From positions 1 through 64,000 of the IMG/VR virus record IMGVR_UViG_3300046660_000510: a DNA stretch of 64,000 nucleotides. One strand, 5' to 3'. The position numbers were made by a program, and so were the translations under genes. Source of the DNA: a virus. The notes under the pieces are model-generated. The model was not told the origin of the DNA, did not search any database, and worked only from the letters and a program-made list of their open reading frames with translations. Below, one piece after another: positions 1-64,000 of the stretch; the first letter of the stretch is position 1; the number at the start of each line of letters is the position of its first letter.

Positions 1-123
1 CCCGGCTTGGCGGCCGGGGTCCAGCCGTTCACGGACTCCAGACCCGCAAGTCGGGCGCCTGTAGCCGGGGCGGTAGTCATCGGGATCGGTTCCTTCCGGT
101 GGTTCGGGCGGGGCGGTCTGGGG

Positions 124-336
124 TCAGTGGCTGTGGTGGATGGTGGGCTGGAGGACGGTGTCGGGGGCGGTGTTGGCGGCGAGGGCCTCGAGGGCGTCGG
201 CGATCCGGTCCAGGGCGGTCGCGGTGGCGAGGTGGGCGTGGACGTCGGCCTCGTGGAGCTGGCCGGCGCTGGGCCGGTTGAAGCCGTCGCGGGGGATGAG
301 GGCGAGGGCGGCGTTGCGGGCGTGGTCGTTGCTCAT
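124..336 (-). CDS. small hypothetical phage protein (70 aa)
   Basis: ORF with GAAGGA RBS, part of a run of minus-strand small genes. Confidence 0.6.
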   Translation of the reverse strand: MSNDHARNAALALIPRDGFNRPSAGQLHEADVHAHLATATALDRIADALEALAANTAPDTVLQPTIHHSH

Positions 337-360
337 GGGGTACGGGTGTCCTTCCGGTGG

Positions 361-552
361 TCAGGCGGCGGGGGTCGTCTGCGGGTCGGTGGGGGCCGTG
401 ACGGGCTGGTCGGCCCATACGGCGGCGGCCCGGATCAGGTTGTTGCGCCATCCGCCGGTCCAGGTGTGGTCGATGTCGGATCCGAGGATTTGGAAGGCCC
501 GCATGCGTGCCTCGTTGTCGGTGATGGTCGTCAGGTCGGTGGTGGTGGCCAT
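361..552 (-). CDS. small hypothetical phage protein (MATTTDLT..., 63 aa)
   Basis: ATG at 552 preceded by [10 protein letters not shown]. Confidence 0.6.
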   Translation of the reverse strand: MATTTDLTTITDNEARMRAFQILGSDIDHTWTGGWRNNLIRAAAVWADQPVTAPTDPQTTPAA

Positions 553-642
553 GGCGGGCTCCTTCCGGTGGTGCGGGGCGGGTGGTTGCTGGTCGTGCTC
601 GGCACCGGGCCACCGTGGCGGCTGACCCAGCACCGGGCGCGG

Positions 643-1020
643 TCAGAGCGGGTTGAGGGAGGGGCGATGGCTGATGGCTGCGCTGGTCTCTGCTGCGGGG
701 GTGCGAAGGTCCGAGTCGAGGAGCAGGAACGCGGCCTGCTCACCCCACTGCTGGACGTCCTTCTGCTGCTGGTCGGGGAGTTCGGCGATCGCGGGCTGGT
801 GCGGGGAGGCCAGGTTCTGGATGGCGAGGCCGATCGCGCCGACTCCGTCGGTGCCGTCGTGGATGCCGGCCAGACAGGCGATGACGGTCTGGATGCGGTC
901 GGCGGTGTGAGGGGTGGTGACCAGGTCGCGGATGGCGCCGCAGAACGGGACCAGCTCGGGAACCTCGGCCAGTTCCTGCAGCAGGCCGTCCAGGTCGGGG
1001 CCGATAGTGGCGCCCATCAC
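643..1020 (-). CDS. hypothetical protein
   Basis: ORF overlapping the upstream gene's stop; protein-like composition. Confidence 0.65.
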   Translation of the reverse strand: MMGATIGPDLDGLLQELAEVPELVPFCGAIRDLVTTPHTADRIQTVIACLAGIHDGTDGVGAIGLAIQNLASPHQPAIAELPDQQQKDVQQWGEQAAFLLLDSDLRTPAAETSAAISHRPSLNPL

Positions 1021-1355
1021 GCCTGGCCACCGTTCTTGAGGAACGCCTCGGCCTCGTCGCCGATGGACTCGATCTCGTCCTCGTCAATCGGAAGCGGGGC
1101 CGCGGCCGGCTCGCCGTCGAGGAGACGGCGTTCGGCAGGCACCACGAGCGCGATACCCATGGCGGCGTCGGCCAGGTTCTTCACGTCCTCCGCAGACAGC
1201 TTCACGTCGCCCGCGTACTGCCCGTTCGGCAGACGCAGAGTGAGGCGGAGGGCGAAGTCGCCGTCGTCGACGCTCATGTTGACGAGCTGGTGGTACAGCT
1301 CCAGCGCGGCGAGCTCTTCGCTGCTCGGCGGGACGTCGGGGATCTCGTCGGCCAT
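1017..1355 (-). CDS. hypothetical acidic protein
   Basis: coupled ORF in minus-strand operon. Confidence 0.65.
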   Translation of the reverse strand: MADEIPDVPPSSEELAALELYHQLVNMSVDDGDFALRLTLRLPNGQYAGDVKLSAEDVKNLADAAMGIALVVPAERRLLDGEPAAAPLPIDEDEIESIGDEAEAFLKNGGQA

Positions 1356-1655
1356 CTACGCCACCGCCTTCAGGACGCGGTCGCTGCCGGTCCAGACGGC
1401 GCCCGTGTAGTGGGCGGTGCCGGCGTGGAGGTCGACAACCTCGATGGCGAACTGAGCGGCGTTGCGGCGGAGGATGCGGCGGGCCTCGGACGGGTCGGTG
1501 ACGACCTGGAGGACCTCGAAGATGCCGGACGCGTTGTCGTAGACAGTGCCGGCCTGCCGCGGACCAATCTGGTCGGCGACCGGGCTGGGTGCGTCCTTGT
1601 GGACGAAGTCGCTGGGGTCGGCTGTGCGGGTTGCCATATGGCGGATACGATCCAT
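1356..1655 (-). CDS. hypothetical protein (start 1655 or 1637)
   Basis: C-terminal part of ORF 1356..2204 has normal codon usage; the upstream part overlaps the + strand HTH gene. Confidence 0.6.
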   Translation of the reverse strand: MDRIRHMATRTADPSDFVHKDAPSPVADQIGPRQAGTVYDNASGIFEVLQVVTDPSEARRILRRNAAQFAIEVVDLHAGTAHYTGAVWTGSDRVLKAVA

Positions 1656-1839
1656 AGCGGATCGGCCTCCCTGATATGTGCAGGTGGGCGGGTTCTTGTC
1701 CGTGGCGGTGTAGGAGCCGCTTCGGGACACGCGGCCCCGGTCCGGCAATTGCTGGCCGGGGTCGTTTCGTTGTGCTGATACGAGAGTCCCGCACCCCGTG
1801 GACTTTGTCAACAAGGTGCGGCATGATGAAGGAGAAGCG

Positions 1840-2109
1840 TTGACCAACGAGGAAGAGGAGGAGCCCCGCTTGCTGACCATTCCGGAGATCGCGGCGGACC
1901 GCGGTGTCAGTCGCCAACTGGTCCACCGGATCGCACAGTCAGATCCGGAGTTCCCTCCCCCCGTGATCACGCCAGGAAGCACGCGGGCGAAGTACCCGGC
2001 CGACAAGGTCGCCGAGTTCTTCGAGAACCGGGTGATCCGTCCGGGCCGGCGTACAGACCTGGAAGTCAGGCAGAGACGGGAGGACCCGAGATCGGACGAC
2101 AAGGACTGA
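1840..2109 (+). CDS. AlpA/excisionase-like HTH DNA-binding protein
   Basis: LLTIPEIAADRGVSRQLVHRI...FPPP motif; TTG start after AAGGAG. Confidence 0.75.
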   Translation: MTNEEEEEPRLLTIPEIAADRGVSRQLVHRIAQSDPEFPPPVITPGSTRAKYPADKVAEFFENRVIRPGRRTDLEVRQRREDPRSDDKD

Positions 2110-2294
2110 CGAGTCGTCTGCATGGCCCCTCCGGTTTCGTCGATCAGTGCTGACCCCATGCCAGCACCAGCCGCACTCCCTGGGGTTGAGGCCACTGTTG
2201 GCAATCAGGCCCACGACGATTTGCCAACAGACAAAGACCACGAACAGGGCACCAAGCCCTCCCGGCGAGATGAGAGAGGAGGAAGACTCGGCGC

Positions 2295-3500
2295 ATGACG
2301 ACCTTCCCGGAACTGCTCCGCGAGTGGCGCCTGGCTGCCCACATGTCCCTTGCGGACCTGGCCCAGCGCGTCCGCTACGACCGCACGTCGCTGCACAACT
2401 TCGAGACCGGCCGTCGGCCGACCCCGCGGTGTGTGGCGGAGGCCGCGGACGAGGCGACCGGAGCGAACGGCGCGCTGGTGGAGGCGTGGAACCGGGAGGA
2501 CTTGCAGCGGCGGGAGGCTGCGGCGACGCACCGGGTGAGGGCTGCGGCCCTGGCCATGACGCGGGATCTGACCGCACTGGCGGACCTGGACATCGCGGAG
2601 CTGCAGGACGGTGTGGCCGTTACGGCGGTCGACTATCTGGCGTCTCCCCCGGGTCCGATGATGGACCGGGCGCACGTGCTGCGCGGTGAGGCGTTCGAGC
2701 GGATCCGGTCTGGGCATCACCGCCCGGCTGACCGGTCCGATCTGTACGTGGCCGCGGGCAGGTTGTCCGGGGTGCTGTCGTACGCGCTGCTGGATATGGG
2801 CGACGCGGAGGAGGCGCTCGAGCACGCCACCGCGGCGGGCCGGTGCGCCGAGTTTGCCGGGGACGCCGAGCTGGCGGCCTGGGTGGCCGGGACGAAGTCG
2901 CTGATCGCTCGCTTCCAGGGCGACTACGGGCGCGCCCTGGAGTATGTGCGGGACGGCTACCAGTGGGTCGGTGCCGGGCACGGCACCGGTGAGGCGCGTC
3001 TGCGCTGTGGTGAGGCCCAGTGCCTCGCGAACCTCGGTGACAGCCGGGCCGCGAACCAGGCCCTGGACGGCGCCGAAGCAGCGCGCGAGCGGATCCGCAG
3101 GCCGGACACCCTGGAGGGACTGTTCGGGTTCTCGAGGGCGAAGCAGTCTTACTACGCCGGAAGCAGTCTGATCTGGCTGCAGGGCGGGCATGACGCGGAG
3201 CGTGCGGCGCGGGAAGCCCTCGAGGCGATCGCGCTGTGGCAGTCCGGTCCGGTGGAGGAACGGTCGCTGGATGACGAGCGGCTCGCCCACATCTACCTCG
3301 CCACCGCGCGGGTGCAGCTCGATGACGTGGAGGGCGCGGCCGATGCCCTGATCCCGGTCCTGTCGTTGCCAGTGGAAGACCAGATTTCGTGGATCGTGAA
3401 GCGCATGGACCGGATCGCGGGAATGCTCGGTGCTCCCCGGTACGCCGGTAACCAGACCGCTTCCGAGACGGTCGAACAGATCAACGCCCTCGCGGCGTGA
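2295..3500 (+). CDS. XRE-family HTH regulator with helical/TPR-like C-terminus
   Basis: LREWRLAAHMSLADLAQRVRYDRTSLHNFETGRR HTH_XRE; Ala-rich helical repeats. Confidence 0.85.
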   Translation: MTTFPELLREWRLAAHMSLADLAQRVRYDRTSLHNFETGRRPTPRCVAEAADEATGANGALVEAWNREDLQRREAAATHRVRAAALAMTRDLTALADLDIAELQDGVAVTAVDYLASPPGPMMDRAHVLRGEAFERIRSGHHRPADRSDLYVAAGRLSGVLSYALLDMGDAEEALEHATAAGRCAEFAGDAELAAWVAGTKSLIARFQGDYGRALEYVRDGYQWVGAGHGTGEARLRCGEAQCLANLGDSRAANQALDGAEAARERIRRPDTLEGLFGFSRAKQSYYAGSSLIWLQGGHDAERAAREALEAIALWQSGPVEERSLDDERLAHIYLATARVQLDDVEGAADALIPVLSLPVEDQISWIVKRMDRIAGMLGAPRYAGNQTASETVEQINALAA

Positions 3501-3606
3501 GAGGAGAGGACAAGGTGCGATCACCGCCCTGAACAGCAGAAACGGCCGCTCGGTGGCTAGACCGACGACCGTTCCCGCGCCGGCGTACTGCGAATACGAC
3601 ACGGCG

Positions 3607-4002
3607 ATGACAGCCCAATCCTCTGCAAGGAAGGCAGCCGAGATGACTCTACTTGTTGGCGATCCTCCCGCGCTGCCCCCGTTCGCTCCGGGGAGGAGCG
3701 CGTTGAAGCAGCCTGATCCGAGAACGGTGGACGCCATCCCGCCCGTCGTGACGTTCGCAACCGGAGCCGACCTCTTGGTCCGCCTCGGCCTCGCGAAGAA
3801 CATGACCCGCGAGGGCGTACGCCGCGTCTCCAAGCACCCCGAGTGGCCGTTCGGACCGGACCGCCCGTACCCGTACTGGGATCTGGCGAACGCCGACGTC
3901 ATGGAGACCGAGCCGTTCCTGAAGTTCTTCCGGGACCACCCCGTCGTGGGGCGCGGCCCGGACAAGGAGCCACGCCGCAGCAAGGCCACTGGCCAGCAAT
4001 AA
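3607..4002 (+). CDS. hypothetical protein, possibly DNA-binding
   Basis: ORF between regulator and replication gene; TREGVRRVSK...WPFG. Confidence 0.6.
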   Translation: MTAQSSARKAAEMTLLVGDPPALPPFAPGRSALKQPDPRTVDAIPPVVTFATGADLLVRLGLAKNMTREGVRRVSKHPEWPFGPDRPYPYWDLANADVMETEPFLKFFRDHPVVGRGPDKEPRRSKATGQQ

Positions 4003-4248
4003 AGGTCGCGTACTCCGATCAGCTCAGATCGCAGCCTGAGCCCGGAAACGCCGAACGGCCGGCTAGAGGTCGCAGCGCCTCATACCGGCCGTCCAAAGCA
4101 CAACCAGCGGATTGGCGTCCGCTGGCCAAATGAAGCACCACATGTCGGAACGAGGCTTCATGCCCAGAGTAGCGGCTACCGGCGTATCGCCAAGTAGTCA
4201 CCCCCAGCAGATGCGCCAAGAAAGCCCCACGGTGTCGGAGGTGACACG

Positions 4249-5589
4249 GTGAGGAAGCGCGTCTCTCGCCCCTACCGTTTCGCGGCCGTCGAGAACGCCG
4301 CAATCGACGCTCTCCCGTCCATCCTGAGCATCGGCCTGCTGACCCGCCTCATCCGCGCCCAGGACGGCGACGACGTCACCGTCGAGTCTCTGTCCACCGA
4401 CTACGACGAGGGCGAGAAGGCCCTCACGAAGGCTATGCGGGCGCTCGTCGAAGACGCCTACGTCGTCAAGTTCAAGATCCAGCGCGCCACCACGGAGAAG
4501 ATCCTCGAGGACGGCCAGGAGATCGTCAAGCGCGGGGGGTCCTGGTACACGACGTTCAGCGTGGACTCTGTCCCGTTCAGCGCCGAGGACGTCGCCGAGA
4601 TGCTGAAGGCGATCTACGCGGAGGGCAACGTGAAGAGCCACCGGGTGGAACCTACCCGCCTGGACCCTCGAGGCAGGCCCCCGCTTCCTGCTCCGCGACC
4701 GACACCGCCTTTGGGGGGTGTCGGTGCGACCTGCGGAAACGAGGTAAACCCGCAGGTGCGACCGACACCCCCTTCACCGGGGGTCGGTCAGGGGGGTGCT
4801 CATATAAGGAAGAAGACTTCTTTGCCGGGAGACGAGGAAGAGAAAGACGATGCGCCTTCAGCGCGGAGCGCTGTGGACGTCCGTAGGACTTCTTCTACCG
4901 GTAGTAGCGCGTGTGAGGCTGAAGGCGGCTTCGCCGCGTCCAGCAAAGATCACCCATCCTCGGAGCCGCAGGACAGTCAGGCGCAGGCCAAGACAAGCAG
5001 CAGCAAGGCCAGGCACACCAGGCAGCAGTTGGACGTCGTACGGGCCGTACGCGCCCTCTTCCCGACCGATCTGCTCGCCGCTCCCCTGCCCGACGTACCC
5101 GTCCTGTCGCAGGCGATCCTGGACGCACTCGCAGGAGACGTCCCGGCCGCGGACCGGACGGTGGAGCAGCTCGGCAAGCGCATCGAGCAGCGGTGGAACC
5201 ACCACGGCTGGGCGAGCAAGTTCTACGCCGGGCAGGTCGACAGTCTGGTCGGTGCCGCGGTGGCGATGGTGCGGCCGCTGAAGCCCACGGACCGGGACGG
5301 GTGCGGGAACCCGCGCTGCGAGGCCGGGAAGGACGTCGACACGGGCGTGGACTGCCACGTGTGCCCCGAGCGGATCGCCGCCCGGAAGCGGGCCCGTAAG
5401 GCCGACGCTGCACCGGAAGCGCCCGGTCCGTTGCCGACGCCTCGAACTCCCGTGCAGGTCGTGACGTTCCGGGAGTGCGCCTGCCGCAACCCGATCCCGA
5501 AGAACAGCGACGACACCCTGTGCCGGGAATGCCGGCGGGAGGCTGACCAGGGCGCCCTCGTGGGTGTTCAGGGACCTGCACCGTTCTGA
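4249..5589 (+). CDS. putative phage replication initiator (N-terminal wHTH, C-terminal Cys clusters)
   Basis: FAAVENAAID..LSIGLL..TVESL..GEKALTKAMRALVEDAYV resembles the N-termini of actinophage rep proteins; internal hairpin cluster. Confidence 0.6.
   Translation: MRKRVSRPYRFAAVENAAIDALPSILSIGLLTRLIRAQDGDDVTVESLSTDYDEGEKALTKAMRALVEDAYVVKFKIQRATTEKILEDGQEIVKRGGSWYTTFSVDSVPFSAEDVAEMLKAIYAEGNVKSHRVEPTRLDPRGRPPLPAPRPTPPLGGVGATCGNEVNPQVRPTPPSPGVGQGGAHIRKKTSLPGDEEEKDDAPSARSAVDVRRTSSTGSSACEAEGGFAASSKDHPSSEPQDSQAQAKTSSSKARHTRQQLDVVRAVRALFPTDLLAAPLPDVPVLSQAILDALAGDVPAADRTVEQLGKRIEQRWNHHGWASKFYAGQVDSLVGAAVAMVRPLKPTDRDGCGNPRCEAGKDVDTGVDCHVCPERIAARKRARKADAAPEAPGPLPTPRTPVQVVTFRECACRNPIPKNSDDTLCRECRREADQGALVGVQGPAPF
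4695..4822. repeat. iteron/hairpin cluster inside the rep-like gene (candidate origin)
   Basis: two GCGACCGACACC..GTCGGT inverted repeats flank ACCTGCGG..CCGCAGGT, followed by A/T-rich CATATAAGGAAGAAGACTTCTTT. Confidence 0.5.
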
Positions 5590-5602
5590 TAAGGACCAGC
5601 AG

Positions 5603-5629
5603 TGCGGGGCGCACGCAGGTGCGCCCCGC
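5603..5629 (+). terminator. GC hairpin between rep and HNH genes
   Basis: GCGGGGCGCAC-GCAG-GTGCGCCCCGC. Confidence 0.4.
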
Positions 5630-5658
5630 TGAACACCATCTTCTAGGGGGGATCAGTC

Positions 5659-6741
5659 ATGGCTGTAACGAAGAGGCTGCGATACGAGATTCTGCGGCGG
5701 GACAACCACACCTGCCGCTACTGCGGGGCATCGGCACCCGACGTGAAGCTGACCGTCGATCACGTGATCCCCCAGGCTTTGGGCGGCAGCGATGAGCCGT
5801 CCAACCTGGTGACGGCATGCGATCCCTGCAACAGCGGGAAAACCTCAATCCCCGCCGACGCGCCCATCGTCGCCAACGTGGCGGACGACGCTCTCCGCTG
5901 GGCGGCCGCCATAGACAGGGCAGCCGAGCTTGCCCACGAGAAGTACCAGGTTCGTCTGGACTACCGGAACACCTTCCGCCAGGCGTGGGACGACTGGAAG
6001 ACCGGTCCCGAGAAAGAGCAGAAGTCTGTCCCGCTAGACGCCAACTGGGAGACCAGCCTGGACAACTTCTATGAGGCCGGCCTGCCCGACTGGGAATTGA
6101 CGGAGGCCGTGCGGGCCGCGATGACCAACCAGAAGGTCGTCCCAGACAACACCTTCCGGTACTTCGCTGGGATCTGCTGGACGAAGATCCGACAGATGCA
6201 GGACCAAGCCCGCCAGATCATCGACTCCAGCCCGGTCCCGCCCGGCCGTGCGGTGATCAACAAGGTCGTCGACGAGACTGCCCAGCTTTGGCTCGCCGCC
6301 TACCAGGCCAGATGCAAGGACAAGGACATCGACTGCTCCAACGTGACCAGCGACGGTGCTGCGCAGGTCGTAGCGGCTCTCCTCGAACAGGGCTACTCCG
6401 CCGATCGGGTTTCGAAAGCCGCCGAACAGGCAGGCGAGCGGCTCACAACCAACCTGGCGGAGCACCTCCACGGCAGTCAGGGGGACTTCACCATGGACGC
6501 CATGACTGCCTGGGTAGCGGCGTGGAATGACGCCGATACGGAAGGCCCGCGGTGGCGTTCGTGGGTCCCCCCTGTGAAGGCGTGGGCCGACTTCAAGATT
6601 GAACTTCAGGGGGCCATTTCTGCTGGCTTGCTGGACGAAGACATTCTGACGGCCTGCAATGCAGCTGGGGGGAGGCACGAGGCCCTACTGCTTGGCCTTC
6701 CCGACTGGGACGGACGCTGGGAGAGGCTTGGAGTGGCCTGA
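5659..6741 (+). CDS. HNH endonuclease-domain protein with long C-terminal extension
   Basis: RYEILRRDNHTCRYCG...LTVDHVIPQALGGSDEPSNLVTACDPCNSGK. Confidence 0.85.
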   Translation: MAVTKRLRYEILRRDNHTCRYCGASAPDVKLTVDHVIPQALGGSDEPSNLVTACDPCNSGKTSIPADAPIVANVADDALRWAAAIDRAAELAHEKYQVRLDYRNTFRQAWDDWKTGPEKEQKSVPLDANWETSLDNFYEAGLPDWELTEAVRAAMTNQKVVPDNTFRYFAGICWTKIRQMQDQARQIIDSSPVPPGRAVINKVVDETAQLWLAAYQARCKDKDIDCSNVTSDGAAQVVAALLEQGYSADRVSKAAEQAGERLTTNLAEHLHGSQGDFTMDAMTAWVAAWNDADTEGPRWRSWVPPVKAWADFKIELQGAISAGLLDEDILTACNAAGGRHEALLLGLPDWDGRWERLGVA

Positions 6742-6784
6742 CCAACCGTCCACGGCGCCCCAGGCTTCGGGTCTGGGACGTCGG

Positions 6785-6946
6785 TCAGGCTTCGGTCCAG
6801 GGCGGGTCCGGCGTGATGTTGATGGAGCCACAGTGCCAGCAGGCCCATTCATCATCGACGCGATACAGCTCCCGCCAAAATCCGGCCGGCCTTCCCCATA
6901 CGGTGCAGTCCGCCTCGCACCACCAGCACACGAACAGGAAGTACAC
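6785..6946 (-). CDS. small Zn-ribbon protein
   Basis: CWWC...CWHC; GTG after purine-rich RBS. Confidence 0.5.
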   Translation of the reverse strand: MYFLFVCWWCEADCTVWGRPAGFWRELYRVDDEWACWHCGSINITPDPPWTEA

Positions 6947-6981
6947 CCGGCCCCCTTTGTGCGTGGCCCACGCCACACCCG

Positions 6982-7019
6982 CTCTTGTATTGCGTACGTA
7001 ATAGAAGATGGGCTAGAGT
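6982..7019 (+). promoter_or_regulatory. conserved operator-promoter copy 1
   Basis: CTCTTGTATTGCGTACGTAATAGAAGATGGGCTAGAGT; TTGCGT-N18-TAGAGT. Confidence 0.75.
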
Positions 7020-7219
7020 CTTACCCGTACCCAGAACCAGCCGAACGGCCCGCCCCCACGATAGGAGACCTTCCCAAAACCCCCAACCCCCCACAACCCC
7101 ACCAGCAGGGCCCACCCGTCACCCCCCGGGTGGGCCCTCCCGCTTTCCGGGGGAGCGTTGTCAGTCCCGTACAGCACCATAAATCCCGAGAACGCCCAAC
7201 ACCGGCTTGGAGGCCAGCA

Positions 7220-7936
7220 TTGGACGCAGCAGACTTCTCCGCCCTCACCGACGACCAGTACTCCGACATCCTGTCCGGCCAGGTCCACCCGAAGTTCCGC
7301 GACCCGGCCGTGTGGAGCGCGCTCACCAGCCCCGGGAACTTCGAACGCACTCGCACCGTGCTGGTGAACATCCACCAGCGGACCGAGAACACGCTGCGGC
7401 GGAAGAAGTCCGAGCGGGATGCGTTCGAGCAGGAGTGCCGGGCCCGCGGCGCGGCAGGCAAAGCCGCATGGTTTGAGAGCCGGCCCGCGTACGAGGATTC
7501 CCGGCGCAAGACCGCCGCGTTCCATCAGAAGGTGCTGGCCGCGATCTCTGAACTGGGCAAGCTGAGCAAGGACCGCAACCGGGCGGACAACCACAAGAAC
7601 ATCAACGAGGCCCGGGAGACGCTGCGGAAAATGGCGGTGCAGGTGCAGCGGCACCAGGCGATGCACGCCAAGTCGGGGACGATCGCCGGTCAGGAGGACT
7701 ACGAGTTGTGGCAGCTCCTGGACCGTCTCACCGTGCCGTACGGCCCGAACCGGGAGCCCACCAGCTTGCGGACGATGCTCGACTTCTACTGGACCGACGT
7801 GGAACCGACGACGCCGTCCAGTGAGGAGCGGGCGGCCGCGGAGCGCACGATGCGGCAGGCGCCGGCCGGGCGCTCCGCCCAGTACGCGGGCGTTCCGCGG
7901 GCTCGGCACGTCGGCAGCGACAAGCCCCTCACCTAG
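7220..7936 (+). CDS. hypothetical coiled-coil protein
   Basis: TTG after GGAGG RBS, in frame with ORF 6659..7936. Confidence 0.65.
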   Translation: MDAADFSALTDDQYSDILSGQVHPKFRDPAVWSALTSPGNFERTRTVLVNIHQRTENTLRRKKSERDAFEQECRARGAAGKAAWFESRPAYEDSRRKTAAFHQKVLAAISELGKLSKDRNRADNHKNINEARETLRKMAVQVQRHQAMHAKSGTIAGQEDYELWQLLDRLTVPYGPNREPTSLRTMLDFYWTDVEPTTPSSEERAAAERTMRQAPAGRSAQYAGVPRARHVGSDKPLT

Positions 7937-8086
7937 CCAGTCCCGGCCCGGCCATCGTCCTGTGCGGTGTCCGGGCCGCTGTACGCCCCGTGGGGCGTCT
8001 CGAGTCGGCTCCCGCCACCCGATCCCCCGCCGTCCCGGCCGGTTCGCGCTCTACCCCCGCCCAGTCCGCTCGTTGACCCTCGAACC

Positions 8087-8344
8087 ATGGGCGCTGGGGA
8101 GCAGCTCAACACGTGCGAGGGATGCGGGAAGCCGGACGGGCATGCCCGCCGGGTCCGAGACCTCGGCCTGCCGAACCCGCTCGCACTGTGCGGGGACTGC
8201 CTCGAGCACGCCCTGCGGTCGTGGACGGGTGCCGATCCGGTGCCGTTGACGACGTCCGAGGTGGAGCGGGCAGCCGCGGCGGGGATGGACCCGCGGATGC
8301 TGCGCCGGCGCCTCGACACCGCCCGCAAGGGCGATACCGCCTGA
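8087..8344 (+). CDS. small Zn-finger-like hypothetical protein
   Basis: CEGC...CGDC. Confidence 0.55.
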   Translation: MGAGEQLNTCEGCGKPDGHARRVRDLGLPNPLALCGDCLEHALRSWTGADPVPLTTSEVERAAAAGMDPRMLRRRLDTARKGDTA

Positions 8345-8433
8345 ACCGGGCCAGGTGTCCGGTTCGCGTCCTACCGGCTGACGTTCGGCGCGCGCATTCT
8401 GACCGCGGGGAAGCAGCAGGCGGAGGGGCGGGG

Positions 8434-8556
8434 ATGGCGAAGCGACGGCGGCCGCAACCACGAGACAACCGGGGCCGGTTCACGAAGACGGGCTTCCCGG
8501 CGTGGCTGGCCGTTCTGGTGGCTGTGGTCCTGGTGGCCTACGTCGTCGGGAAGTAG
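8434..8556 (+). CDS. 40-aa membrane peptide
   Basis: basic N-terminus plus hydrophobic WLAVLVAVVLVAYVV. Confidence 0.5.
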   Translation: MAKRRRPQPRDNRGRFTKTGFPAWLAVLVAVVLVAYVVGK

Positions 8557-8611
8557 CCGGGGATCTCGGAGTTCGCCCGCGTTGTCGGTGGCCGCTGCCA
8601 GACTGGCCGCC

Positions 8612-8896
8612 ATGAACGAAATCCCCCTGGATCCTGCCGCGGCCGCCACGGTGCACTACGTTGATCGACGCGTTCGCCAACTCGCCGAAGCACGGTGGCG
8701 CCTCAAAACCGGCGGCACACGCGACGCATGGCTGGCCCTCGGCAAGGACAACCCCGAGGCGCTGATCAGAGAGGCGCGCGACTGGATGCGGGCCGCCGTA
8801 GGCGCCGGCCTGCTCCCACCACCCGAGCCGAACCCGACCTTCGCCCTGTACGACCAGATGAAGGCCGACCAGGCCGCCGGACGGGAGCAGCGCTGA
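8612..8896 (+). CDS. hypothetical protein
   Basis: ORF coupled (TGATG) to the next gene. Confidence 0.6.
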   Translation: MNEIPLDPAAAATVHYVDRRVRQLAEARWRLKTGGTRDAWLALGKDNPEALIREARDWMRAAVGAGLLPPPEPNPTFALYDQMKADQAAGREQR

Positions 8897-9294
8897 TGGA
8901 CCTGAACCGCACCCCTGCCGAGATCGCGAGCGCAGCCGCGGAGGAGGTCCGCGCCCTCAACCACAGGACCCTGGACCCGAAGGCGTTCACGCAGCCCGGG
9001 GACGTGTCCGACGTTGCCGACGCGGTCGCCACCCTCGTGCAACGCCTCCCGCAGACGCTGAAACAGTTGGAAGCCGGCCTACGCGCCCTGGACGACCGTG
9101 ACGCGATCCGCCTGGACGACATCCGGGAGGGGTACGCGTCCCAGAAGGACATCAGCGACCGGGTGTCCGCCGTCCTCAGCGCACTCCGGGACGCCAGCGA
9201 GGACCTGTCACAGGCGCACGCCACGCTGCAGCGTGCGACCAGCCCCCTGTCCCACATGGGCGGCCAGTGGGAAGACGAGGACGACGAAGCCTGA
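8896..9294 (+). CDS. hypothetical helical protein
   Basis: ATG overlaps the upstream stop. Confidence 0.65.
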   Translation: MDLNRTPAEIASAAAEEVRALNHRTLDPKAFTQPGDVSDVADAVATLVQRLPQTLKQLEAGLRALDDRDAIRLDDIREGYASQKDISDRVSAVLSALRDASEDLSQAHATLQRATSPLSHMGGQWEDEDDEA

Positions 9295-9352
9295 TCCGGC
9301 TCCAAGGAAACGCTGGTTGACCGCCCTCAGGCTCTACGGTCTGGGGGCGTCG

Positions 9353-9547
9353 TCATGCCGCGGTGTCGTCGTCCGCAGTCGGGAGGTCGTTGTGGCCCTC
9401 CGACCAGTGGTTCACCCACCCACACAGGCAAGAGTAGCGCCCGTTGATTCCGGAGATCTGCGTGCCGCAGCCGCGGCAGTCCGTCGTGGTGATCTCCTGC
9501 CCGCTCAGGAACTCCGCGGCCGGCGTGCCGGGTGGGGTGACTGTCAT
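9353..9547 (-). CDS. small Zn-ribbon protein
   Basis: CRGC...CLCGW. Confidence 0.55.
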   Translation of the reverse strand: MTVTPPGTPAAEFLSGQEITTTDCRGCGTQISGINGRYSCLCGWVNHWSEGHNDLPTADDDTAA

Positions 9548-9769
9548 GGGCGGCACCCTACCTTCGGGCCGGGCGCGGTACCGGAGATGGGGCCGCACAG
9601 AGGGCACAGCCACGATCCGTCAGGGCCTTGCTGTCCGGCGCCTCCGCACTTTGTGCACTGCACGGCCACCAGTCCTCTCGCGGTCGGGGTGGGTCACCCC
9701 TTCAGAGTGCTCTGGTTGGCAGGCGGGCGGTAGATGGCGGGCCCTGGCGGGTCGGGGCCCCTTCCCCAT

Positions 9770-9806
9770 CTCTTGTATTGCGTACGTAATAGAAGATGGG
9801 TAGGGT
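9770..9806 (+). promoter_or_regulatory. conserved operator-promoter copy 2
   Basis: 31 bp identical to copy 1; TTGCGT-N17-TAGGGT. Confidence 0.75.
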
Positions 9807-9840
9807 GGACCCCACACCAACACCCAGGGGGACACCCGCC

Positions 9841-10434
9841 ATGACCGCCGGACAGGCCTACGCCACCCACCTGCGCACCCTCTTCGCCCTCATCCCCGAA
9901 ACGACCCGCTTCTCCGGCGGCCGAGACCAGCACCGCCACATCACCCACACCATCCGCGACGTCCGAAACAACCTCGGCCGCGGAAACGACTCCGCGACCG
10001 ATGAACTCACCGCCACCGGCATGATCGCCGCCCTGGCCTGGACCATGTACATCAACAACGAGAAGGCCCACGCCACGGTCATCGACCACGTCAACAACCT
10101 CACCCCGTGGGACTTCTGCGCCTTCCTCGGCGACCTCGTCGACGCCAACCCGCGCACCGCCGCAGCCCAGGCCGACCACTTCGCCGCCATGGGCGAGCGC
10201 CTCGAGGCCGCCGGCCCCACCGTCTGGCTGATCACGTCCGGCGAGGACTACGGCTCCAACAACACCGAGGACGTCTTCCTCGACGAGACGGCCGCCCGCA
10301 AGGCCTTCGCCACCCGGGCCCTCGGCTTCACCGTCAAGGAGATCCAGGAGGAGACCCTCGGCGACGTCCGCGTTCTCCGGTACCGCAACGGATCCGACTG
10401 GATCGCCCTCGAGGCCCACACCGCCACCGCCTGA
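9841..10434 (+). CDS. hypothetical protein, first gene after promoter copy 2
   Basis: ATG after GGGGGA RBS; very high GC3. Confidence 0.7.
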   Translation: MTAGQAYATHLRTLFALIPETTRFSGGRDQHRHITHTIRDVRNNLGRGNDSATDELTATGMIAALAWTMYINNEKAHATVIDHVNNLTPWDFCAFLGDLVDANPRTAAAQADHFAAMGERLEAAGPTVWLITSGEDYGSNNTEDVFLDETAARKAFATRALGFTVKEIQEETLGDVRVLRYRNGSDWIALEAHTATA

Positions 10435-10442
10435 CCCCCACC

Positions 10443-10465
10443 GCCCCGGCCACTCAGGCCGGGGC
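10443..10465 (+). terminator. hairpin
   Basis: GCCCCGGCC-ACTCA-GGCCGGGGC. Confidence 0.45.
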
Positions 10466-10529
10466 AATGCCGTGCCCGATCCGCGCCAGGCTGGACCTGG
10501 ACCCGCCTCCCCGCCCCTGGAGCCGTCTC

Positions 10530-10943
10530 ATGACCGACCAGAAGCCCGCGATGACGATGCGGGAGATCCGCGAAGCCCTCGGCCACAAGACGCCGCCGCC
10601 CAGTGTTCCCGAGCCGACCGTCCTGCCGACCGCCTACGTCGTGTCCTGCCTGCCCCTCGGCCACGACGAGCGGTGGGAGTTCACGATCAACGTTCGGCAC
10701 CAGCAAGGCGGCCTGTACGCCGTGCAGCACGGGCTCAGCTACTGGGGCACCGACGGGCGTTGGTCCCTCCAGCCCGGCGAGATCAGCGAGGACGACGAGC
10801 CCGACGATCCGGCCACCGTCGAGTGGGAGGCGGCGCACCGCTTCGACAACGAGACGGCGCTGCGGCTGGCCCGCGAGTTGGCGCCGCGGCTCACGTACCA
10901 CGGCCGGACTGTCGCCGACGCGCTGGCCGCCCCCACCCCGTGA
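10530..10943 (+). CDS. hypothetical phage protein
   Basis: GGAG RBS plus ATG. Confidence 0.65.
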   Translation: MTDQKPAMTMREIREALGHKTPPPSVPEPTVLPTAYVVSCLPLGHDERWEFTINVRHQQGGLYAVQHGLSYWGTDGRWSLQPGEISEDDEPDDPATVEWEAAHRFDNETALRLARELAPRLTYHGRTVADALAAPTP

Positions 10944-11025
10944 CAACGCAGCACCGGTCGCCGCCTGTCGGTAGCAGGCGGCGGCCGGCCCCCCCAATCC
11001 TCTCGCACGATCAAGGAGCAGCAGC

Positions 11026-11547
11026 ATGACCGAGACCACCCCGCCCGCCGACCGGGCCGCGATCCTCAATGAGGCTGCCGACGTGCTGGCCGCCCTCCGC
11101 GAGAAGACGGACGTGAACGTCGCCGAGTACGCCCGGTACGACTTCCGGCAGCGGATCGCTCTGAGCGACGGCATCTCCCGGCTGCGCCGCATGGCCGTCG
11201 AGGCGCAGCAGCCCGCGTCGACCGCACCGCTCGCCGCCAACCTCCCACTCGTCAAGGGCCGTTGCCCCGCCTGCTACGGGGCCAGCCTGTTCCTCGGTGA
11301 TGGCGGCTACGTGACGTGCAGCCGCATCGACTGCCCCGAGCCTGACGCTGCGAGCACCGCACTGGAGCAGCCCGCCGTCGAGGCGCAGCAGCCCGAGACG
11401 CAGGGCGGGTGCAGCCAGTGCGGGCATCGCGCCTGCATGGGGCGAGGGCGCCGCTGTGGCGTGGTCATGACGTCGGAGGCAGGCATCGTGCGGCCCCCGT
11501 GCCAGTGCCTCGGCGCCGCCGTGTCCCAGCCCGGCAAGGAGGCCTGA
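11026..11547 (+). CDS. mosaic hypothetical protein with two Cys-rich modules
   Basis: AAGGAG RBS; AVEAQQP repeated; CPAC..CSRIDC and CSQC..C..C..CQC. Confidence 0.7.
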   Translation: MTETTPPADRAAILNEAADVLAALREKTDVNVAEYARYDFRQRIALSDGISRLRRMAVEAQQPASTAPLAANLPLVKGRCPACYGASLFLGDGGYVTCSRIDCPEPDAASTALEQPAVEAQQPETQGGCSQCGHRACMGRGRRCGVVMTSEAGIVRPPCQCLGAAVSQPGKEA

Positions 11548-11549
11548 CC

Positions 11550-11735
11550 GTGGCCACCGTCGACCGGAAGAAGCTGCTACGCCAACTCGAAGGCCGCATA
11601 CGACGGGGAATCGCCCTCACCGACACACGCTGGCAGCTCAGGGACACCGGCATGACAGCAGACGAAGTGTGGGCGTTCGAACTGCCGATCCGACGTCGCA
11701 TCCGCGAGGAACGAGCAGGAAGGAAGTCCGCGTGA
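11550..11735 (+). CDS. small basic hypothetical protein
   Basis: GTG after AAGGAGG. Confidence 0.55.
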   Translation: MATVDRKKLLRQLEGRIRRGIALTDTRWQLRDTGMTADEVWAFELPIRRRIREERAGRKSA

Positions 11736-11806
11736 CCACCAACCCACAGCAGCTGGAAGCATCCGCACGCCGCGCCCTCGACGTCCCAGCCCGGCAAGGA
11801 GACCTG

Positions 11807-12196
11807 ATGCCGCAGCGAGTCCAGCGCAAGCGCACCCCCGGATGGACGCTGGCCGACTCCACCACGAACCCCCTCGGGGCGGTCATCGTCAGTCGGCCCA
11901 GCCGATTCGGGAACCCCTTCACCATCGCTGCTGCCATCGAAGCCGAGTGGAGCAACCCCCGCAGCGCCGTCACCGAGATGTACCGCGAGTGGCTACGCGT
12001 CGGCACCGAAGGCGGCTGGTACGAGGAGACCTACCGCATCGGCAAGCAGACCTTCGACCGGCGCCGCATCCTCGCCGACCTCCACCTGCTCCGCGGCAAA
12101 GACCTCGCCTGCACCTGCCCCCTCCCCGAGCCCGGACAGCCCGACCTGTGCCATGCCGCCGTCCTACTGCGGTTGGCGGCCCAGGCGAACGGATGA
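11807..12196 (+). CDS. DUF4326-like protein
   Basis: PQRVQRKRTPGW...VSRPSRFGNPF...LRGKDLACTCP...CHAAVLL. Confidence 0.8.
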   Translation: MPQRVQRKRTPGWTLADSTTNPLGAVIVSRPSRFGNPFTIAAAIEAEWSNPRSAVTEMYREWLRVGTEGGWYEETYRIGKQTFDRRRILADLHLLRGKDLACTCPLPEPGQPDLCHAAVLLRLAAQANG

Positions 12197-12399
12197 GCGA
12201 CGTCAAGCGGTGCCGTGAATGCCACCGTCCTCTGCCCCGCAACAGCGGCGACATCGGCCCGGTCTGCGCCCGCCGCCTGACCGGGCCCACATCGCGCCGA
12301 TCCCGCCGGCCCGCACCCGTACCGGCCGCCCCGGACTCTCTCCCAGGCCAGGACCAGATTGCCCTCTTCTACTTCCAAGCGACCCTAGAAGGAATCTGA
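12193..12399 (+). CDS. small Zn-finger protein (DUF6011-like)
   Basis: CRECHRPL...IGPVCARR. Confidence 0.55.
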   Translation: MSDVKRCRECHRPLPRNSGDIGPVCARRLTGPTSRRSRRPAPVPAAPDSLPGQDQIALFYFQATLEGI

Positions 12400-12650
12400 T
12401 GCCCGAGCGCAGCATCGCGGAGCAGCTCCGTGCAGCCGCTGACAAGGTGGCGCCCGCCTCCACCATCACGCCCGACCTCACCACCGAGTACCCGGACCTC
12501 GAGGCCGCCCACGCTCACCTCCTGCGCAGCGTCGCCTACGAGATGGACCTTGCCGAGGGAACCGAGTACCGGGCCAAGGGAGACGAGACGGACCCCATCA
12601 CCTGGCAGCAGGCCCTCAAGTCCGCCCAGCAGATCAACGGATCAGCGTGA
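12399..12650 (+). CDS. hypothetical protein
   Basis: coupled ORF. Confidence 0.6.
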   Translation: MPERSIAEQLRAAADKVAPASTITPDLTTEYPDLEAAHAHLLRSVAYEMDLAEGTEYRAKGDETDPITWQQALKSAQQINGSA

Positions 12651-12766
12651 TAGCCGACCTGCTGTCCGCCCTGGCCATCGTCGTCCTGGTCGTCGCGTGG
12701 ACGTTCCTTGCCACCGTCCGCTGGGCGCGTTTCGACCGCACCCCACCCGAGAGGACCCGACCGTGA
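12647..12766 (+). CDS. 39-aa membrane peptide (not in ORF track)
   Basis: GTGA overlaps on both sides; VIADLLSALAIVVLVVAWTFLATVRWARF. Confidence 0.5.
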   Translation: MIADLLSALAIVVLVVAWTFLATVRWARFDRTPPERTRP

Positions 12767-13341
12767 CCGGCCCGGACGATCCCGCCTGGCGGTGGGAGTT
12801 CCGCTGCGAGGACTTCGTGTACGCCCGCCTCGCCGAAGACCAGACCACAGCCGAACAGATGCCACCCGGCTCCGCCCGCGATGCGGAACTGAACCGCGTC
12901 GACTCCCTCTACCTCATCGCCAACCAGCACAACATCTGGATCGACGCCCGCGGCCGCTCCTCAGCAACCTGCGTCACCTGCACCGGAGCCGCTGGCGTCC
13001 CCTGCACCACCATGCGCGGCCTCGCCCGCATCTGGCGCACCCACCCGGACTACGTGCCCGGCTGGAACGAGAACATCGACGACCCCCGCTGCCGCAGCAA
13101 CATCTACAAGGACTACACGAAGCGCACCACGATCTACCAGGAACGGAAAGCCGAGCTGGACGCCTTCTACGGCCGTTTCGACCTCGAAGAAGCCGACGGC
13201 GGCGAACGGTGGCGCTGCAAGACGTGCGGAGCGCACGGCGAGACGTGGAAGCCCTTCCCCGGCGCCTACGACTACCCCCACGCCATCGGTACAGCCGCCC
13301 ACCGACACCCCACATGCGCAGAGCAGAAGGGACCGAAGTGA
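12763..13341 (+). CDS. hypothetical protein (DUF6221-like N-terminal part plus Zn ribbon)
   Basis: FVYARLAED...PCTTMRGLARIWRTHPDYVPGW. Confidence 0.6.
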   Translation: MTGPDDPAWRWEFRCEDFVYARLAEDQTTAEQMPPGSARDAELNRVDSLYLIANQHNIWIDARGRSSATCVTCTGAAGVPCTTMRGLARIWRTHPDYVPGWNENIDDPRCRSNIYKDYTKRTTIYQERKAELDAFYGRFDLEEADGGERWRCKTCGAHGETWKPFPGAYDYPHAIGTAAHRHPTCAEQKGPK

Positions 13342-14159
13342 CCGACGAGCCGACTCTGGCCACGTTGACCAACCAACTGGCCGAGATGAAATCCGAACTT
13401 GCCATGCTTCGCATCTCCAGCAGCCTGCGAACCTGCCTGGTCCCGGCCTGCCTGCGCCAGTACGACAGCACTACCCACATGCTCGGCCGGCCCCCGGTAC
13501 GTCCTGAGTGGTCCGGGCAGGGCTGGCACAAGGTCACCCGCGGTGTCGCCAACGGCGACCTCTGCCCCGACCACGTCGACATCGTCACCGCGCACCTGCC
13601 CCGCACCATCGACCTGCCCAACGGCCGGTGGACCGTGCACTGCGCGTGCGGCTGGGAGACGACCCCGCAGGCCTGGGGCGGTCTTCTGCGCCCGCTGTGG
13701 GAGCAGCACCTCCTCACCGCCATGGGCACGCTGCCAGAGCCTCCAGCGCACGATGAGACGCTCGAGCGGCTGCCGCTGGCCCACCACACCGAGGCCACGC
13801 TCACCGAGTTGTACGACGCCCTCGACGACACCGAGTACGACCGCCGGGAGACCCGCGAAGCGGCGCAGGCCATGTTCCGCGCCTGGGACTGGCACCGGAA
13901 CACCCTCGGCGGCGTATCCCGCGCCGTAGTGGCCGTGTGCAACATGATGCGGACGTCGGCCAACTTCCTGGACCGCTGCGACTGGACGGCAGACCGGATC
14001 GACGCCTACCTGTGGGCCGTCCTCATCGGCTGGCACGACGACACCCTCCAGGAGGTCGCGGCCAAGCACCGGTGGAACGAGCACCGCGTGAAGTACGTAC
14101 GCGAGATGCGCGCCCTCCTCGCCCCCATCACCGACCCGCAGCAGCCGAAGGAGGACTGA
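13338..14159 (+). CDS. hypothetical phage protein
   Basis: coupled ORF with Cys/His motifs. Confidence 0.65.
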   Translation: MTDEPTLATLTNQLAEMKSELAMLRISSSLRTCLVPACLRQYDSTTHMLGRPPVRPEWSGQGWHKVTRGVANGDLCPDHVDIVTAHLPRTIDLPNGRWTVHCACGWETTPQAWGGLLRPLWEQHLLTAMGTLPEPPAHDETLERLPLAHHTEATLTELYDALDDTEYDRRETREAAQAMFRAWDWHRNTLGGVSRAVVAVCNMMRTSANFLDRCDWTADRIDAYLWAVLIGWHDDTLQEVAAKHRWNEHRVKYVREMRALLAPITDPQQPKED

Positions 14160-14160
14160 C

Positions 14161-14985
14161 GTGGGAGCAGCACTGCACCTTGCGCACGTGCACCAGCCGA
14201 GCCCGCCGAAGCGCCGGCCCAAGCGGAAGGGAGGCGGCGACGGAGGGAAGTTCTCCGAGTACGCGCAACGCATCTACCAGGACGACCGGGCGACCAGTGA
14301 GACCCGCAGCCTCCTTCTGGCCATCGCCTACGTCATCACGATGCAGCGCACCGACGACCCGAAGGAGCAGTGGCGCAACCTCCGCAAGGCGCTGGGCCGC
14401 AGCGAGAAGCACCGGTACACGGACTTCCTGCGCGATCTGGTCGAGCACGACCGGCCCCGCTACATACCGCCGGAGGATCGGCCCGGCGGCTACGACCCGT
14501 CCAAGCGGCTCTGTGTCGGCCCGCGTCTCCGCCCGTTCAAGGAGCGCCCCTACAAGGCGGAGCAGATGTCCCTGCCCGCCCGCGTCGAGCAGACCAAGCG
14601 GGACGCTGAGGACTTCCGCAACACCGACAACGTGTGCGGCGCCCCCGGCAAGGACCGCGTCCTCGAGAAGCTGCCCGCCACCGGATGGTACCGGTGGCAC
14701 TGGTTCTGCCAACGGCACCGCGACCACGCCCAGCGGGTGAAGGAGCAGGTGAAGGCACAGAACGCGGCCGCGCCCGACCCCATTCCGAACGCGGGCGGGC
14801 TGATGCCTTGCTACTTCGAAGCGGACTGGGTGCGCCTGTACCGGCACTACACGTGGGACACCTGGGAGCCGCCCGTGTACGGCGTCCGCGCCGACGACTG
14901 GCCCATCCCCGGCAAGCAGCCCGTTCCGCAGCGCGCCCGGCTCAGCCTGGTCATTGGCGGAGGGCTGGAGGATCCGGATGAGTGA
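14161..14985 (+). CDS. hypothetical protein
   Basis: GAGGAGG RBS; coupled. Confidence 0.65.
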   Translation: MGAALHLAHVHQPSPPKRRPKRKGGGDGGKFSEYAQRIYQDDRATSETRSLLLAIAYVITMQRTDDPKEQWRNLRKALGRSEKHRYTDFLRDLVEHDRPRYIPPEDRPGGYDPSKRLCVGPRLRPFKERPYKAEQMSLPARVEQTKRDAEDFRNTDNVCGAPGKDRVLEKLPATGWYRWHWFCQRHRDHAQRVKEQVKAQNAAAPDPIPNAGGLMPCYFEADWVRLYRHYTWDTWEPPVYGVRADDWPIPGKQPVPQRARLSLVIGGGLEDPDE

Positions 14986-15466
14986 CGAGGAGCGCCTGGC
15001 CAGACTGACGGAAGAGCTCTGCCACGCCTACCACTACGGCGTCGGCCTGGACGAACTCGACGAGGAAGACCCCGACCAGGCCCGCGCACACCGGCGGGCC
15101 GCACGGCGCTTCCTCCGCTGGCTCGAGAACGCTCCCGAGGAGGAGTTGAGCCAGGAGAGGCGGGCAGCCTTCCGGCGGGGCTACGACCGCGGCGCCGAGA
15201 ACGCGAAGAAGTCGGCCGCCGAACAGATCCAGCACCTCGAGGCGGAAGTCGCCGAGCTCCGCCAGGACCGGGACCCGGACGGGCTGCGGGCCCGTATCGC
15301 CGACCTGCAGTACGTGAACCGCGGGTACTCCCGCATCGTCATGGGCGGTTCGGACCTGCGTGCGGACCTGGTGGACTCCCTGCGTCGGCTCGAGGCCGTG
15401 CAGCGGGAGCTGGCCGTGCTGAAGGGCGTGCAGCCGTCCAACGCCACCGGTGAGCGGCCGTCCTGA
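14978..15466 (+). CDS. hypothetical coiled-coil protein
   Basis: GGAGG RBS. Confidence 0.6.
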   Translation: MSDEERLARLTEELCHAYHYGVGLDELDEEDPDQARAHRRAARRFLRWLENAPEEELSQERRAAFRRGYDRGAENAKKSAAEQIQHLEAEVAELRQDRDPDGLRARIADLQYVNRGYSRIVMGGSDLRADLVDSLRRLEAVQRELAVLKGVQPSNATGERPS

Positions 15467-15470
15467 CCGT

Positions 15471-16607
15471 TCAGACCGCCGTGTCCGCGGCAGGCGCGCT
15501 GTCGTTGACGAGATGGTCCGGCGACAGGGCCCACTGATAGATCAGCTCGTTCAGCGTCGACACCCCCCACAATCCCTTCAGCGCGGCGATCCGCTCCTCC
15601 AGCTTCCGCTTCGACACCCCGATCCGGCGGGCGATCGCCGGCTGCGAAACTCCAGCCGACAGGTAGCGGAGGATTTCCCGGTCCCGTTTCGACGTGCGTA
15701 CCCCGGTGGCACCGGACACGGTGTCCACGGCGGCGCTGCCACGCGCACGGAGTTCCCCGGTCCAGGGCTGCGCGTACATCCACGTGGTGTCATACAGCCT
15801 TGCGAGAATCGCTATTACGGCGCGGTCGGTGACATGCCAGGCGCCGTGCTCGGGGCCACCGGTGATGTGGTCGGATATGAAAGCCTGTTCCCGATCCACA
15901 ATGATCATTCGTTCGAAGGCGCCAGGCAGCGTCCGGTACTGCGCAGTCGACACCGTCGCATGTGTCGCCATGGTCCGCGCATACTCGGCCGTCACCGGAT
16001 GATCCCGCACCGTGTCCCGGTATATCGTCCGCATGCTCACACCCCGCTCCAGCGCGGAAGCGTCCCGGTCGACCGCCATCGCTAAAACCGTCTTGTCGCG
16101 GGGGCCGCCCGGCTGCGCGGCAAGGATCTCCCGTTTCGCACCGGCAACGACGTCCTGAATGCGCGCGTTCACGGTGGCCTGATCGCCGAGGTACTCGGAG
16201 GCACGCCCGGAACGGGACGAGGTGGCCGTGTACTGGCCGGCCAGCTGGTCCACGAGGCCCGGGAGGGCGGACATGAACGCGACGCGCCGTCTGGCCTCCT
16301 CGATCTGGGAGAACAGGACGTTTTCGAGGGCTTGCCGCGGATTCCTTACTACGGGCTTGCCGGGTCGGTCCGGGTCTTCGTGGATAAGTCCGAACGCGTC
16401 GAGTTCGCCGTATGCGTCCGGGTACTCGGCGGTAATATTTTCAGCCTGCACCCAGTCCTGCCGGGCATAAGCCCCAAACAGGCGGAACGCACCCGACGAC
16501 AACAAATCCCCGTCACTGCGCGCTATACCTGTGGTCAAAGGATGATCCCCCGTCAAACACCCTAGATCAACTGCGAGTTCCCGCACCGCGAACTCACGCA
16601 CGATCAA
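15471..16607 (-). CDS. TrmB/PLD-like sensor plus C-terminal LuxR HTH regulator; contains a TTA codon
   Basis: AKREILAAQPGG..RGVSMRTIY..FERMIIVDREQAFI; TSKRDREILRYLSAGVSQPAIARRIGVSKRKLEERI. Confidence 0.85.
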   Translation of the reverse strand: MIVREFAVRELAVDLGCLTGDHPLTTGIARSDGDLLSSGAFRLFGAYARQDWVQAENITAEYPDAYGELDAFGLIHEDPDRPGKPVVRNPRQALENVLFSQIEEARRRVAFMSALPGLVDQLAGQYTATSSRSGRASEYLGDQATVNARIQDVVAGAKREILAAQPGGPRDKTVLAMAVDRDASALERGVSMRTIYRDTVRDHPVTAEYARTMATHATVSTAQYRTLPGAFERMIIVDREQAFISDHITGGPEHGAWHVTDRAVIAILARLYDTTWMYAQPWTGELRARGSAAVDTVSGATGVRTSKRDREILRYLSAGVSQPAIARRIGVSKRKLEERIAALKGLWGVSTLNELIYQWALSPDHLVNDSAPAADTAV

Positions 16608-16809
16608 AACGTTGAGAACACAAACAGCCTACGGCAACGTAGTCCCGGGGCGTCCCCCGACGCTCGTACACCGCATCCTCCCCACGCACCGCACACGTCT
16701 ACTGCCAGAACTTCGGTTCGGTGCCAGGGGATCGCAGCAGGAAGCGGACCACGAGAATTCGGGCCAGGGCGCCCCGTTATCGTTTCCGAAACGATCGAGG
16801 GGACCCGTC

Positions 16810-17013
16810 ATGCCAAGTAAATGGCGTCATATCGCCGCCGGCCTCACCATCGCGGCCGCAGCAGCAACGGTCGGACTGACCGCAACGGAATCCGCAGCAG
16901 CACCCCACGCCAGGACGGTTGCCGATACCGGCTGGGGATCCCTGCCCGTTGACCTGCCCGTCACCCCACCGGTTGACCTGCCCGTGCTCCCGCTCGACAC
17001 CGCCTGGGGCTGA
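16810..17013 (+). CDS. 67-aa secreted peptide with two DT(G/A)WG motifs
   Basis: GAGGGGA RBS; Sec-type signal MPSKWRHIAAGLTIAAAAATVGLTATESAAA; DTGWG and C-terminal DTAWG. Confidence 0.75.
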   Translation: MPSKWRHIAAGLTIAAAAATVGLTATESAAAPHARTVADTGWGSLPVDLPVTPPVDLPVLPLDTAWG

Positions 17014-17021
17014 CCCGGCCC

Positions 17022-17065
17022 GGCCTGGCACGGCATGCCCAAGGGGGGACACCCCGTGCCAGGCC
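17022..17065 (+). terminator. hairpin after the peptide gene
   Basis: GGCCTGGCACGG...CCGTGCCAGGCC, 12-bp stem. Confidence 0.5.
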
Positions 17066-17114
17066 CGCACCAACCCGGGGGAACACCCGCCGCGATCCGC
17101 GGGAACGTTGACGC

Positions 17115-17369
17115 ATGGATGCCCCCGCCAAGCCCACCACTACAGCCCTGCCCGACCCGTTCATCACCACCGGTCCGGCCCTTTTCTACGTCACCACCCA
17201 GCAGGCCGATGCGACTCAGAGCGTGCAGCGCATCGACCTCGACTACACCGGTGATCCCCGCGAACGCGCCATCTGCCGCGCCTTGCTCCACCACGCCCTC
17301 GCCCTCCTGGACGCCAGCGAACCCGCACGCCGCGCACCCAGCGGGCCTGTTGAGGGCCGGAGGATCTGA
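17115..17369 (+). CDS. hypothetical protein
   Basis: ORF coupled to the next gene. Confidence 0.55.
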   Translation: MDAPAKPTTTALPDPFITTGPALFYVTTQQADATQSVQRIDLDYTGDPRERAICRALLHHALALLDASEPARRAPSGPVEGRRI

Positions 17370-17776
17370 TGGCCAAGAACTCGAGCAGCGAACGGATCGA
17401 AGCACTTAGGGCCTGGCTCACCGCCAACGGCATCAACCCCAACAACGTCCCCCTGGACGCCGACATGACCATCAGCGAAGGCACCGCAGGCCGCTTCCTC
17501 TGCTGCGAAGTCTTCGACCTCACTGCCGATGGCCACCGCCAGGTCGACGAACGCGGCACCAAGGCCGCCGTCACGGTCATCGCCATGCCCCTGAAGGTCG
17601 AACCCCCGGAGTGGTGGCAGCCGTACGAGAAGCCGACCCGGGATCAGCTCCTGGAGACCCTGGAACGGGTGCAGCAGCTCGCCGAGCGGTGGAAGTACAC
17701 CGGCGACCGGAAGAACGGGCCGCGGCAGGAACTCCTTCGGGCACTCGGCGAGCAGACCACGCCCTGGGCTCCCTGA
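17369..17776 (+). CDS. hypothetical protein
   Basis: GGAGG RBS, TGATG coupling. Confidence 0.65.
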   Translation: MAKNSSSERIEALRAWLTANGINPNNVPLDADMTISEGTAGRFLCCEVFDLTADGHRQVDERGTKAAVTVIAMPLKVEPPEWWQPYEKPTRDQLLETLERVQQLAERWKYTGDRKNGPRQELLRALGEQTTPWAP

Positions 17777-18025
17777 CACCGCTGAACGCCTCCGTCCGCT
17801 CGCGGTGGCATGGGAGACTCGCCGTGGTGCTGATGCCGTGAACGTCCCCCGTGGCGGCACCACGCCAGCTCGCTCCAGGCCGCGATCCGCAATCCGGTCC
17901 GGAAACCCTGTGGCCCGCGTCTCTGAGGAGACTGCGGGCCACAGGCATGCCCGGCCCCGTTGTCAGTGGGCCGTGCCAGTCTGGCGTGAGCGCAACGGCC
18001 CGTCCTTCGTCGGCGAGGGACGGGC

Positions 18026-18367
18026 TCATCCCTCGAGGTAGCCCAGCTCCGAGTCCGGCCGGCAATGCGAACACGCGGCAACGCCCTCCACCAGCGCCCG
18101 CAGTGCCGCATCCCGCGGTACGCCCTTCGAGCGTTTCCCCGCCATGTGGCAGCCGCCGACGTGCACGTACACGGGCGGCGTGTCCCGGCCCAGCGCCTGC
18201 TCGACAAGCCAGTCCGGGACCGGCGGTCGCGCCCGCTCCCCCTGCTGCCGCTCCTGCTCGCGGCGCAGCAGGTCCGCCTTCTTCTCCCGCACCCGGCCCA
18301 GGGCAACCACCAGATACGTCTCGATCGCCTCGAGGCGTGGCAGGTCAGGCGGCAGATCATCGTGCAT
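18026..18367 (-). CDS. DUF6233-like protein
   Basis: DLPPDLPRL...WLVE...VHVGGC...ACSHCRPDSELG. Confidence 0.75.
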   Translation of the reverse strand: MHDDLPPDLPRLEAIETYLVVALGRVREKKADLLRREQERQQGERARPPVPDWLVEQALGRDTPPVYVHVGGCHMAGKRSKGVPRDAALRALVEGVAACSHCRPDSELGYLEG

Positions 18368-18380
18368 GTGTTCGAGTGTA
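18360..18380 (-). promoter_or_regulatory. LexA-box-like site and -10 element over a leaderless start
   Basis: minus strand TACACTCGAACACATGCACGA vs actinobacterial TCGAAC-N4-GTTCGA. Confidence 0.45.
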
Positions 18381-18385
18381 GGCAC

Positions 18386-18425
18386 AAAAAAAGAGGGCCC
18401 CCTCGCTCCGAAGAACGAGGAGGCC
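18386..18425 (-). terminator. intrinsic terminator
   Basis: minus strand GGCCTCCTCG..CGAGGGGCC followed by CTC and a T7 tract. Confidence 0.7.
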
Positions 18426-18466
18426 ATCTCCTATCGATGCCCCCAGGCGTGTTCTCACCGTACGTC

Positions 18467-19126
18467 TCACTGCCGGTGCGGTGGAAGAACCGCGGTCACA
18501 CGCCGAGCCAGGACACCCGCGGCCGCCGGATCCATGCCCCGCGCGGCCTTCACCAGCTCCGGGACCAGGCGCTCCACGGACAGCACGTGCACCACCCCGC
18601 CCCCGGCCACCGGCGCGGGCAGGTACCCGCCGCGGATGCGTGAGCCGTGGATGACGAGCAGCGGCCACACCGCCACCCCCGGCATCCCCAGCACCCGATC
18701 CACGCGAGCCGCATACCGGGCCACCGCCTCTATCTGGTCGTGCCGGTCCTCGAGCCCGCAGTGCACCCGACCGTCCTTCAACTCGATGTCCTGCTGGAAG
18801 TGCCAGCGTTTCGTGTCCAGCACCACGACCGCAGTTCCGGTCGGCGGCACCAGGACGTGATCCAGGTCCGAGGAGTAGCCGGGGACCCGCCGGCCGTGAA
18901 GGACGTACCAGCCCCGGGACTCGAGGACACGCAGCTCCGCACCGGTCCGCTTCTCCGCCTCCGCCCCGCGGGCTACACGTGCGGTCAGGGCGTCCGCACG
19001 CTTAGCCGCCGGGTTCAACCCCACCCAGGCTGTGACGCGCCGCCGTACGCCCTTCCTGGCCTTCCGGCGCTCCCGCGCAGCCCACTCCAATGGAGACTGG
19101 CCCGCAGCGTTCCCAGAGCGCTTCAC
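18467..19126 (-). CDS. NERD (nuclease-related domain) protein
   Basis: RGAEAEKRT..L..GWYVLHGRRVPG..SDLDHVLV..VVVLDTKRW. Confidence 0.8.
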   Translation of the reverse strand: MKRSGNAAGQSPLEWAARERRKARKGVRRRVTAWVGLNPAAKRADALTARVARGAEAEKRTGAELRVLESRGWYVLHGRRVPGYSSDLDHVLVPPTGTAVVVLDTKRWHFQQDIELKDGRVHCGLEDRHDQIEAVARYAARVDRVLGMPGVAVWPLLVIHGSRIRGGYLPAPVAGGGVVHVLSVERLVPELVKAARGMDPAAAGVLARRVTAVLPPHRQ

Positions 19127-20256
19127 CGGTCCCCCTCCAGCCTCTTCAGGAATGCTTCCCGCGCAGCCGGGCCCTCGAAATGGTGGATAGCCCACGCCAA
19201 GGAGGTCCGGATGCCAGCGGCGATGCCTCCCTGAGTGGCCCGGCCCTCCTCCGCGCCCGGCCTCGGCGGCTGCGCAGCGCACGCGGCCATCTTCTTCAGG
19301 TCGGCCTCGAACTGGGCCTTCAGCCGCACGTACTCAGCCGGAACGGTCCCCCGCGTCGTCCCGGACTGGCCCGGTTCCGCCTCCTTCGCCCGGTCCATGG
19401 CCTCGAGCAGCCGGTCCGCGTAGTCGACGGACACGCCGTGCGGGGAGCAGAAGTCCCGCATCTCGGCCGCGAACTTGCGGGCCGCCGCCACCTCCGCCTT
19501 GAGACGGCCGATCTCCTCGCAGAGCAGATCCGTCGTCGGGCCCGTCACGTACGCCACCTTCTCGTCCGTCAGCAGACGCAGCCGCTCCCTGAGACGCCCA
19601 CTCTCCCCCTGGACGTCCTCGCCCGCCTGCCGGATCACGTCAGCCAGATCGGCGTGCGCGTAAGGGTCGTCGTCCTCCATGAACCCGGCATCGCACAGGG
19701 CCCGTCGGATGTCGTCGAGTTGGTGTTCCTTCACTCGGCGGGCCGAGTGGGCCAGGCGCAGCTTCTCCTGCAACTTCCCGACCTGCTCGGGCGCCTCGGC
19801 AACGAACTTGGCCTTCGCGGCGCGTACCAGGGCAGCCACCGCTTCCTGGCCCTCCTCGGTGAGGTCGCCTGATCCGCGAACCCGAACGGTCTCTCCGTCG
19901 ACCTCTACCGGACGACAGACGTCCTGCTCGCCGTGGTCAGCGGAGACGGGCCGGATCTCCTTCTGGTCGACGATCGCCTGCACGCGGCCCACCAGCCGCT
20001 CCGCCGCCGCCAGGCTGTACGACATTCGGCAGCCGCACGGTTCGTTCACCACCAGCCTGTTGTCGATATCCAGAGGCCCCGACAGGGGGCCGATCATCTG
20101 CTCCCGCACGTTCGCTGCGCACAGAGCACACGGCGGGACCGGGTAGACCAGGAGCTTGTGGCCGCGGCGCCGCTTCCGGTTCCGGTACTCGCTGGCCACC
20201 ATCAGGGTCAGCAACTGTTCGTCGGTGAGTTCGGGGGTCTCGGTTCGGTCGCTCAT
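19123..20256 (-). CDS. mosaic hypothetical phage protein
   Basis: long ORF with GGAG RBS. Confidence 0.65.
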   Translation of the reverse strand: MSDRTETPELTDEQLLTLMVASEYRNRKRRRGHKLLVYPVPPCALCAANVREQMIGPLSGPLDIDNRLVVNEPCGCRMSYSLAAAERLVGRVQAIVDQKEIRPVSADHGEQDVCRPVEVDGETVRVRGSGDLTEEGQEAVAALVRAAKAKFVAEAPEQVGKLQEKLRLAHSARRVKEHQLDDIRRALCDAGFMEDDDPYAHADLADVIRQAGEDVQGESGRLRERLRLLTDEKVAYVTGPTTDLLCEEIGRLKAEVAAARKFAAEMRDFCSPHGVSVDYADRLLEAMDRAKEAEPGQSGTTRGTVPAEYVRLKAQFEADLKKMAACAAQPPRPGAEEGRATQGGIAAGIRTSLAWAIHHFEGPAAREAFLKRLEGDR

Positions 20257-20459
20257 GCCACTCCTTCAAGGGCGGTGGGGTTCCAGGTGTCGGGTCCGGG
20301 GATGGTGCGGACACGGCGGCCGCGGTGCCGAGTCGGCCAGAGCCGACCCAGAGGCCTGCCCGAGCGAGGGCAAGGCGGATTGCCGTGCCGGGACAGCCAG
20401 CCACTGGCGGACAGCGCAGTCGGCTTCTGGCAATCCGGGCACGGAATACGGATCGTCAT
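20253..20459 (-). CDS. small Zn-finger-like protein
   Basis: CPDC..H...C; coupled. Confidence 0.45.
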   Translation of the reverse strand: MTIRIPCPDCQKPTALSASGWLSRHGNPPCPRSGRPLGRLWPTRHRGRRVRTIPGPDTWNPTALEGVA

Positions 20460-20547
20460 CGGGTGCCCCCCGTCCGGTAGAACCCGCCCGAGATGGTCAG
20501 GGCGACGGGCCGTTTGCAGATCGTGCACACGGCCTTGACGCGGGCCG

Positions 20548-20781
20548 TCATCGTGCTGCCGCCCTTCCGTGGCGGGGAACGGTGCGCCTGGACTGGGCCC
20601 GGGCGGTGAAGGCGTGCTCGAGGAGCGTCGCCACGCCCATCACGGCGGCCGCGGCGAGTGGGTTGACCCACAGCGGGGGCCGGTACGTGCCGGTGACGGC
20701 TATCCAGGCGCCAGCGAACAGCCCGGCGAGGGCGACGATGACGCCGATCTGATCGAAGAGGGTGCGGAGACGTGGAGGCAT
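20548..20781 (-). CDS. small two-TM membrane protein
   Basis: two hydrophobic segments; GGGAGGG RBS. Confidence 0.55.
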   Translation of the reverse strand: MPPRLRTLFDQIGVIVALAGLFAGAWIAVTGTYRPPLWVNPLAAAAVMGVATLLEHAFTARAQSRRTVPRHGRAAAR

Positions 20782-20878
20782 CAGCCCTCCCAAGACGATG
20801 TGACGGTGGGTAGTTGCCCGCCTGGGGGCAGAGGAGACTTTCAACGGGATTTCGTCACGCTGCGTTGACTGAATTGGG

Positions 20879-21325
20879 CTACGGATGCCGTTCCGACAGG
20901 GCAGCCAGCACAGAAAGGCCCGCCTGGCGTTTCGCCGGAATGTGAATCCACCGAGTGGCCAGCTCTGTCACCCGATGCACGGAGTCCTCGGCGCGAGCGT
21001 CAACCGGCTGGGCAGTCCGAACGTCAGCCGGCCCGACAGGCCCCGCGCCTTGCGCGGTAGCCCTCCGCTTCCACTTCCACGCCAGATGGCGAGCGTTCAT
21101 ATACTTCCTGCGCAGCTCCGTGTCGTCCACCTCGTCCGAACGGACCTTGGCAAGCTGCAGGATCCCGTCGCGCAGCCGGCGCCCCTCGATGTAGTCCAGG
21201 CCGCCCTTACGTTCAGCACGGGCAACGAGGATGAGCAGCTGCTCAAGGGTCGGCGGGTTTTGGTGCCTGGACGGGACGGGCCCGCCACCGTGAGGCGACG
21301 GGCCCACCTGCACCGGGGCGGTCAT
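20879..21325 (-). CDS. hypothetical protein
   Basis: ATGA overlap with the DUF1643 gene. Confidence 0.6.
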   Translation of the reverse strand: MTAPVQVGPSPHGGGPVPSRHQNPPTLEQLLILVARAERKGGLDYIEGRRLRDGILQLAKVRSDEVDDTELRRKYMNARHLAWKWKRRATAQGAGPVGPADVRTAQPVDARAEDSVHRVTELATRWIHIPAKRQAGLSVLAALSERHP

Positions 21326-21888
21326 GATGCGGCTCCGTACGGCTCGAGGACGGCCGCACCGGGCAGGTACAGCGGATGCCGCGGCTGGCCCGTCGACGTC
21401 TGCCCGAGGCACTGCAGGCGGACGCCGCGCGCCCGCAGGGTCTCCGCCACGTGGGTGCCACGTCCGTTGTGCTCGACACCGGCCGCACCCCACGCCGCGA
21501 CCACTGTGCTCGCGCCCCCGGTGGCGCGCCGTATGAACGCGTCGTTCAACGGGCCGACCGGGTCCGGGTGGTGACGCAGCGCCCGCGGGTCGGTGGAGCA
21601 CAGGCCGAACAGGTTCACCACCACCAGGCCCCCGGCACCCTCGCGGCGTGCGAAGGACGTGCACCGGCGGATCGTCGGGTCGTCGTCCATGGCGTCCGCT
21701 GTGCTCGGGTTGAGCATGACGAATACGGCCGGCTTCACCGTCGGGTCCCAGATCCGCGTCAGCAGCAACCGGTAGGTGCGGGCCGGGCTGTCGAACACGG
21801 CGGCCGCGATACCCCCGGCCAGGTCCTGCTTCTGCTCCACGTGCACGGACAACTCGGTATCCGACGGCAGCAAGGTCAGAACGCTCAC
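21322..21888 (-). CDS. DUF1643 family protein
   Basis: YRLLLTRIWD..FVMLNPSTAD...DDPTIRRC..VNLF..VVAAWG..PRHPLY. Confidence 0.85.
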   Translation of the reverse strand: MSVLTLLPSDTELSVHVEQKQDLAGGIAAAVFDSPARTYRLLLTRIWDPTVKPAVFVMLNPSTADAMDDDPTIRRCTSFARREGAGGLVVVNLFGLCSTDPRALRHHPDPVGPLNDAFIRRATGGASTVVAAWGAAGVEHNGRGTHVAETLRARGVRLQCLGQTSTGQPRHPLYLPGAAVLEPYGAAS

Positions 21889-22469
21889 TCGCCACCGTCC
21901 AGGCGCGGCTCCACACGGGCACGGCCACGGTTGTAGTGCGGCACCGGGTCCTTGCCCGGCATGAACCCGTACGAGTCGCCGTCCAGCTCCTCACCGTCCG
22001 AGAGACGCCGGTACGCGGTGTCCGGGCCGTGCCCCATGTCGTCGTCCCCGGTGACCTCGATGCAGGCCGCGTACAGCTCCGACTCGGTCATGTCCCGAAG
22101 CAGGTTCTCCTTGCCCGCGGTGACGTCGTACACGTCGGCCTGCGGGACGTGCGCGAACGCCTCCTCCAGCGTCTTCAACAGCGCCACGAACTTCGCCTGC
22201 CACTCCTGCGGCATCGACTGCAGCAGAGTGCGCGGGAGGACCAGGTAGTTGGCGTACGACAAGCCGAAGTGCTTGTGGATCGCATCGTGCTCGATCTGGC
22301 CGACCGAGGAACGGTAGGAGGCGGCAAGGCGTTCGATCGCGTCGAGGTGCTCCAACGCCTCGGTCGTGCTGCCAGCCTTGGCGTTCGCGTAGGCGTACCC
22401 GCCCTGCTGCTGGAGGCCAGCGAGCCAGAGGTGCGGCTTGTCGGCGGTGGTTTCGGGTGTGGCGGTCAT
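21885..22469 (-). CDS. hypothetical phage protein
   Basis: IHKHFGLSYANYLVLPRTLLQSMPQEWQ...DPVPHYNRGR. Confidence 0.7.
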   Translation of the reverse strand: MTATPETTADKPHLWLAGLQQQGGYAYANAKAGSTTEALEHLDAIERLAASYRSSVGQIEHDAIHKHFGLSYANYLVLPRTLLQSMPQEWQAKFVALLKTLEEAFAHVPQADVYDVTAGKENLLRDMTESELYAACIEVTGDDDMGHGPDTAYRRLSDGEELDGDSYGFMPGKDPVPHYNRGRARVEPRLDGGE

Positions 22470-22483
22470 GCGGTGGTGCCTCC

Positions 22484-23044
22484 TTAGGCGGGCAGGTAGT
22501 GGATGCGGATGGCCTGGTCGTCGCCCTCGGCGGCGTCCCAGCGGACGGTCCACGGCGATTCGGCGTCCTCGGGCTCCCACTCGAAGACCGCCCAATAGGG
22601 CTGCAGGTCCTTGGCGTTGATCCAGGCCAGGTCCACGCCGACTTCCGTGGCGTACGCCTGCGCGGCCGCGTACGCCTTGGCGCGGTCATCGGTGACGAAG
22701 ACCCAGTCCTCGCCGTCCTCGCCGATCGCGGCGAAGAGGACGCCCTCCTTCTCGTAGAGGCCGTTCGTGTCGCTGCGCTCGGGCGTGAAGCGGCCCATCG
22801 GCAGGTCCGGCACCGGGACGACCTCGTCCAGGTAGGTCAGGCCCTCGTAGTCGACGGGCGGGGTGAGGGTGGAACGTGTGCCGTCGAGCCGCACCCGGGC
22901 CAGGAGCTTTCCGTTCACGGCAGTCTCAGTACCGGTGATGATCCCGGGGGTGTAGAGGGTCTCGGAGTCGGCGTGCAGGCTGCGGTAGTAGGCGAACTCG
23001 ACACGGCGGCCGACGACCGCCTTCTCCGTCAGGGTGCTCGTCAT
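22484..23044 (-). CDS. hypothetical protein
   Basis: coupled ORF. Confidence 0.65.
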   Translation of the reverse strand: MTSTLTEKAVVGRRVEFAYYRSLHADSETLYTPGIITGTETAVNGKLLARVRLDGTRSTLTPPVDYEGLTYLDEVVPVPDLPMGRFTPERSDTNGLYEKEGVLFAAIGEDGEDWVFVTDDRAKAYAAAQAYATEVGVDLAWINAKDLQPYWAVFEWEPEDAESPWTVRWDAAEGDDQAIRIHYLPA

Positions 23045-23334
23045 CAGTCGTCGTCCTCGCTGTCGTCGTCTTCCTCGGCCTTGGCGAGCGCCTGGGCGCA
23101 CTGGGATTCGTCGTCACCCAGGAAGTCGATGTCGCATCCGGTCCCGCAGTCGGGGCAGCCGTAGCCGTTGCAGCCGGGGGCCTCGCAGCCGGAGTCGTAG
23201 GCGTCCTGGCCGCACCCGTGACAGCCACGCTCGTCGGGGGTGTCCAGCAGGCGAGGGCGGTCTGGATCGAGGATCTCGATGTGGGTGATGGTGCCCGCGG
23301 TCAGCTCGATCGGATTGATCGGGATCAGGGTCAT
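23044..23334 (-). CDS. Cys-rich acidic small protein
   Basis: AAGGAG RBS; multiple CxxC. Confidence 0.6.
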   Translation of the reverse strand: MTLIPINPIELTAGTITHIEILDPDRPRLLDTPDERGCHGCGQDAYDSGCEAPGCNGYGCPDCGTGCDIDFLGDDESQCAQALAKAEEDDDSEDDD

Positions 23335-23428
23335 GACGTGGTGTTCTCCTTGGTGAGGGTGCGGTGCAGGTGGTGGAGGGTGCGGGGTGTGAGCTGCCAG
23401 ACGGCCAGCGGCCACCGGAGGAACGCGC

Positions 23429-23824
23429 TCACCACGGCGGCTCGTCGCCTCCCCAGCCGCCGCCGACGGCCGTACGGTTGCGGCGAATCCGGAGCGGCAT
23501 TCCCCAGCGCTGCTGGTCCAAGCGGGCCTGGATACGGAGCCAGCGGTGGCAGACGTCGGTCTTGCAGTCCGCGCAGTACGGGTCAGCGCTCTCACCGGTG
23601 TGATCGGCGGCCCAGGCGGTGGTGGCGTGGTACTTCACGGGCTCCACGGCCAGACGGGCGGCGCGGCGCCGCAGCATCCGGTTCAGGATGGTTGCCTGAT
23701 CCGGCTTCTCCCAGGTGTGCGTGTCGCTGAGAGCAGGCGCCCAGCGGCGGCCGTGGCTGTCCTGCTCGGTTCCACACCAGAGGCAGCCATACGGCGCGTC
23801 GAAGGTCAGGCGCTTGACGGTCAC
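23429..23824 (-). CDS. hypothetical protein with Cys motifs
   Basis: CLWC..H; CADCKTDVC. Confidence 0.6.
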   Translation of the reverse strand: MTVKRLTFDAPYGCLWCGTEQDSHGRRWAPALSDTHTWEKPDQATILNRMLRRRAARLAVEPVKYHATTAWAADHTGESADPYCADCKTDVCHRWLRIQARLDQQRWGMPLRIRRNRTAVGGGWGGDEPPW

Positions 23825-23986
23825 GGGTGGTGCCTTCCGATCGTGGATAAGGGAAGGGCCGCCCGCCGGCTGGCAGTGCGTGGCGGGCGGCCCGGACAAG
23901 GTGGGGGGATGGGGTCCTGCCCCGGTGTTGGGGGCGGGGCAGGACCCCTGGTGGCCTCCGAGGGGGGCGGAGGCCGGGAAGGTGGC

Positions 23987-24226
23987 TCAGGAGGCCAGCG
24001 CGACCTGGCGGGGGGCGTCAGCGAGGACGGTGACGGTCTGCGCCTGGCCCATCGGCGCGAGCTGCGCACTGGTGGCCAGGTGCACGCGGGAACCGGTGCT
24101 GCACTGGAAGTGGATGACTCCGTTGGCCGCGACGCCGAGGACGGTGCCGGTCTTGAGGAAGACCGTGCGACGGCCAGCGGTGCGGTGGACTCGGATGCGG
24201 GTGCCCGCGGTGAGGTTGGTGGTCAT
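23987..24226 (-). CDS. small hypothetical protein
   Basis: GAGGAA RBS. Confidence 0.6.
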   Translation of the reverse strand: MTTNLTAGTRIRVHRTAGRRTVFLKTGTVLGVAANGVIHFQCSTGSRVHLATSAQLAPMGQAQTVTVLADAPRQVALAS

Positions 24227-24239
24227 GGGGCGTTCCTCT

Positions 24240-24353
24240 CTACTGGCCGTAGTGGTCGGACGGGTCGTCGGGTGCGCCGTCCAGGGAGGCGCAGCCGTCG
24301 TAGTGGATGCCGGCCGCTACGTCTTCCGGGTGGGCGCCGCAGTCGCAGTGCAT
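24240..24353 (-). CDS. 37-aa Cys/His peptide (not in ORF track)
   Basis: MHCDCGAHPEDVAAGIHYDGCASLDGAPDDPSDHYGQ; GGGGGA RBS; first ORF after promoter copy 3. Confidence 0.5.
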   Translation of the reverse strand: MHCDCGAHPEDVAAGIHYDGCASLDGAPDDPSDHYGQ

Positions 24354-24389
24354 GAAGTCCCCCGGGGTGGTGGTTGGTGCGGTGTGTCC

Positions 24390-24427
24390 ACTCTAGGGCA
24401 TCTTCTATTACGCGCGCAATACAAGAG
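24390..24427 (-). promoter_or_regulatory. conserved operator-promoter copy 3
   Basis: minus strand CTCTTGTATTGCGCGCGTAATAGAAGATGCCCTAGAGT; TTGCGC-N18-TAGAGT. Confidence 0.75.
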
Positions 24428-24490
24428 GCGGTGGAATCACGACACAGGGGCCCGACCCGAAGGCCAGACCCCTACGCCGAACACCCGCCC

Positions 24491-25003
24491 CTAGAACGGC
24501 GGAGCGTCGTCCCAGCCGCCACCCGCGGCCTGCCCCGCCTGCTGCGCCGCCGCACCCCACGGATCACCCGACCCCGCAGACTGCTGCTGACGCGCCTGCG
24601 CGTACTCCTGCCGACCCGAACCCCCACCGCTCGAGCTAGCCTTCGTCACCTTCGCCGTCGCCATCTTCAGCGACGGGCCGATTTCGTCGACCTCCATCTC
24701 AAAGACGGTCCTCTTCACCCCCTCCCGGTCTTCATAGGACCGCTGCTTCAGCCGGCCCTGCAGGATCACCCTCATGCCCTTCTGAAGGGTCTCGGCACAG
24801 TGCTCTGCCTGCTGCCGCCACACCTGGCAGCTCAGGAACAGGCTGCCGTCCTTGTCGTCCTCCCACGCGTTCGTCTCGCGGTTGAACTTCCGTGGCGTCG
24901 ACGCGACACGGAACTTGGCAACCGCGGCCCCGCTCGGAGTGAATCTGAGTTCCACCTCATCGACCAGGTTCCCGATGAGGGTCATGACGTTCTCTCCGGC
25001 CAT
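24491..25003 (-). CDS. ssb: single-stranded DNA-binding protein
   Basis: [34 protein letters not shown]..; C-terminal DDAPPF. Confidence 0.95.
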
Positions 25004-25004
25004 G

Positions 25005-25928
25005 TCAGGCCACCTCTTCCATCTCGTTCTGGTTCAGGTTTCGTTCACGCGGTACGTACACGCGTCGCCACACACGCCGGCCGTCGGCCTTCGCCTTCTC
25101 CTTGATGCGCTCCCACTGCCGTTCCGCAGCGTCCGGGGTCATGTCGAGCTTCGCCGCGATCTCATCCATGGTGTCGTTGGTCCACTCGAACAGGTGCTGC
25201 AGGACTTCCCGTCGGTCGATACGGCCGAGGATCACCGACTCGCCCATCAGCCAGCGGGACGCGATGTTCTCGCCCTCCGTCGTGACCGGCTCCAGGGCGT
25301 CCGTGAGCGGTACCGTCTTCGGGTCGTCGATCGTTTCGTCGTCCCACGCCAGCGGACCGTGGAGGCCAGCGGACGCCGCCTGCTTTCGTGTTCGGTTTGC
25401 AAGCTGACCTTGTACACCGTGGTCCTCCGGCTTCTGCGACCACAGCCGGTCGTACAGGGACGCCACCTTCCGCGCGAATCGTGCAGATACGCGCTGGCCA
25501 CGGAGACAGGTGTTGAAGTTGTCCTTGCCCATTCCGATCTCACGGGCCAGGCGGGCCCCCGACCAGCCCAGTACAGCCAGTGCTTCCGTCCGACGCCGCG
25601 TGCCAGTCGCGTCGATCAACGCCGTGTCCGGGAAGTCATCCAGGGTCGGCCAGTAAGCCAGGACAGCTTCCGCGGTCTCCCGTAGAACCGTCCGCCCAGG
25701 GGGCCTGCCGTTGGCGCCGCGCATTACGTTCTTCAGAGCAGACTGAGGGAGGTTCAGGCGACTGATCACGGCGGCCTCCGACATACCGGCCTCACGCAAG
25801 GCCAACACGTGCGCGCGGACCGGTGCTGCGTCCACATCCGGAGACTGCCACTGGCCAATCGCCTGCAACCGGCGTCGCCGTTTCTGCATGTGCTGGCGTG
25901 CAGCGCGCTGCGAGACCGAGGCGCTCAT
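25005..25928 (-). CDS. hypothetical phage HTH protein
   Basis: [14 protein letters not shown]..; [17 protein letters not shown]; [12 protein letters not shown]. Confidence 0.7.
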
Positions 25929-26386
25929 ACCGTCACCCCCTGGACGGCAGCGGCCTGCTCCCGCTCCGCGTTGAACAGGCTGACCGCCTTCGACATCGCG
26001 GTCTTGTTCACGCCCAGCTGTCGTGCAATCTCGTTCTGGCTGACCCCGCGGGCGAGCTGCTTCTCAATCCACGCCCGCTGGCTGAGGCACCTGTCCAGGT
26101 ACGTTGGCCGCGACCGGTGCATCTCCTTCCGCTGGCGTGCCGACTTGCCGCCCCACACCCCTGCCGTCTGTCCGGTCTTCAGGGCCCACTCCAGGCAGGC
26201 CTCCCGCACCGGGCAGCCGCCACAGACCTTCTTGGCTTCCTGGGTCTGCTTACGCCAGCCGGGCGTGTTGGCGATCGGGAAGTGCAGGTCACGGTCGCCG
26301 TACTGGCAGGCGGCGTTGGCGCGCCAGTTCTTGTCGGACGCGGCGGGTGTCGTAAGGCGGCGCGTCTCGGTCGCGGTGACGGTCAT
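25925..26386 (-). CDS. WhiB-family regulator with C-terminal HTH
   Basis: WRANAAC..AKKVCGGCPVREACLEWAL..GVWGG. Confidence 0.9.
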   Translation of the reverse strand: MTVTATETRRLTTPAASDKNWRANAACQYGDRDLHFPIANTPGWRKQTQEAKKVCGGCPVREACLEWALKTGQTAGVWGGKSARQRKEMHRSRPTYLDRCLSQRAWIEKQLARGVSQNEIARQLGVNKTAMSKAVSLFNAEREQAAAVQGVTV

Positions 26387-26889
26387 GCGGTGGCTCCGGG
26401 AAGGGTGTAGAGGCGGATGATGGCGCCCGGCTCGGGCAGGGCTTCGGGGTGCTCGAGGGGGAAGGCCTTCGTGGCGGTGACGCGGATGATGCGGGAGTCA
26501 TCGGCTACGGCCTGGGCGTCTGCGATGCCGTCGAATGTCGACCTGAGGAGCTTGTCGAGGTCGCCGCTGTCGCGGGTGTTGGGCCAGGTGCGGCGCCGCT
26601 TGGGTGCGCTGGCGGGCTTCCTGACGGTGAACACGATCTCGGCCTCGAGTGGCCCGTCCAGGGGCTTGGCGATGTGGGTGGCGGTCATGGCCAGGCGGCT
26701 GGCCTGAGTGACGAGGGCTCGCCAGGGCTTGACTCGCTTGGACTGCTCCACGAGGACGGCGGAGACGCGGCCGGATGCGGAGTTGAGGCGGTGCCCGGCG
26801 TACTTCTTGCTGCCCTGCGGTGCTGGCCGGCCGTGGACGACGATGGTGAGGCGGAGTTGTCGTTCGGTGTCGGGGGCGGTGATGGTCAC
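26383..26889 (-). CDS. rusA: RusA-family Holliday junction resolvase
   Basis: VHGRPAPQGSK..KPWR..GDLDKLLRSTFDGI..DDSRII. Confidence 0.85.
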   Translation of the reverse strand: MTITAPDTERQLRLTIVVHGRPAPQGSKKYAGHRLNSASGRVSAVLVEQSKRVKPWRALVTQASRLAMTATHIAKPLDGPLEAEIVFTVRKPASAPKRRRTWPNTRDSGDLDKLLRSTFDGIADAQAVADDSRIIRVTATKAFPLEHPEALPEPGAIIRLYTLPGATA

Positions 26890-26906
26890 GGTGGGTGGTC
26901 TCCTGG

Positions 26907-27401
26907 TCAGGCGGCGCGGGATAGGGCGGCTTGGGTGCGGAGTTGCTGGCATTCGGTGAGGCAGAGGTCGATCTGGTTGCGGTAGAACTCGGCTTTCGCT
27001 CTCCACGTCTGCATCTGGGGGGTGTCGGGGTTGGTGGCGAGTTGGCGGGTGACGTCGGTCCGCAGGTCTTTGAGGGCCCACCGCCAGCGGGTGAGGTTGT
27101 CGGGGTGGCGGAGGGCGAGCCGGTCGGGAAGGTCTGCGGTGCGTTTCACGTCGGCGTCGACCAGGTTGGTGAAGTCGCGCATGGTGAGGGTGCGGAGGCG
27201 TGCGACGGCGTCTGCGGGTGCGGTCTCGTAGGCGGGGAGGGTTCCTGCGTCGTTACGGGTGAGGTGCCACAGGCCGCAGATGCAGAGGTAGGTGTAGAGG
27301 GCTGTTCCGTAGCGGAAGCCGTCTTGGGTGCGCTGGATTTCGGCGTCGTCTTCGGTGGCGTGCTTCTTCTTGTGTGGGGTGGGGCAGGGCCGCGTGATCA
27401 C
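26907..27401 (-). CDS. hypothetical protein
   Basis: CPTPHKKKH..YLCICGLWHLT. Confidence 0.65.
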   Translation of the reverse strand: MITRPCPTPHKKKHATEDDAEIQRTQDGFRYGTALYTYLCICGLWHLTRNDAGTLPAYETAPADAVARLRTLTMRDFTNLVDADVKRTADLPDRLALRHPDNLTRWRWALKDLRTDVTRQLATNPDTPQMQTWRAKAEFYRNQIDLCLTECQQLRTQAALSRAA

Positions 27402-28405
27402 TAGGGCACCGCCGGGAAGGCGTCGTGGGTGCGGCCGTCCAGGACACGTCCGGCGTTCTTCTTGCCGACGCGGGCGAGCTCGACGCGGTGGCCGAGGTCG
27501 TCGACGGGGTCGCCGGCGAGGAGCGTTCCCTTGCTGGTGGCGCCGATGACGAGGTAGCCCGTGGGGGCGTACTCGCCGAACTGCTTGAAGAAGAACGGGA
27601 TGTGGTCTTGCTTGCACTGGTCGCGGAGGCTGGTGGCCCACTGGGGGGCCATCGGCCTGGCGCTTCGGCCGGACTCGCCGCCGACGATGACCCAGTCGAG
27701 CTTGCGGATGTGGCCCGAATCGCAGTGGCTGTCGGCGCACCTGGCGCACGCCTCGCCGTGTCCTTCGCCTTCGCAGCAGGGGCAGGTCTGCCAGACGTGG
27801 TCGCTGATCCAGACGGGGCCGAGGAGCGGCTCGCAGGACAGGAAGCGGACGGCCGCGGGGGTGTCGACGAGTGCCGGGATGCGGAGGTCGGCGCGCTTCT
27901 GGTCCTCGACACTCACGCCCAGCCAGACGTTCGGCAGCGGCCAGCCCGCCTTGGGTAGCGGCCAGGAGCGTCGGATCAGCTTCGGGTCAGCGAACGGCGG
28001 GAAGTGCAGCAGCTCGTAGTCGACCTGCTTCTCGAACTCCGGGTTGCCGAGCAGGGCCCGCATGCGGCCGTGCCGCTTGGTGAGGATCTGGTAGGTGTGC
28101 TGCGGCGTCAGTGCCATGACGGCGAACGTGCGGGCGATGAACTCGTCGGGGATGTCCTTGTGGAACAGGTCGCTCATAGAGTTCACAAAGACGCGCTTCT
28201 TCTTGCGCCACTTCAGCGGGAGCGTCAAACGCTCCGGGCGGAGGGTGACGTCGAAGCCGGTCTCGAAGTGGTGCCCGGGGATCCCGCGCCAGCGCTCGGC
28301 GAACGTCCGGGCATAACACGAGTCGCACCCCGGCGATACCTCGTCGCAGCCGGTCACGACGTTCCATGTGGCGTCTGTCCACTCGATCTTTGAGCTGTCA
28401 GCCAT
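27401..28405 (-). CDS. DUF5131 (phage Gp37/Gp68) family protein
   Basis: SKIEWTDATWN..GCDEVSPGCDSCYA..FVNSMSDLFH..LTKR..SCEPLLGP..WVIVGGESG..FFFKQFG. Confidence 0.9.
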   Translation of the reverse strand: MADSSKIEWTDATWNVVTGCDEVSPGCDSCYARTFAERWRGIPGHHFETGFDVTLRPERLTLPLKWRKKKRVFVNSMSDLFHKDIPDEFIARTFAVMALTPQHTYQILTKRHGRMRALLGNPEFEKQVDYELLHFPPFADPKLIRRSWPLPKAGWPLPNVWLGVSVEDQKRADLRIPALVDTPAAVRFLSCEPLLGPVWISDHVWQTCPCCEGEGHGEACARCADSHCDSGHIRKLDWVIVGGESGRSARPMAPQWATSLRDQCKQDHIPFFFKQFGEYAPTGYLVIGATSKGTLLAGDPVDDLGHRVELARVGKKNAGRVLDGRTHDAFPAVP

Positions 28406-28736
28406 GGTCTGCTGCTTCCTCGATGGGGGCGTTGGCGGGCTTTTCGGTGCTGGAGTCGGTGAGCTCGGCGGCGAGCTTGTGGATGTAGGCGGTCTCGGCT
28501 TCCATCTCGGCTGCGGCGAGGGCGGCCGTGTAGCCGGGCGTCGTCTCGGGCCGGTCTGCCTCCTGGGGCGTGTAGCTCTGTACGCCAGCCGCGGTGAGGA
28601 CGGCTTCGACGACGTGCTGGAGGATTTCCTCCGGGTCGCCCTGGAGGACGATCGCCATGGCGGCGGCCGGGCAGAGCTGGTTGAGGGCGCCGGCTGCCAC
28701 GTCGGTGAGGCGGGTGGCCTGGTCGGTGTCGGTCAC
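28398..28736 (-). CDS. hypothetical protein
   Basis: coupled ORF. Confidence 0.6.
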   Translation of the reverse strand: MTDTDQATRLTDVAAGALNQLCPAAAMAIVLQGDPEEILQHVVEAVLTAAGVQSYTPQEADRPETTPGYTAALAAAEMEAETAYIHKLAAELTDSSTEKPANAPIEEAADHG

Positions 28737-29374
28737 GGCTCGGGGTGCTCCTTCGGGGTCTCGTCATCGGCGGGGCGTGCGGCGGGGAGGTCGGCCTGCT
28801 TGAGGGGCTGGGTTTCGGCGGTGGCGGTCCTGGCGCGGGTGAGGCCGTCACCGAGGGCACGCACGGACGGATTCGGGGTGGGGTCGCCGGGGGCTTTGTC
28901 GGTGCGCTGGTCGCACTGGATGGTGAGGATCCGGGCGCGGTGGAGGTCTTGGGCGGTGTGGATGGTGTAGGCGTGTACGGCGCCGTGGGGGCAGCGGATT
29001 GCTGCGTGGAAGGTGGGGGTGCGGTCGGTGGTGGCGTGGGGCGGGGTGTGGGTGAGGACGGTGCCGTCGGCCAGTTGGGCGTGGGGGCCGGTCCAGGCGG
29101 AGACGGGGACGGGGAGGCGGGCGGCGGCGGAGGCGAGGGCGGCGCGTATGGCGGCTTGCTCGGTGACGCCCATGGGGCCGACGAACACCTTCCGGCGGAC
29201 GGGGAGCGGGCGGCGGAAGTCGACGACGGTGCCGTTGTTGACCGGGGCGGTCTTCGGGAGGGCCTTTTTAGCGGCCGGCTTGCGGGCCGGGCTGGCCGTC
29301 TTCTTCGCGGGCGGCTTTGCTGCGGTCTTCTTCGCCGGGGTGGTCTTGCGGGCGCTGTTGGTTCTGGCGGCCAT
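28733..29374 (-). CDS. hypothetical protein with histone H1-like Lys/Ala/Pro N-terminus
   Basis: KTTPAKKTAAKPPAKKTASPARKPAAKK. Confidence 0.65.
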   Translation of the reverse strand: MAARTNSARKTTPAKKTAAKPPAKKTASPARKPAAKKALPKTAPVNNGTVVDFRRPLPVRRKVFVGPMGVTEQAAIRAALASAAARLPVPVSAWTGPHAQLADGTVLTHTPPHATTDRTPTFHAAIRCPHGAVHAYTIHTAQDLHRARILTIQCDQRTDKAPGDPTPNPSVRALGDGLTRARTATAETQPLKQADLPAARPADDETPKEHPEP

Positions 29375-29488
29375 GTCCGGCCTCCGTCCTGTGCAGGGTT
29401 CTGGTGGTGCTCCGGGTCTGGTGCTGGTGGAGGGTGATGAGGAGTGCGCTGGTGGCGCTGAGGGCTGCGGCGATCCAGTCGGGCCAGG

Positions 29489-30169
29489 TCACGGCAGGGT
29501 GGGCGGGTAGTAGGCCCGGTTGGTGATGAGGTGGCGGAACGCGGTGGCCTCGAAGGACGAGTAGCGGCGGGTGCTGAGGGACCGGTAGGTGTTGACGTCG
29601 CACATCAGGGGCTTGCGGCCGTACCGGTCCGTGGGGCACGTGTTGGGGTGGGCGAGGCCGACGGCGTGCGCGCTTTCGTGCCAGATGACGTTCATGCGGA
29701 CGCCTTCGTGGAAGCGTCGTCCGGGCGCCCAGTAGTCGCTGTTGATGTAGACCGTGGCGCTGTATGGGGCGCTCTTGTAGGAGCAGGGGGCGGTGAAGGA
29801 CCGGTTGGGGTAGGCCGGGTCGGGCTTGCTCATGTACCGGTAGGAGATGACGTGGCTGGTGACGCATTTGCCGCGGGTGATGGGCACGATCTTCGTGGTG
29901 ACGGTGAACTTGACGCCCAGGTACGAGGTGAGCTCCGCGGCCGTGTTCTTCAGGTACGGCGTCAACTTGGCGCGGCTGGTGGTGTCGTGGAATGCGATCT
30001 GCCACGGCTGGGTGTCGATGTGGGTGATGGCCGGCGCGTTGAGCTTCCAGCCGTTTCCGGAGACGACCGGGCCGACGGTGGCACTGTGGGCGCGGCTGGG
30101 GGTGGCGACGACGACGGCCGCCGCGGTGAGGGTGAGGGCGAACGAGGCGGCGGCTATTCGGATTCTCAT
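29489..30169 (-). CDS. secreted zinc metallopeptidase (metzincin/M10-like)
   Basis: signal peptide MRIRIAAASFALTLTAAAVVVATPSRAHS; HESAHAVGLAH plus downstream PLMC Met-turn. Confidence 0.8.
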   Translation of the reverse strand: MRIRIAAASFALTLTAAAVVVATPSRAHSATVGPVVSGNGWKLNAPAITHIDTQPWQIAFHDTTSRAKLTPYLKNTAAELTSYLGVKFTVTTKIVPITRGKCVTSHVISYRYMSKPDPAYPNRSFTAPCSYKSAPYSATVYINSDYWAPGRRFHEGVRMNVIWHESAHAVGLAHPNTCPTDRYGRKPLMCDVNTYRSLSTRRYSSFEATAFRHLITNRAYYPPTLP

Positions 30170-30444
30170 ACGACGCTCCTGTGGCGGCGGGTGATGGCCG
30201 ACGCGAAGCCGGCCAGTTCCTTCTTGATGGCGGCGAGCTCGGTCGTGGCCTGGTCGATCTGCTGCTGGATTTCGCTGCGGGGTGCCCATCCGGCGGCGCG
30301 CAGGGCGGCCACGTAGCGGCTGCGGCACTGCTCGCAGCCTGGGCAGGTGCGGTCTCCGGGCTGGTTGCCGCAGACTCCGCACTGGGCGCCTTCGTTGCTG
30401 AGGATCTGGATGGCCTGGTCGTCGAGGGGGTTGGGCTGTGTCAT
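30166..30444 (-). CDS. small Cys-rich protein
   Basis: CGVC..CPGCEQC. Confidence 0.55.
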   Translation of the reverse strand: MTQPNPLDDQAIQILSNEGAQCGVCGNQPGDRTCPGCEQCRSRYVAALRAAGWAPRSEIQQQIDQATTELAAIKKELAGFASAITRRHRSVV

Positions 30445-30683
30445 CGGCTGGCCTCGCTGTCCTGTGGCTGGTTGAGGGCGGCGTTGCGGGCGATCTCGTC
30501 GAGGTAGCCGTCGGCGTATCCCTGGGCCCACAGCGGGTCGTACTCGTCGGCCATGGCGGCGCGGGCGATGGCGCGGCGGGCGGGGAGCTTGGAGATGGCG
30601 GCAATTTCGCCGTCGCTGTAGCCGGCGTTGTACGGGTTGTCGCCGGGCTCGGTGGTGGCCGAGGAGAAGGTCATGGTCGTCAT
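30441..30683 (-). CDS. hypothetical protein
   Basis: YNAGYSDG / WAQGYADGY. Confidence 0.6.
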   Translation of the reverse strand: MTTMTFSSATTEPGDNPYNAGYSDGEIAAISKLPARRAIARAAMADEYDPLWAQGYADGYLDEIARNAALNQPQDSEASR

Positions 30684-30705
30684 GGGGTGGGGTTCCGTTT
30701 CGGTG

Positions 30706-31023
30706 TCAGGCGACGGTGGGGGCGATGTCGGCGTCGATCTGGTCGGTGTCCAGGGCGAGGGCGTGGACCTGGATGGGCACGGGGTAGACGGAGCCCAGTG
30801 CGGCGTGGAGGGTCCACAGGACGACTCCGGTGCCGGCGGGCTGCTGGGTGATTCGGCAGCCGATGGGCATGAACCAGCGGGCCCACTGCTCGAGTTCGGC
30901 CAGGTCCGCGGTGAAGACGTGGGCGGTTCCGTTGTGGCCGGTGATCCGTCCGTGCGGGAGACCGTTCAGGTCGGCGGCTACTTCGGCCTTGTCGGCCAGG
31001 GTCAGGCTGCGGGTGGGCTGCAT
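30706..31023 (-). CDS. hypothetical protein
   Basis: GGGGAG RBS. Confidence 0.6.
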   Translation of the reverse strand: MQPTRSLTLADKAEVAADLNGLPHGRITGHNGTAHVFTADLAELEQWARWFMPIGCRITQQPAGTGVVLWTLHAALGSVYPVPIQVHALALDTDQIDADIAPTVA

Positions 31024-31068
31024 GGGGTCTCCCCTGGTGGTGTTCGGCCGGGGCGCGCAGAGCGCGGG

Positions 31069-31437
31069 TCATGCGCGGCCCGGCCTGTCTGTGGGTTTGG
31101 CGGGGGGGGGGGCGGGGTGCCGGTCGGCGCAGGTGGGGCACTGGCGGATCGGCAGGTTGAACCCGGCGGACTCTTCGATGGTTCGGGCGTCCGGGTCGGC
31201 GTTGTCGAAGATGGCGGGGCAGACGCAGGTGCAGGAGCACTTGAGGACTTCGCCGCCGCGCTCGATGTGGATGCCGGCGAGGAAGGCCGCGGCGAGCATC
31301 AGGGAGTTGTACTGGCCTGCGCTGGTGGTGTCGTCGGCGAGGTCCATAACCAGGTCGAACTGGGTTTGCTGGGTGGCGGTGAGGTCGCGGTAGTCGACGC
31401 TGGTGGGCTGCGTGCGGGCGTGCGTCATCACGGCCAT
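31069..31437 (-). CDS. hypothetical Zn-binding protein, first gene after promoter copy 4
   Basis: CSCTCVC...CPTC. Confidence 0.6.
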   Translation of the reverse strand: MAVMTHARTQPTSVDYRDLTATQQTQFDLVMDLADDTTSAGQYNSLMLAAAFLAGIHIERGGEVLKCSCTCVCPAIFDNADPDARTIEESAGFNLPIRQCPTCADRHPAPPPAKPTDRPGRA

Positions 31438-31503
31438 GGCGGGCTCCGGGAAGTCAGGAAGGGTGCACGGTGCGCCGGTTGGGGCGTTGTGTGCTGTGTG
31501 ACC

Positions 31504-31541
31504 ACCATACCCATTCATCTATTGCGCGCGCAATACAAGAG
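31504..31541 (-). promoter_or_regulatory. conserved operator-promoter copy 4
   Basis: minus strand CTCTTGTATTGCGCGCGCAATAGATGAATGGGTATGGT; perfect TATTGCGCGCGCAATA; TTGCGC-N18-TATGGT. Confidence 0.75.
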
Positions 31542-31554
31542 CGGGTGCGGGCAT

Positions 31555-31590
31555 GAGAAAACCCCCGCCCCGGGTTCTCGGGCAGGGGTT
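31555..31590 (-). terminator. intrinsic terminator insulating promoter copy 4
   Basis: minus strand AACCCCTGCCCGAGAACCCGGGGCGGGGGTTTTCTC. Confidence 0.55.
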
Positions 31591-31611
31591 CAGCTCACAG
31601 GGGGTGGACGC

Positions 31612-31842
31612 TCAGGCGTCGCGGGATCTGACGACCTCGGCGTGCACCTCGAGGAGATCGGAGTACGACACATAGTCGGTGCCCGCGACGCGCTCGACGG
31701 CGCATCCCTTGGCGCGCGCCCGGCGGATCAGCGTGTTCTTGGACACGGGGTGTCCGGTCTCCCGGAAGATTTCGACGGCCTCTTTGAAAGTGACCGGGTC
31801 GGGGATGCTGGCGGGGATCGGCGAGAAGGACGTGGCGGCCAT
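31612..31842 (-). CDS. small HTH DNA-binding protein
   Basis: VTFKEAVEIFRETGHPVSKNTLIRRAR. Confidence 0.65.
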   Translation of the reverse strand: MAATSFSPIPASIPDPVTFKEAVEIFRETGHPVSKNTLIRRARAKGCAVERVAGTDYVSYSDLLEVHAEVVRSRDA

Positions 31843-31974
31843 CGGGAAGCCTCCCATGATCGACGGCCACAGTTCGCAGCTCCGGCGGCCGATGACGGGT
31901 GGATTCGGGGAATCCGGTTGTGATCAACGTGTGTTCAATTGCGGGTGTTTCTAAGTAGACCGCTGTATGGCCGT

Positions 31975-32511
31975 TCAGGTTGCACGGCGCACGGAACTTT
32001 TCTGAGAGGTGACGGCTTGCGTGGCCAGGCGGGCGAGTGTCCAGGTCCGGCCCATTCCATGCCGGTCGAGGCACTTGCGGTTCCAGCAGTCGGCCCGGCT
32101 GGTGTTCCGGTTCCAGTGCAGGCCCCATGTCCGGCAGGCCGGGCAGAGGTGGGTGCGGATCACACGGTCCTCACCGAGCCTGATCTTGTGCTCGAGGCGC
32201 TGACGCTCGATCACGATGTCACGGCGGAGCTGGACTTCGGGGGCCGCGTCCGCGGTGCTGTCGATCCACCATTCGTAGATGCCGGCGACGCGCGGCGGTA
32301 GCGGCTTGACCGGGCCGGGTGCGGCGGCGCGGACGTGGTCGACGGCCTCCTGCACGGTCTCGCTGATGTGGTCGACGATGCCGATGTTCAGCGGGGTGCC
32401 GGGGGTGGTGCTGGCGGGGCGGCGTGTGGAGGGTCCGGTGACGGCGGGGGTGCGGAAGTGCGTGTCCAGCAGGTGGAGGCTGGCTGCTGCATCGTCACTG
32501 TCACGGCCCAT
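31975..32511 (-). CDS. hypothetical protein with Zn ribbon
   Basis: CPACRTWGL...CWNRKC. Confidence 0.65.
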   Translation of the reverse strand: MGRDSDDAAASLHLLDTHFRTPAVTGPSTRRPASTTPGTPLNIGIVDHISETVQEAVDHVRAAAPGPVKPLPPRVAGIYEWWIDSTADAAPEVQLRRDIVIERQRLEHKIRLGEDRVIRTHLCPACRTWGLHWNRNTSRADCWNRKCLDRHGMGRTWTLARLATQAVTSQKSSVRRAT

Positions 32512-32743
32512 GGTGTCCCCTGCCCCTCAGCGGCCGCCGGGGGCGCGGGACGTCCATGCTGGTGCTGGGGCGCGCGCCGGTGGCCGGAAAGTGTGATTCC
32601 GGTGGGTATCCGGACGCCCCACTATGGCACGTGAGCTACGGGAGGTGAACGTTCCGTAAGAAAGGATCAATGCCTGGGGCACGGGAGTTACCGGTCGGTG
32701 ACCTTTGTGAAGATGAAACAACCCCCGGCATATTCAGGCAAAT

Positions 32744-33097
32744 TCACAGGAGTTCGGGGGCCGTCCTCAACCCGTCGATCATGGCGTGAAGTTCCATCCC
32801 CGTCTCCTCGTCCACCACTCCGTTCACCCGGGCGCCCCCGAACAATTCGGCGACCAGGCCCAGCGTGATCAGATACGCCTCGCGTGTATCCGGATCGGTC
32901 AGGGTGCGGTCGCACCCCAGGAATGCCGCCTCCACCCGGTCGGCGAGGCGCTGGTGCAGTGACGAGTCACCAGGGTCCTGCTCCACGGGTTCCTCCCTGC
33001 GGCGCTTGGTCAGGCGCACGGAAGGGCGGTGCGGGAATCGGAGGACAGTGGCGCGGCCACCGTCCGGCCCGGGGTGGGCAGACTCTGCTACGGACAT
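32744..33097 (-). CDS. hypothetical protein
   Basis: GGAG RBS; helical C-terminus. Confidence 0.55.
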   Translation of the reverse strand: MSVAESAHPGPDGGRATVLRFPHRPSVRLTKRRREEPVEQDPGDSSLHQRLADRVEAAFLGCDRTLTDPDTREAYLITLGLVAELFGGARVNGVVDEETGMELHAMIDGLRTAPELL

Positions 33098-33772
33098 CGG
33101 GGCGTCTCCGCTCCTCCGGCAGAAAGGGAAGGGTCCTCGTACGCCCGGCCGGTGTCGGCGTTCCGCCCGGGCCCCCCGCGCGTCCGGCTGCCAGTCCAGA
33201 TGCGTGGACTTGTCACTGTGGCATCGATACCAGGCGGTCGGTAAGGCACTGCCGAGTATTGACGGCCTACTGACATTTATTCGATACGGTTTTGCCCAGA
33301 GGGTGACTGAGAGACTACATCCGGGTACGGAATGCGTCCCTGTGCGGCCAGATGGTTCAGCCGCATCGAGGAGCTTCGGAGAGCCTGGCGGGCATGCCCG
33401 TTCGGTGACGGCAGTCTAATCCGGGAACTCCCCATGCAGGTAGACGCGTTCCCCTACTTCTCTACGGGCCCGCGATGTGGGTGGCGGTTGAGCGCGGCCA
33501 GGGGAGCCTGCGGAGGGCTGCGAACCGCTGTCCCGGAGGGCTGCGAACCACGCGAAGGCCCCCCGGCCGTGCGGCCGCCGGCCTGGGGGACCGGCAACAC
33601 CGCTACCCAAGGCGCATATATGCGTGCGGGGAAGAGGCCCGCACAGAGATCACCCAGGTGAGTGATGGAGAAACCGCGCCATCCCGCACGCATTCGACCG
33701 ATTCTGATCGGTGCACGACGTGGCCCCGTTCCCCCACCGCGCGGGCGGGAGGAACGGGGCCTCGGTCCTCGG

Positions 33773-34927
33773 TCAGCCGGACACGGACGAGGACACCTCG
33801 AGGCCGTTCTCCACGGCGTACTCGTTCAGTACGCGCAGCGTCTTGACCAGCTCGCCCGTGGGCATCTTCCGGATGAGGTGCTGGCCGATGAAGTTCCCGT
33901 CGTCGTACGGCAAGGTACGCCCGCTGGGCAATGGCGCCTCGATTCCCTGCTCGGTGTGGCGAGGCTCGGGAATGACCTCCACTGCTGGCGAATCCGTTAC
34001 GGGCTCCGTACGTGCGGGCGGGACCGGTTCGGGGACGCTGACGGACTGCCGCGCAGCGGTACGCGGCTCGGGGGGTTTTACGGCCGTAAAACTCTCCGGC
34101 CGGGTCTGGGCCGGTGCCGCCCTCGCGGCAGACGCGGCAACCGGGATCGGCTCGGCAGGAAGTGTCACGGGAGCGGCAGGCGTCGGGGGTGCCTGCTTGG
34201 CTTCCCTCCGGGCGGCCGTACGGGCGGCGGCGGCCGCGGCCTTGCGCCCCTGCTCCTCTTCCCACCACTGCAACTGCTCCTGGACGCCCCAGGCCTTGTC
34301 ACGGGCCAGCTTCCCAAGGGACCTGGCCGACTCGAGGGGAAGAGCCTTCTTGCGGACCAGGTGCTGAACATCGGGCGCCAGGTGCGTCAGGAGGATGCGC
34401 TGGGTGACCCAGCCGTCGACGCGTTCGAAGTGCTGGGCGACCGCCCGGTTGGAGCCGAACTCGGCGACCAGGGCCTGTACGGCGTAGGCCTCTTCGATGG
34501 GGTCGAAGTTCTGCCGGTCGACGTTCTCGGAGACGACCGCTTCCATGAACGCCTTGCGGCTGACCGCGAAGTCGTCGTCGATCACGCAGTTGAGCATTGG
34601 GAGACCGACGACTGTGGCAGCACGGTAGCGGCGCTCGCCGCTGACGATGACGACGTCCACGTCACCGACGCGGTCCTCGTGATCGGGCCACAGTTTCAGG
34701 TACGCGGCCCGGGTGACGACGGGGCAGGGCTGGTTCTGGCGCCGTGCCAGGCTCTTACCGAAGTCGATCAGGTCGTCCTCGGTGCCGAAGTCCTTTCGCG
34801 GGTTGACCTGGTTCGGTGAGATCCGGGAGAGGGGAACCCGCAGCAGCCGGCCCGCAGCCTTCGTGTCGAGACGAGCGGCGTCCTCGTCGTCGTCGAAGAA
34901 GTCATCGAACTCGTTCCGGGAAGCCAC
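33773..34927 (-). CDS. parB: ParB/RepB/Spo0J partition protein
   Basis: ISPNQVNPRKDF..IVSGERRYRA..ENVDRQNFDPIEEAYA..HTH. Confidence 0.9.
   Translation of the reverse strand: MASRNEFDDFFDDDEDAARLDTKAAGRLLRVPLSRISPNQVNPRKDFGTEDDLIDFGKSLARRQNQPCPVVTRAAYLKLWPDHEDRVGDVDVVIVSGERRYRAATVVGLPMLNCVIDDDFAVSRKAFMEAVVSENVDRQNFDPIEEAYAVQALVAEFGSNRAVAQHFERVDGWVTQRILLTHLAPDVQHLVRKKALPLESARSLGKLARDKAWGVQEQLQWWEEEQGRKAAAAAARTAARREAKQAPPTPAAPVTLPAEPIPVAASAARAAPAQTRPESFTAVKPPEPRTAARQSVSVPEPVPPARTEPVTDSPAVEVIPEPRHTEQGIEAPLPSGRTLPYDDGNFIGQHLIRKMPTGELVKTLRVLNEYAVENGLEVSSSVSG
34075..34092. promoter_or_regulatory. parS-like palindrome inside parB
   Basis: GTTTTACGGCCGTAAAAC, perfect 18-bp palindrome. Confidence 0.65.
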
Positions 34928-35661
34928 TACTTGCCCCCCGCGTACCGCTGGCGGCGCAGCTGGTGCTCGAGGGCCAGGGCGAGGAAGTCCTGCTTGGCTT
35001 TCGTGGCGGTGTGGTTGCTCTCGTACTGCGTGCAGAAGCGTCCGTCAGTGATGCCGCGGGCGTGCAGTTTGTAGCGGCGGATGGTGGAGCTGTAGAGCGA
35101 CCATCCGCGCTTGGTCACCATGCTGCGGGTTCGCTCGAGGTCCGCTTTGCTGTCGCGGGGGTCCCAGTTGGAGAGGACGACTCCGTAGGGGAGCTGGCGA
35201 GGGATGACGACCTGCTCGATGGTCGTCTTGGTGGGGGTGAACCCGGGGCCGTCTGTTTCGAGGGGGACGATGACGTCGTCGGCGACATCGAGGATGGCGC
35301 GCAGGGAGTCACCAACGGTTCCGTCGCCGAGTGGGTCGATGGAGTCGGCTACCCCGTTGAGGGGGAGGAAGCCGGGGGTGTCGACGATGATGATGTCGGC
35401 TTTGGCGCGGCGCAGGCGGCGCAGGTTGTCCACGTTGGAGCTGGCGTCGACCACGCGGAAGGGGACGGGGCGGCCGGCCTTTTCGACCCTGGTCGCCCAT
35501 TCGATGCTGGTTCCCTGGGGGTCTATCGAGACGACGGCGACGGACTGGTCGCCGTTGCCGTTGTTGCCGAGGATCTCTGAGTAGACGGCGGCGAGGTTGA
35601 CCGTGATGGTCGATTTCCCAATGCCGCCCTTCTGGTTCAAGAGCACGGTGATGTAGGGCAT
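34927..35661 (-). CDS. parA: ParA-family partition ATPase
   Basis: NQKGGIGKST Walker A, IDPQG, IIVDTPG; adjacent to parB. Confidence 0.92.
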   Translation of the reverse strand: MPYITVLLNQKGGIGKSTITVNLAAVYSEILGNNGNGDQSVAVVSIDPQGTSIEWATRVEKAGRPVPFRVVDASSNVDNLRRLRRAKADIIIVDTPGFLPLNGVADSIDPLGDGTVGDSLRAILDVADDVIVPLETDGPGFTPTKTTIEQVVIPRQLPYGVVLSNWDPRDSKADLERTRSMVTKRGWSLYSSTIRRYKLHARGITDGRFCTQYESNHTATKAKQDFLALALEHQLRRQRYAGGK

Positions 35662-35760
35662 GTTCTGTTCTCCGAGTGCTTCCCGATGTTCCGGTACTTC
35701 GGACGGGGAGCATCCTCTCAGACGCGCCAGCGGGTTCTGGAGAGGCGTGCGGAGTCCGGG

Positions 35761-35782
35761 GAGTTTTACGGCCGTAAAACTC
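35761..35782. promoter_or_regulatory. parS-like palindrome upstream of parA
   Basis: GAGTTTTACGGCCGTAAAACTC, perfect 22-bp palindrome with the same core as 34075. Confidence 0.7.
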
Positions 35783-35948
35783 GAGCGGCTACGCCTCGTC
35801 CTCGTCGTCCTCGTCGAGCAGGGCGAGGCCTTCGGGGTATACCGGCTCCTGGAACAGCTGGTGGCGCTCCCATGCGAGCGCGGGCCGGGTCTGCCGGAGC
35901 GAGGCGGTGGCTTGGGTCTTGGTGGCGGTCTGTGGCATCGGGGGCTCC

Positions 35949-36089
35949 TCAGGCGGTGATGAGGTGTTGGGCGCGGGCGTAGTCGTCCAGCCAGGCCCGT
36001 TCCTCGCGCTCCTCCTGCCGGTGCCACTCGGGCGTGAACTCGGCGGGCGTCTCGGTGTCTTCGAGCGCGCGGGTCAGGGTCTCCAGCAT
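35949..36089 (-). CDS. 46-aa hypothetical protein
   Basis: GGAG RBS plus MLETLTRALE. Confidence 0.45.
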   Translation of the reverse strand: MLETLTRALEDTETPAEFTPEWHRQEEREERAWLDDYARAQHLITA

Positions 36090-36157
36090 GGTCGGCTCCG
36101 TTCGTGCGGGGTGATCGCGAACAGGCTGCCGCAGATCTTGCGGGGTGTTCCCTCCGC

Positions 36158-36943
36158 TCATGCGACGTCGAAGGCGCGGCGCACCGGTGCCGCGTCGCCA
36201 CCGCCGCGCTTCCGGGCGATCGCAGCCCGGCGGATCTGTTCGGCCCGGTCCACCGCGGGCGCCGTGAGGCGCTCGAGCTCGGCGACGGCGTCCGTGAACG
36301 CGGTCTCCGGCTCCCGATTGGCGGGGTGGGCCAGGACCTGGTTCTGTCGCTCGATGGCGTCGACGACGTGCGGATCGGTGGGCTCCCGGCTGGCCTTGGC
36401 GGCCTGGTGGGCCTCGAAGGTGCGGCGGAAGCCGGCGCTGGCGGTCTCCCTGGTGCGGACGGGCGCGGGCTCCGGAGCGGGTTCCTCTGCGGCAGGGGGC
36501 GGCGCAGCGGTGGCTCCGGCGGCCAGGACTCGAATCTTGCGGACCGCGGGCCGGCCCAGCCGGTCGTTGAGGTGCTTGGCCAGCTGCCGCTCGAAGAGAC
36601 GGATCTGCGTGGCGTATGCCGGACTCGAGGGCCGCAGGGTGAGTAGACCGTGTTCGGCGTCGTAGCTGACGGGCTGCACGGTGGTGGCGAGTTCGGTGGG
36701 GCAGATCTGCGTCCACTGGTCGATGAGTTCGCCGCCGCCGATGCTCTCCTTCCAGCCTTGTTCGGCGGTGAGGCGTTCGAGGATGCCGCCCAGCCCCATG
36801 GGGTCGCGGCCGCCGGTGCGGCTGTCTCGGACAGTGCGGCGGGTTTTGCGGACGGGTCCGGCCGGGCGGGTCTTCGCGGCCGCGCGGGCGGCGGCGAGGA
36901 CCTGGCGGGCGAGGTCGGCACCGGAAGCGGTGGGCTCAGCCAT
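36158..36943 (-). CDS. DciA/DUF721-family protein (helicase operator homologue)
   Basis: SGADLAR..L..AR..RDPMGLGGIL..QGW..W..I..ELA..P..LTLRPSSPAYATQIRL..L..LN..LG..VRKIRV. Confidence 0.8.
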   Translation of the reverse strand: MAEPTASGADLARQVLAAARAAAKTRPAGPVRKTRRTVRDSRTGGRDPMGLGGILERLTAEQGWKESIGGGELIDQWTQICPTELATTVQPVSYDAEHGLLTLRPSSPAYATQIRLFERQLAKHLNDRLGRPAVRKIRVLAAGATAAPPPAAEEPAPEPAPVRTRETASAGFRRTFEAHQAAKASREPTDPHVVDAIERQNQVLAHPANREPETAFTDAVAELERLTAPAVDRAEQIRRAAIARKRGGGDAAPVRRAFDVA

Positions 36944-37454
36944 GGTGGTTCTCCACTCCGGAGTCGGGGAAGTCCCACCGGCCGCGGTCGTTCAGGTAGA
37001 TCGCGCCGAGCCGGTGCGCCTCGCGGACCGTGCCGACGCCGTCCGCAGCGTGATCGATGGGCCCCAAAGCTTCGATCTCCGCAAGCTCGCGGGCCTGCGC
37101 GTCGGTCATCGTGCCGGCGCTGGCGGCCAGGGAGGTGACGACCTGGTAGGTCATCTCCAGCAGTTCGCTGATCTGCTGCGCGGTGCACGTTGCGGGCCCG
37201 GTGAAGGGGTCGTCCATGACGAACGCGTCCTGGCGGATGCACTGCTCCAGCCGGAAGTCCGCGACCGTCAGGGGGCCCTCGTACTCGTCCTGGAGCCAGG
37301 CTGTGCCGTCCTCGCCAAACTCCTCGATCAGGAGGTCATCAGGGCACTGCTGGTCGTAGCCGGGGTGCTTCGGGCGGGCGGCGGGCATGGGGGCCGTGAA
37401 GGGGTTGCGGCGGCTCTTGTGCTTGGCGTTGCGGCGCTTCTTCGACTTGGGCAT
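36936..37454 (-). CDS. hypothetical protein with basic N-terminus
   Basis: AGGA RBS; MPKSKKRRNAKHK. Confidence 0.6.
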   Translation of the reverse strand: MPKSKKRRNAKHKSRRNPFTAPMPAARPKHPGYDQQCPDDLLIEEFGEDGTAWLQDEYEGPLTVADFRLEQCIRQDAFVMDDPFTGPATCTAQQISELLEMTYQVVTSLAASAGTMTDAQARELAEIEALGPIDHAADGVGTVREAHRLGAIYLNDRGRWDFPDSGVENHHG

Positions 37455-37465
37455 GTCGTGTCCTG

Positions 37466-38875
37466 TCAGATGCGGGAGTAGCTGGCGGTCCGGGCGTCCT
37501 GGCCGATGGCGTACTTGCACAGGGCCAGGCCGTACAGGTCGATGGCGTCGTCGGGGTCGTCCTCGTAGTGGGCGATGACCTCGGGCCAGTTGTTCCAGTC
37601 CATGCGGACCGCCTTGCGGTCTTCGTCGGTGCGCTCCGGTTCGGGCGCAGGCTGGGCGAACAGCGCAGCCAGGGAGGCGAGGTCCGCCAGCTCACGGGCC
37701 GCGGTGCTGTCCTCCCAGGCGACGGCCTGCGCCAGGTCGTCCTGCATCTGCCGGTCCTGCTCGAGGCGCTCCTGCGCGGCCTGCAACTCGGCGGCGAGGA
37801 GGCGGTGCGGGCGGTCGGGCTGCCAGGCGAACCCGGCGGCGCGGGTGTGCCCGGCTTCGACGGCGAACCGGACGGCCTGGTCCTCGGTCCACTGCTGCTC
37901 GCCCATGTCGGCGCACACCCACCGCAGCTGGTCATGGGTGGCCCGGCACATCCACGGAACGCGGCTGCGGATGGCCCTGGCGAGCTTGTCCCCGAGCTGC
38001 ATGCCCGCGGCGGTGACGGGGACTCCGAGGATCGTGGCCCGCTTCTTGCCGCTGGCGGTCTTGGTCGTTGCGGGGGAGTTGTTTCGCGACCGCGTTGCGG
38101 TAGTAGTAAAACCACCCACTAGATCAACCTGACCCACTTCCTTAACCACCGTTAGGGAAGGGGGCGCATGGCCCTCCGAACTGGAGTTATCCACAGGCGG
38201 GTTATCCACAGGCTTCTGCTGGTCCCGGAGGTCCACAACGATCCGCGCGGTGTACCCGGAGCCGACGATGCGGTGACCCATGGCGTGGTCGTACGAGGGC
38301 GGGATGACCGCGGCGTACACGGTGGCGGTGGCCGCGTATCCGGGGAGGCCGAGGATGGGGCGCACGTTGGTGCGGGTGCCGTGTTGGACCCATGCGAGGG
38401 CGCCCAGCTCCCGCAGGTACTTCACGTGGCGCTTCACGGTGGCCTTGTCGATGCCGAGGCGGGCCGCGGTCTCGAGCATGCAGTAGCGGGCGTGTCCGGT
38501 GTCGTAGTCCATGCGCGCCGCGAGGTCTTCGGCGACGCGCTGCGTGGTGGCGTTCGCGCGGCCGTGTAGGCCGGCTGCGATCAGCCACGCGACTGCGCGA
38601 AGCCACCGACGCGGGCCGCTCCGGCGCGAGGCAGTGCACGCCACCTCTTGGGCGGCGCCGCGGACGAGAGCAACCTGGCCTGCACTGTAATCGTTCGTGC
38701 GTTCGATTTCGACAGTAGGGACGTGCGTGTCGCGGGTGGATTCGGTGCACTGGGTGTCACCCGCGCGAGGGGAGATAAGCGGCGAATCACCCGGGCGGGG
38801 AGCGGGAAGCTGACAAACGGTCGTGCGGTGCTGCACTATGTACCTGCCTTCGTTGATGGCCTTGCGGGAACGCAA
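37466..38875 (-). CDS. plasmid-type replication initiator (wHTH); start uncertain
   Basis: DLAARMDYDTGH..ETAARLGIDKATVKRHVKYLRELGAL HTH; internal DnaA boxes; next to dciA-parAB. Confidence 0.65.
   Translation of the reverse strand: MRSRKAINEGRYIVQHRTTVCQLPAPRPGDSPLISPRAGDTQCTESTRDTHVPTVEIERTNDYSAGQVALVRGAAQEVACTASRRSGPRRWLRAVAWLIAAGLHGRANATTQRVAEDLAARMDYDTGHARYCMLETAARLGIDKATVKRHVKYLRELGALAWVQHGTRTNVRPILGLPGYAATATVYAAVIPPSYDHAMGHRIVGSGYTARIVVDLRDQQKPVDNPPVDNSSSEGHAPPSLTVVKEVGQVDLVGGFTTTATRSRNNSPATTKTASGKKRATILGVPVTAAGMQLGDKLARAIRSRVPWMCRATHDQLRWVCADMGEQQWTEDQAVRFAVEAGHTRAAGFAWQPDRPHRLLAAELQAAQERLEQDRQMQDDLAQAVAWEDSTAARELADLASLAALFAQPAPEPERTDEDRKAVRMDWNNWPEVIAHYEDDPDDAIDLYGLALCKYAIGQDARTASYSRI
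38187..38210 (+). promoter_or_regulatory. two tandem DnaA boxes (candidate oriV) beside an A/T-richer tract at 38100-38160
   Basis: TTATCCACA at 38187-38195 and 38202-38210. Confidence 0.7.
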
Positions 38876-39073
38876 AAGCCCTCGTTGGCGGTGAAGTGGT
38901 TCGTGGAGAACCTGTAGGTCGCTCGAATCTCGGGCCGGTCGCCAAACCGGATCGAAGTTCGGGCCTTAGCTCCGAGCGTCAACTCGGGGCCGTGGCACGA
39001 AGGCCGCGCACGGTGCGCCAAACACCAGCGGCCAAGGCGGTAGAGGCAAAGGACCTCCCGCCCAGAACATGAG

Positions 39074-39454
39074 CTACGTCAACTGATCTCCCTCAATGGG
39101 TGAGGTCTGTTCAGTCCGCTCAACGATCTCGAAGCGAACTGGGCTCGGTAGAGATCCGCCGCTGGGATCTCCCGTCTCGAAGTACAGGGATTGCAGCAAG
39201 GAGGCGAGACTGCGTTCCTTGCTATCCAGGGCGAAACCGACCTGCTTCCCGGACACCTGCGTACGCAGACGAACTGTGCGCGCCGTCAGAGTGAGGGAGG
39301 TTCCGCGCGCGAAGAAGACCTCCACCGTGCGTTGCACTCGCTCTGGTTCCAGGTGCCAAGCCTGCTGCCGGGCAGGGACTCGCGGCTTGGGGCGGGGGCA
39401 GGAGATGGTGACATCCCAGACGCGGGCGCTCGGCGCTCCGCCCTGGGCGGTCAT
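39074..39454 (-). CDS. hypothetical protein
   Basis: 126-aa ORF upstream of rep. Confidence 0.5.
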   Translation of the reverse strand: MTAQGGAPSARVWDVTISCPRPKPRVPARQQAWHLEPERVQRTVEVFFARGTSLTLTARTVRLRTQVSGKQVGFALDSKERSLASLLQSLYFETGDPSGGSLPSPVRFEIVERTEQTSPIEGDQLT

Positions 39455-39808
39455 GCGATGGAAGGGGTAGTGGTGACAGTGGCCGAAACGCTCAACGCCG
39501 GTGTGATCTTCACGGCGGAGGTTCGGGTCTCACTGTCTGATCGCCCGGGTGTCCGGGTAGTCTGAGCCATGTCGGCACCTTTACTTCGTCGCAAGCGTTG
39601 TGGTGTCGTCAGCCCTCGCGTTCCGGCTTCGCAAACCGGGACCGCCACCAAGGTGGCAGCGGGGGCTTCCGACTTTGTCGGAGTGCGTCCTCCGCGCAGC
39701 CTCGCAACTGACTGCACCTCAAACGCAAGGCTCAGCCTACCGTTTCGACTGGTCATCTGTCCCGGTCCCTTCCCTCCGTGTCTTACGTACTACTAGTCAC
39801 ACCGCAGT

Positions 39809-40228
39809 TCAGTGCTCCCGGGTCCCGCCCACCTCGTCGTCCGCGGGATGCGCGGCCGCAACCAGACGAAGCGAACGCCCCACCGTCGCGCCCATCGCCT
39901 CGAACCCGGCATCCTGCAACTGGCCCTGGAGACGCGTCAGCTCATCCCGATAGAACCTCGGAGACGCCGCGTACTGGGCCGCCTGCCACACCACCGCCGC
40001 CGCCCGATCCCAGATCTCCTGCACCAGCACCGGATCCGCGTCCGGGAAGAGGTCCATCGGCAACTTCCGAGGCGTACCAGCCGTCTTCAACTGGCCCGCC
40101 GCCATCAACCCGGACAGGTACTGAGCCGTCGACGCGTGACGGCCCCCGCACACAAAATCCGCAGCCGACGGCGGCACCTGCTCCTCGGACGCTCCGGCAG
40201 CGTGCTTGGGGAGAGAGGGAGTGGTCAT
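39809..40228 (-). CDS. hypothetical protein
   Basis: ATGA coupling. Confidence 0.6.
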   Translation of the reverse strand: MTTPSLPKHAAGASEEQVPPSAADFVCGGRHASTAQYLSGLMAAGQLKTAGTPRKLPMDLFPDADPVLVQEIWDRAAAVVWQAAQYAASPRFYRDELTRLQGQLQDAGFEAMGATVGRSLRLVAAAHPADDEVGGTREH

Positions 40229-41112
40229 GCGGCAGCCTCCAGCGGCGTGGCAGGGAACAGGGAACGAACATCGACGACCCGCGCAAGGCCGGCTTCCATC
40301 TCAGCGAGCAGCAAATCCAGCTGCCCGGGCACATCCACGAACCGGGCCCGCAACGGCGGCCGCCGCTCCCCCCTCCGCACCACGGGGGCCACCTCCTCCG
40401 TCACAGGCAGGCGGGCCAGGAGACGCTCGAACTCCACCGCCCACAACAGCAACTGGCCGTTCGGCTCGACCGTGTGGGTCTTCACCCCCGACGGGCACGC
40501 CGGCACCGTGCCGTCATCCGCGACCACCAGGTCGGCGTCGACCAGACCGCGTTCCACCGCCGCGGTGAGGAGCTCCATCCGCGACGCCGTCCGCGACAAG
40601 CCCATGAGCGTGACGATTGCCGACCGCTGCCAGCCCGCCGTCCGCACATCCATCCGCGCCGCGGCCGCCACCTCATACGGATCCGTGTGCGCCGCCAGCG
40701 CCCGCAGCACCGCCAACTTCTGCACAGTCCGCAACTGACGGTCCGGCGCCGGTGCTGTCACCTCGTGCCGCGTCTTCACGAACGCCCGATGCCGCTCCAG
40801 GGCAGTCATCCCACCGAGGATCGCGTACGGCTCCGCCAGCTTCCCGCCCACCGTCACCGACGACCCGTACGCCAGACACTGCAGCATCACCGGACAGCCC
40901 ACACACACCTCGACCGCCGCCGCCTCACGGGCACGCCGCTCGTGCTGCTCCTCCCCACCATCCACATCCGGGGCCTGCCACGCCCCCACCGGCAGAGCGT
41001 TGTCGCCGGCAGCCACAGCCGGGTTGTCCGGGTCGGGAGCGCAGCCCCGGTACCGGTAGTGGGAATGCTCGGTCAGCTGCTGCTGGGCGGTCGTCGGGTC
41101 CATCGTCTTCAT
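40225..41112 (-). CDS. divergent WhiB-like protein with C-terminal HTH-like extension
   Basis: YRGC..AVEVCVGCPVMLQCLAY..EPYAILGGMTALER. Confidence 0.75.
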   Translation of the reverse strand: MKTMDPTTAQQQLTEHSHYRYRGCAPDPDNPAVAAGDNALPVGAWQAPDVDGGEEQHERRAREAAAVEVCVGCPVMLQCLAYGSSVTVGGKLAEPYAILGGMTALERHRAFVKTRHEVTAPAPDRQLRTVQKLAVLRALAAHTDPYEVAAAARMDVRTAGWQRSAIVTLMGLSRTASRMELLTAAVERGLVDADLVVADDGTVPACPSGVKTHTVEPNGQLLLWAVEFERLLARLPVTEEVAPVVRRGERRPPLRARFVDVPGQLDLLLAEMEAGLARVVDVRSLFPATPLEAAA

Positions 41113-41390
41113 GCGGATCCCCCTTCCGGGTCGTGATGGGTAGCGAGAGCGGAGTCCAGGACCAGATCCGCGGCATCCAACACCGCCCGGTCCTCGAGCA
41201 CCGCGTGAAAGCGGACACTGAACGCTTCGATGTCACGGATGTGAGCGGCGCCCTCGAGACGCCGAACGGCGCGCTCCGCGAGCAGAGCGCGCCGCAACTT
41301 GCGATGCCGGCGCACAGCGAGCGCACCGCACAGAGCCGCCGCGGTGAGGACCGCGGCAACGGCTATCGGACGAACAGACACGGCCTTCAC
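41109..41390 (-). CDS. small membrane-anchored protein
   Basis: N-terminal hydrophobic helix; GGAGG RBS. Confidence 0.55.
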   Translation of the reverse strand: MKAVSVRPIAVAAVLTAAALCGALAVRRHRKLRRALLAERAVRRLEGAAHIRDIEAFSVRFHAVLEDRAVLDAADLVLDSALATHHDPEGGSA

Positions 41391-41431
41391 CTCCAGGGCA
41401 GGGGCAGGGATGAACGGGGACGGGAGAGCAG

Positions 41432-41731
41432 TCAGGGGCGGAAGAGCGCGTTGACCTCGGTGGCACGCTCCACCGCCAGGCGAGCCGCGTCCTCCGCCCG
41501 CTCCCGCGCCTCCGCCCTGGCCCGCTCGAACGCGTCAGCCGCATCGAGCGCAGCCCCATCAGCAGCGGCCTGCTCCTGCGTGGAAAGGCGCCGCCACGCC
41601 CGCATCTGCTCGACATGGGCGGGAACGCTCGAGCGGCGCTTCTCCCGCCGCAGCATCCACGGGATGCCGAAGACAGCGATCAGCAGAAGCAGCAAGGGAA
41701 TCGACGCCCCAAGGATTCGGGCAGCAGGCAT
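41432..41731 (-). CDS. small membrane-anchored protein
   Basis: IPLLLLLIAVFGIPW. Confidence 0.6.
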   Translation of the reverse strand: MPAARILGASIPLLLLLIAVFGIPWMLRREKRRSSVPAHVEQMRAWRRLSTQEQAAADGAALDAADAFERARAEARERAEDAARLAVERATEVNALFRP

Positions 41732-41802
41732 GACGGAGCTCCGTTCGGCGGTGGCCGGATGTGGGATGTGGTGCGGAAGCCCCGTGGGGTAGGGCTGGAA
41801 GG

Positions 41803-42855
41803 TCAGGCGGCGGAACTGATCTCGTCCGCGCCATTCATCGGGATACCGAACCCGGCAGCGACAACGTGCTGGGCCAGCAAGCAGGGGACGGCGTTCCCGA
41901 TCTGTTCGAGCTGCTTGGTGCGGCTCCCCCGCCAGGCGTGATCAGCAGGGAAGGACTGGAGGGCGGCGGCGTCCTGGACGGACAGGCGGATCGTGTCCCG
42001 GCGACCTCCCCGATAGGCAGGCAGATCCTCCGCAGCCACCATGCGGGTGCACTCGATCCAGCGGCCCGCATCCCGCTCCCCGTACAACGTCGCCCGGGCG
42101 CCGGATCCACCGACGCACGAAGGGTCGGGCCCACCGGCCGCCGTACCGACCGCGACCGTCAGCGCCGGACGGGCCGTCATGCCCCAGCCGATCGCGTCGG
42201 CCATGGACACCCACGGCAGGAGACCAAAAGCCTCCTGGACCTCGGTGACACCCTTCCGGTAGCGCTGGTGGGTCGGCTCCGGAAGCCGTGCCTCGCCGTT
42301 CAAGGAGGCCACGAGAAACGCCCGCGCACGGGTCTGGGGGACGCCGTACTCCTCGGCGGACAGCCTGCCCGTCACGACGCTGTAGCCCTCCGCACGGAGG
42401 AGCTCCGCGAACGCCTCCCACACCGGGAGCACAGTGGGCACCTGCTCCAGCATCACCGTCCCGTACGGGCGCCCCGCATCCATTGCTTCCAGGGCCCAAC
42501 GCAGCGGCTCCAGCACCAGGCCCGTCCGCTCATCGTCGAACTCCTTCAGCGCCGGGGCGATGCTCTGCCGGGCGGCCAGCCGCTCCGAGAGGGCGAGGAC
42601 CGTGTCCAGCGCCGCGCGGCCCCGGCCCTTGCCCCCGACCGAGAACGGCTGACACGGAGGCGAGCCGATTACGTCCGTCGCCTCCGGGAAGTCGGACGGG
42701 CCGAAGTCCCGGACATCACCTTCCACAGTCGCCAGGCCGACCGCGCGGCGCGTCTCGCACGCCGCGTGATCCCGCTCGATACCGACCACCTCCAGGCCGA
42801 GCCGGGTAGCCCCGACGTCCCAACCACCGGGGCCGGCGAACAAGTCGACGATCAC
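41803..42855 (-). CDS. C5 cytosine DNA methyltransferase 2
   Basis: DLFAGPGG, SPPCQPFS, LEQV, YGVPQTRARAF, LQSFP, QIGNAVP. Confidence 0.92.
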   Translation of the reverse strand: MIVDLFAGPGGWDVGATRLGLEVVGIERDHAACETRRAVGLATVEGDVRDFGPSDFPEATDVIGSPPCQPFSVGGKGRGRAALDTVLALSERLAARQSIAPALKEFDDERTGLVLEPLRWALEAMDAGRPYGTVMLEQVPTVLPVWEAFAELLRAEGYSVVTGRLSAEEYGVPQTRARAFLVASLNGEARLPEPTHQRYRKGVTEVQEAFGLLPWVSMADAIGWGMTARPALTVAVGTAAGGPDPSCVGGSGARATLYGERDAGRWIECTRMVAAEDLPAYRGGRRDTIRLSVQDAAALQSFPADHAWRGSRTKQLEQIGNAVPCLLAQHVVAAGFGIPMNGADEISSAA

Positions 42856-44105
42856 GCCGCCACCTGCCACTCCATCATCGGCACACCCGAAACGGCGGAC
42901 ACCACGTGAGCGGCCAGCAGCGGCGGAACGGCATTGCCTATCTGCTCGAACTGCTTCGTCTTCGTCCCCTGCCACGGATAGTCGGCGGGAAAGGACTGCA
43001 ACACGGCGGCCTCGGCCTGCGTGATGCGGACCGTCTCCGGACTGGCGAACTGCGACTCCCCCTTGGCGGACCGGTCGCGGTGACCGGGCGGGGCGATCCG
43101 GTCGGTGGCACACACCGTGGTCGCGGGGCGCTGCTGGACCCACTCGATCCTGGCGGAGTTGTTTCCGAACGCCATCGTCGGGGCGGGCTCGTCTCCTGCA
43201 CGGATCGCCGCGTTCGGCTGGTTGCCATTCCGCAGGACCCACGACACGTCGTTGCAGCGGGCCCCCAAAAACAGCGTCCCGGCCGGCTCGTCCAGCTCGC
43301 GGACAGCGGCGTTCTTCTGCGTGCCGTTGCGCAGCGCCCACGACCGGGCCTTCTCCGTCAGGCACCATGACGGGCCGTCCGCCGGAAACTCGTTCCCGCC
43401 AGGCGTCTTCCGCTCGCCGCGCGTATTGACGAACAGACCGCCATCCCAGCCGAGCGCTTCAGCCATGGAAACCCAGCGGGCCCGGCCCGGCCCGAACAGA
43501 CCGGCATCCTCAGCGCGTTCGGCGTGCGTGGGCTCGGGCGCGGTCACAGACCGCACCCGGGAGGCGATCAGGATGGCCCGGCGACGGGTCTGCGGTACCC
43601 CGTAGTCGGCGGCGTTCAGGATGCCGACCCACACCGAGTAGCCCCAGCCACGGAGTGTCTCGGCGTACTGCTTCCACAACGGCAGCACGTCGGGCACCTC
43701 TTCCATGCAGACCCACTCGGGCCGCAGGTCGAACAGCCACCGCATCGGCTCGGCGGCGAGAATGCTCCGCTGGTCCTTGCACGCCGCCTTCAGCTCTGAC
43801 CGGGTGTCACGGCCATACGCGAGGTCGTGGACGGCCTGGTGAACAAGCGGCTGGTCCGCCAAACCGAGCCCCTTCCCGGCACGCGACCACGCCTGGCACG
43901 GGGGAGACCAGATCTGCTTCTTCGCCCGACCCTTGAACGGCGCGGTCGGGTACTGGGCGACGTCGCACTGGACAGTCAGATGGCCTGCGACAGCGCGCGT
44001 CTTGCACGCTGCGGTGTCCCATTCCAGTCCCACGTCACGGAGGCCCAGGAGGCGCAAGCCTTCCGACCAGCCTCCAGGACCCGCGAACCCGTCGAGGATC
44101 GTCAT
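42852..44105 (-). CDS. C5 cytosine DNA methyltransferase 1
   Basis: DGFAGPGG, SPPCQAWS, MEEV, YGVPQTRRRAI, LQSFP, QIGNAVPP. Confidence 0.92.
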   Translation of the reverse strand: MTILDGFAGPGGWSEGLRLLGLRDVGLEWDTAACKTRAVAGHLTVQCDVAQYPTAPFKGRAKKQIWSPPCQAWSRAGKGLGLADQPLVHQAVHDLAYGRDTRSELKAACKDQRSILAAEPMRWLFDLRPEWVCMEEVPDVLPLWKQYAETLRGWGYSVWVGILNAADYGVPQTRRRAILIASRVRSVTAPEPTHAERAEDAGLFGPGRARWVSMAEALGWDGGLFVNTRGERKTPGGNEFPADGPSWCLTEKARSWALRNGTQKNAAVRELDEPAGTLFLGARCNDVSWVLRNGNQPNAAIRAGDEPAPTMAFGNNSARIEWVQQRPATTVCATDRIAPPGHRDRSAKGESQFASPETVRITQAEAAVLQSFPADYPWQGTKTKQFEQIGNAVPPLLAAHVVSAVSGVPMMEWQVAA

Positions 44106-45031
44106 CAGGCGGCCTGCCCTTCACCGGCGTCGGCCTGGACGGCCTGCTGCTTCAACTGGGCGATCCGGCGCGTCAGGAGGTCCTCGACACGCACGTCCAT
44201 CTCGCCGACCTTCACCGTCTCGTCCAGCAGACCGTGCTTCCGGGCGTCGGCAAGGTTCTGCTCACACGACAGGCGGTTCGACCAACCTGCATTGATCTTC
44301 CCCTTCAGTGCCTCCAGGGTCGTTCCGCCCGCCTGCTCCTGGCGGCGCGCGTCCTCACGCTGCTCCGCCGGCCCGGTCTGCTCCTGCTCCGGCGGGACGG
44401 TGTCCTCGGTGGGCTGCGATCCCGGCTCGGGCCGCACCGGGGCATCGTCCGGCTCCGGAAGCGGCGCCGCAACCTTCTCCCACTGCTCCGGCGGATGCGC
44501 GGCAGAGAAGTTGACCACCGGGGCCGGGGAGCCGTCGTTGTACAGGGACAGCCCGAACGCGTCCCCCAAGTGGGTAGCGGCCCGCTTGAACGCCTGAGAC
44601 GACGCGGTCTTCATCCCCATGTCGTGCGCGTCGGCCAGGTTCGGCAGGTTGTTGCCCGCCCCGGCCGCTTCGCCGTCCCAGTGCCCCAGCTCCCGTCCCT
44701 GCACGTCCTTCACGATCAGACGGACTTGCGCCCGGTACACGACCGTCCACTTGGAACGGTTCCCGTTGGGAGTCTCGATCTCCCTGACCAGAGCCAGCTC
44801 GCGGTTCTCGGTGTCGTAGCCGGCGAACCCGAACACGCGGAGCAGGTACCGCTTGATGTCCCAGGCCTGCATGTGCGCGAAGCCCTTGTCGTCCTTACCG
44901 ACACGCTTGGGGTCGACGGCCCGGTGCAGCAGCCGAAGCTGAGGCGCGGTGAAGCGGCTGACCTGGTTTTGGGTGTGCGGGGTGGGGCCCTCCGCCGTCG
45001 TGCTGGCGGGGGCCTCGGTGGCCGTGGCCAT
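44105..45031 (-). CDS. Rad52/Rad22-like (Sak) single-strand annealing protein
   Basis: FAHMQAWDIKRYLLRVFGFAGY..AHDMGMKTASSQAFKRAATHLGDAFGLSLY. Confidence 0.85.
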   Translation of the reverse strand: MATATEAPASTTAEGPTPHTQNQVSRFTAPQLRLLHRAVDPKRVGKDDKGFAHMQAWDIKRYLLRVFGFAGYDTENRELALVREIETPNGNRSKWTVVYRAQVRLIVKDVQGRELGHWDGEAAGAGNNLPNLADAHDMGMKTASSQAFKRAATHLGDAFGLSLYNDGSPAPVVNFSAAHPPEQWEKVAAPLPEPDDAPVRPEPGSQPTEDTVPPEQEQTGPAEQREDARRQEQAGGTTLEALKGKINAGWSNRLSCEQNLADARKHGLLDETVKVGEMDVRVEDLLTRRIAQLKQQAVQADAGEGQAA

Positions 45032-45111
45032 GAGGTCTCCTAGTGATGCGTGATGTGGCAGCCAGCCCGGGGAAGTCGTGGTCCTTCCGACCCGGGCTGG
45101 CCGCGCGGCCG

Positions 45112-45636
45112 CTACTCGGCGGCCGCCTCAGACTCTCCGGCCGCAGCCGGGTACTTGCGGGCGATCCACTGCACCGCGATCTGCCGGGCGTTCAGCTTGT
45201 ACCCGCGGCCCGTCGGCCAGTCCTTCTCAGCGACCATCCGGTCCGCCGCGGCCTCCACCTCGGCCACCTTCGCCTGCGGCGCCCGCACGTTCAGGACCGA
45301 CTTCGCCTGACCCGCCCCGTGCGCCGCACGCTGCGGCTTCTCCGGCACGAACTCGCCGGACAGGAACGCCTGCCAGCCCTCCAGGACATCCGCGCTCAGG
45401 TTGGCCGACCCCTCATAGGCGCGCAGGTGCAGCGCCGACTCGATCGGGATCGCCACGTTCGGATCTCCGCCCTGCGAAGAACGGGCCTCCGCCTGGCCGG
45501 CCGCGTTCAACGCGTACTCGAGAACGGTCTGCACCGCATCCGCCTGCCGTACGGCGCCACGCGAACGCAGCGACTCGATGGCCAGCTCAACCTGCGGGGC
45601 GGCTTCAGTGACGCGGGCGCGCTTGCTCGGGGGCAT
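45112..45636 (-). CDS. putative DNA-binding regulator (RHH-like elements)
   Basis: PNVAIPIE and KSVLNVRAPQAKVAEVEAAA strand-helix patterns; divergent from promoter copy 5. Confidence 0.45.
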   Translation of the reverse strand: MPPSKRARVTEAAPQVELAIESLRSRGAVRQADAVQTVLEYALNAAGQAEARSSQGGDPNVAIPIESALHLRAYEGSANLSADVLEGWQAFLSGEFVPEKPQRAAHGAGQAKSVLNVRAPQAKVAEVEAAADRMVAEKDWPTGRGYKLNARQIAVQWIARKYPAAAGESEAAAE

Positions 45637-45794
45637 GGGAACGGCGTGTCCTTCCGGTCGCCGGCGCCGCTCAGTGCGTCCGGGCGGGCGCCGCGTGTGG
45701 GGTGTGGGCACGCCTAGTCTCCTCCACTTTCTATTGCGCGCACACCGGGGGGTGTGTGCTCCCGGGCCGTTCCCGGTACCCCAGATCATACGCA

Positions 45795-45832
45795 CCCTTG
45801 TATTGCGCGCGCAATAGATAGATGGGTAAGGT
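45795..45832 (+). promoter_or_regulatory. conserved operator-promoter copy 5 (half-site also at 45731-45741)
   Basis: CCCTTGTATTGCGCGCGCAATAGATAGATGGGTAAGGT; TTGCGC-N18-TAAGGT. Confidence 0.75.
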
Positions 45833-45863
45833 GAGACCACACCACAGCGAGGGGGACCCCACC

Positions 45864-46313
45864 ATGAAGCACACCAAGAACCAGAACCGGGTCAAGACCC
45901 TCGCCGACCTCTACCGAGCCCTCGCCCGCCAGGAGGCCGTAACGATCACCTACCTGAAGCCCGACGAGACCGAGCCCACCATCCGCACCATCGAGATCAG
46001 CGAACTGCGCACCAGCAGCGTGAAGATTTCCAAGACCGGAGAGGTCGAGGGCGGCGACATCTACGTCATCGCCATGTGCCGCCTCCGCGGCCAGGCAAGG
46101 GAATTCGCGTTGTCCGGCATCATCAGCTACACGCTGCACCGCGTGGCGTACGTCCTGGAGCGTCCCGCCAACACCACCTACCAGACCCCCGAGCCCCAGC
46201 CGGCCGACGACGCGGACGCCTTGTTCTTCTACGAGCTGGCCCGCGACCAGGACGACGCCGACTACCGGCCGCGCCGCAAGCTCGCTCAGACCGACACCGA
46301 CCTCGCCGCATAA
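45864..46313 (+). CDS. stand-alone WYL-domain protein
   Basis: AVTITYLKPD..TIRTIE..YVIAMCRLRGQAREFALSGI. Confidence 0.7.
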   Translation: MKHTKNQNRVKTLADLYRALARQEAVTITYLKPDETEPTIRTIEISELRTSSVKISKTGEVEGGDIYVIAMCRLRGQAREFALSGIISYTLHRVAYVLERPANTTYQTPEPQPADDADALFFYELARDQDDADYRPRRKLAQTDTDLAA

Positions 46314-46322
46314 GGGGCCCTG

Positions 46323-47036
46323 ATGCGTACCCACGCCACCGCACAGCTCATCGGCGACCGCTCCCACCAGTGCGACGCCACCGCCACCTACACCCACAAC
46401 GGCATCCACGCCTACGCCCTCCTCGACGGCATCGGCTCCACCGACGAGATCCGCGACTGGACCCGCACCGCCGCCCGCCGTCTGGCCCGCACCGCCGCCG
46501 TCCACGCCGACGCCGAGGCCGGCCTGCGCGCCGTGTACGCCCGGTACGCCGCCGAACCCGACCGGCAGGACCCGTACAACCGGCTGCCGACAGCGTGCGC
46601 CGTCATCGCCGTCCACGCGCCGGGGAAGCCGCTCACGGTCGCCTGGTGCGGCGACGCCCGCGCCTACGTCCTCACCACCAGCGGCACCACGCTGCGGCTG
46701 ACCGAGGACCACAACCTGCGGCGCGTCTGGCCGCCTCACGGCAACCGCAACCGGATCACGTCGTGGCTGGGTTCGGAGCTGACGGACGAGCAGGTGAAGA
46801 GCGAAGTCGGGCACCCGGCGATCGAGACCGCGATCCGCCACCCGGTCCGTGAGCGTCTCCTTCTCGCCTCTGACGGCGCCTACGAGCCGCTCGAAGACAA
46901 CGGGCTCACCCTGTCCGACTACCTCACCGGCACCCCCGCAGAAGCCGTCCGCCGCTTCACCGAGTCCGCCATCGCCTTCGCCGGTGAGTACGCGGACAAC
47001 GCCACCGTCCTCATAGCCGACCTGGCGCACGCATGA
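46323..47036 (+). CDS. PP2C/PPM-family protein phosphatase
   Basis: R..QCDA, LLDGIGS, WCGDARAY, LTEDHN, LLASDG, DNAT. Confidence 0.85.
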   Translation: MRTHATAQLIGDRSHQCDATATYTHNGIHAYALLDGIGSTDEIRDWTRTAARRLARTAAVHADAEAGLRAVYARYAAEPDRQDPYNRLPTACAVIAVHAPGKPLTVAWCGDARAYVLTTSGTTLRLTEDHNLRRVWPPHGNRNRITSWLGSELTDEQVKSEVGHPAIETAIRHPVRERLLLASDGAYEPLEDNGLTLSDYLTGTPAEAVRRFTESAIAFAGEYADNATVLIADLAHA

Positions 47037-47040
47037 CGAA

Positions 47041-47069
47041 GGCCACCGACCCGAACCGGGTGGGTGGCC
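47041..47069 (+). terminator. hairpin after the PP2C gene
   Basis: GGCCACC..GGTGGCC. Confidence 0.45.
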
Positions 47070-47379
47070 TGAGATCCACGAATGGCGCAAGCGCAGCTTA
47101 GCCGAACATCTCCCCATGCTGGTAGAGGCGTTGAGCAACTTCTGCACCACCCCGGCCCGCTCCCCGGAAAACGTCCGGGTTGTCAGCGGCCACCACTAGA
47201 CTTCCGATCCAGCGGCACGACGCGTACGCCGCCAGCCGAACACCCCACCGTCGCACCCACGCTGCGACACCGGGCAGGCGAAGGTCTCACGGGGCCCGCG
47301 AAGAACAGCACCCTTCCTGTCACGGCACCCTCTGTGCGGCGGAAGGCGTGGGCACCCGCCGAGAAACCGGAGACTCACC

Positions 47380-47757
47380 GTGCCGAAGAAGCAGTCGACC
47401 GCCGCGAAGAAGGCCCGCGCCGCCCAGCGCTTGGCCGGCGGCAAGCACACCGCCCTGCTGGCCGCGCAGGTGTGCGGCGAGCGCCTGGACCCGTTCCTTG
47501 AGTTCCCTGAGACCTGCGCCCGGGCGCCGCACTCCCCGTGGGAACCGCACTCCGAGGACCGGGACTTCGACATTGCCGCGTGGCGGGAGAAGGTGGCCGC
47601 CGAGCAGGCGGCGGAGGAAGCCCGTCGGGCCGCCCTCACTGACGAAGAGCGCGCCGAGGAGGATGAGCAGGCCCGGGAGTGGGAGTACGACGAGATGCGG
47701 GCGGCCGCAGCCGCCGAGTACCCGAACGACGAGAAGTACTACGGCGACGAGGACTGA
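47380..47757 (+). CDS. hypothetical protein
   Basis: GGAG RBS; basic N-terminus, acidic C-terminus. Confidence 0.65.
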   Translation: MPKKQSTAAKKARAAQRLAGGKHTALLAAQVCGERLDPFLEFPETCARAPHSPWEPHSEDRDFDIAAWREKVAAEQAAEEARRAALTDEERAEEDEQAREWEYDEMRAAAAAEYPNDEKYYGDED

Positions 47758-47759
47758 CC

Positions 47760-47981
47760 GTGCCCAACACCCGCAACGTCGAAGAGATCGCCCGCGCCTC
47801 CGGCTATGAGAAGCACGGCACCACCTTCCTCGGCGGCAGCTTCGCCTCCTGTATCTGTCCGAAGAAGCCGTGCGGCGGTGTTGCATCGGACGATGAGCTG
47901 CAGGACTGTCCCGAGCATCGTCGGACGCCGACGCAGCTGTGGCACTGGGCTGCCGAATGCCCGGGAGACGCCGCCGTCTGA
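47760..47981 (+). CDS. small Cys-rich protein
   Basis: CICPKKPCGG..CPEH..WHWAAEC. Confidence 0.6.
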   Translation: MPNTRNVEEIARASGYEKHGTTFLGGSFASCICPKKPCGGVASDDELQDCPEHRRTPTQLWHWAAECPGDAAV

Positions 47982-48397
47982 GCATGCCTGCGGGCCCGGC
48001 TGGTGGAGTGCGCGGGCCCGCGGCAGGGGCGGGAGCGCAATCAAGGGGGTACTCGCTGCGACCGCCGTCCGGGCACCGTACGTCCCCCAGCCCCCGTGAG
48101 GGAACACCCCGGACGTGCGGAACTCCGCCGGCTGACGCGCCGTGAGGGGAGCAGGGGCAACGTCCCGCCGCATCCGGCATAGGTTGCTGTCACGGCCCCC
48201 GGACACCGCCCCCGGATCCCGCCGATACCGCATCTGACCTGCAAACTTCCAAAACTTCGGCCCCCACCCTCCAACCCGCACACGCGCGCCGCCCACCCCG
48301 CACATTCCCGGGACCCGCACCACAAGCAGCACCTGGGCCGAGGCAGCTCAGAAGTTTTGTAATCGATCACCCGGGGGTTTTCGGGCAGGATAGGGGC

Positions 48398-49261
48398 ATG
48401 GACCCCGAGGAACTGCTCAACGACTGGCTCGCCACCAGCGCCCTGCGGCCCTCCACCCGCGCCGAATACCACCGCGAAGTGAGCTCCTTCCTCACCTGGT
48501 GCGCCCGCCGGCCCCGGCCCGTCGACCCCATCGCGGCCCGACCCGCCGACATCGCCCAGTGGTCCCACGACACCTACCTCCGTGAACTCCTCGACGGCCG
48601 GCCCTTCGACGGACCCGACGCCCTCGGCTACCTCGCCGACCACCACCCCGACGCCGCCCGCACCCACGACCGCCGCATCACCGCCCTCACCGGCTACTAC
48701 GACGCCGCCACCGCCCGCCGCATCATCACCATCCCTCCCGACCTGAAAGTCCTGCGCTCCGGTGTCCCCCGGCCGCCCGGCGCCAAGAACCGGTTGACGC
48801 CCCGCGAACGCGCCGTCCTCCTCGCCTGCACCGGCGCCTGGGGACCCACCCGCTCGAAGCACTGGGAACGCGACCAACTGTGCGTCTACCTCCTCCTCGA
48901 GGGCCTCCGCCCGGCGCAGATCGTCCGCATCGACCGACGCCACCTCTACCCCCAGCCCGACGGCTCCTGGGACGTGCGCGCCCCCGACGACGCAGAGAAC
49001 GTCGGCAAAAAAATCACCCTGGACCCGCTCACCGGCGCGGCATTGAAGGCCTACCTGGCCGTACGCCTCGAGCCAGCCGACCCCGGCGAGCACACCCTCA
49101 TCCTCTCCAGCCGAGGAACCGCCACCTTCTCCCGCTGGCCCAACAAGCTCATAGGGCAGATCACCGCCACGCACCCGCTGCTCGCCGAACGCGACCCCGC
49201 CATCACCGCGGACGCCGTCGCCCACACGGGCCTGTGGGACACCCCCGGACAGGGCGACTAG
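48398..49261 (+). CDS. tyrosine-recombinase-like protein lacking the C-terminal catalytic motifs
   Basis: LRPSTRAEYHREV..FLTW (SAM-like domain), RDQL..LLLEGLRPAQI; ends at TADAVAHTG with no HxxR or Tyr. Confidence 0.7.
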   Translation: MDPEELLNDWLATSALRPSTRAEYHREVSSFLTWCARRPRPVDPIAARPADIAQWSHDTYLRELLDGRPFDGPDALGYLADHHPDAARTHDRRITALTGYYDAATARRIITIPPDLKVLRSGVPRPPGAKNRLTPRERAVLLACTGAWGPTRSKHWERDQLCVYLLLEGLRPAQIVRIDRRHLYPQPDGSWDVRAPDDAENVGKKITLDPLTGAALKAYLAVRLEPADPGEHTLILSSRGTATFSRWPNKLIGQITATHPLLAERDPAITADAVAHTGLWDTPGQGD

Positions 49262-50319
49262 GTCAGGTCGACCGTGGAGTTGTCGTCCCAGCCGTCCTCG
49301 ATCTGGAAGTAGCCGTTCATCGACCTCGAGTGCCGGGCCCACCCGCCCTGGTCGGCGATGACGATGGCGTCCTTGCCCTGCTTGCGGGCGGTGGAGGCGT
49401 GGCCGATGCGCAGGCTGTGGCCGGTCCAGGCGAGGTCGACGCCGGCGCGGGTGCTGATGCGTTTGATGGCGCGGGTGATGGAGTCGGGGACCATGCCGCC
49501 GGTAACGCGGCCGGAGCGGTGGATGCCGACGAACGCGGGCGCGTCCGGGGCCAGCCAGCGCGGGTCGGCCTCGGCGGCCATACGCTCGCGGTACGCCTTC
49601 CACGCTTGGACGGGGCAGATCTCAGGATCCTTCTGGTATCGGATCTTGGCGTCGCGGACGGAGTGCTTGGTCTTCCCGGTGAGGATGGAGATGACCAGGC
49701 CGCGCGGGTGCAGGGTGACGTCTCCCGCGAGCAGGCCGGCGGGGTCCTGGGCGCGGGCGGCGTAGTGGAAGCCGGTGAGGATGAGCGCCTTGTCGCGTGC
49801 GCCCGCCAATGTGTCGGGGCAGGCCCGTACGACGCGGTAGAGGTCGGGGACTTGGGCGGTGGATGCTTTGCCGCGGCCGCGGCGTTCCTTGTTCTGCAGC
49901 AGCTTGACGGTCAGGCCGTCGAGGGCGGCGCGCGCTTCGGCTTGGTCGTCGCGGCTGACGGTGACGTCTCGGTCGCGGAGTTCGACGACGGTTCCGGCGA
50001 GGATGGTGGAGGCCGAACTGGGGGCGTATCCGGTGCCGTTGGTCTGGCCTTGGCGGAGCATCCAGGCGACGTAGGCGACGAGCGCGCCGCGGGAGCCCTC
50101 GAGAAGTGGCAGGCCCTGGGAGCTGGTGAAGCGTTCCCACACGCGCCAGCTCTTGGTGTAGGTGTCGGTGGTGTTCTCGGGGGTGATCTCTCGTGCGACG
50201 GCGTCCGCGAGGTCTTCGGCCTGGGCGAGCCGGTGGGCAGTGTCGATACCGTGCCGGGCGGCCCACTTCTGGATGAGGGCCGCGCGTTCGGGGCTGGTGG
50301 TGGTGTCGAGTTCGGTCAC
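49258..50319 (-). CDS. Cre-like tyrosine recombinase
   Basis: GARDKALILTGFHYAAR, GKT, CPVQAW, TGHSLRIG, QGGW..S..MNGY. Confidence 0.9.
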   Translation of the reverse strand: MTELDTTTSPERAALIQKWAARHGIDTAHRLAQAEDLADAVAREITPENTTDTYTKSWRVWERFTSSQGLPLLEGSRGALVAYVAWMLRQGQTNGTGYAPSSASTILAGTVVELRDRDVTVSRDDQAEARAALDGLTVKLLQNKERRGRGKASTAQVPDLYRVVRACPDTLAGARDKALILTGFHYAARAQDPAGLLAGDVTLHPRGLVISILTGKTKHSVRDAKIRYQKDPEICPVQAWKAYRERMAAEADPRWLAPDAPAFVGIHRSGRVTGGMVPDSITRAIKRISTRAGVDLAWTGHSLRIGHASTARKQGKDAIVIADQGGWARHSRSMNGYFQIEDGWDDNSTVDLT

Positions 50320-50690
50320 GGCCGCCAGTCCTCGCGGTAGCCGGGCCGGTCCGCGTAGGGAAGGGCGGCGTGCGCCACGGCGACGCGCAGCCCTTCCACC
50401 CGGCCGACGTCCACCATATCGGCGAACGAGCCGAGAGCCTCCTCGGACTCGGCGTACTCGGTAAGCAGCTTCCGCTTGGCGTCAAGCTCGCGCAGTCCGA
50501 AGCCGACGTCGCGGTATGGAGTCGCCCTGGCGGCTTCGAGGTGCAGTACGCACGAGTCGTACTCGTCGTAGGCGGCGGGGTCCTGGCCCTCGTAGTTGAT
50601 GCACGGACCGTCATGACCGTCGCGGTAGCGGAGGAGCGCGGCCCGGTCCTCGGCAAGTTGATCTCCGAGCCACTGCGCGATGTCTTCCAC
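50316..50690 (-). CDS. DUF6221-like protein
   Basis: WLGDQLAED..LRELDAKRKLL..ALPYADRPGYREDWRP. Confidence 0.75.
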   Translation of the reverse strand: MEDIAQWLGDQLAEDRAALLRYRDGHDGPCINYEGQDPAAYDEYDSCVLHLEAARATPYRDVGFGLRELDAKRKLLTEYAESEEALGSFADMVDVGRVEGLRVAVAHAALPYADRPGYREDWRP

Positions 50691-50710
50691 GGGTCCTCAC
50701 CTCTGTGTGA

Positions 50711-50733
50711 TCGGATAAGGAGAGGTTATCCGA
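50711..50733. other. candidate lox/dif-like recombination site A
   Basis: TCGGATAA-GGAGAGG-TTATCCGA, 8-7-8 inverted repeat upstream of the recombinase operon. Confidence 0.5.
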
Positions 50734-50811
50734 CGCCACACGCGATGATCCCTCCGCTCACCGGGCGCCGAACACACGTTAAGCGCTGCTGAGAGAGGGA
50801 TCCTGCCGGTT

Positions 50812-51039
50812 TCATCGGCGGTTCCCCCACACGACGAGGGCGATGCGGACACAGACGACCGGCCAGGCGATGAGGAGCACGGCCACGAGGAACGGCAGCT
50901 GGTCCTCGAGGTCCCACAGCAGGAACCCGGGATCGTCTTCCTCTGGGCAGGACTTGATGAATCGGATGATCTCGTAGGACGAGAGCATCCAGCCGAATAC
51001 CCAGACGAACGCCAGGACTAGGAAGGGAAGGGGCATCAT
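50812..51039 (-). CDS. small two-TM membrane protein
   Basis: two hydrophobic segments. Confidence 0.6.
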   Translation of the reverse strand: MMPLPFLVLAFVWVFGWMLSSYEIIRFIKSCPEEDDPGFLLWDLEDQLPFLVAVLLIAWPVVCVRIALVVWGNRR

Positions 51040-51153
51040 GCCGTCAGCGTGTCACCTTTGATCTGGCGTGTTCCCCACGGATCTGATCCCTGTCGGCCGG
51101 GGAAATATCCATTATCCGGAGCCAGGTGCACCGTTGCCCACGAGCGGCGTCGG

Positions 51154-51387
51154 TCAGACCTCCTCGACTGTGACGGTGACCGACGTTCGACGGCACGCCA
51201 GACGATGCTCGACAGACGACGCAGCCCACGACCGCAGCCGCCCCAGGCGCTCCATAGCCCGCGCGCGGTCCTCGTACCACTCGGTGGTCGTGTGCCAGTT
51301 CCCCTGGAAGCCGACCTGCACGGCCCACTCGGTGGACTCGGAGTCCTCGATGAGCACGGACGGGCTGGATATCTGATTCATGGCCAT
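51154..51387 (-). CDS. small hypothetical protein
   Basis: 77-aa ORF between two TTATC-arm sites. Confidence 0.5.
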   Translation of the reverse strand: MAMNQISSPSVLIEDSESTEWAVQVGFQGNWHTTTEWYEDRARAMERLGRLRSWAASSVEHRLACRRTSVTVTVEEV

Positions 51388-51549
51388 ATGTGAGCTTATC
51401 GGGAACCATGCGAGGCGTTCCGGTCCAACGACCCGTCAGCGTGCCGCCGCGTTCGAGCCGTTCGATTATTGCCCCAGATCGATCCTAAGCTCGGGCCGTT
51501 CCGAGCGTCCGGGCACTTCGGCTCAGTGACGCACGTTCGCGTGCACCTA

Positions 51550-51587
51550 TTGACGCATGCGTTAAACCCTGCGACCATTAACGCATG
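51550..51587 (+). promoter_or_regulatory. promoter/operator of the RHH gene
   Basis: TTGACGCATGCGTTAA near-palindrome over a TTGACG -35; TTAACGCATG repeat overlaps the ATG. Confidence 0.5.
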
Positions 51588-51974
51588 TGGAAATCCGATG
51601 GCCGGAGGGGACGCCCCGTCGTGGGCCCCAAGGTAGAGACCCGGCTCCCTGAATCCGACCTCCAGAAGGTCGACGCCTTCGCGGCGCAGCACGACATGTC
51701 CCGGGCGGAAGCCCTCCGCCAACTGACCAGCGACGGTCTACTCCTTGCTGACGCCAGTACCCGAGAGACCATCGCACCGGACGCCGTTCAGAGCCAGAAG
51801 ATCGCGTCTGGCGCCGTCGAGTCCGGGAAGGTCGACCCGAACGACCCTCTGTTCGTACACACCCTGGTCGTGTGGGCATTGAAGAAGGTCGGCATGGGCC
51901 AGGAGGAAGCCGACCAGTACGCGACCGCCCATCAGCAGCACGCGGTAGACGCCTACCGCACCACCGAGAAGTGA
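51585..51974 (+). CDS. CopG/ribbon-helix-helix regulator
   Basis: RGRPVVGPKVETRLPESDLQKVDAFAAQHDMSRAEALRQL. Confidence 0.8.
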   Translation: MWKSDGRRGRPVVGPKVETRLPESDLQKVDAFAAQHDMSRAEALRQLTSDGLLLADASTRETIAPDAVQSQKIASGAVESGKVDPNDPLFVHTLVVWALKKVGMGQEEADQYATAHQQHAVDAYRTTEK

Positions 51975-51985
51975 GGACACCGACC

Positions 51986-52207
51986 GTGAGCAAGCCCATC
52001 AGCCTCACCACGATCTCGCTGTCCGACGCGCACTGGGTGGACCTTCTGACCACCGCGCGGCTCCACGCCTATCGAGAGGTTCGGGAGATGCCCAACGTGA
52101 CAACCGCGCAGTGTCAGCAGATCGTGGCGGCGGCCGTCGCTGGGGTTCGCACGCAGATCGAAGAGTGGGCCGCACAGCAGACCACCGACAGCGCCACCGA
52201 GCAGTGA
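51986..52207 (+). CDS. cassette ORF (73 aa)
   Basis: start and stop supplied by junction repeats. Confidence 0.65.
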   Translation: MSKPISLTTISLSDAHWVDLLTTARLHAYREVREMPNVTTAQCQQIVAAAVAGVRTQIEEWAAQQTTDSATEQ

Positions 52208-52218
52208 GGGCACCGGCC

Positions 52219-52353
52219 ATGGAGCAGGATGAACTGGGCGCGCAGCAGGAGGAATTGCTCCGGGACCTGGACGACGTCCTGGACGTAGAGGCAGGTCTGG
52301 AGGACCTGCTCCGCAGGCTCGGCCCGCCCGCCGACCGAACCACCGAGAAGTGA
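52219..52353 (+). CDS. cassette ORF (44 aa, acidic)
   Basis: start and stop supplied by junction repeats. Confidence 0.6.
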   Translation: MEQDELGAQQEELLRDLDDVLDVEAGLEDLLRRLGPPADRTTEK

Positions 52354-52364
52354 GGACACCGACC

Positions 52365-52571
52365 ATGGCGGACGCGCAACCGCAGCCCACCTCCGGCGGG
52401 AGCATCCAGATCGGAGAACCGTCGCAGCTTCAGACTTTCGCGGTCCGCACTCAGGCGGACTGGGCCGACGTCGAGATCGAGCACTATCAGCAGACCGGCG
52501 AAACGCCTCTCGCTCGACTGCACCGCGAGAACCTCGACGCGCTCCACGCCGACCGCACCACCGAGAAGTGA
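52365..52571 (+). CDS. cassette ORF (68 aa)
   Basis: start and stop supplied by junction repeats. Confidence 0.65.
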   Translation: MADAQPQPTSGGSIQIGEPSQLQTFAVRTQADWADVEIEHYQQTGETPLARLHRENLDALHADRTTEK

Positions 52572-52582
52572 GGAGCACGACC

Positions 52583-52759
52583 GTGAGTGCTGCCGCCTAC
52601 TCCACCTTCGCCACTGTTTTCGGCTTGATCGCATTCGGACACGGACTGCTCGCCTGGACCAACTGGCGGCGAGGGAAGCGTGGCGCCTCCTTCAACTACC
52701 TAGCCGCTGCTGCCGTGTTCTTCGCCGGGGTGGCCTCTTGGTGCGCCATGCTCGGGTAG
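52583..52759 (+). CDS. cassette ORF (58 aa, two TM helices)
   Basis: start in the last junction repeat; hydrophobic. Confidence 0.6.
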   Translation: MSAAAYSTFATVFGLIAFGHGLLAWTNWRRGKRGASFNYLAAAAVFFAGVASWCAMLG

Positions 52760-52784
52760 TCATGGGAGCGCAGCACGAACGCAA

Positions 52785-52819
52785 CGGTGCCCCGGCTGAG
52801 GAAAGCAGCCGGGGCACCG
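52785..52819. terminator. bidirectional hairpin
   Basis: CGGTGCCCCGGCTG-AGGAAAG-CAGCCGGGGCACCG, 14-bp stem between convergent genes. Confidence 0.7.
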
Positions 52820-52828
52820 GCGTGCACA

Positions 52829-53101
52829 TTACTTCAGCCGAACCTCAATGCCTTGGCCAGCCTGAATCTGCTCAGCGAACTGCGTAAGTTCCGGGTCCGT
52901 TACGCTACCGCCGGTGTGCTGAGCCCATATGCGCTGAATCTCAGGCTTGATCTGCGCCAGAGGCTTCCCCTGATAGCGCGCGGCAAGTGTGCCCAGCGCC
53001 CGTGTCAGATCGGAGGCCATGCTCGCGATCTCCTGGTTGACCGCCTTCTTCAGCGCCCGGTCATCAAAGTTGAAGTTGAACTCGATGTTGGACTTGGCCA
53101 C
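52829..53101 (-). CDS. hypothetical protein
   Basis: AAGGAGG RBS. Confidence 0.65.
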   Translation of the reverse strand: MAKSNIEFNFNFDDRALKKAVNQEIASMASDLTRALGTLAARYQGKPLAQIKPEIQRIWAQHTGGSVTDPELTQFAEQIQAGQGIEVRLK

Positions 53102-53399
53102 GTGGGCCTCCTTGTGCAGGGACTCCCGCGCTCACAGAGCCCCGCGGCCCCCGGCAGTCCGAACTGCCTCAACGGTACTAGGTGCCACTGACAACAGGCG
53201 TTCCGCTACTTCTTCGCCTGCCGCTCCCGTACTGGGCCCAGGCAGACGACGCACAGCGGGCAACCGCCCAGGCCGTACCGGTGGGTGGGGTGGCCGCAGC
53301 CCGCGCACGGGCCGACCTGGGCAGGCGCGCACGTCGGGGCAGGCGGCTTCGGGCGGGATGATGCTGGGGTGCTCACCGGATCATCGTACGTACGCCCGG

Positions 53400-55487
53400 T
53401 TACGCGCCGACTGCCACCCACGGACCGGCGATATCCGACCCCACATTCGACGACGGGGTGATCGACGACGGCAACGCGGTCAGTCCGGTCCCGTTCTTCG
53501 CAAACCGGTACGCCGACGCCGCCAGGCCCAGGTTCGCAGCCGTGTCGACGCCGGTCCAGCCGGACGCGCGGGTCAGTGTCGGTGTGACCGAGGCGTTGAA
53601 CAGCAGCGCGACCCAGTAGAACGATCCGGCCGACAGTGCCGTGGACGTGATGGTGGTGGTCTTCAGCGTGGCCGAGGAGAAGCCGGTGTCGACGTTGGTG
53701 GACGCCAGCAGCGTGCCAGCCGAGTTGTACAGACCGACCCAGTTCTGGTTGGTGGTGGCCCCGGATCCGGTGTTCGCCACCCACCAGTACAGTTTCGTGG
53801 CGTTCAGGGCGGCGGCGATGTTCACGCGGACCAGGTACAGCGTTCCGGCGGTCAGCTGCGTCGAGTTGACGGCCAGCGCCGGGTCGTAGCACCAGGCGGC
53901 CACCCCGTGGGCGGCCGGGAAGTTCTGTCCCAGTGCGTTGCCGGTGACGTTCAGGCTGCCGCTGATGGTGCCGCCCGCGGCCGGGAGGGCGCCGGTGATG
54001 CGGGCGTCGTCACCCGCGGCCACCGTGCCCGCTCCAGTGCCGACAGTCAGGGCCGGGGTGCCGTGGGTGTGGTCGCCCCGGGCGTAGGTAGCAGCGGATC
54101 CGGCCGCCGATGACTGTCCGAACGCTGTCTCAGCCGTGACGCTGCCGGACGCCGAGGGCGGTGCGGGCGGGCTGGTCCAGGTACCGGGTACCCCGCCCGC
54201 AGTGCACAGCCACCACACCCCGGCGGAGTCCTGGACGGCGTCCCCGGTGGCCCAGGTGCCCGTGGTGGGTGCTCCGGTGGTGGCGCGGCGCCCGCACAGC
54301 CTGATGTTGGTGAGGCCGTTCTTGGCGCCGAGGCTGGCTACGCCGGTGCCGGAGTCGATGTCGTGGACGTCGTCGAACGCGCCGGTGCCGAACTGAACGC
54401 GGCCAATCAGGTGCGGGCCCGTGGCTTCCCAGCGCATGACGTTGGTCTGGGTACCGGTGAAGTCGGGGTTCGTCCACTTGGAGACGAAGACGTCGAGGCC
54501 GGCGATCTCCAGGTCGAGGCCGCTGCCGGTGACGCGGAACCGGTAGGCGCCGGTATCGTCCGCGCGCTGCACGGTCAGGTTGTGGCCGTCGACGGTGACG
54601 TCGCCGGTGAAGGCCGCCCCGGAGAGTGGGGCGAGGGCGGCCAGGGCTGCGGGGAGTCCGCTGACCTGGGACTGGGATACGGACACCGGGTCGCTCCCGG
54701 CCGCCGCATGCGAGGAGGCGTGGGCCGTGGGGGTGCGGGAGTTGGTGGTGGTCGGGTCGTCGGAGCGCAGCGCGATGGTGGATCCTGCACCGGCGGCTCC
54801 GAGCGGCGGCTGCGAGCCGGTGGCGCCCGTGTCGCCCTTCGGGCCGGTCGCACCGGTGTCGCCCGTGGGGCCTTGGGCGCCGGTCGCGCCGGCGGGTCCT
54901 TGCGGGCCCTGGTCCCCGGTGTCCCCTTTAGGTCCCTGGGCGCCGGTTGCTCCGGCCGGCCCCGTGGCTCCTGCGGGTCCCTGCACTCCCGCCTCTCCCG
55001 GGTCTCCGGGGTCGCCCTTCGGTCCCTGGGCGCCAGTCGCTCCAGTCGCTCCCGTGGGGCCGGTAGCTCCGGCCGGTCCGGGCTCGCCCTGGGGGCCGGT
55101 GGAGCCGGTCTGCCCGGTGCCGAGGTAGACGACGGTTCCCTGCCCGGTCTGAGTGCTGGACAAGTCCGCGCGGATCGCCCCCACCCAGTACGTGCCGGTC
55201 TCCGGGACGACGATGTAGGTGAGGATCGGCGAGCCGTCGCGGGCGCGCCCCTCCTGGATGGCCCACAGGGTGTCGCCCGACTGGGATTCGATGAGCGTGT
55301 TGGCGGTCAGGGTGACCGTCCAGGTGCCGTCGCTGCCCGCCTGAATGGGGACGTCCTTGACCAGCTCGCCCGACACGGAGGCGACGTAGCCGACCGCGGG
55401 CTGCCCGGTCACGTCGACCAGGGTCGCCTTCATTTCCACCCGCTGCGGAGCGGACGCCCCGATCAGCTTCCCGTTCACGACAGTCAT
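53400..55487 (-). CDS. collagen-like tail fibre/virion protein
   Basis: long Gly-X-Y tract (about 54820-55110), [11 protein letters not shown] and [14 protein letters not shown] fibre motifs. Confidence 0.8.
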
Positions 55488-55497
55488 CGACGCACTC

Positions 55498-56178
55498 CTA
55501 GCTTCGGCGGTTGAGCAGGCCGAGCGGGAGCAGCGCGGACTGGCTGTCGCTCGGGGACGGTTGCTGGCTGGGGCTGGGAGACGGAGAAGGATCCGGGCTG
55601 GCGGTGCTGGTCTGCGTGCACCGGTAGCGCGGATGGTCCGGGTCGAAGTTGTCGGCGGGGACGCACTGGTAGGTGTTGCCGTCCTGGTCGGTGTACGTCC
55701 ACTCCGACGGCGGCGCCCCGCTCTTGCCGTCGCTGCCGTCCTTGCCGTCCGAGCCCGCCGCACCATCAGCGCCGGCCTGCCCTGCCGGACCGGTGGGACC
55801 GGGCACGGTGGAGTCGGCGCCCGGCGCCCCGGAAGGTCCCGGTGAACCGCTGGGTCCTGGGCTGCCGTCACTGCCGTCCTTGCCTGGCTTGCCGGATTCC
55901 CCCGACGAGCCCGACGGCCCGGACGGGCCGATCAACCCGGCCGCCCCGGTCTCCCCCCGTGGCCCGGCGACCGGGGTCCCTCCCATGTTCTCTACTTGCT
56001 GGGTGAGCAGGGCGACATCGCGGTGCGCGCTATCCAGTTGCCTGGACATGATCAGGAATCCGGTGACCACGCCGGCCAACGCGCAGGCGGCAAGGAGCAT
56101 CGCCGCAGCAGCGTTCAGGTTGCCGCGGCTGCGCCGCTTACGTGTTTCCGCCCGGCTGCCAGGCCTCGGGGGGTTCAC
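55498..56178 (-). CDS. membrane-anchored collagen-like protein (lysis-cassette accessory)
   Basis: N-terminal TM, Gly-X-Y repeats, C-terminal WTYTD..C..C. Confidence 0.7.
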
Positions 56179-56519
56179 TACTTGCCTCCTGCCATGAAAA
56201 GGATGACGGGCACGAGAATCCCGAGCAGGGAGATCACCGCGCCGACCAGCCAGCGCCGGGTCTGCGTGATCCGGTCAGCATCCTGGACGCGCTGTTCCTG
56301 GACGGCTGCCATGTCCCGGTCGTGCTTGGCGGACAACTGCTGATGCGCCTTCTCCAGATCGGACAGGTCTTTCAGCAGGGCCGCCTTTTCGACGGCGTAC
56401 ACGTCGATCGACACCAACCGATCAAGGCGGTTGTTGATCTGCGCGTAGTCATCGCGTACGTCGCCCCGAAGGGCCTGGATGAGCCGTCCGAGCTCTCCCA
56501 AAGACGGCTCATCGGCCAT
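56178..56519 (-). CDS. coiled-coil protein with C-terminal TM (lysis cassette)
   Basis: EPSLGELGRLI...RRWLVGAVISLLGILVPVILF. Confidence 0.7.
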   Translation of the reverse strand: MADEPSLGELGRLIQALRGDVRDDYAQINNRLDRLVSIDVYAVEKAALLKDLSDLEKAHQQLSAKHDRDMAAVQEQRVQDADRITQTRRWLVGAVISLLGILVPVILFMAGGK

Positions 56520-56558
56520 TTGGTGCTCCGTGTGGGGGGCGTAATCGTGCGGGCAAGG

Positions 56559-56942
56559 TCAGGACACAGGCCGCGGCTTCACAGGGCTGGACTCCTCGAG
56601 CGGTGTGACCGGCACCGGCGCGGTGACCTGGGTCCGCTCGAACAGCGCCAGCAGCGCGGCGACCATCGCCATCACGAGGCCCTGCTTGTCCGCGGACCAG
56701 TCCAGGCCGAACCCGACGAACAGCGCCATCACCGTCTGCGCGAGCTGGATGAGGGCGGCCGCCCAGGCGCCGCTGTGGGCGACGATGGCGAGCCACACGC
56801 CGACAGCGGCGGCGAGGACGGCGTTGACGAGGGTCTGCTGATCCGCAGTGACGTCCATGCCGAACGCGGTGAGCAGCTTGAGGGCTGCGGCGGCGAAGCC
56901 AAGCAGCAGCGCCGGCTCTCGGCCGAAGATCTTCGGGGACAC
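56559..56942 (-). CDS. holin
   Basis: KIFGREPALL, four TM segments, ERTQVTAP; directly after the endolysin. Confidence 0.75.
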   Translation of the reverse strand: MSPKIFGREPALLLGFAAAALKLLTAFGMDVTADQQTLVNAVLAAAVGVWLAIVAHSGAWAAALIQLAQTVMALFVGFGLDWSADKQGLVMAMVAALLALFERTQVTAPVPVTPLEESSPVKPRPVS

Positions 56943-56981
56943 AGTGGTCTCCTTCTGAGGGGTGGGTGTGGTGAGGGGTGG

Positions 56982-58259
56982 TCAGACCTTGGGGATCTTG
57001 AGCGCTGCCCAGGTCTTCGGGCCGGGGTAGCCGTCGGCGTCGCCCTTGAGGTCGGCGCGCGACAGCTGGAAGTCGCGGACGTTCTCCCGGTCGGCATTCG
57101 TCCAGTCCGGGCCCGGGCCGTGCTGGTAGTGCTTGCCGAAGCCGAGCTGGACCAGCCGACGGCCCATCGCGGTGATGATCGGGCTGTGGCGGCCGCCGTG
57201 GAAGAAACCGGCGCCAGGGAACGGCTCATAGACCGGCTGCGCAGGCTTCGGGGCGGGCTTCACGGCGGGCTTCTTCGGCAGGGAGCCGAGAAGCTTGACC
57301 AGGCTGGTCGCCCCGGGAACACCGTCGGCGTCCTGGCCGGCCGCGGTGCCCTTGAAGCCCAGGGACTTTTGGAAGTCAGAGAAGTTCCGGGTGTCGGCGT
57401 CCCCCCACGTCGTATCGGGGCCGTCGGTGTAGTGCTTCCCGAACCCGGCCTTCACCAGGGCCGTACCGACCGCGGTGACGTGCGCGCCCTTCGCCCCGTA
57501 CCCGTACTCCAGGCCGCCGATGGTCACCTTGTAGCGGGCCGGAGTCGTAGCGGTGACGCCGCCGACCGCGGGGTACTTGGGGCGGCCGAACCCGGCGATG
57601 TCGTGGACGACTCGGACGCGGCGGGCGCACACGTTCGCCGAGTTGCCCTCGATCGTGAACACGTTCTTGCCGTCGCTGGAGACGCTGGTCACGACACCGA
57701 CGTGGTCGATGCCCCCGATCTCCGAGGACCCGTCCCAGTCAAAGAAGATGACGTCACCGCGGCGGATACCGGACTTGAGGATGCCGTTGGTCATCGGGGT
57801 CCACTGGCCGGCGGCCTTGAAGGCTGCCGCGTGCGCGACGGTGTACGCCCAGTCCTTGCCGAAGCAGACGGCCTCGTAGTTGTCGGAGGCGAAAGCGGAG
57901 ATGGTGACGGTGGCGTCACACCAGGCGAAGTTCCCGGAGTAGTCCGCGCCGTTGCGCTCCCGGTACCAGGCCTGGATCGCATTCGGCTCGCCGGTGCCCA
58001 GCCACGCCTCCATGGCCTGGATCATCTTCTCGAGGCCGCCGGTGTTCCCGCCGAGCTTGCGCGGCCCGGCGCCGTCCTCGGGAGCGTCTTCGGAGTCGGT
58101 GTCGGGGGCGCCGTAGATACCGCGGGTGTCGGCCGGGCCGAACTCGGCAGCGAGGAGCTCTTCCTCGTTGTCGACGGTGGGCCCGTTGCTGGTACTGGTG
58201 AGCAGGGCGGCTTGCCGCTGCTGCGTGATGTCGTCCTCGATGGGGCGGGGCTCGCCCAT
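56982..58259 (-). CDS. endolysin: CHAP domain plus two peptidoglycan-binding domains
   Basis: AWCDATV, GDVIFFDWD..IDHVGVV, TIEGNS; ADGVPG and ADGYPGPKTW. Confidence 0.88.
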   Translation of the reverse strand: MGEPRPIEDDITQQRQAALLTSTSNGPTVDNEEELLAAEFGPADTRGIYGAPDTDSEDAPEDGAGPRKLGGNTGGLEKMIQAMEAWLGTGEPNAIQAWYRERNGADYSGNFAWCDATVTISAFASDNYEAVCFGKDWAYTVAHAAAFKAAGQWTPMTNGILKSGIRRGDVIFFDWDGSSEIGGIDHVGVVTSVSSDGKNVFTIEGNSANVCARRVRVVHDIAGFGRPKYPAVGGVTATTPARYKVTIGGLEYGYGAKGAHVTAVGTALVKAGFGKHYTDGPDTTWGDADTRNFSDFQKSLGFKGTAAGQDADGVPGATSLVKLLGSLPKKPAVKPAPKPAQPVYEPFPGAGFFHGGRHSPIITAMGRRLVQLGFGKHYQHGPGPDWTNADRENVRDFQLSRADLKGDADGYPGPKTWAALKIPKV

Positions 58260-58294
58260 GACCGGTCTCCTTTGTGGGGCGGGGGAAGGTGGGA

Positions 58295-59137
58295 TTACTG
58301 GCGGGTGGCGTCGAGGCGCGGCTGCACCAGGTCGATGTCGCTGCGTTCGGCCTGGTAGAGGGCTAGTGAGAAGCGGAAGCTGCCGGAGTCCCCCCAGGAG
58401 GAACTCCAGCTGTTTTGGGCGCGGAGGATGGTGTCGACGTAGTTGAGGGCTCCGGTGTCGTCGGTGACGACGTCCTCGAGGGCGGTGATGCAGACTTCGT
58501 GTCCGCCCTCGATCGGTGAGTTGGCCCATCCGGGGGCGGTGTCGATGAAGCCGTTGCTGTCCGGCTCGCTGAAGGCGGACCGCCAGGCCATGCCCATCAG
58601 GACCGGGCCGGTCTGGAGGAGCATGCACAGCTCTTCCGCGGTGGTGGCGTGGCCGTACTGGTCGACGAGGTTGAGGCTGCGCAGGGCCTTGGCTACGCCG
58701 AGCCCGGATGATCCGCAGTCGTTGGCGGGCCAGGCGGCGTCATGCCACTGGTCCTTGGTGGTCGCTTCGGCGTACAGGCCGATCGCCCACCGCTCCGCCG
58801 CCTCAGGGTCGACGACATTGAGGCCTGCGGCGGCGAGGGTGTCTGTGTCCTGGAGGACGGAGACCAGGGCGGTCGCGGCATTGGCCGTGCAGGAGCCGAG
58901 GGCGTCCACGTCGTCGACACCGTCGAACATCTGCGAGGTGTGAATGCCTTGCGCGATGAGGTCCTGCTGGTCCAGCACGGGGACCTTGGGGGCCCACTCG
59001 GTGGGCTTGAGGGGTTCGCCGTTGTAGCGGCGCCGGTAGGCCAGGCTCCGCGGGTCACGAACGAGGTGCCTGCCTAGCTGCGGCGTGACGTCGTACTGCT
59101 TGATGTCGAGGTCGGGCACTCGCCCGTGCTCCTGCAC
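58295..59137 (-). CDS. papain-like (C1) cysteine peptidase
   Basis: VLDQ..GSCTANA, GGHEVCI, QNSWSSSWGDSG. Confidence 0.8.
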   Translation of the reverse strand: MQEHGRVPDLDIKQYDVTPQLGRHLVRDPRSLAYRRRYNGEPLKPTEWAPKVPVLDQQDLIAQGIHTSQMFDGVDDVDALGSCTANAATALVSVLQDTDTLAAAGLNVVDPEAAERWAIGLYAEATTKDQWHDAAWPANDCGSSGLGVAKALRSLNLVDQYGHATTAEELCMLLQTGPVLMGMAWRSAFSEPDSNGFIDTAPGWANSPIEGGHEVCITALEDVVTDDTGALNYVDTILRAQNSWSSSWGDSGSFRFSLALYQAERSDIDLVQPRLDATRQ

Positions 59138-59270
59138 TCCCCGCGCCCAGAGCTGACGTTGTGGCGGACCGCTGTGGTGCGGTCGTCCCTCGGGGGTGTG
59201 GAGCGTGGGCGGGCGGAGGGTCGCCCGGCGATCTCAGGCTACGTGCTGGCGGGACTGGTGTTGCCCCCGC

Positions 59271-59558
59271 TCACGCCTCAGGTTCCGGGGCAGGCGGGGT
59301 GTAGAGAACTGCGCTGCCGTCGAAGATCTCGCCCTGCCAGCCGCGGTACATCTTGACCGTGTAGTCGGGGTGGTCAGCGATGATGCGCTTGACGATGACC
59401 TGGACCAGGTCATCGATGTCCTGGTCGGTGAGGGCGCCGATGGCGAAGTCTGGGAAGTCGAAGGTGATGGGGAACGAGTCCGCGGCGTCGTCGTTCGGGC
59501 CGCCGTTGATGTTCACGGTCATCCGGTGGAATGTTGCAGTGGTAGGCGTGGTGATCAT
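59271..59558 (-). CDS. hypothetical protein
   Basis: AGGAG RBS. Confidence 0.6.
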   Translation of the reverse strand: MITTPTTATFHRMTVNINGGPNDDAADSFPITFDFPDFAIGALTDQDIDDLVQVIVKRIIADHPDYTVKMYRGWQGEIFDGSAVLYTPPAPEPEA

Positions 59559-59573
59559 GCGTTCTCCTGTTTG

Positions 59574-61949
59574 CTAGTCCTGGATGAAGGTGATGTGCAG
59601 GCGTAGGTTGCGGCCCTGGCCGGCCTGGCTGGCGTCGCCAGTGATGTCGGCGTAGGCGGTGCGCAGGGTGCAGATGCCGTCTGTGCCGACGACCCAGCCG
59701 CCGAAGGTGGTGCCGTCGTCCCAGGCGCCGTTGATGGTGTTGTGGGTGGGGCGCCATCCGGCGGGCAGGGTTGCGATCGCGACGTCGGTGAGGTTTCCGC
59801 TGGTGGAGGTGATCGTGGTGCCGCTGCGGTGCATGTACAGGTCGATCGCAACGACCTTGCCGAACCGGTATCCGTAGAAGCCGCCGCTGTTGATGGTGAA
59901 GCCGCTGGCTGCGGTCAGCCCGGTCGTGGTCGACGATGAGGCGGCGGTGATGGTTCCGGCGGCGGTGGTGTTGCCGTCTTTGTCGACGGTCAGCTTGTCG
60001 ACTGCGGCAACACTCAGCCGTAGCAGGTTGCCGGTGTGTCCGCTGTCCGCCGTGGCGTACAAGGCGCTGCTACTTGAGGCGGGTGCGTAGACCTCGTACC
60101 GGGATTTCGACAGCTGGGTAACCCCGCTCGAGAACATGGTCAAGATGGCGTCCTGGGTGGCGGCTGTCGTGTCCTTGTAGCCGAAGGCGGCGGCCGCGTC
60201 GGTGAGGGCAATGCGGCCGCCGATTACGGTGTTGGTCGCGGAGTCCCGGACGCGTTCGGCAGTCCAGAAGTCGCTGGATCCGGACAGGCCGAAGAGGGTG
60301 CGCCACTTCATATCCGAGAACGAGCTGCCTGTGTAGATGCCGGAGTTGAGGCCCAGGACGGCGTTGGCGCCGGACACGTTGACGATGGCTGAGGCGGTCT
60401 GGCCGACGTTCGTCAGTTTCAGGTTGGGGAACGCATTGTTCGGGTCGAGCTGCAGGATGGCGCCGTTGGTGCCTTTGACGAGGAGTCCCGAGTCGGATAG
60501 TTCTCCGATCGCTGTCCCGCTCGAGTTGTAGACGAGGACCTTGTTGGCGGACGATTCGTTGAGGGTGATGCGCTGCCCGGTCGTGGCGGTCTGGATGAGG
60601 GCGCCGGTGATGGTGCCGCCGGTGATGGTCTTTCCGGTGATGGCGTTCGCTGCGAGCGCGGTCGCGTCGACGGCCCCGGCCTGGATTTTGCCGACGGTGA
60701 TGGCGTTCGCGGCGATCTCAGCAGCTGTGATGGTGAGGGCGGCGATCTCCCGGGCGGTCACAGCGTCGGCGGCGATCTTTCCTGCGGCGATCGCGTCCGC
60801 GGCTATGTTGCCCGCGAGGATCGTCAGGGCGGCAATCTCGGTAGCCGTGACGGACCCGGCGGCAATCATGCCGCCCGCTACCAGCGTGCGGACCTCCGCG
60901 TTGTCGAACCACGCCTCCCCCGCAGTCACCGCGGACGCTTCGACGACGAGGACGGCGGTCTTTGTGCCGGTGGGGGCCTGCACCTGGGCGGTGGCGCGGG
61001 CCCACGGGTCGCCAGGGGTGAACGTGTGATCGGCGACGCCGTAGCCGAGGACCGTGGCGGCCGCATCCTCGTAGCGGAACATCAGCTTGACGCCGCTGCC
61101 GTTGAAGGTGGCGGACGTCTTGTAGTCGACGGCCAGGTAGTGGCGTTCGCCGGGGAGGACGGGGTAGCGGGCGAGTTCGATGTTCTTCCAGGTGGTGAAC
61201 CCGCTGGTGCAGTCGACATGCAGGGCGTGTGCCGAGTTGTTGCCGGGGGCGGTGACGGACCAGTCGGCGTGTCCGGCGATCAGGGCCGCCGTGTAGGCGC
61301 CCTCGAAGGACGGGTCGGGGGCGAGGTTGCCTATACCGAGGGCAAGCTGGTCGGAGCCGATCGCGCCGACGGCGACCTTCGCCGCGGTGACTGCGTCGTC
61401 CGCCAGCTTCAGGGTGGTGACGATGCCGTCCACGAGGTCGTCGGCGACGACCGGGGTAGGTCCGAACGGGCCGATCGTCCCGGACGCAGTGGACGCGGCC
61501 CCGGAGGTGTTGCGGGCCACCAGGCGCACGTACACGGGCGTATCGCAGGGGACGACGACGGTGGCGCCCTGCGCGGTCTCGATGGTGCCCTGCAGCGTTG
61601 CGGGGGACGGATCGTAGACGGCGGTGATCGCGGCGTGGACTTCGACCCGGGCCCAGTCCAGCGGGATGACTGCGCCGCCGGCGAACTGGCCGTCCCAGGA
61701 GACGGTGACCCCGCCGAGGACGGACGCGACAATCGGGTCCGACGGCTGCGGCGGCGGGCCCCCGTTGACGATGTTCACCGCGGCAGTGCCATCCGCCTGG
61801 ACGCCGACAAGGCCCTTCAGGCCGCCCGTACTGTCGCGGATCTCCACCGACGTGTTGTCGATGGAAGCGTGCGACAGCCGCGGGGAGCGCTCCATGCGGG
61901 TCAGGCGGGCGTTGAGCTGCTGGAGTGCACGGCCGATGTCGATGCTCAC
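59574..61949 (-). CDS. minor tail / receptor-binding protein with CBM-like module
   Basis: NLAPDPSFE..WFDNAEV; IAADAITAGKI-type repeats; C-terminal LPAGWRP domain. Confidence 0.8.
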   Translation of the reverse strand: MSIDIGRALQQLNARLTRMERSPRLSHASIDNTSVEIRDSTGGLKGLVGVQADGTAAVNIVNGGPPPQPSDPIVASVLGGVTVSWDGQFAGGAVIPLDWARVEVHAAITAVYDPSPATLQGTIETAQGATVVVPCDTPVYVRLVARNTSGAASTASGTIGPFGPTPVVADDLVDGIVTTLKLADDAVTAAKVAVGAIGSDQLALGIGNLAPDPSFEGAYTAALIAGHADWSVTAPGNNSAHALHVDCTSGFTTWKNIELARYPVLPGERHYLAVDYKTSATFNGSGVKLMFRYEDAAATVLGYGVADHTFTPGDPWARATAQVQAPTGTKTAVLVVEASAVTAGEAWFDNAEVRTLVAGGMIAAGSVTATEIAALTILAGNIAADAIAAGKIAADAVTAREIAALTITAAEIAANAITVGKIQAGAVDATALAANAITGKTITGGTITGALIQTATTGQRITLNESSANKVLVYNSSGTAIGELSDSGLLVKGTNGAILQLDPNNAFPNLKLTNVGQTASAIVNVSGANAVLGLNSGIYTGSSFSDMKWRTLFGLSGSSDFWTAERVRDSATNTVIGGRIALTDAAAAFGYKDTTAATQDAILTMFSSGVTQLSKSRYEVYAPASSSSALYATADSGHTGNLLRLSVAAVDKLTVDKDGNTTAAGTITAASSSTTTGLTAASGFTINSGGFYGYRFGKVVAIDLYMHRSGTTITSTSGNLTDVAIATLPAGWRPTHNTINGAWDDGTTFGGWVVGTDGICTLRTAYADITGDASQAGQGRNLRLHITFIQD

Positions 61950-61950
61950 G

Positions 61951-63054
61951 TCACACGCCTCCGTACTGGTACATGGAGGCCGGCTTGAGGCTGATGACGG
62001 CCTGCGGCCCGCCCTGCGCGGTGGGCTTGATGGTCCAGCCGGTGATGCGGCACCAGCCGGTGTAGTCGGTCCACGCGTTGTGGATCCGCACGTAGATGTC
62101 GTCGCCGACCTGCCAGGACCCGAACGGTGCGGCGCTGGTGTTGCGGATGGTGACCTGCTCCACCGAGCCGAGGGTCTGCCGCCAGGCGCGCTCCCATTCC
62201 ACGCGCTGCTTGAGGACGTCGTTGCCGTTGATCTCCGGGTAGTCGACGGCGGCCTCGAGGCGCAGGCGTCCGTTGCGGACGGCGGAGATCTGCCGGAGTT
62301 TGGCGCTGCCGTCGCCGGCGCCGGAGCCGATGACGACCTGCGCGTAGTCGTCGCCCGCGAGGGCCTCTTCGGGCTCTTCGATGATGTTGACGCCGGACGC
62401 GATGGAGATGTCGGTGCGGCGCGCGCCGAGACGGGGCCAGCCGAGGCGGATCCGTTTCACCACATCCGTCTTGGCCGCGTTCCAGGCGGTGGCGCACGTG
62501 TAGTCGGGGGTGGCGTCGTCGGAGACGATCTCATCGACCTGGTCGCCGAGCGCTTTCATGTCGTACCAGAACGAGTTGTACGGCTCCGCCGGGGTGCCGA
62601 CTTTCGACGTGGACGTGGTGGAGTCGACGACGACGCCGAGGTTGCCGTCGGCAATGGACTGTGCGTACGTCCAGATGTTGCGGACCACGTCGCACCGGTC
62701 CGTGTAGACGTAGGGTCCGCGACCGCCGTGCTGGCCGTCCACGTCGAACCTCTTCTGCAGGTAAGACGACCACGAGGCGGCCTCAATGCTGTAGTCGTTG
62801 CCCTCGGCGCGGACGTCCCAGACGATGCCGCCCCACTGCAGCTGGCCGGACGATTCGACGTAGATGAGCGTGTTGCCGGGGTCGGCCAGGGCGGGGCTCG
62901 AGGCGACCAGGCGGGGCGACAGCTTCCCCGACAGGCTGCCGGGCCCGTTGAGTTCGTCGCCGTACTCCAGGTCCGTGACGGGCAGCGCGGTGGACAGCCA
63001 GGCGCCGGTGAGCGCGTTCTGCGTGAGGACCCGGTCGGGCAGGGGGGCCGTCAT
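61951..63054 (-). CDS. minor tail protein (Gp37-like)
   Basis: DELNGPGSLSG, WGGIVW, RLGWPRLGARR, SWQVGDDI. Confidence 0.75.
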   Translation of the reverse strand: MTAPLPDRVLTQNALTGAWLSTALPVTDLEYGDELNGPGSLSGKLSPRLVASSPALADPGNTLIYVESSGQLQWGGIVWDVRAEGNDYSIEAASWSSYLQKRFDVDGQHGGRGPYVYTDRCDVVRNIWTYAQSIADGNLGVVVDSTTSTSKVGTPAEPYNSFWYDMKALGDQVDEIVSDDATPDYTCATAWNAAKTDVVKRIRLGWPRLGARRTDISIASGVNIIEEPEEALAGDDYAQVVIGSGAGDGSAKLRQISAVRNGRLRLEAAVDYPEINGNDVLKQRVEWERAWRQTLGSVEQVTIRNTSAAPFGSWQVGDDIYVRIHNAWTDYTGWCRITGWTIKPTAQGGPQAVISLKPASMYQYGGV

Positions 63055-63986
63055 CGGGGCGCCTCGAGGAACTCGATGTCGGCGATCAGGGTGGTGGACC
63101 CGTCGACACCGACCTTGCCTGCGTTGCCGGGAAACCCGCATGCCTGGAATCGCAGGGTCTGACTGGTGCCGCGGTAGGCGGACGGAATGGTGAGGGTGTC
63201 GCCGAGGACGATGGTGCCGCGGCGGGTGCCGGTCTGGTTGTCGTCGAGGTTGACGGACTGCACGGTCAGGGAGGCACCGAACGTGGCGCGCAGGCCGCCG
63301 AAGAACGCGGCGGTGTTGTAGCGGATCTGCCCCACGGACAGGGACAGGACGGCCTTGGTGGCCCAGGAGGGGATGGCCACCGACCAGCCGGCGGCGGTGG
63401 AGAAGTTGCTGTACGTGCCGGAGGTTCCGCTGATGTCGGTGGACAGGGCCGTCGGGGACTGGGTGAGGAGGGTCCGCTGGCGGCGCGGGTTCGCGACCTG
63501 CCGCAAGTCGGTGATCATCGCGTCTGTGATGGTGCTGGTGCTGGCGGGGATGTCGATCCGGGCCAGCGGAATCCCGGTCCGCCCGTCAGGGATGGCGGTT
63601 GCCGACGATGACACGTTGGAGATCACCTGGAAGTAGGTGACCTGGTCGACGGTCGGATCGAGGGTTCCCTCGTACTCGGGGTCTTCCACGCGCAGGATCA
63701 CCATGTCGGACCGTGCGGACCCGCCGGTGGCTGCGATGTCCACGTTGACGGCCCCGGTGTTGCACGCCGAGTAGTGCCCCTGGAAGGCGTTCACGCGGCC
63801 CTGAATGACCCCGGAGCCGTCGGCGACCGTGACTCCGGCACCGGGGGTTGAGCGCTGGGTGACCTTCAGGTCGTCGCCTTCGGTGATGCCTTCGGCGCCG
63901 CGCGCCAAGTCCCGGACCAACATGCGGAACTGCTGCGCCGAATGGGTGGCCCCGTTGGTGAGGATGGGCCGCGGAAACAAGGCCAT
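63051..63986 (-). CDS. minor tail protein
   Basis: GATHSAQQFR..RSDMVILRVEDPEY..IPLARIDIPASTSTITDAMITDLR. Confidence 0.75.
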   Translation of the reverse strand: MALFPRPILTNGATHSAQQFRMLVRDLARGAEGITEGDDLKVTQRSTPGAGVTVADGSGVIQGRVNAFQGHYSACNTGAVNVDIAATGGSARSDMVILRVEDPEYEGTLDPTVDQVTYFQVISNVSSSATAIPDGRTGIPLARIDIPASTSTITDAMITDLRQVANPRRQRTLLTQSPTALSTDISGTSGTYSNFSTAAGWSVAIPSWATKAVLSLSVGQIRYNTAAFFGGLRATFGASLTVQSVNLDDNQTGTRRGTIVLGDTLTIPSAYRGTSQTLRFQACGFPGNAGKVGVDGSTTLIADIEFLEAPR

Positions 63987-64000
63987 AACTCGGCTCTCCT

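Follow-up and report, generated by a model that had tools for sequence, protein, structure and literature searches.

The stretch of viral DNA analysed here (the window: 64,000 nt, IMG/VR record IMGVR_UViG_3300046660_000510, positions 1–64,000) carries a cassette with the appearance of a novel type of peptide signalling system, consisting of a TrmB-like/LuxR regulator, a structured leader RNA and an exported D-T-x-W-G propeptide. The cassette is conserved in Streptomyces phage-plasmids, and relatives occur throughout the genus, on chromosomes as well as plasmids. ParB, endolysin and tail genes are present in the window, and its relatives include Streptomyces plasmids of about 88–94 kb, which agrees with the initial annotation in placing the locus on an actinobacterial phage-plasmid; the same annotation's description of a phage system fits this context but is too narrow for the family, which also has plasmid and chromosomal relatives. 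The sequencing runs listed for the element are soil and rhizosphere DNA metagenomes only, with no RNA. At the core of the locus is a divergent gene pair, the regulator ORF (15471–16607, minus strand) and a 67-aa ORF (16810–17013, plus strand). The features originally described for the small ORF, namely its head-to-head arrangement with the regulator, the signal-peptide-like start, the DTGWG and C-terminal DTAWG motifs, the PVDLPV spacer and the hairpin, are all present, but the operator palindromes and the leader RNA, which are conserved above all else in the locus, had been overlooked. No modifying enzyme lies near the pair, as had been claimed for RiPP-modifying enzymes: neighbouring genes in the window have no Pfam match or match DUF6233 or NERD, and at 13 plasmid loci the neighbours are annotated as hypothetical or regulatory.

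Wherever a homologous locus offers sufficient upstream sequence, the two genes have stayed together, which is the case at about 55 loci whose regulators are as little as 28% identical. The pairing was seen at 8/8 genome loci, at 9/9 viral loci, at each of the 20 metagenome loci whose upstream sequence reaches about 500 bp or more and on seven further plasmids whose regulators are 31–52% identical; the regulators fall into some 300 clusters, and there are approximately 1,170 more distant regulator representatives. Some homologues depart from this arrangement, among them L085, which lacks a peptide, and L081 and L082, which have only an ORF without a signal that ends in DSAWGC. The reverse search gave a concordant picture. 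A DNA pattern of two cores and a stop codon occurs in 15 of 2.9 million IMG/VR contigs, all belonging to this element family, and is strongly non-random; the regulator is adjacent in 14 of these contigs, the locus being cut in the 15th. Across 401 genomes, a degenerate form of the two-core pattern was as frequent as its reversed control, and seven chromosomal loci picked from it by eye, which give no estimate of prevalence, were chosen by the peptide pattern only; a regulator of about 30% identity was found next door in six of them, the pairs being either divergent or convergent. The initial annotation had held that its reading would fail if homologous regulators were unlinked to xWG peptides; linkage held wherever it could be assessed, and reaches chromosomal homologues at about 30% identity and in both gene orientations.

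The propeptide gene and its flanking elements are as follows.
16797–16803, plus strand: propeptide RBS GAGGGGA, a conserved block in homologues
16810–17013, plus strand: propeptide gene, 67 aa and a stop codon, translated as MPSKWRHIAAGLTIAAAAATVGLTATESAAAPHARTVADTGWGSLPVDLPVTPPVDLPVLPLDTAWG
Propeptide residues ~1–30: signal-peptide-like N-terminus with a charged N-region and a hydrophobic core
16924–16938, plus strand: core 1, DTGWG (residues 39–43)
16996–17010, plus strand: core 2, DTAWG, the last five residues, at the exact C-terminus
17022–17065, plus strand: GC-rich terminator-like hairpin with a 12-bp stem, from the fold of 17008–17120

The window's own precursor mixes x = G and x = A, its two cores being separated by two copies of PVDLPV. 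Among 49 distinct homologous precursors of 50–95 aa, each with two or three cores, the sole conserved part is the D[TS]xW[GNQD] core, and the last copy is always C-terminal; the spacers vary in both length and sequence and always remain in frame, and the cores are written with synonymous codons (all four Gly codons; Ser by both TCN and AGC). Copies within one precursor mostly share the same x, which often switches between close relatives, and the internal copies are followed by x-Pro. The precursor on the 89.7-kb plasmid of S. ambofaciens ATCC 23877, a cultivable carrier, has three DTAWG cores. All 49 precursors satisfy heuristic criteria for a Sec-type signal peptide: the N-region has a net charge of +1 or higher (median +3), and 49/49 reach 1.6 or more in their best 12-aa Kyte–Doolittle window. 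Signal peptidase cutting immediately ahead of core 1 does not hold as a general rule and was rejected, the residue at −1 often being P, Q or D, and since this is often not a signal-peptidase −1 residue extra proteases would be required. Nothing was found for the propeptide in Pfam, PHROGs or NCBIfam, and the ESM Atlas returned only unnamed clusters of actinobacterial secreted proteins, at values below 0.9. A GAAAGGA-like block precedes the start codon by 6–10 nt in 40 loci, and a strong hairpin follows the gene at the same place in homologues, with a median MFE of −37 kcal/mol for a 72-nt stretch (n=46). The hairpin lacks a U-tract, as is usual for Streptomyces terminators.

The regulator can be divided into the following parts, where residue numbers, here and below, follow the 378-aa ORF.
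15471–16538, minus strand: regulator of 355 aa, an ORF starting at TTG 16538
16546–16551, minus strand: regulator RBS GGGGGA (minus-strand reading), conserved as a CCCCCG block
Residues 38–87: winged HTH
Residues 90–130: long coiled-coil helix
Residues 137–282: PLD-like TrmB-type effector domain
Residues 307–366: C-terminal LuxR/GerE HTH, with its helices in the AF2 model

The divergent minus-strand ORF of 378 aa was described correctly, but the protein most likely starts at TTG 16538 and has 355 aa, since the first 23 codons are unconserved and disordered (pLDDT <50 in the model), the GGGGGA sequence provides an RBS and the database form of the regulator (P0005) has 355 aa. In 22 aligned loci the CCCCCG block lies 9 nt from a conserved TTG(G/A)CCA start. 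Pfam searches with the single sequence gave weak TrmB, DUF7436 and GerE matches, of which TrmB (E 0.007) and GerE (PF00196; 17.9 bits vs 23.5) were below cut-off, and NCBIfam matched only an HTH at residues 302–355 (20 bits vs a cut-off of 216). A family profile searched against the PDB with hmmsearch found TrmBL2 (E 1e-10, profile positions 31–250), NarL (1.1e-9) and GerE (3.1e-9), TrmBL2 being the only match apart from the latter two, and the AF2 model (pLDDT 87) has TrmBL2 and TrmB as its top Foldseek matches (5bpi, 5bpd, 3qph and 2f5t; E 1e-11). Pfam gave neither a TPR domain, where the profile and Foldseek searches point to TrmBL2/TrmB, nor an AHL autoinducer-binding domain. By profile and structural model, the regulator is a TrmB-like sensor joined to a LuxR HTH and not an RRNPP protein, which upholds the original view of the receptor as a LuxR-HTH protein with a sensor domain. 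Within the effector domain, the loop E-I-L-A-A-Q-P-G-G-P-R (160–170) is nearly invariant. The characterised TrmB sensors bind sugars and are not known to bind peptides, and TrmBL2 has no known ligand. A complex prediction for regulator residues 37–378 with propeptide residues 30–67, both supplied as alignments, scored 0.10, a value that speaks neither for nor against their association.

Co-variation of peptide motif and receptor had been put forward as a check on the pairing. Of the 343 regulator columns, column 174, a Val in the window, predicts peptide residue x best (normalised MI 0.70 vs 0.55 for the next column; 0.46 vs 0.28 when only A/G rows are used). Alanine at x occurs with Leu in 15/17 cases, glycine with Val or Ile in 11/13 and threonine with Gln in 10/10, and deep lineages, L071, L083 and L084 among them, follow the same pattern. 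Exceptions to the rule are L007, L077, L064 and L073, and distant chromosomal homologues have other residues at position 174. When kinship was controlled for, too few independent contrasts were available: three went the same way, none went the opposite way and one was unchanged (p=0.25). The tracking of residue 174 by x is suggestive but not significant, and a multi-core propeptide with a co-varying receptor residue fits a ligand–receptor pair.

Between the two genes lie a control region and the leader RNA.
16572–16600, no strand: candidate operator of two adjacent 14-bp palindromes, TGCG-N6-CGCA, from conservation in the divergent control region
16572–16585, no strand: O1, TGCGAGTTCCCGCA, TGCG-N6-CGCA
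16587–16600, no strand: O2, CGCGAACTCACGCA, TGCG-N6-CGCA
16613–16640, plus strand: promoter-like element for the leader/propeptide transcript, with conserved TTGA and TACG.CA...T blocks
16613–16618, plus strand: −35-like TTGAGA
16635–16640, plus strand: weak −10-like CAACGT with a conserved final T
16647–16775, plus strand: structured leader RNA, a rod-like hairpin of ~130 nt, from covariation and folding
16647–16654 with 16768–16775, plus strand: closing helix, GGGGCGUC paired with GGCGCCCC
16699–16708, plus strand: invariant apical loop CUACUGCCAG
16731–16738, plus strand: invariant 3' bulge (A/U)UCGCAGC

In 22 loci with regulators 40–70% identical, the half-sites of O1 and O2 are conserved and the spacers variable; only one other copy of TGCG-N6-CGCA occurs in the 64 kb, and the palindrome pair is a feature of the phage-plasmid clade. 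The palindromes are a candidate operator, at which the regulator would act. An operator of five copies, in which CTTGTATTGCGYRCGYAATAGA elsewhere in the window would be the same site as O1/O2, was rejected, as the sequences differ. A scan of the control region for a sigma-70 consensus found nothing, so the promoter is called by position.

Nucleotide conservation of the leader exceeds that of either protein. Its stem has several tiers and the same rod fold was recovered in 14/14 homologues sampled. On a structure-blind alignment (A6), 88.9% of cells pair, vs 40–54% when slid, and 32 compensatory cells are found, vs 9.9 in shuffles (0/500); the U–G pairs indicate that the plus strand is the RNA strand. 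RNAalifold predicted no pairs on the apical hairpin alone because MAFFT cannot align its variable-length arms, and its place was taken by a comparison of native with permuted arms (−12.6 vs −9.7 kcal/mol, 0/10000). The invariant loop (CUGC) is complementary to the invariant bulge (GCAG). An Rfam cmscan of 16350–17250, with E up to 10, gave only a spurious 15-bit miRNA match. The leader is linked to the cassette in 13/13 IMG/VR cases and is confined to the phage-plasmid clade, the gene pair also being present where the leader is missing, on other plasmids, on viral contigs and on chromosomes. The leader is a candidate new RNA family, previously undescribed.

The best reading of these features is a self-contained peptide pheromone–receptor cassette, an analogue of arbitrium assembled from unrelated parts, which we hold to be about as likely as not. 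After Sec export the propeptide would be cleaved extracellularly to give short D-T-x-W-G peptides, the terminal copy needing a single cut and the internal copies being followed by x-Pro. The peptides would build up with the density of element-carrying cells, be re-imported by an oligopeptide permease and bind the PLD-like sensor domain of the regulator near the AQPGGPR loop and residue 174, altering the action of the regulator at the palindromes. The regulator would in turn set transcription of the leader RNA and propeptide (auto-induction), and possibly of its own gene and other targets, whilst the leader might gate translation or stability of the propeptide message or be itself a regulatory RNA output like arbitrium aimX. 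In this way the phage-plasmid may sense how many neighbouring cells already carry the element or a relative; induction, copy number and late genes are candidates for the decision that is fed. The pheromone model has in its favour the linkage and the reverse test, the restriction of conservation to the cores, the concerted x and its co-variation with residue 174, the ligand-binding TrmB effector fold and a conserved neighbourhood free of modifying enzymes. What counts against it is that the most conserved element is an RNA whose role the model does not need, along with the mixed G/A precursor of the window, the exceptions at x–174 and the shortage of independent contrasts there, the homologues without a peptide, the sugar-binding of characterised TrmB sensors and the need for extra proteases.

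The tight linkage is equally expected of a dedicated activator and its target gene. The regulator might sense some other small molecule and switch on a secreted peptide that never returns; this peptide could, for instance, target the envelope, a sensor in the host membrane or competitors, or serve in development or superinfection exclusion. The fold match to TrmB/TrmBL2 is in keeping with such one-way control, given the sugar ligands of characterised TrmB effector domains, and the mature product could be a peptide of 35–45 aa with D-T-x-W-G near each end, possibly a bivalent binder. One-way control gives no reason, however, for a sensor-domain residue to outdo the rest of the 343 columns in tracking x, or for conservation to be limited to the 5-residue cores with the rest of the product free to vary, and we consider it rather unlikely.

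Two further explanations are less probable again. The repeated cores and leader-like N-terminus could belong to a RiPP-type product, the cores being substrates of unlinked host or element enzymes (for Trp modification or cyclisation, for example) and the regulator a pathway-specific activator; the precursors, with their multiple cores and invariant Trp, are similar to those of several RiPP classes. This we think improbable: at none of about 55 loci is the pair accompanied by a conserved modifying enzyme, dedicated protease or transporter, the sole constant neighbour of the propeptide is the regulator, and the N-terminus is that of a classical signal peptide and not a RiPP leader. It would be similarly surprising if the leader were the main effector of an RNA-centred immunity (compare P1 c4, P4 CI and aimX), controlled by the regulator and with the small ORF as a passenger. 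The standing of the leader as the most conserved sequence of the locus, its compensatory covariation, its constant linkage to the cassette in IMG/VR (13/13) and the complementarity of loop and bulge would all suit an effector RNA, but it is limited to the phage-plasmid clade and no target site for it was identified; the persistence of the regulator–peptide pair where the RNA is missing argues that the peptide is not a passenger.

The pheromone–receptor reading invites comparison with arbitrium (AimR–AimP–AimX of Bacillus SPbeta-like phages), in which the peptide binds its receptor and releases it from DNA, the output being a regulatory RNA that controls lysogeny. Both are found on temperate phage elements and place a receptor–transcription factor beside a signal-peptide propeptide gene, with the conserved part of the propeptide at the C-terminus, dialect-like variation of the peptide and a non-coding RNA in the module; a small adjacent ORF with a signal peptide and conserved C-terminus was found for all 49 precursors, cleavage being predicted. 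For receptor release and an RNA output, the co-variation of x with residue 174 and the structured leader offer indirect support. In contrast to arbitrium, the receptor here is TrmB-like with a LuxR HTH and without a TPR/RRNPP fold, there are two or three tandem cores instead of one, the RNA, a leader, precedes the peptide ORF and does not follow it, and the host is a high-GC actinomycete with the family also on plasmids and chromosomes. The RRNPP systems of Firmicutes (Rap/Phr, NprR/NprX, PlcR/PapR and PrgX) share the diversification of pherotypes and the exported, processed and re-imported oligopeptide with an adjacent cytoplasmic receptor, import and processing being only proposed here, but the regulator lacks a TPR domain and is unrelated to them in sequence and fold. 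With TrmB/TrmBL2 it shares the N-terminal winged HTH, long dimerisation helix and PLD-like effector domain, and differs in the extra C-terminal LuxR/GerE HTH and in a partner gene that encodes a peptide. The gamma-butyrolactone/ArpA-type and AHL/LuxR systems likewise couple cell-density signalling to a cytoplasmic receptor–regulator and have a LuxR/GerE-class C-terminal HTH, but their signals are small, lipophilic and synthase-made, and the cassette has no AHL-binding domain, TetR fold or synthase. P1 c4 and P4 CI also involve a structured RNA in the 5' leader of a regulated phage-plasmid operon with loops complementary to a downstream segment; the present leader has no sequence or Rfam relationship to them. 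RiPP clusters place a precursor beside a modifying enzyme, protease or transporter, and no such gene was found at the window or the 13 plasmid loci. A literature search (Streptomyces phage-plasmid peptides, arbitrium, the cores, TrmB with LuxR) returned no description of the cassette.

Signalling in Streptomyces is thought of as gamma-butyrolactone chemistry, and communication between phages by peptides is not known outside Bacillus-type hosts, where the receptors are RRNPP proteins; no paper in the library searched says otherwise. A bolder reading, to which we give somewhat less than an even chance, is that exported multi-core propeptides with D-[T/S]-x-W-[G/N/Q/D] cores and TrmB-fold/LuxR-HTH receptors form a widespread, so far unnoticed family of pheromone–receptor pairs in the genus and on its mobile elements. 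If this is true, peptide residue x and receptor residue 174 would determine the pherotype, and a clade of ~90-kb phage-plasmids would have recruited the pair and a new structured RNA as an arbitrium-like switch. The system would be, as far as we are aware, the first described in actinomycetes to use peptides for quorum sensing and the first for communication between phages outside RRNPP. The TrmB fold would have a new, peptide-binding use, and a second, unrelated solution in actinomycetes would show convergent evolution of peptide ‘dialects’. The idea is cheap to test because its predictions are concrete, naming particular pentapeptides, a single specificity residue and particular operator sites. 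It would give a handle on the choice of ~90-kb Streptomyces phage-plasmids between plasmid carriage and lytic growth. The chromosomal relatives point to a further, so far unnoticed level of cell–cell signalling in the main antibiotic-producing genus.

The window, of about 69% GC, includes genes for ParB, a DNA methyltransferase, an endolysin and tail proteins. Closest to it are Streptomyces plasmids of 88-94 kb and IMG/VR viral contigs of 85-97 kb, and the element is a member of the pZL12-type phage-plasmid family, for which plasmid and lytic cycles have been described (Zhong et al. 2010, as cited in PMC4487206). A 401-aa protein encoded elsewhere in the window (2295-3500, plus strand) joins an N-terminal XRE-type HTH (PF13560) to an NsdA-family TPR-like body, an RRNPP-like layout (NCBIfam NF053720 at 98 bits, cut-off 75; PHROG ‘transcriptional repressor/regulator’). 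All the elements observed in the initial annotation are present, namely the 67-aa ORF head-to-head with the regulator, the DTGWG and DTAWG cores, the PVDLPV spacer and the hairpin; its divergent pair and hairpin stand, and operator palindromes and a structured RNA were newly found here:

15471-16607, minus strand: regulator ORF, opposing the propeptide ORF
16572-16585: palindrome TGCG-N6-CGCA, 14 bp
16587-16600: palindrome TGCG-N6-CGCA, 14 bp, adjoining the first
16613-16618: TTGAGA, after the palindromes
from 16647: leader of about 160 nt, beginning GGGGCGUCCCCC
16810-17013, plus strand: propeptide ORF, 67 aa, MPSKW...DTGWG...(PVDLPV)x2...PLDTAWG*
17022-17065: strong hairpin, 3' of the propeptide ORF
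17077-17117, plus strand: conserved element GGGGGAAC-N22-CGTTGAC-GC-ATG, directly after the terminator hairpin

Linkage between the regulator and an xWG peptide was assessed in both directions. In the forward direction, homologous regulator loci were drawn from four collections and searched for a divergent small ORF with a signal-peptide-like N-terminus and two to three D[TS]xWG cores, the last of them C-terminal. Such a peptide was found at 3/3 syntenic plasmid loci, in 8/8 species-representative genomes, on 9/9 IMG/VR contigs (one of them an unrelated contig of 36 kb whose regulator has just 28% identity) and on all 20 metagenome contigs with about 500 bp or more of upstream sequence; the eight metagenome loci lacking it have only 300 bp or less upstream. 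Seven further plasmids, with regulators 31-52% identical, carry peptides with DSAWG and DSDWG cores. In the reverse direction, a DNA pattern of two cores and a stop, in three spacer ranges, matched 15 of 2.9 million viral contigs, with the regulator adjacent in 14 and the fifteenth locus ending before the regulator position. Chromosomal homologues have variant cores ending W, WN, WD or WQ (DSVW, DSAWN, DSGWN, DSVWD), and at six of seven chromosomal loci, chosen by eye on the peptide alone from a noisy degenerate pattern search, a regulator about 30% identical is immediately adjacent, divergently or convergently. The proposed linkage is therefore borne out, the pair being kept together from about 100% to about 30% regulator identity; it is maintained on phage-plasmids and further plasmid types, on viral contigs of other kinds and on chromosomes, despite changes in orientation.

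No peptide was found at one homologous locus (L085), which adjoins an IS element, nor beside the majority of weaker chromosomal paralogues in the first sample. On 92-220-kb linear Streptomyces plasmids, two loci (L081:1080-1379(-) and L082:1070-1522(-)) have no signal-peptide ORF beside a 44%-identical regulator, only an unsignalled short ORF ending RRDSAWGC*; downstream of the regulator lies a gene for a DUF4344 metallopeptidase. Such a locus may represent a cassette that has decayed or whose product is not secreted. On two 130-kb Streptomyces plasmids (L083, L084) a DSAWG-type cassette adjoins the gene for a sigma factor of the sigma-70 family and has no leader RNA; cassette output may differ between element types. 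On the chromosomes of two Streptomyces genomes (L029, L030) weaker regulator paralogues stand two or three in a row, one of them (L029) with a divergent signal-peptide ORF that ends DDSVWD*. This suggests that the receptor family has expanded through paralogues on chromosomes.

Comparison of 49 distinct precursors revealed lengths of 50-95 aa (median 70), with two cores in 30 and three in 19. All have an N-region net charge of at least +1 and a hydrophobic core, the first D[TS]xWG core following the latter by 8-33 residues (mode 15), and x-Pro usually comes after internal cores. Spacers vary freely in length and composition with the frame always kept, and the core codons draw on all four Gly codons and on both TCN and AGC for Ser; together with the rest of the precursor anatomy, this shows that the constraint is at the amino-acid level. 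That the small ORF is spurious is effectively ruled out, its frame being conserved over about 55 loci. Only the cores are conserved, in multiple copies of which the last forms the free C-terminus, a pattern that is the signature of cleavage into short peptides, a step we infer from these sequences.

The 378-aa regulator ORF is present, and its length is corrected to 355 aa, most likely starting at TTG 16538, because the first 23 codons are unconserved and disordered in the model, a conserved GGGGGA stands before a conserved TTG(G/A)CCA, and the database form has 355 aa. Pfam gave only weak matches with the single sequence (TrmB C-domain, DUF7436, GerE); a family profile built from 105 sequences matched TrmBL2 over the first 250 positions (E 1e-10) and NarL/GerE over the last 65 (E 1e-9). 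In the AlphaFold model (mean pLDDT 87) a winged HTH is followed by a 40-residue helix, an alpha/beta domain and a C-terminal four-helix HTH, and Foldseek ranked TrmBL2, TrmB and PLD-fold proteins on top; on these grounds the original assignment to TrmB/LuxR, not RRNPP, is correct. The family is a large one, with 306 clusters (90% identity) at E<=1e-5 among the candidates scored; clustering at 50% identity gives 193 representatives at E<=1e-30 and 1,176 at E<=1e-10. Of 401 sampled Streptomycetaceae genomes, 8 have the phage-plasmid-type regulator (E<=1e-60).

The variable third core residue, x, is usually common to the copies within a precursor (AA/AAA, GG/GGG, TT/TTT, WW, SSS, HH) and switches repeatedly among close regulators, the tree requiring at least 11 changes (WW is sister to AAA, and GGG to A). 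When all 343 regulator columns were scanned for association with x, column 174 (numbered on the 378-aa ORF) ranked first, with a normalised MI of 0.70 vs 0.55 for the second column, and 0.46 vs 0.28 when only A and G rows were used. This position lies in the helix right after the invariant AQPGGPR loop. It is L in 15/17 cases where x is A, V or I in 11/13 where G is present, and Q where x is T (10/10) or H (1/1). Deep lineages are concordant, L071 (GG) having I and the L083/L084 pair (DSAWG) L; strict independent contrasts, of which only four were usable, gave three concordant, none discordant and one unchanged (p=0.25). Distant chromosomal homologues have other residues at 174 (I with A, A with M, G with T), in loosely size-complementary pairs. 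The association is suggestive, not conclusive, evidence of direct peptide-regulator contact.

Alignment of the 330 bp upstream of the propeptide start across 22 loci showed the non-coding DNA to be better conserved than either protein, and a weak -10-like hexamer with a conserved final T comes after TTGAGA. In 45/45 phage-plasmid-type loci the leader anchor precedes the start codon by 131-221 nt (mostly 156-184); the five distant loci all lack it. The same rod-like fold was obtained for 14/14 sampled homologues: a closing helix of GGGGCGUC paired with G(A/G)CGCCCC, four more helical tiers, an invariant apical loop (CUACUGCCAG) and an invariant 3' bulge ((A/U)UCGCAGC). In a structure-blind MAFFT alignment, 88.9% of cells at 23 basal pairs are paired vs 40-54% with slid partners, and compensatory double changes (CUCGU/ACGAG to CCCGU/ACGGG or CCUGU/ACAGG, for example) occupy 32 cells vs 9.9 in shuffles, with 0/500 shuffles reaching 32. 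The apical arm duplex has -12.6 kcal/mol vs -9.7 for permuted partners (0/10,000), and the many U-G pairs assign the RNA to the plus strand. Rfam gave no match to the leader. Its 21-nt motif is single-copy within the window and was found on 13 IMG/VR contigs, all with peptide and regulator.

The 17077-17117 element runs right up to the start codon ATG of the gene that follows (17115-17369), which encodes 84 aa and has no family assignment, and GG(G/C)AAC ... ACCGT(G/A)GA(C/G)-N2-ATG is retained in 8 of the first 12 loci; it looks like a leaderless-mRNA promoter or a binding site, and the regulator could act here as well. A NERD nuclease-related gene preceded by a DUF6233 gene lies just downstream of the module (18026-19282, minus strand); the pair occupies the same position in 2/3 related plasmids examined, the third having the NERD gene only. 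A palindromic operator-promoter unit, CTTGTATTGCG(Y)(R)CG(Y)AATAGA then a TAnnnT -10, occurs five times (6982, 9770, 24427(-), 31541(-) and 45795). It was considered as the same site as TGCG-N6-CGCA and rejected, the five sequences read being different, and a different repressor therefore probably controls that regulon.

The three-part architecture, its conservation and the receptor fold are demonstrated here. The peptide-sensing switch initially proposed is upheld in its linkage and receptor fold, and is partly supported as a whole. The propeptide would be exported by Sec and cleaved outside the cell into D-T-x-W-G peptides, which an oligopeptide permease would take up; these would bind the TrmB-type sensor domain close to residue 174 and shift occupancy of the two palindromes, changing transcription of the leader/propeptide unit. 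The palindromes lie just upstream of a poor promoter, a position that would fit activation on positional reasoning. The leader RNA may control how far the propeptide message is translated or how stable it is; alternatively, it may itself be a regulatory output.

We give roughly even chances to the cassette being a peptide signal-receptor pair, the chief uncertainty being that all mechanistic steps beyond transcription are inferred. One-way control, the regulator driving a peptide that acts elsewhere, is unlikely, though worth keeping in mind. An RNA-centred immunity element appears improbable, and a RiPP-type product equally so; no modifying enzymes accompany the precursor, which speaks against a RiPP cluster.

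As a peptide signal-receptor pair, the cassette has its closest functional counterpart in arbitrium and, more broadly, RRNPP signalling. The TPR receptor that defines those systems was sought in the regulator and is absent, and the cassette is therefore an analogue of arbitrium and stands outside that family. By fold the receptor is a TrmB-family protein with an added LuxR/GerE HTH, and it lacks the AHL-binding domain of classical LuxR receptors. Full-text searches, provisional because the coverage was incomplete, turned up no account of the motif, of a regulator so built beside a peptide gene, or of Streptomyces phages that communicate by peptides. With no comparable actinomycete system in the literature searched, and with predictions that are specific and testable, the cassette is of high interest. 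The finding now extends to a new structured RNA and operator inside the module, and to a genus-wide family of regulator-peptide pairs that reaches beyond phages.

Follow-up and report, generated by a model that had tools for sequence, protein, structure and literature searches.

A ~38-nt linker between unrelated small genes in Streptomyces phage-plasmids, plasmids and chromosomal islands: probably a natural connector for swapping single genes, rather than an integron

The window analyzed here is a stretch of 64,000 nucleotides, corresponding to positions 1–64,000 of the 74,926-bp IMG/VR virus record IMGVR_UViG_3300046660_000510. It contains an array of five small ORFs, a leader gene and four cassettes, joined by four copies of a repeat (Table 1). 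A first-pass annotation of this DNA had quoted four repeat copies, and all of them are found at the positions given. The proteins encoded upstream of junctions 1–4 end in RTTEK, SATEQ, RTTEK, and RTTEK, respectively, and the next start follows the stop after 11 nt at all four junctions, as had been described. The TGA stops are located at 51972–51974, 52205–52207, 52351–52353, and 52569–52571, and the starts at 51986 (GTG), 52219 (ATG), 52365 (ATG), and 52583 (GTG). In the repeat search, the four junctions form a single 4-copy family with 63–100% identity over 51 nt. The 18-mer ACCACCGAGAAGTGAGGA has five matches in the window with up to 3 mismatches, against 0.04 expected, and five were reached in none of 100 shuffles. 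The junction core is seen at only these four sites in the whole record, all on the plus strand. The repeat had been given a length of 32 bp; based on 121 junctions from 33 loci, the conserved unit is rather ~38 nt and, counted from the T of TGA, reaches from –22 to +16. The consensus reads GCCGACCGCACCACC-GAGAAG-TGA-GGACACCGACC-ATG. A search of Rfam yielded two sub-threshold chance matches and nothing else.

The inverted repeat in front of the array overlaps a TTGACG word and the ATG of the leader gene, and could be the control region (promoter/operator) of the array. Of the palindrome-overlapped promoter proposed earlier, the overlapping inverted repeat is real and the promoter is not confirmed: a consensus scan for sigma-70-type promoters gives 0 sites at the control region, and no promoter-like site inside the array. 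The leader had been called an RHH gene. Residues 4–52 of P0001 match phrog_4738, "transcriptional repressor" (E 6.9e-10); the match to Pfam RHH_1 is weak and below the cut-off (E 0.12). No relative of P0001 was confirmed in viral contigs. Other arrays begin with different small DNA-binding proteins (Phd/YefM in four, HTH_17 in three), and at least four protein types are seen overall.

All five ORFs of the window show the coding-type GC distribution by codon position (GC3 0.78–0.85). P0002 has 13 relatives with 68–86% identity, all ending in xRTTEK-type tails. Its AlphaFold2 model has two helices (pLDDT 81), and comparison of the model with the PDB gave no match with E below 2.9. A search of 5.8 billion proteins with P0004 returned only P0004 itself. 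For P0005, the Pfam search gives weak matches to transmembrane families only. The terminal hairpin separates the array from a convergent minus-strand gene. Arrays at 13 further loci are closed by it as well, and compensatory changes affect 9 of the 14 pairs. The strong terminator of the first-pass annotation is a perfect, conserved GC-rich hairpin, which is not followed by a T-run.

Table 1. Features of the array and of the recombination genes in the window (positions of the window).
Feature	Position	Strand	Description
Rad52/Sak-type single-strand annealing protein	44528..44908	-	PF04098, 62 bits, E 2.7e-18
Cre-like tyrosine recombinase	49258..50319	-	PF00589, 29 bits; divergent from the array, 1.27 kb upstream
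Operator-like inverted repeat	51549..51594		two TTAACGCATG-type half sites; 17-nt arms, 82% complementary, 12 nt apart
Leader gene P0001	51585..51974	+	129 aa; N-terminal RHH-like repressor domain; ends RTTEK within junction 1
Junction 1	51950..51988	+	last codons of the leader, TGA within the extended Shine-Dalgarno, 11-nt A/C-rich spacer, GTG start
Cassette 1, P0002	51986..52207	+	73 aa; predicted helical hairpin; no Pfam or PHROG family
Junction 2	52183..52221	+	most divergent of the four copies: SATEQ, GAGCAG, GGGCACCGGCC
Cassette 2, P0003	52219..52353	+	44 aa, acidic; no Pfam or PHROG family; singleton among the 61 cassette families
Junction 3	52329..52367	+	near-consensus copy
Cassette 3, P0004	52365..52571	+	68 aa; ORFan by sequence
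Junction 4	52547..52585	+	fourth copy of the repeat
Cassette 4, P0005	52583..52759	+	58 aa, hydrophobic; probable two-span membrane protein; last gene, without RTTEK tail
Hairpin terminator	52785..52819		perfect 14-bp GC-rich stem, conserved GAGGAAAGC loop

The linker is present in 10 IMG/VR contigs, 24 Streptomyces plasmids, and ~24 Streptomyces genome contigs. Its carriers include Streptomyces phage-plasmids of the pSAM1/pCQ4/pSLE1/pZL12 type. Members of the pSAM1/pZL12 type are elements of ~85–93 kb that combine siphovirus structural genes with plasmid functions and share synteny with pSAM1, pCQ4, and pSLE1. pSLE1 is reported to be syntenic with pZL12 (PMC4487206), and a phage-plasmid community bears the name pSAM1 (PMC7969092). 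The array lies between tyrosine recombinase and collagen-like tail-fibre genes in the window, pSAM1, pCQ4, pSP90, and CP108822. The element of the window could be a Streptomyces virus living as a plasmid, a phage-plasmid of the pSAM1/pZL12 type. The linker is restricted to these mobile elements: in three host genomes (7.5–11.9 Mb), its 13-mer core is absent outside the arrays. Against GenBank phages, blastn with the whole array gave no match, and blastn with the junction alone gave just 19-nt chance matches in Vibrio phages; therefore the linker is not seen in the sequenced lytic Streptomyces phages of that collection. The sequencing runs containing the element are rhizosphere DNA metagenomes stored as contigs, with no RNA run listed. 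In four metagenome runs the element is found in pieces. Many further matches there are no longer than a junction, and their flanks differ from those in the window. One joint, 52369>52790, is also seen, with only 24 nt on one side. None of this counts as evidence of excision or deletion, and in these contigs no circle, deletion, or other product of recombination was seen.

The 33 loci contain 121 junctions and 105 cassette ORFs, 30 to 298 aa in length, which fall into 61 families (39 of them singletons). Conservation across the junctions begins at –22, runs to the ATG, and ends sharply past it. At most one copy per locus (0–1) is on the opposite strand. The 61 family representatives have no match in PADLOC or NCBIfam, and none to a defence model. 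One of them matches a Pfam entry, DUF6354. Seven families match PHROGs, six unannotated and one with a weak tail-fibre match (E 3e-4). The cassettes presumably provide accessory functions of plasmid-prophages.

Each of the 33 arrays is different. The variation in cassette number, order, and identity that the first-pass annotation expected among relatives is therefore present, and no two loci carry the same ORFs in the same order. Homologous cassettes recur in different surroundings: 84 of 86 homologous pairs have unrelated sequence on both sides, as do 30 of the 32 pairs with at least 70% identity. The clearest case is the pair L006 and L007. Between junctions, they have a 293-nt cassette in common with 99.3% identity, whereas the leader genes next to it match at 70%; the near-identity ends inside the junctions on both sides. 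L008 shares one cassette and nothing else with L041, and likewise with L015. As read from these sequences, single genes are reassorted with breakpoints inside the linker. The census and this reassortment support the earlier idea of an expression array that exchanges small unrelated genes at a standard junction. In addition, 10 of 30 arrays terminate in a half-junction without a gene after it.

The best explanation, to which we give a probability of about 0.6, is that the repeat is a standard intercistronic linker and not a recombinase site, combining a stop-embedded extended Shine-Dalgarno (SD), which couples translation, with short homology for recombination. For expression, the stop lies inside the extended SD, with G-poor, A/C-rich flanks around it and the next start 11 nt on. 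This geometry and the 11-nt gap make re-initiation on the next gene possible, so ribosomes ending one tiny gene could re-initiate on the following one. The repressor-controlled promoter of the leader would then drive any gene set between two linkers. For evolution, recombination between two linkers would delete, insert, or swap exactly one gene and leave a working operon, because each gene boundary has the same 20–38 nt. Such recombination could be performed by element-encoded Rad52- or RecT-type annealing proteins, by host RecA, or by template switching, within one element or between co-resident elements. Coupled translation and exchange by homologous recombination are both inferences. The array is integron-like in outcome only.

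The exact run shared by two random junctions has a median of 14 nt, and reaches 25 nt or more in only ~6% of pairs. Homology this short would be borderline for RecA and on the low side for annealing proteins; Redbeta needs ~30 bp (PMC3945230). Between junction 3 and a junction of another element, the longest exact common run is 31 nt. Phage mosaicism has been ascribed to Rad52-like recombinases (PMC3945230), and the Rad52/Sak-type protein of the window is a candidate catalyst of short-homology exchange. Genes for Rad52-type or RecT-type proteins are found in 6 of 10 related phage-plasmids tested: Rad52-type in the element of the window, pCQ4, G004, and G007, and RecT-type in pSAM1 and pSP90. 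pSLE1 and CP108822 gave no match to the three single-strand annealing protein families that were tested. An obligatory role of Sak was rejected, since pSAM1, pSLE1, the 639-kb plasmid, and G003 have no such gene. Exchange by a phage annealing protein ("Sak") is plausible, though not universal. Concerted evolution within arrays was likewise considered and is merely a weak tendency: junctions differ at 10.6 positions within an array and 11.0 between arrays (27 of 500 permutations).

The part of the linker in translation can be described more closely. Its stop codon sits within the extended SD AGAAG.GAGG, which matches the CCUCCUUUCU-3' tail of 16S rRNA and lies 9 nt from the start. The predicted anti-SD pairing is –10.7 kcal/mol, compared with –6.8 for GAGG alone, and is predicted to be no stronger than that of a plain GGAGG. 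With the conserved flanks, the SD and start are predicted to be more open, at 0.524 instead of 0.475 (61 of 84 junctions, p 1.7e-5), a small effect of 0.05. As the gain in accessibility is small and the SD is no better than GGAGG, 38 conserved bases are not obviously needed for translation alone. A start at an overlapping GTG (GTGA) was rejected, since variable spacers of 7–13 nt break the GTG frame and keep the SD-ATG geometry.

The strongest competitor, which we consider possible and clearly less probable, is that the linker serves expression only, like the Start-Associated Sequences (SAS) of cluster K mycobacteriophages. It would be recognized by the ribosome or by an RNA- or DNA-binding factor encoded by the element or the host, and the shuffling would result from illegitimate recombination and selection. 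SAS are described (PMC3203893) by features that the linker shares: a position directly upstream of starts, an SD, a single orientation, and absence from host chromosomes. In addition, the linker core is complementary to the 16S tail. The wobble-level depletion of G and the small gain in accessibility also fit. Illegitimate recombination followed by selection could place breakpoints at gene boundaries, too. Against this reading, the cassette with 99.3% identity has its two ends within the linker although the backbone around it is only 70% identical, and the terminal half-junctions and non-coding junction copies would be superfluous for expression. Nor is there a conserved partner gene, as the leaders belong to at least four protein types and the genomic contexts differ, and the linker is used by the array genes of each element only.

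It is unlikely, although conceivable, that the linker goes beyond passive homology and is the recognition element of a dedicated factor common to Streptomyces mobile elements. Such a factor could be a translational operator protein or RNA switching all cassettes, or a recombination or template-switch machinery acting at the direct CACCGA...CACCGA words. If so, the arrays would be a true gene-capture platform of actinobacterial phage-plasmids, a counterpart of the integron without an integrase.

More improbable still is a true integron-like system, in which the junction is the site of the divergent Cre-like tyrosine recombinase and/or of its incomplete paralogue, and circular cassettes are excised and inserted. 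The Cre-like gene lies about 1.3 kb from the array, as the first-pass annotation had stated, and the layout resembles intI/Pc/cassettes. A divergent tyrosine recombinase is encoded 0.1–2.5 kb upstream in five phage-plasmid-type arrays (the window, pSAM1, pCQ4, pSP90, and G003 contig 26), the cassette content is hypervariable, and half-junctions are seen at array ends. Against it, no dyad or attC-like hairpin was found at the junctions, and the only inverted repeats of the region lie elsewhere. The fold z-scores of the four junctions against shuffles are –1.59, +1.55, +0.19, and +0.09. The junction is conserved by sequence and not by structure, which is the opposite of attC. Besides, in G001 contig 8, G002 contig 1, and NZ_CP109461, the Pfam search found no above-cut-off tyrosine recombinase within ~145 kb to 2 Mb of the arrays. 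These arrays, with 4–8 junctions, are carried by two contigs, one chromosomal of 5.7 Mb and one of 464 kb, and by a plasmid of 639 kb; in the plasmid, a sub-threshold match lies ~8 kb from the array, and nothing better. A second array on G003 contig 26 is ~7 kb from the recombinase of that contig, and beside the CP108822 array the annotation gives a "recombinase family protein" instead of a tyrosine-type integrase. The site-specific mechanism suggested earlier is not upheld by these observations. The Cre-like recombinase is probably the resolvase of the plasmid-prophage, and would act on the junctions only in an integron-like system.

The first-pass annotation had also suggested that the shared C-terminal tag might be functional. 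It is very improbable that the peptide (A)DRTTEK itself is selected as a tag for degradation, localisation, or interaction, with the DNA repeat merely encoding it. Indeed, 67 of 78 internal cassettes terminate at the TGA of the junction, the final two codons are E and K or Q in almost all junctions, and all 13 relatives of P0002 retain an RTTEK-type tail. However, in the last 3–8 codons the wobble position is C in 73–96% and G in 1–13% of cases, against a background of 50% and 33%, and this synonymous wobble C is more conserved than codon positions 1 and 2. The conservation of the DNA runs 14 nt past the stop, and the other 11 of the 78 cassettes have their own stop ahead of a junction that is kept intact. 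Within the P0002 family, the body is invariant and the tail is the most variable part, with low confidence in the AlphaFold2 model; the last genes of many arrays, including P0005, have no tail. Because wobble C is best kept, junctions persist past upstream stops, and the tail varies within a cassette family, RTTEK is probably a by-product of the linker extending into the upstream reading frame. It is scarcely credible that one gene gave rise to all the ORFs by tandem duplication and divergence, or that the repeat reflects composition or chance: shared ends, and nothing further, speak for it, whereas the tail-trimmed ORFs of the window show no similarity to one another (best E 0.6) and include both a membrane protein and a soluble helical hairpin, the cassettes differ widely in length, the shuffles never reached the observed count, and the motif is restricted to arrays in multi-Mb genomes.

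Among known systems, the closest analogues of the linker are the SAS of cluster K and the promoter-early stem-loop (PeSL) cassettes found in T4-type phages (Arbiol et al. 2010, PMC2839356; Comeau et al. 2014, PMC4122927). Like PeSLs, it is a conserved regulatory repeat that separates small accessory genes, most of them orphans, within a hyperplastic region. Genes come, go, or are replaced one at a time and exactly between repeats (here, the 99.3% cassette in the 70% backbone), and the repeat would give expression signals to any gene between two copies. The proposed mechanism is also the same, homologous recombination between repeats. PeSLs differ in being ~100 bp long with a sigma-70 early promoter and a terminator stem-loop, so that each gene is its own transcription unit, whereas the Streptomyces linker is a ~38-nt stop/SD/start unit inside one operon, reaching into the upstream coding sequence. 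No PeSL-type promoter or terminator site or stem-loop was found at the junctions of the window. PeSL mini-circles have been shown experimentally, while the array of the window is known from assembled contigs alone. The hosts of PeSLs are T4-like myoviruses, and those of the linker are high-GC Streptomyces phage-plasmids.

SAS and ESAS were described in cluster K mycobacteriophages by Pope et al. 2011 (PMC3203893), and the function of SAS is still untested (PMC12699233). Both SAS and the linker are asymmetric conserved sequences a few nucleotides upstream of starts of non-structural genes in actinobacteriophages; each contains an SD with extended 16S complementarity and at times encloses the upstream stop. 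Both occur in one orientation, at genes of different families, and are absent from the host genome. However, SAS is 13 bp (GGGATAGGAGCCC), lies within 3–7 nt of starts, and has 11–19 copies over half a genome. The sequence of the linker, GAGAAGTGAGGACACCGACC, is unrelated, and its SD is 9 nt from the start. With its ~38 nt, the linker is longer, recurs in close tandem with a constant gap of 11 nt, and reaches 20 nt back into the upstream ORF. At SAS, no shuffling of genes has been described. The linker is an analogue of SAS, not a member.

The Streptomyces arrays resemble integrons in pointing one way and in being promoterless. Their genes are small and mostly unknown, vary in number, order, and identity, and are expressed from one end; in the phage-plasmids, a divergent tyrosine recombinase lies upstream. 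They differ in that the junction has no attC-type imperfect palindrome, there is no attI, some arrays have no recombinase nearby, the first gene of the window array is a repressor, and the junction overlaps coding sequence. Stoperators, the L5 gp71 sites of cluster A mycobacteriophages, are 13-bp repressor-binding sites distributed genome-wide and identical to the operator of the early promoter. They are also asymmetric, one-orientation repeats in short intergenic gaps beside stop codons, while the linker is confined to the array and is unlike the operator-like palindrome at 51549–51594. Stoperators also receive mention in PMC3203893.

Conserved "linker" sequences at gene boundaries reportedly go back to the modular theory of lambdoid phage evolution (Susskind and Botstein 1978; Clark et al. 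2001). The dispute between linkers and illegitimate joining dates from this theory. In both cases, short homologous sequences at gene boundaries would be preferred crossover points, generating mosaics. The lambdoid linkers are sporadic and disputed, whereas the Streptomyces consensus flanks dozens of unrelated genes in many elements. PMC3945230 summarizes the lambdoid debate and describes it as open: the mosaics of phages may form at short conserved linkers, or by random illegitimate joining on which selection then acts.

In the present data, the genes bordered by one linker consensus belong to at least 61 unrelated families, spread over dozens of phage-plasmids, plasmids, and chromosomal islands of Streptomyces. 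As near-identical cassettes occur in diverged backbones with their ends in the linker, the question of linkers versus random joining becomes testable in a tractable host, such as S. ambofaciens ATCC 23877, whose pSAM1 encodes RecT itself and bears an array of eight genes (positions 61,922–64,106). As a natural part, the linker lends itself directly to joining small genes without scars in Streptomyces and to expressing them in a coupled way. It also marks a large pool of tiny dark-matter genes: of the 61 families, a single one is known to Pfam, and no defence model matches any of them. The linker is probably a natural connector for swapping single genes, rather than an integron.

The five ORFs between 51550 and 52819 run in the same direction. 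The TGA stops of the first four (51972, 52205, 52351, and 52569) are each followed by the next start after a gap of 11 nt. In a repeat search of the window, a single repeat family comprises all four ORF boundaries. Its 18-mer core, with up to three mismatches, has five matches in the window against 0.04 expected, and none of 100 shuffles has as many. Nowhere in the 74.9-kb IMG/VR record does the core occur outside the four junctions, which all lie on one strand. All five ORFs show coding-type GC by codon position, and no mutual similarity among them was found once the shared tail was trimmed off. These facts indicate with high confidence that the array and its standard junctions, as described in the first-pass annotation, are a real and well-supported feature.

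Features of the array and of its neighbourhood in the window
Feature	Position	Strand	Remarks
Rad52/Sak-type single-strand annealing protein	44528–44908	-	62 bits
Tyrosine recombinase	49258–50319	-	same record as array
Operator-like half sites	51549–51594		two TTAACGCATG-type copies flanking TTGACG word
Leader ORF (P0001)	51585–51974	+	129 aa
Cassette 1 (P0002)	51986–52207	+	73 aa
Cassette 2 (P0003)	52219–52353	+	44 aa
Cassette 3 (P0004)	52365–52571	+	68 aa
Cassette 4 (P0005)	52583–52759	+	58 aa
Terminal hairpin	52785–52819		14-bp stem; also L007:1860–1904, L015:5305–5349, L019:5170–5214, and 10 more loci

The junction query retrieves 24 Streptomyces plasmids, mostly of 85–93 kb, including pSAM1 (S. 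ambofaciens), pCQ4, pSLE1, and pSP90. The exact 18-mer is present in 10 further IMG/VR contigs, and a shifted 18-mer matches 34 genome contigs, of which about 24 come from Streptomyces. The compared set, ascertained via the core motif with at most one mismatch in 11 nt, consists of 33 GC-rich loci with 121 junctions, 2–8 per array and practically all oriented on a single strand. Beyond the selection core, conservation in the 121 junctions extends from about −22 through the ATG at +14 to +16, and is lost thereafter. The consensus is GCCGACCGCACCACC GAGAAG TGA GGACACCGACC ATG. The 13-mer GAGAAGTGAGGAC was not found elsewhere in three host genomes of 7.5–11.9 Mb, so the junction is not a general Streptomyces ribosome site. 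It is a standard part throughout its family of elements, and a literature search found no published description of this Streptomyces linker. Several contigs of the rhizosphere metagenomes carrying this element (X4–X7) match only a junction-sized stretch (52326–52369 and 52531–52564 of the window), with different flanks on both sides. One of them continues with a start like that of the 298-aa cassette family of locus L006 and pSAM1. Many additional linker-bearing elements in the rhizosphere habitat are suggested.

With the cassette start set at the first ATG or GTG 8–22 nt past the stop, the 105 junction-following ORFs fall into 61 families. Singletons account for 39, the four of the window included. 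No two of the compared arrays agree in content or order, nor are the ORFs diverged tandem duplicates of one gene; the variable cassette number, order, and identity proposed earlier therefore hold. Among homologous cassette pairs at different loci, 84 of 86 are at random-level identity (~0.3) in the 60 nt past both junctions. The same is seen beyond both junctions in 30 of the 32 pairs with bodies at least 70% identical. The clearest example is the pair L006 and L007, which share a junction-to-junction segment of 293 nt with 99.3% identity; identity is 70% in the adjacent leader gene, and on the other side the two loci carry unrelated genes. In L008/L041 and L008/L015, a single cassette is the sole common sequence across 8–12 kb. 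The cassettes are dark matter. Among the 61 family representatives, one has a Pfam match (a DUF), seven have PHROG matches (six unannotated and one weak tail-fibre match, E 3e-4), and none matches PADLOC or NCBIfam; no function is assigned to a small cassette. P0004 is an ORFan, with no relatives among 5.8 billion proteins except copies of the same element. P0002 is a helical hairpin in the AlphaFold2 model, without structural match.

The array flanks in the window, pSAM1, pCQ4, pSP90, and CP108822 are a divergent recombinase operon and convergent collagen-like tail-fibre genes. pSAM1 gives its name to a phage-plasmid community (PMC7969092), and pSLE1 is reported to be syntenic with the plasmid-phage pZL12 (PMC4487206). 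The pSLE1 junctions (L019:5018–5160) neighbour a Ku gene and HTH genes and do not lie between recombinase and tail-fibre genes. The 78-kb Streptomyces contig NZ_JBIAFO010000026.1 (L035, L037, and L043) contains at least 13 junctions in at least two separate arrays (~52.6–55.6 kb and ~63.5–65.3 kb), and a tyrosine recombinase adjoins the second only. Arrays are also seen outside phage-plasmids, in a 464-kb contig (L046, 8 junctions) and a 5.7-Mb chromosomal contig (L022, 4 junctions), with no tyrosine recombinase nearby.

Upstream of the leader, the inverted repeat (51549–51594) of the supposed palindrome-overlapped promoter is real, with one half site inside the perfect palindrome ACGCATGCGT; the promoter is not supported, as a consensus promoter scan gave 0 sites. 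The hexamer GACCAT lies 17 nt 3′ of TTGACG. This spacing would put the transcription start on the leader ATG (51585), which would point to a leaderless mRNA under autoregulation. The leader, annotated as RHH, is RHH-like through a PHROG repressor family (7e-10) and stays under the Pfam threshold. Leaders across arrays are small DNA-binding proteins: Phd/YefM (four), HTH_17 (three), a Cys-rich type, and the RHH-like one of the window. Array leaders are interchangeable. The antitoxin-like Phd/YefM leaders head L016 (3136–3531), L010, L018, and L026, and no match to a Pfam toxin family was found. As for the strong terminator, a perfect 14-bp hairpin is present and the T-run is absent. Many arrays share a closing hairpin with a GAGGAAAGC loop. 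Compensatory changes occur in 9 of its 14 pairs (14 loci), a count biased towards pairing because the sequences were chosen for stem potential. The loop CTGAGGAAAGCAG is nearly invariant, and TGAGGA is present in it as well. The closing hairpin is a conserved module in its own right, across elements with differing cassettes.

The predicted pairing of the core AGAAG.GAGG with the 16S rRNA tail CCUCCUUUCU-3′ is −10.7 kcal/mol, equal to that of plain GGAGG; GAGG alone gives −6.8. The GAG AAG codons thus make up for the stop embedded in the Shine-Dalgarno (SD) sequence. The conserved junction flanks are G-poor, and in silico they give a modest but consistent increase in the unpaired probability of the SD and start (0.475 to 0.524, 61 of 84 junctions, p 1.7e-5). 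The 11-nt gap and the SD-embedded stop would form a geometry for termination and then re-initiation. A GTGA overlap start is ruled out because spacer-length variants disrupt the GTG frame.

An integron-like site-specific system, one of the two mechanisms originally proposed, is not supported by the junctions or by the surroundings of the arrays. The junction contains no dyad, the four window junctions fold no better than shuffles, and a search of Rfam gave no match. No tyrosine recombinase above the cut-off lies within ~145 kb to 2 Mb of arrays with 4–8 junctions in the 5.7-Mb chromosomal contig, the 464-kb contig, and a 639-kb plasmid. The likeness to integrons is limited to layout and outcome.

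It was also suggested that the shared C-terminal tag might be functional. In the last 3–8 codons before the junction stop, wobble C is seen in 73–96% of junctions and wobble G in 1–13%, against a background of 50% and 33%, and the wobble position is better conserved than codon positions 1 and 2. Eleven of 78 internal cassettes terminate at a stop codon of their own, as much as 80 nt upstream of an intact junction. Of 30 arrays, 10 finish in a half-junction, GAGAAGTGAGG with the terminator immediately behind it, that has no gene to serve. Among 14 members of the P0002 family, the body is nearly invariant and the final seven residues vary (TDSATEQ, INRTTEK, ADRAAEK, ANRIIEQ, and others); the P0002 tail has low confidence in the AlphaFold2 model. 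Conservation acts on DNA/RNA, and the peptide is not conserved as such. The best interpretation of the RTTEK-type tag is that of a by-product.

The median exact run shared by a junction with its best partner in another element is 27 nt, against 14 nt for random junction pairs. Redbeta reportedly requires ~30 bp of homology, and mosaicism between diverged phages is reported to be driven by Rad52-like recombinases (PMC3945230). Rad52-type genes are present in the element of the window, pCQ4, and two other compared elements (G004 and G007), and RecT-type genes in pSAM1 and pSP90; neither type was found in pSLE1 and CP108822. Since related phage-plasmids have either the Rad52/Sak type or the RecT type, the annealing recombinase is an exchangeable module. 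Based on the run lengths, the reported precedent, and these genes, recombination at the linker is a plausible fit to the observed breakpoints. Short-homology recombination from linker to linker would exchange single genes. We assign a probability of roughly 0.6 to translational coupling combined with such recombination.

The closest analogue is the mechanism proposed for the PeSLs of T4-type phages, conserved regulatory cassettes around ORFans, in which recombination between copies deletes or inserts single genes (PMC2839356). The PeSL part differs, being a promoter and terminator of ~100 bp. The SAS of cluster K mycobacteriophages, whose function is unknown (PMC3203893, PMC12699233), resembles the linker in its position and orientation, in containing the SD, and in being absent from the host, but is 13 bp, dispersed, and unrelated in sequence (PMC3203893). 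Rather than an integron, the linker arrays are a distinct form of modular shuffling through linkers.
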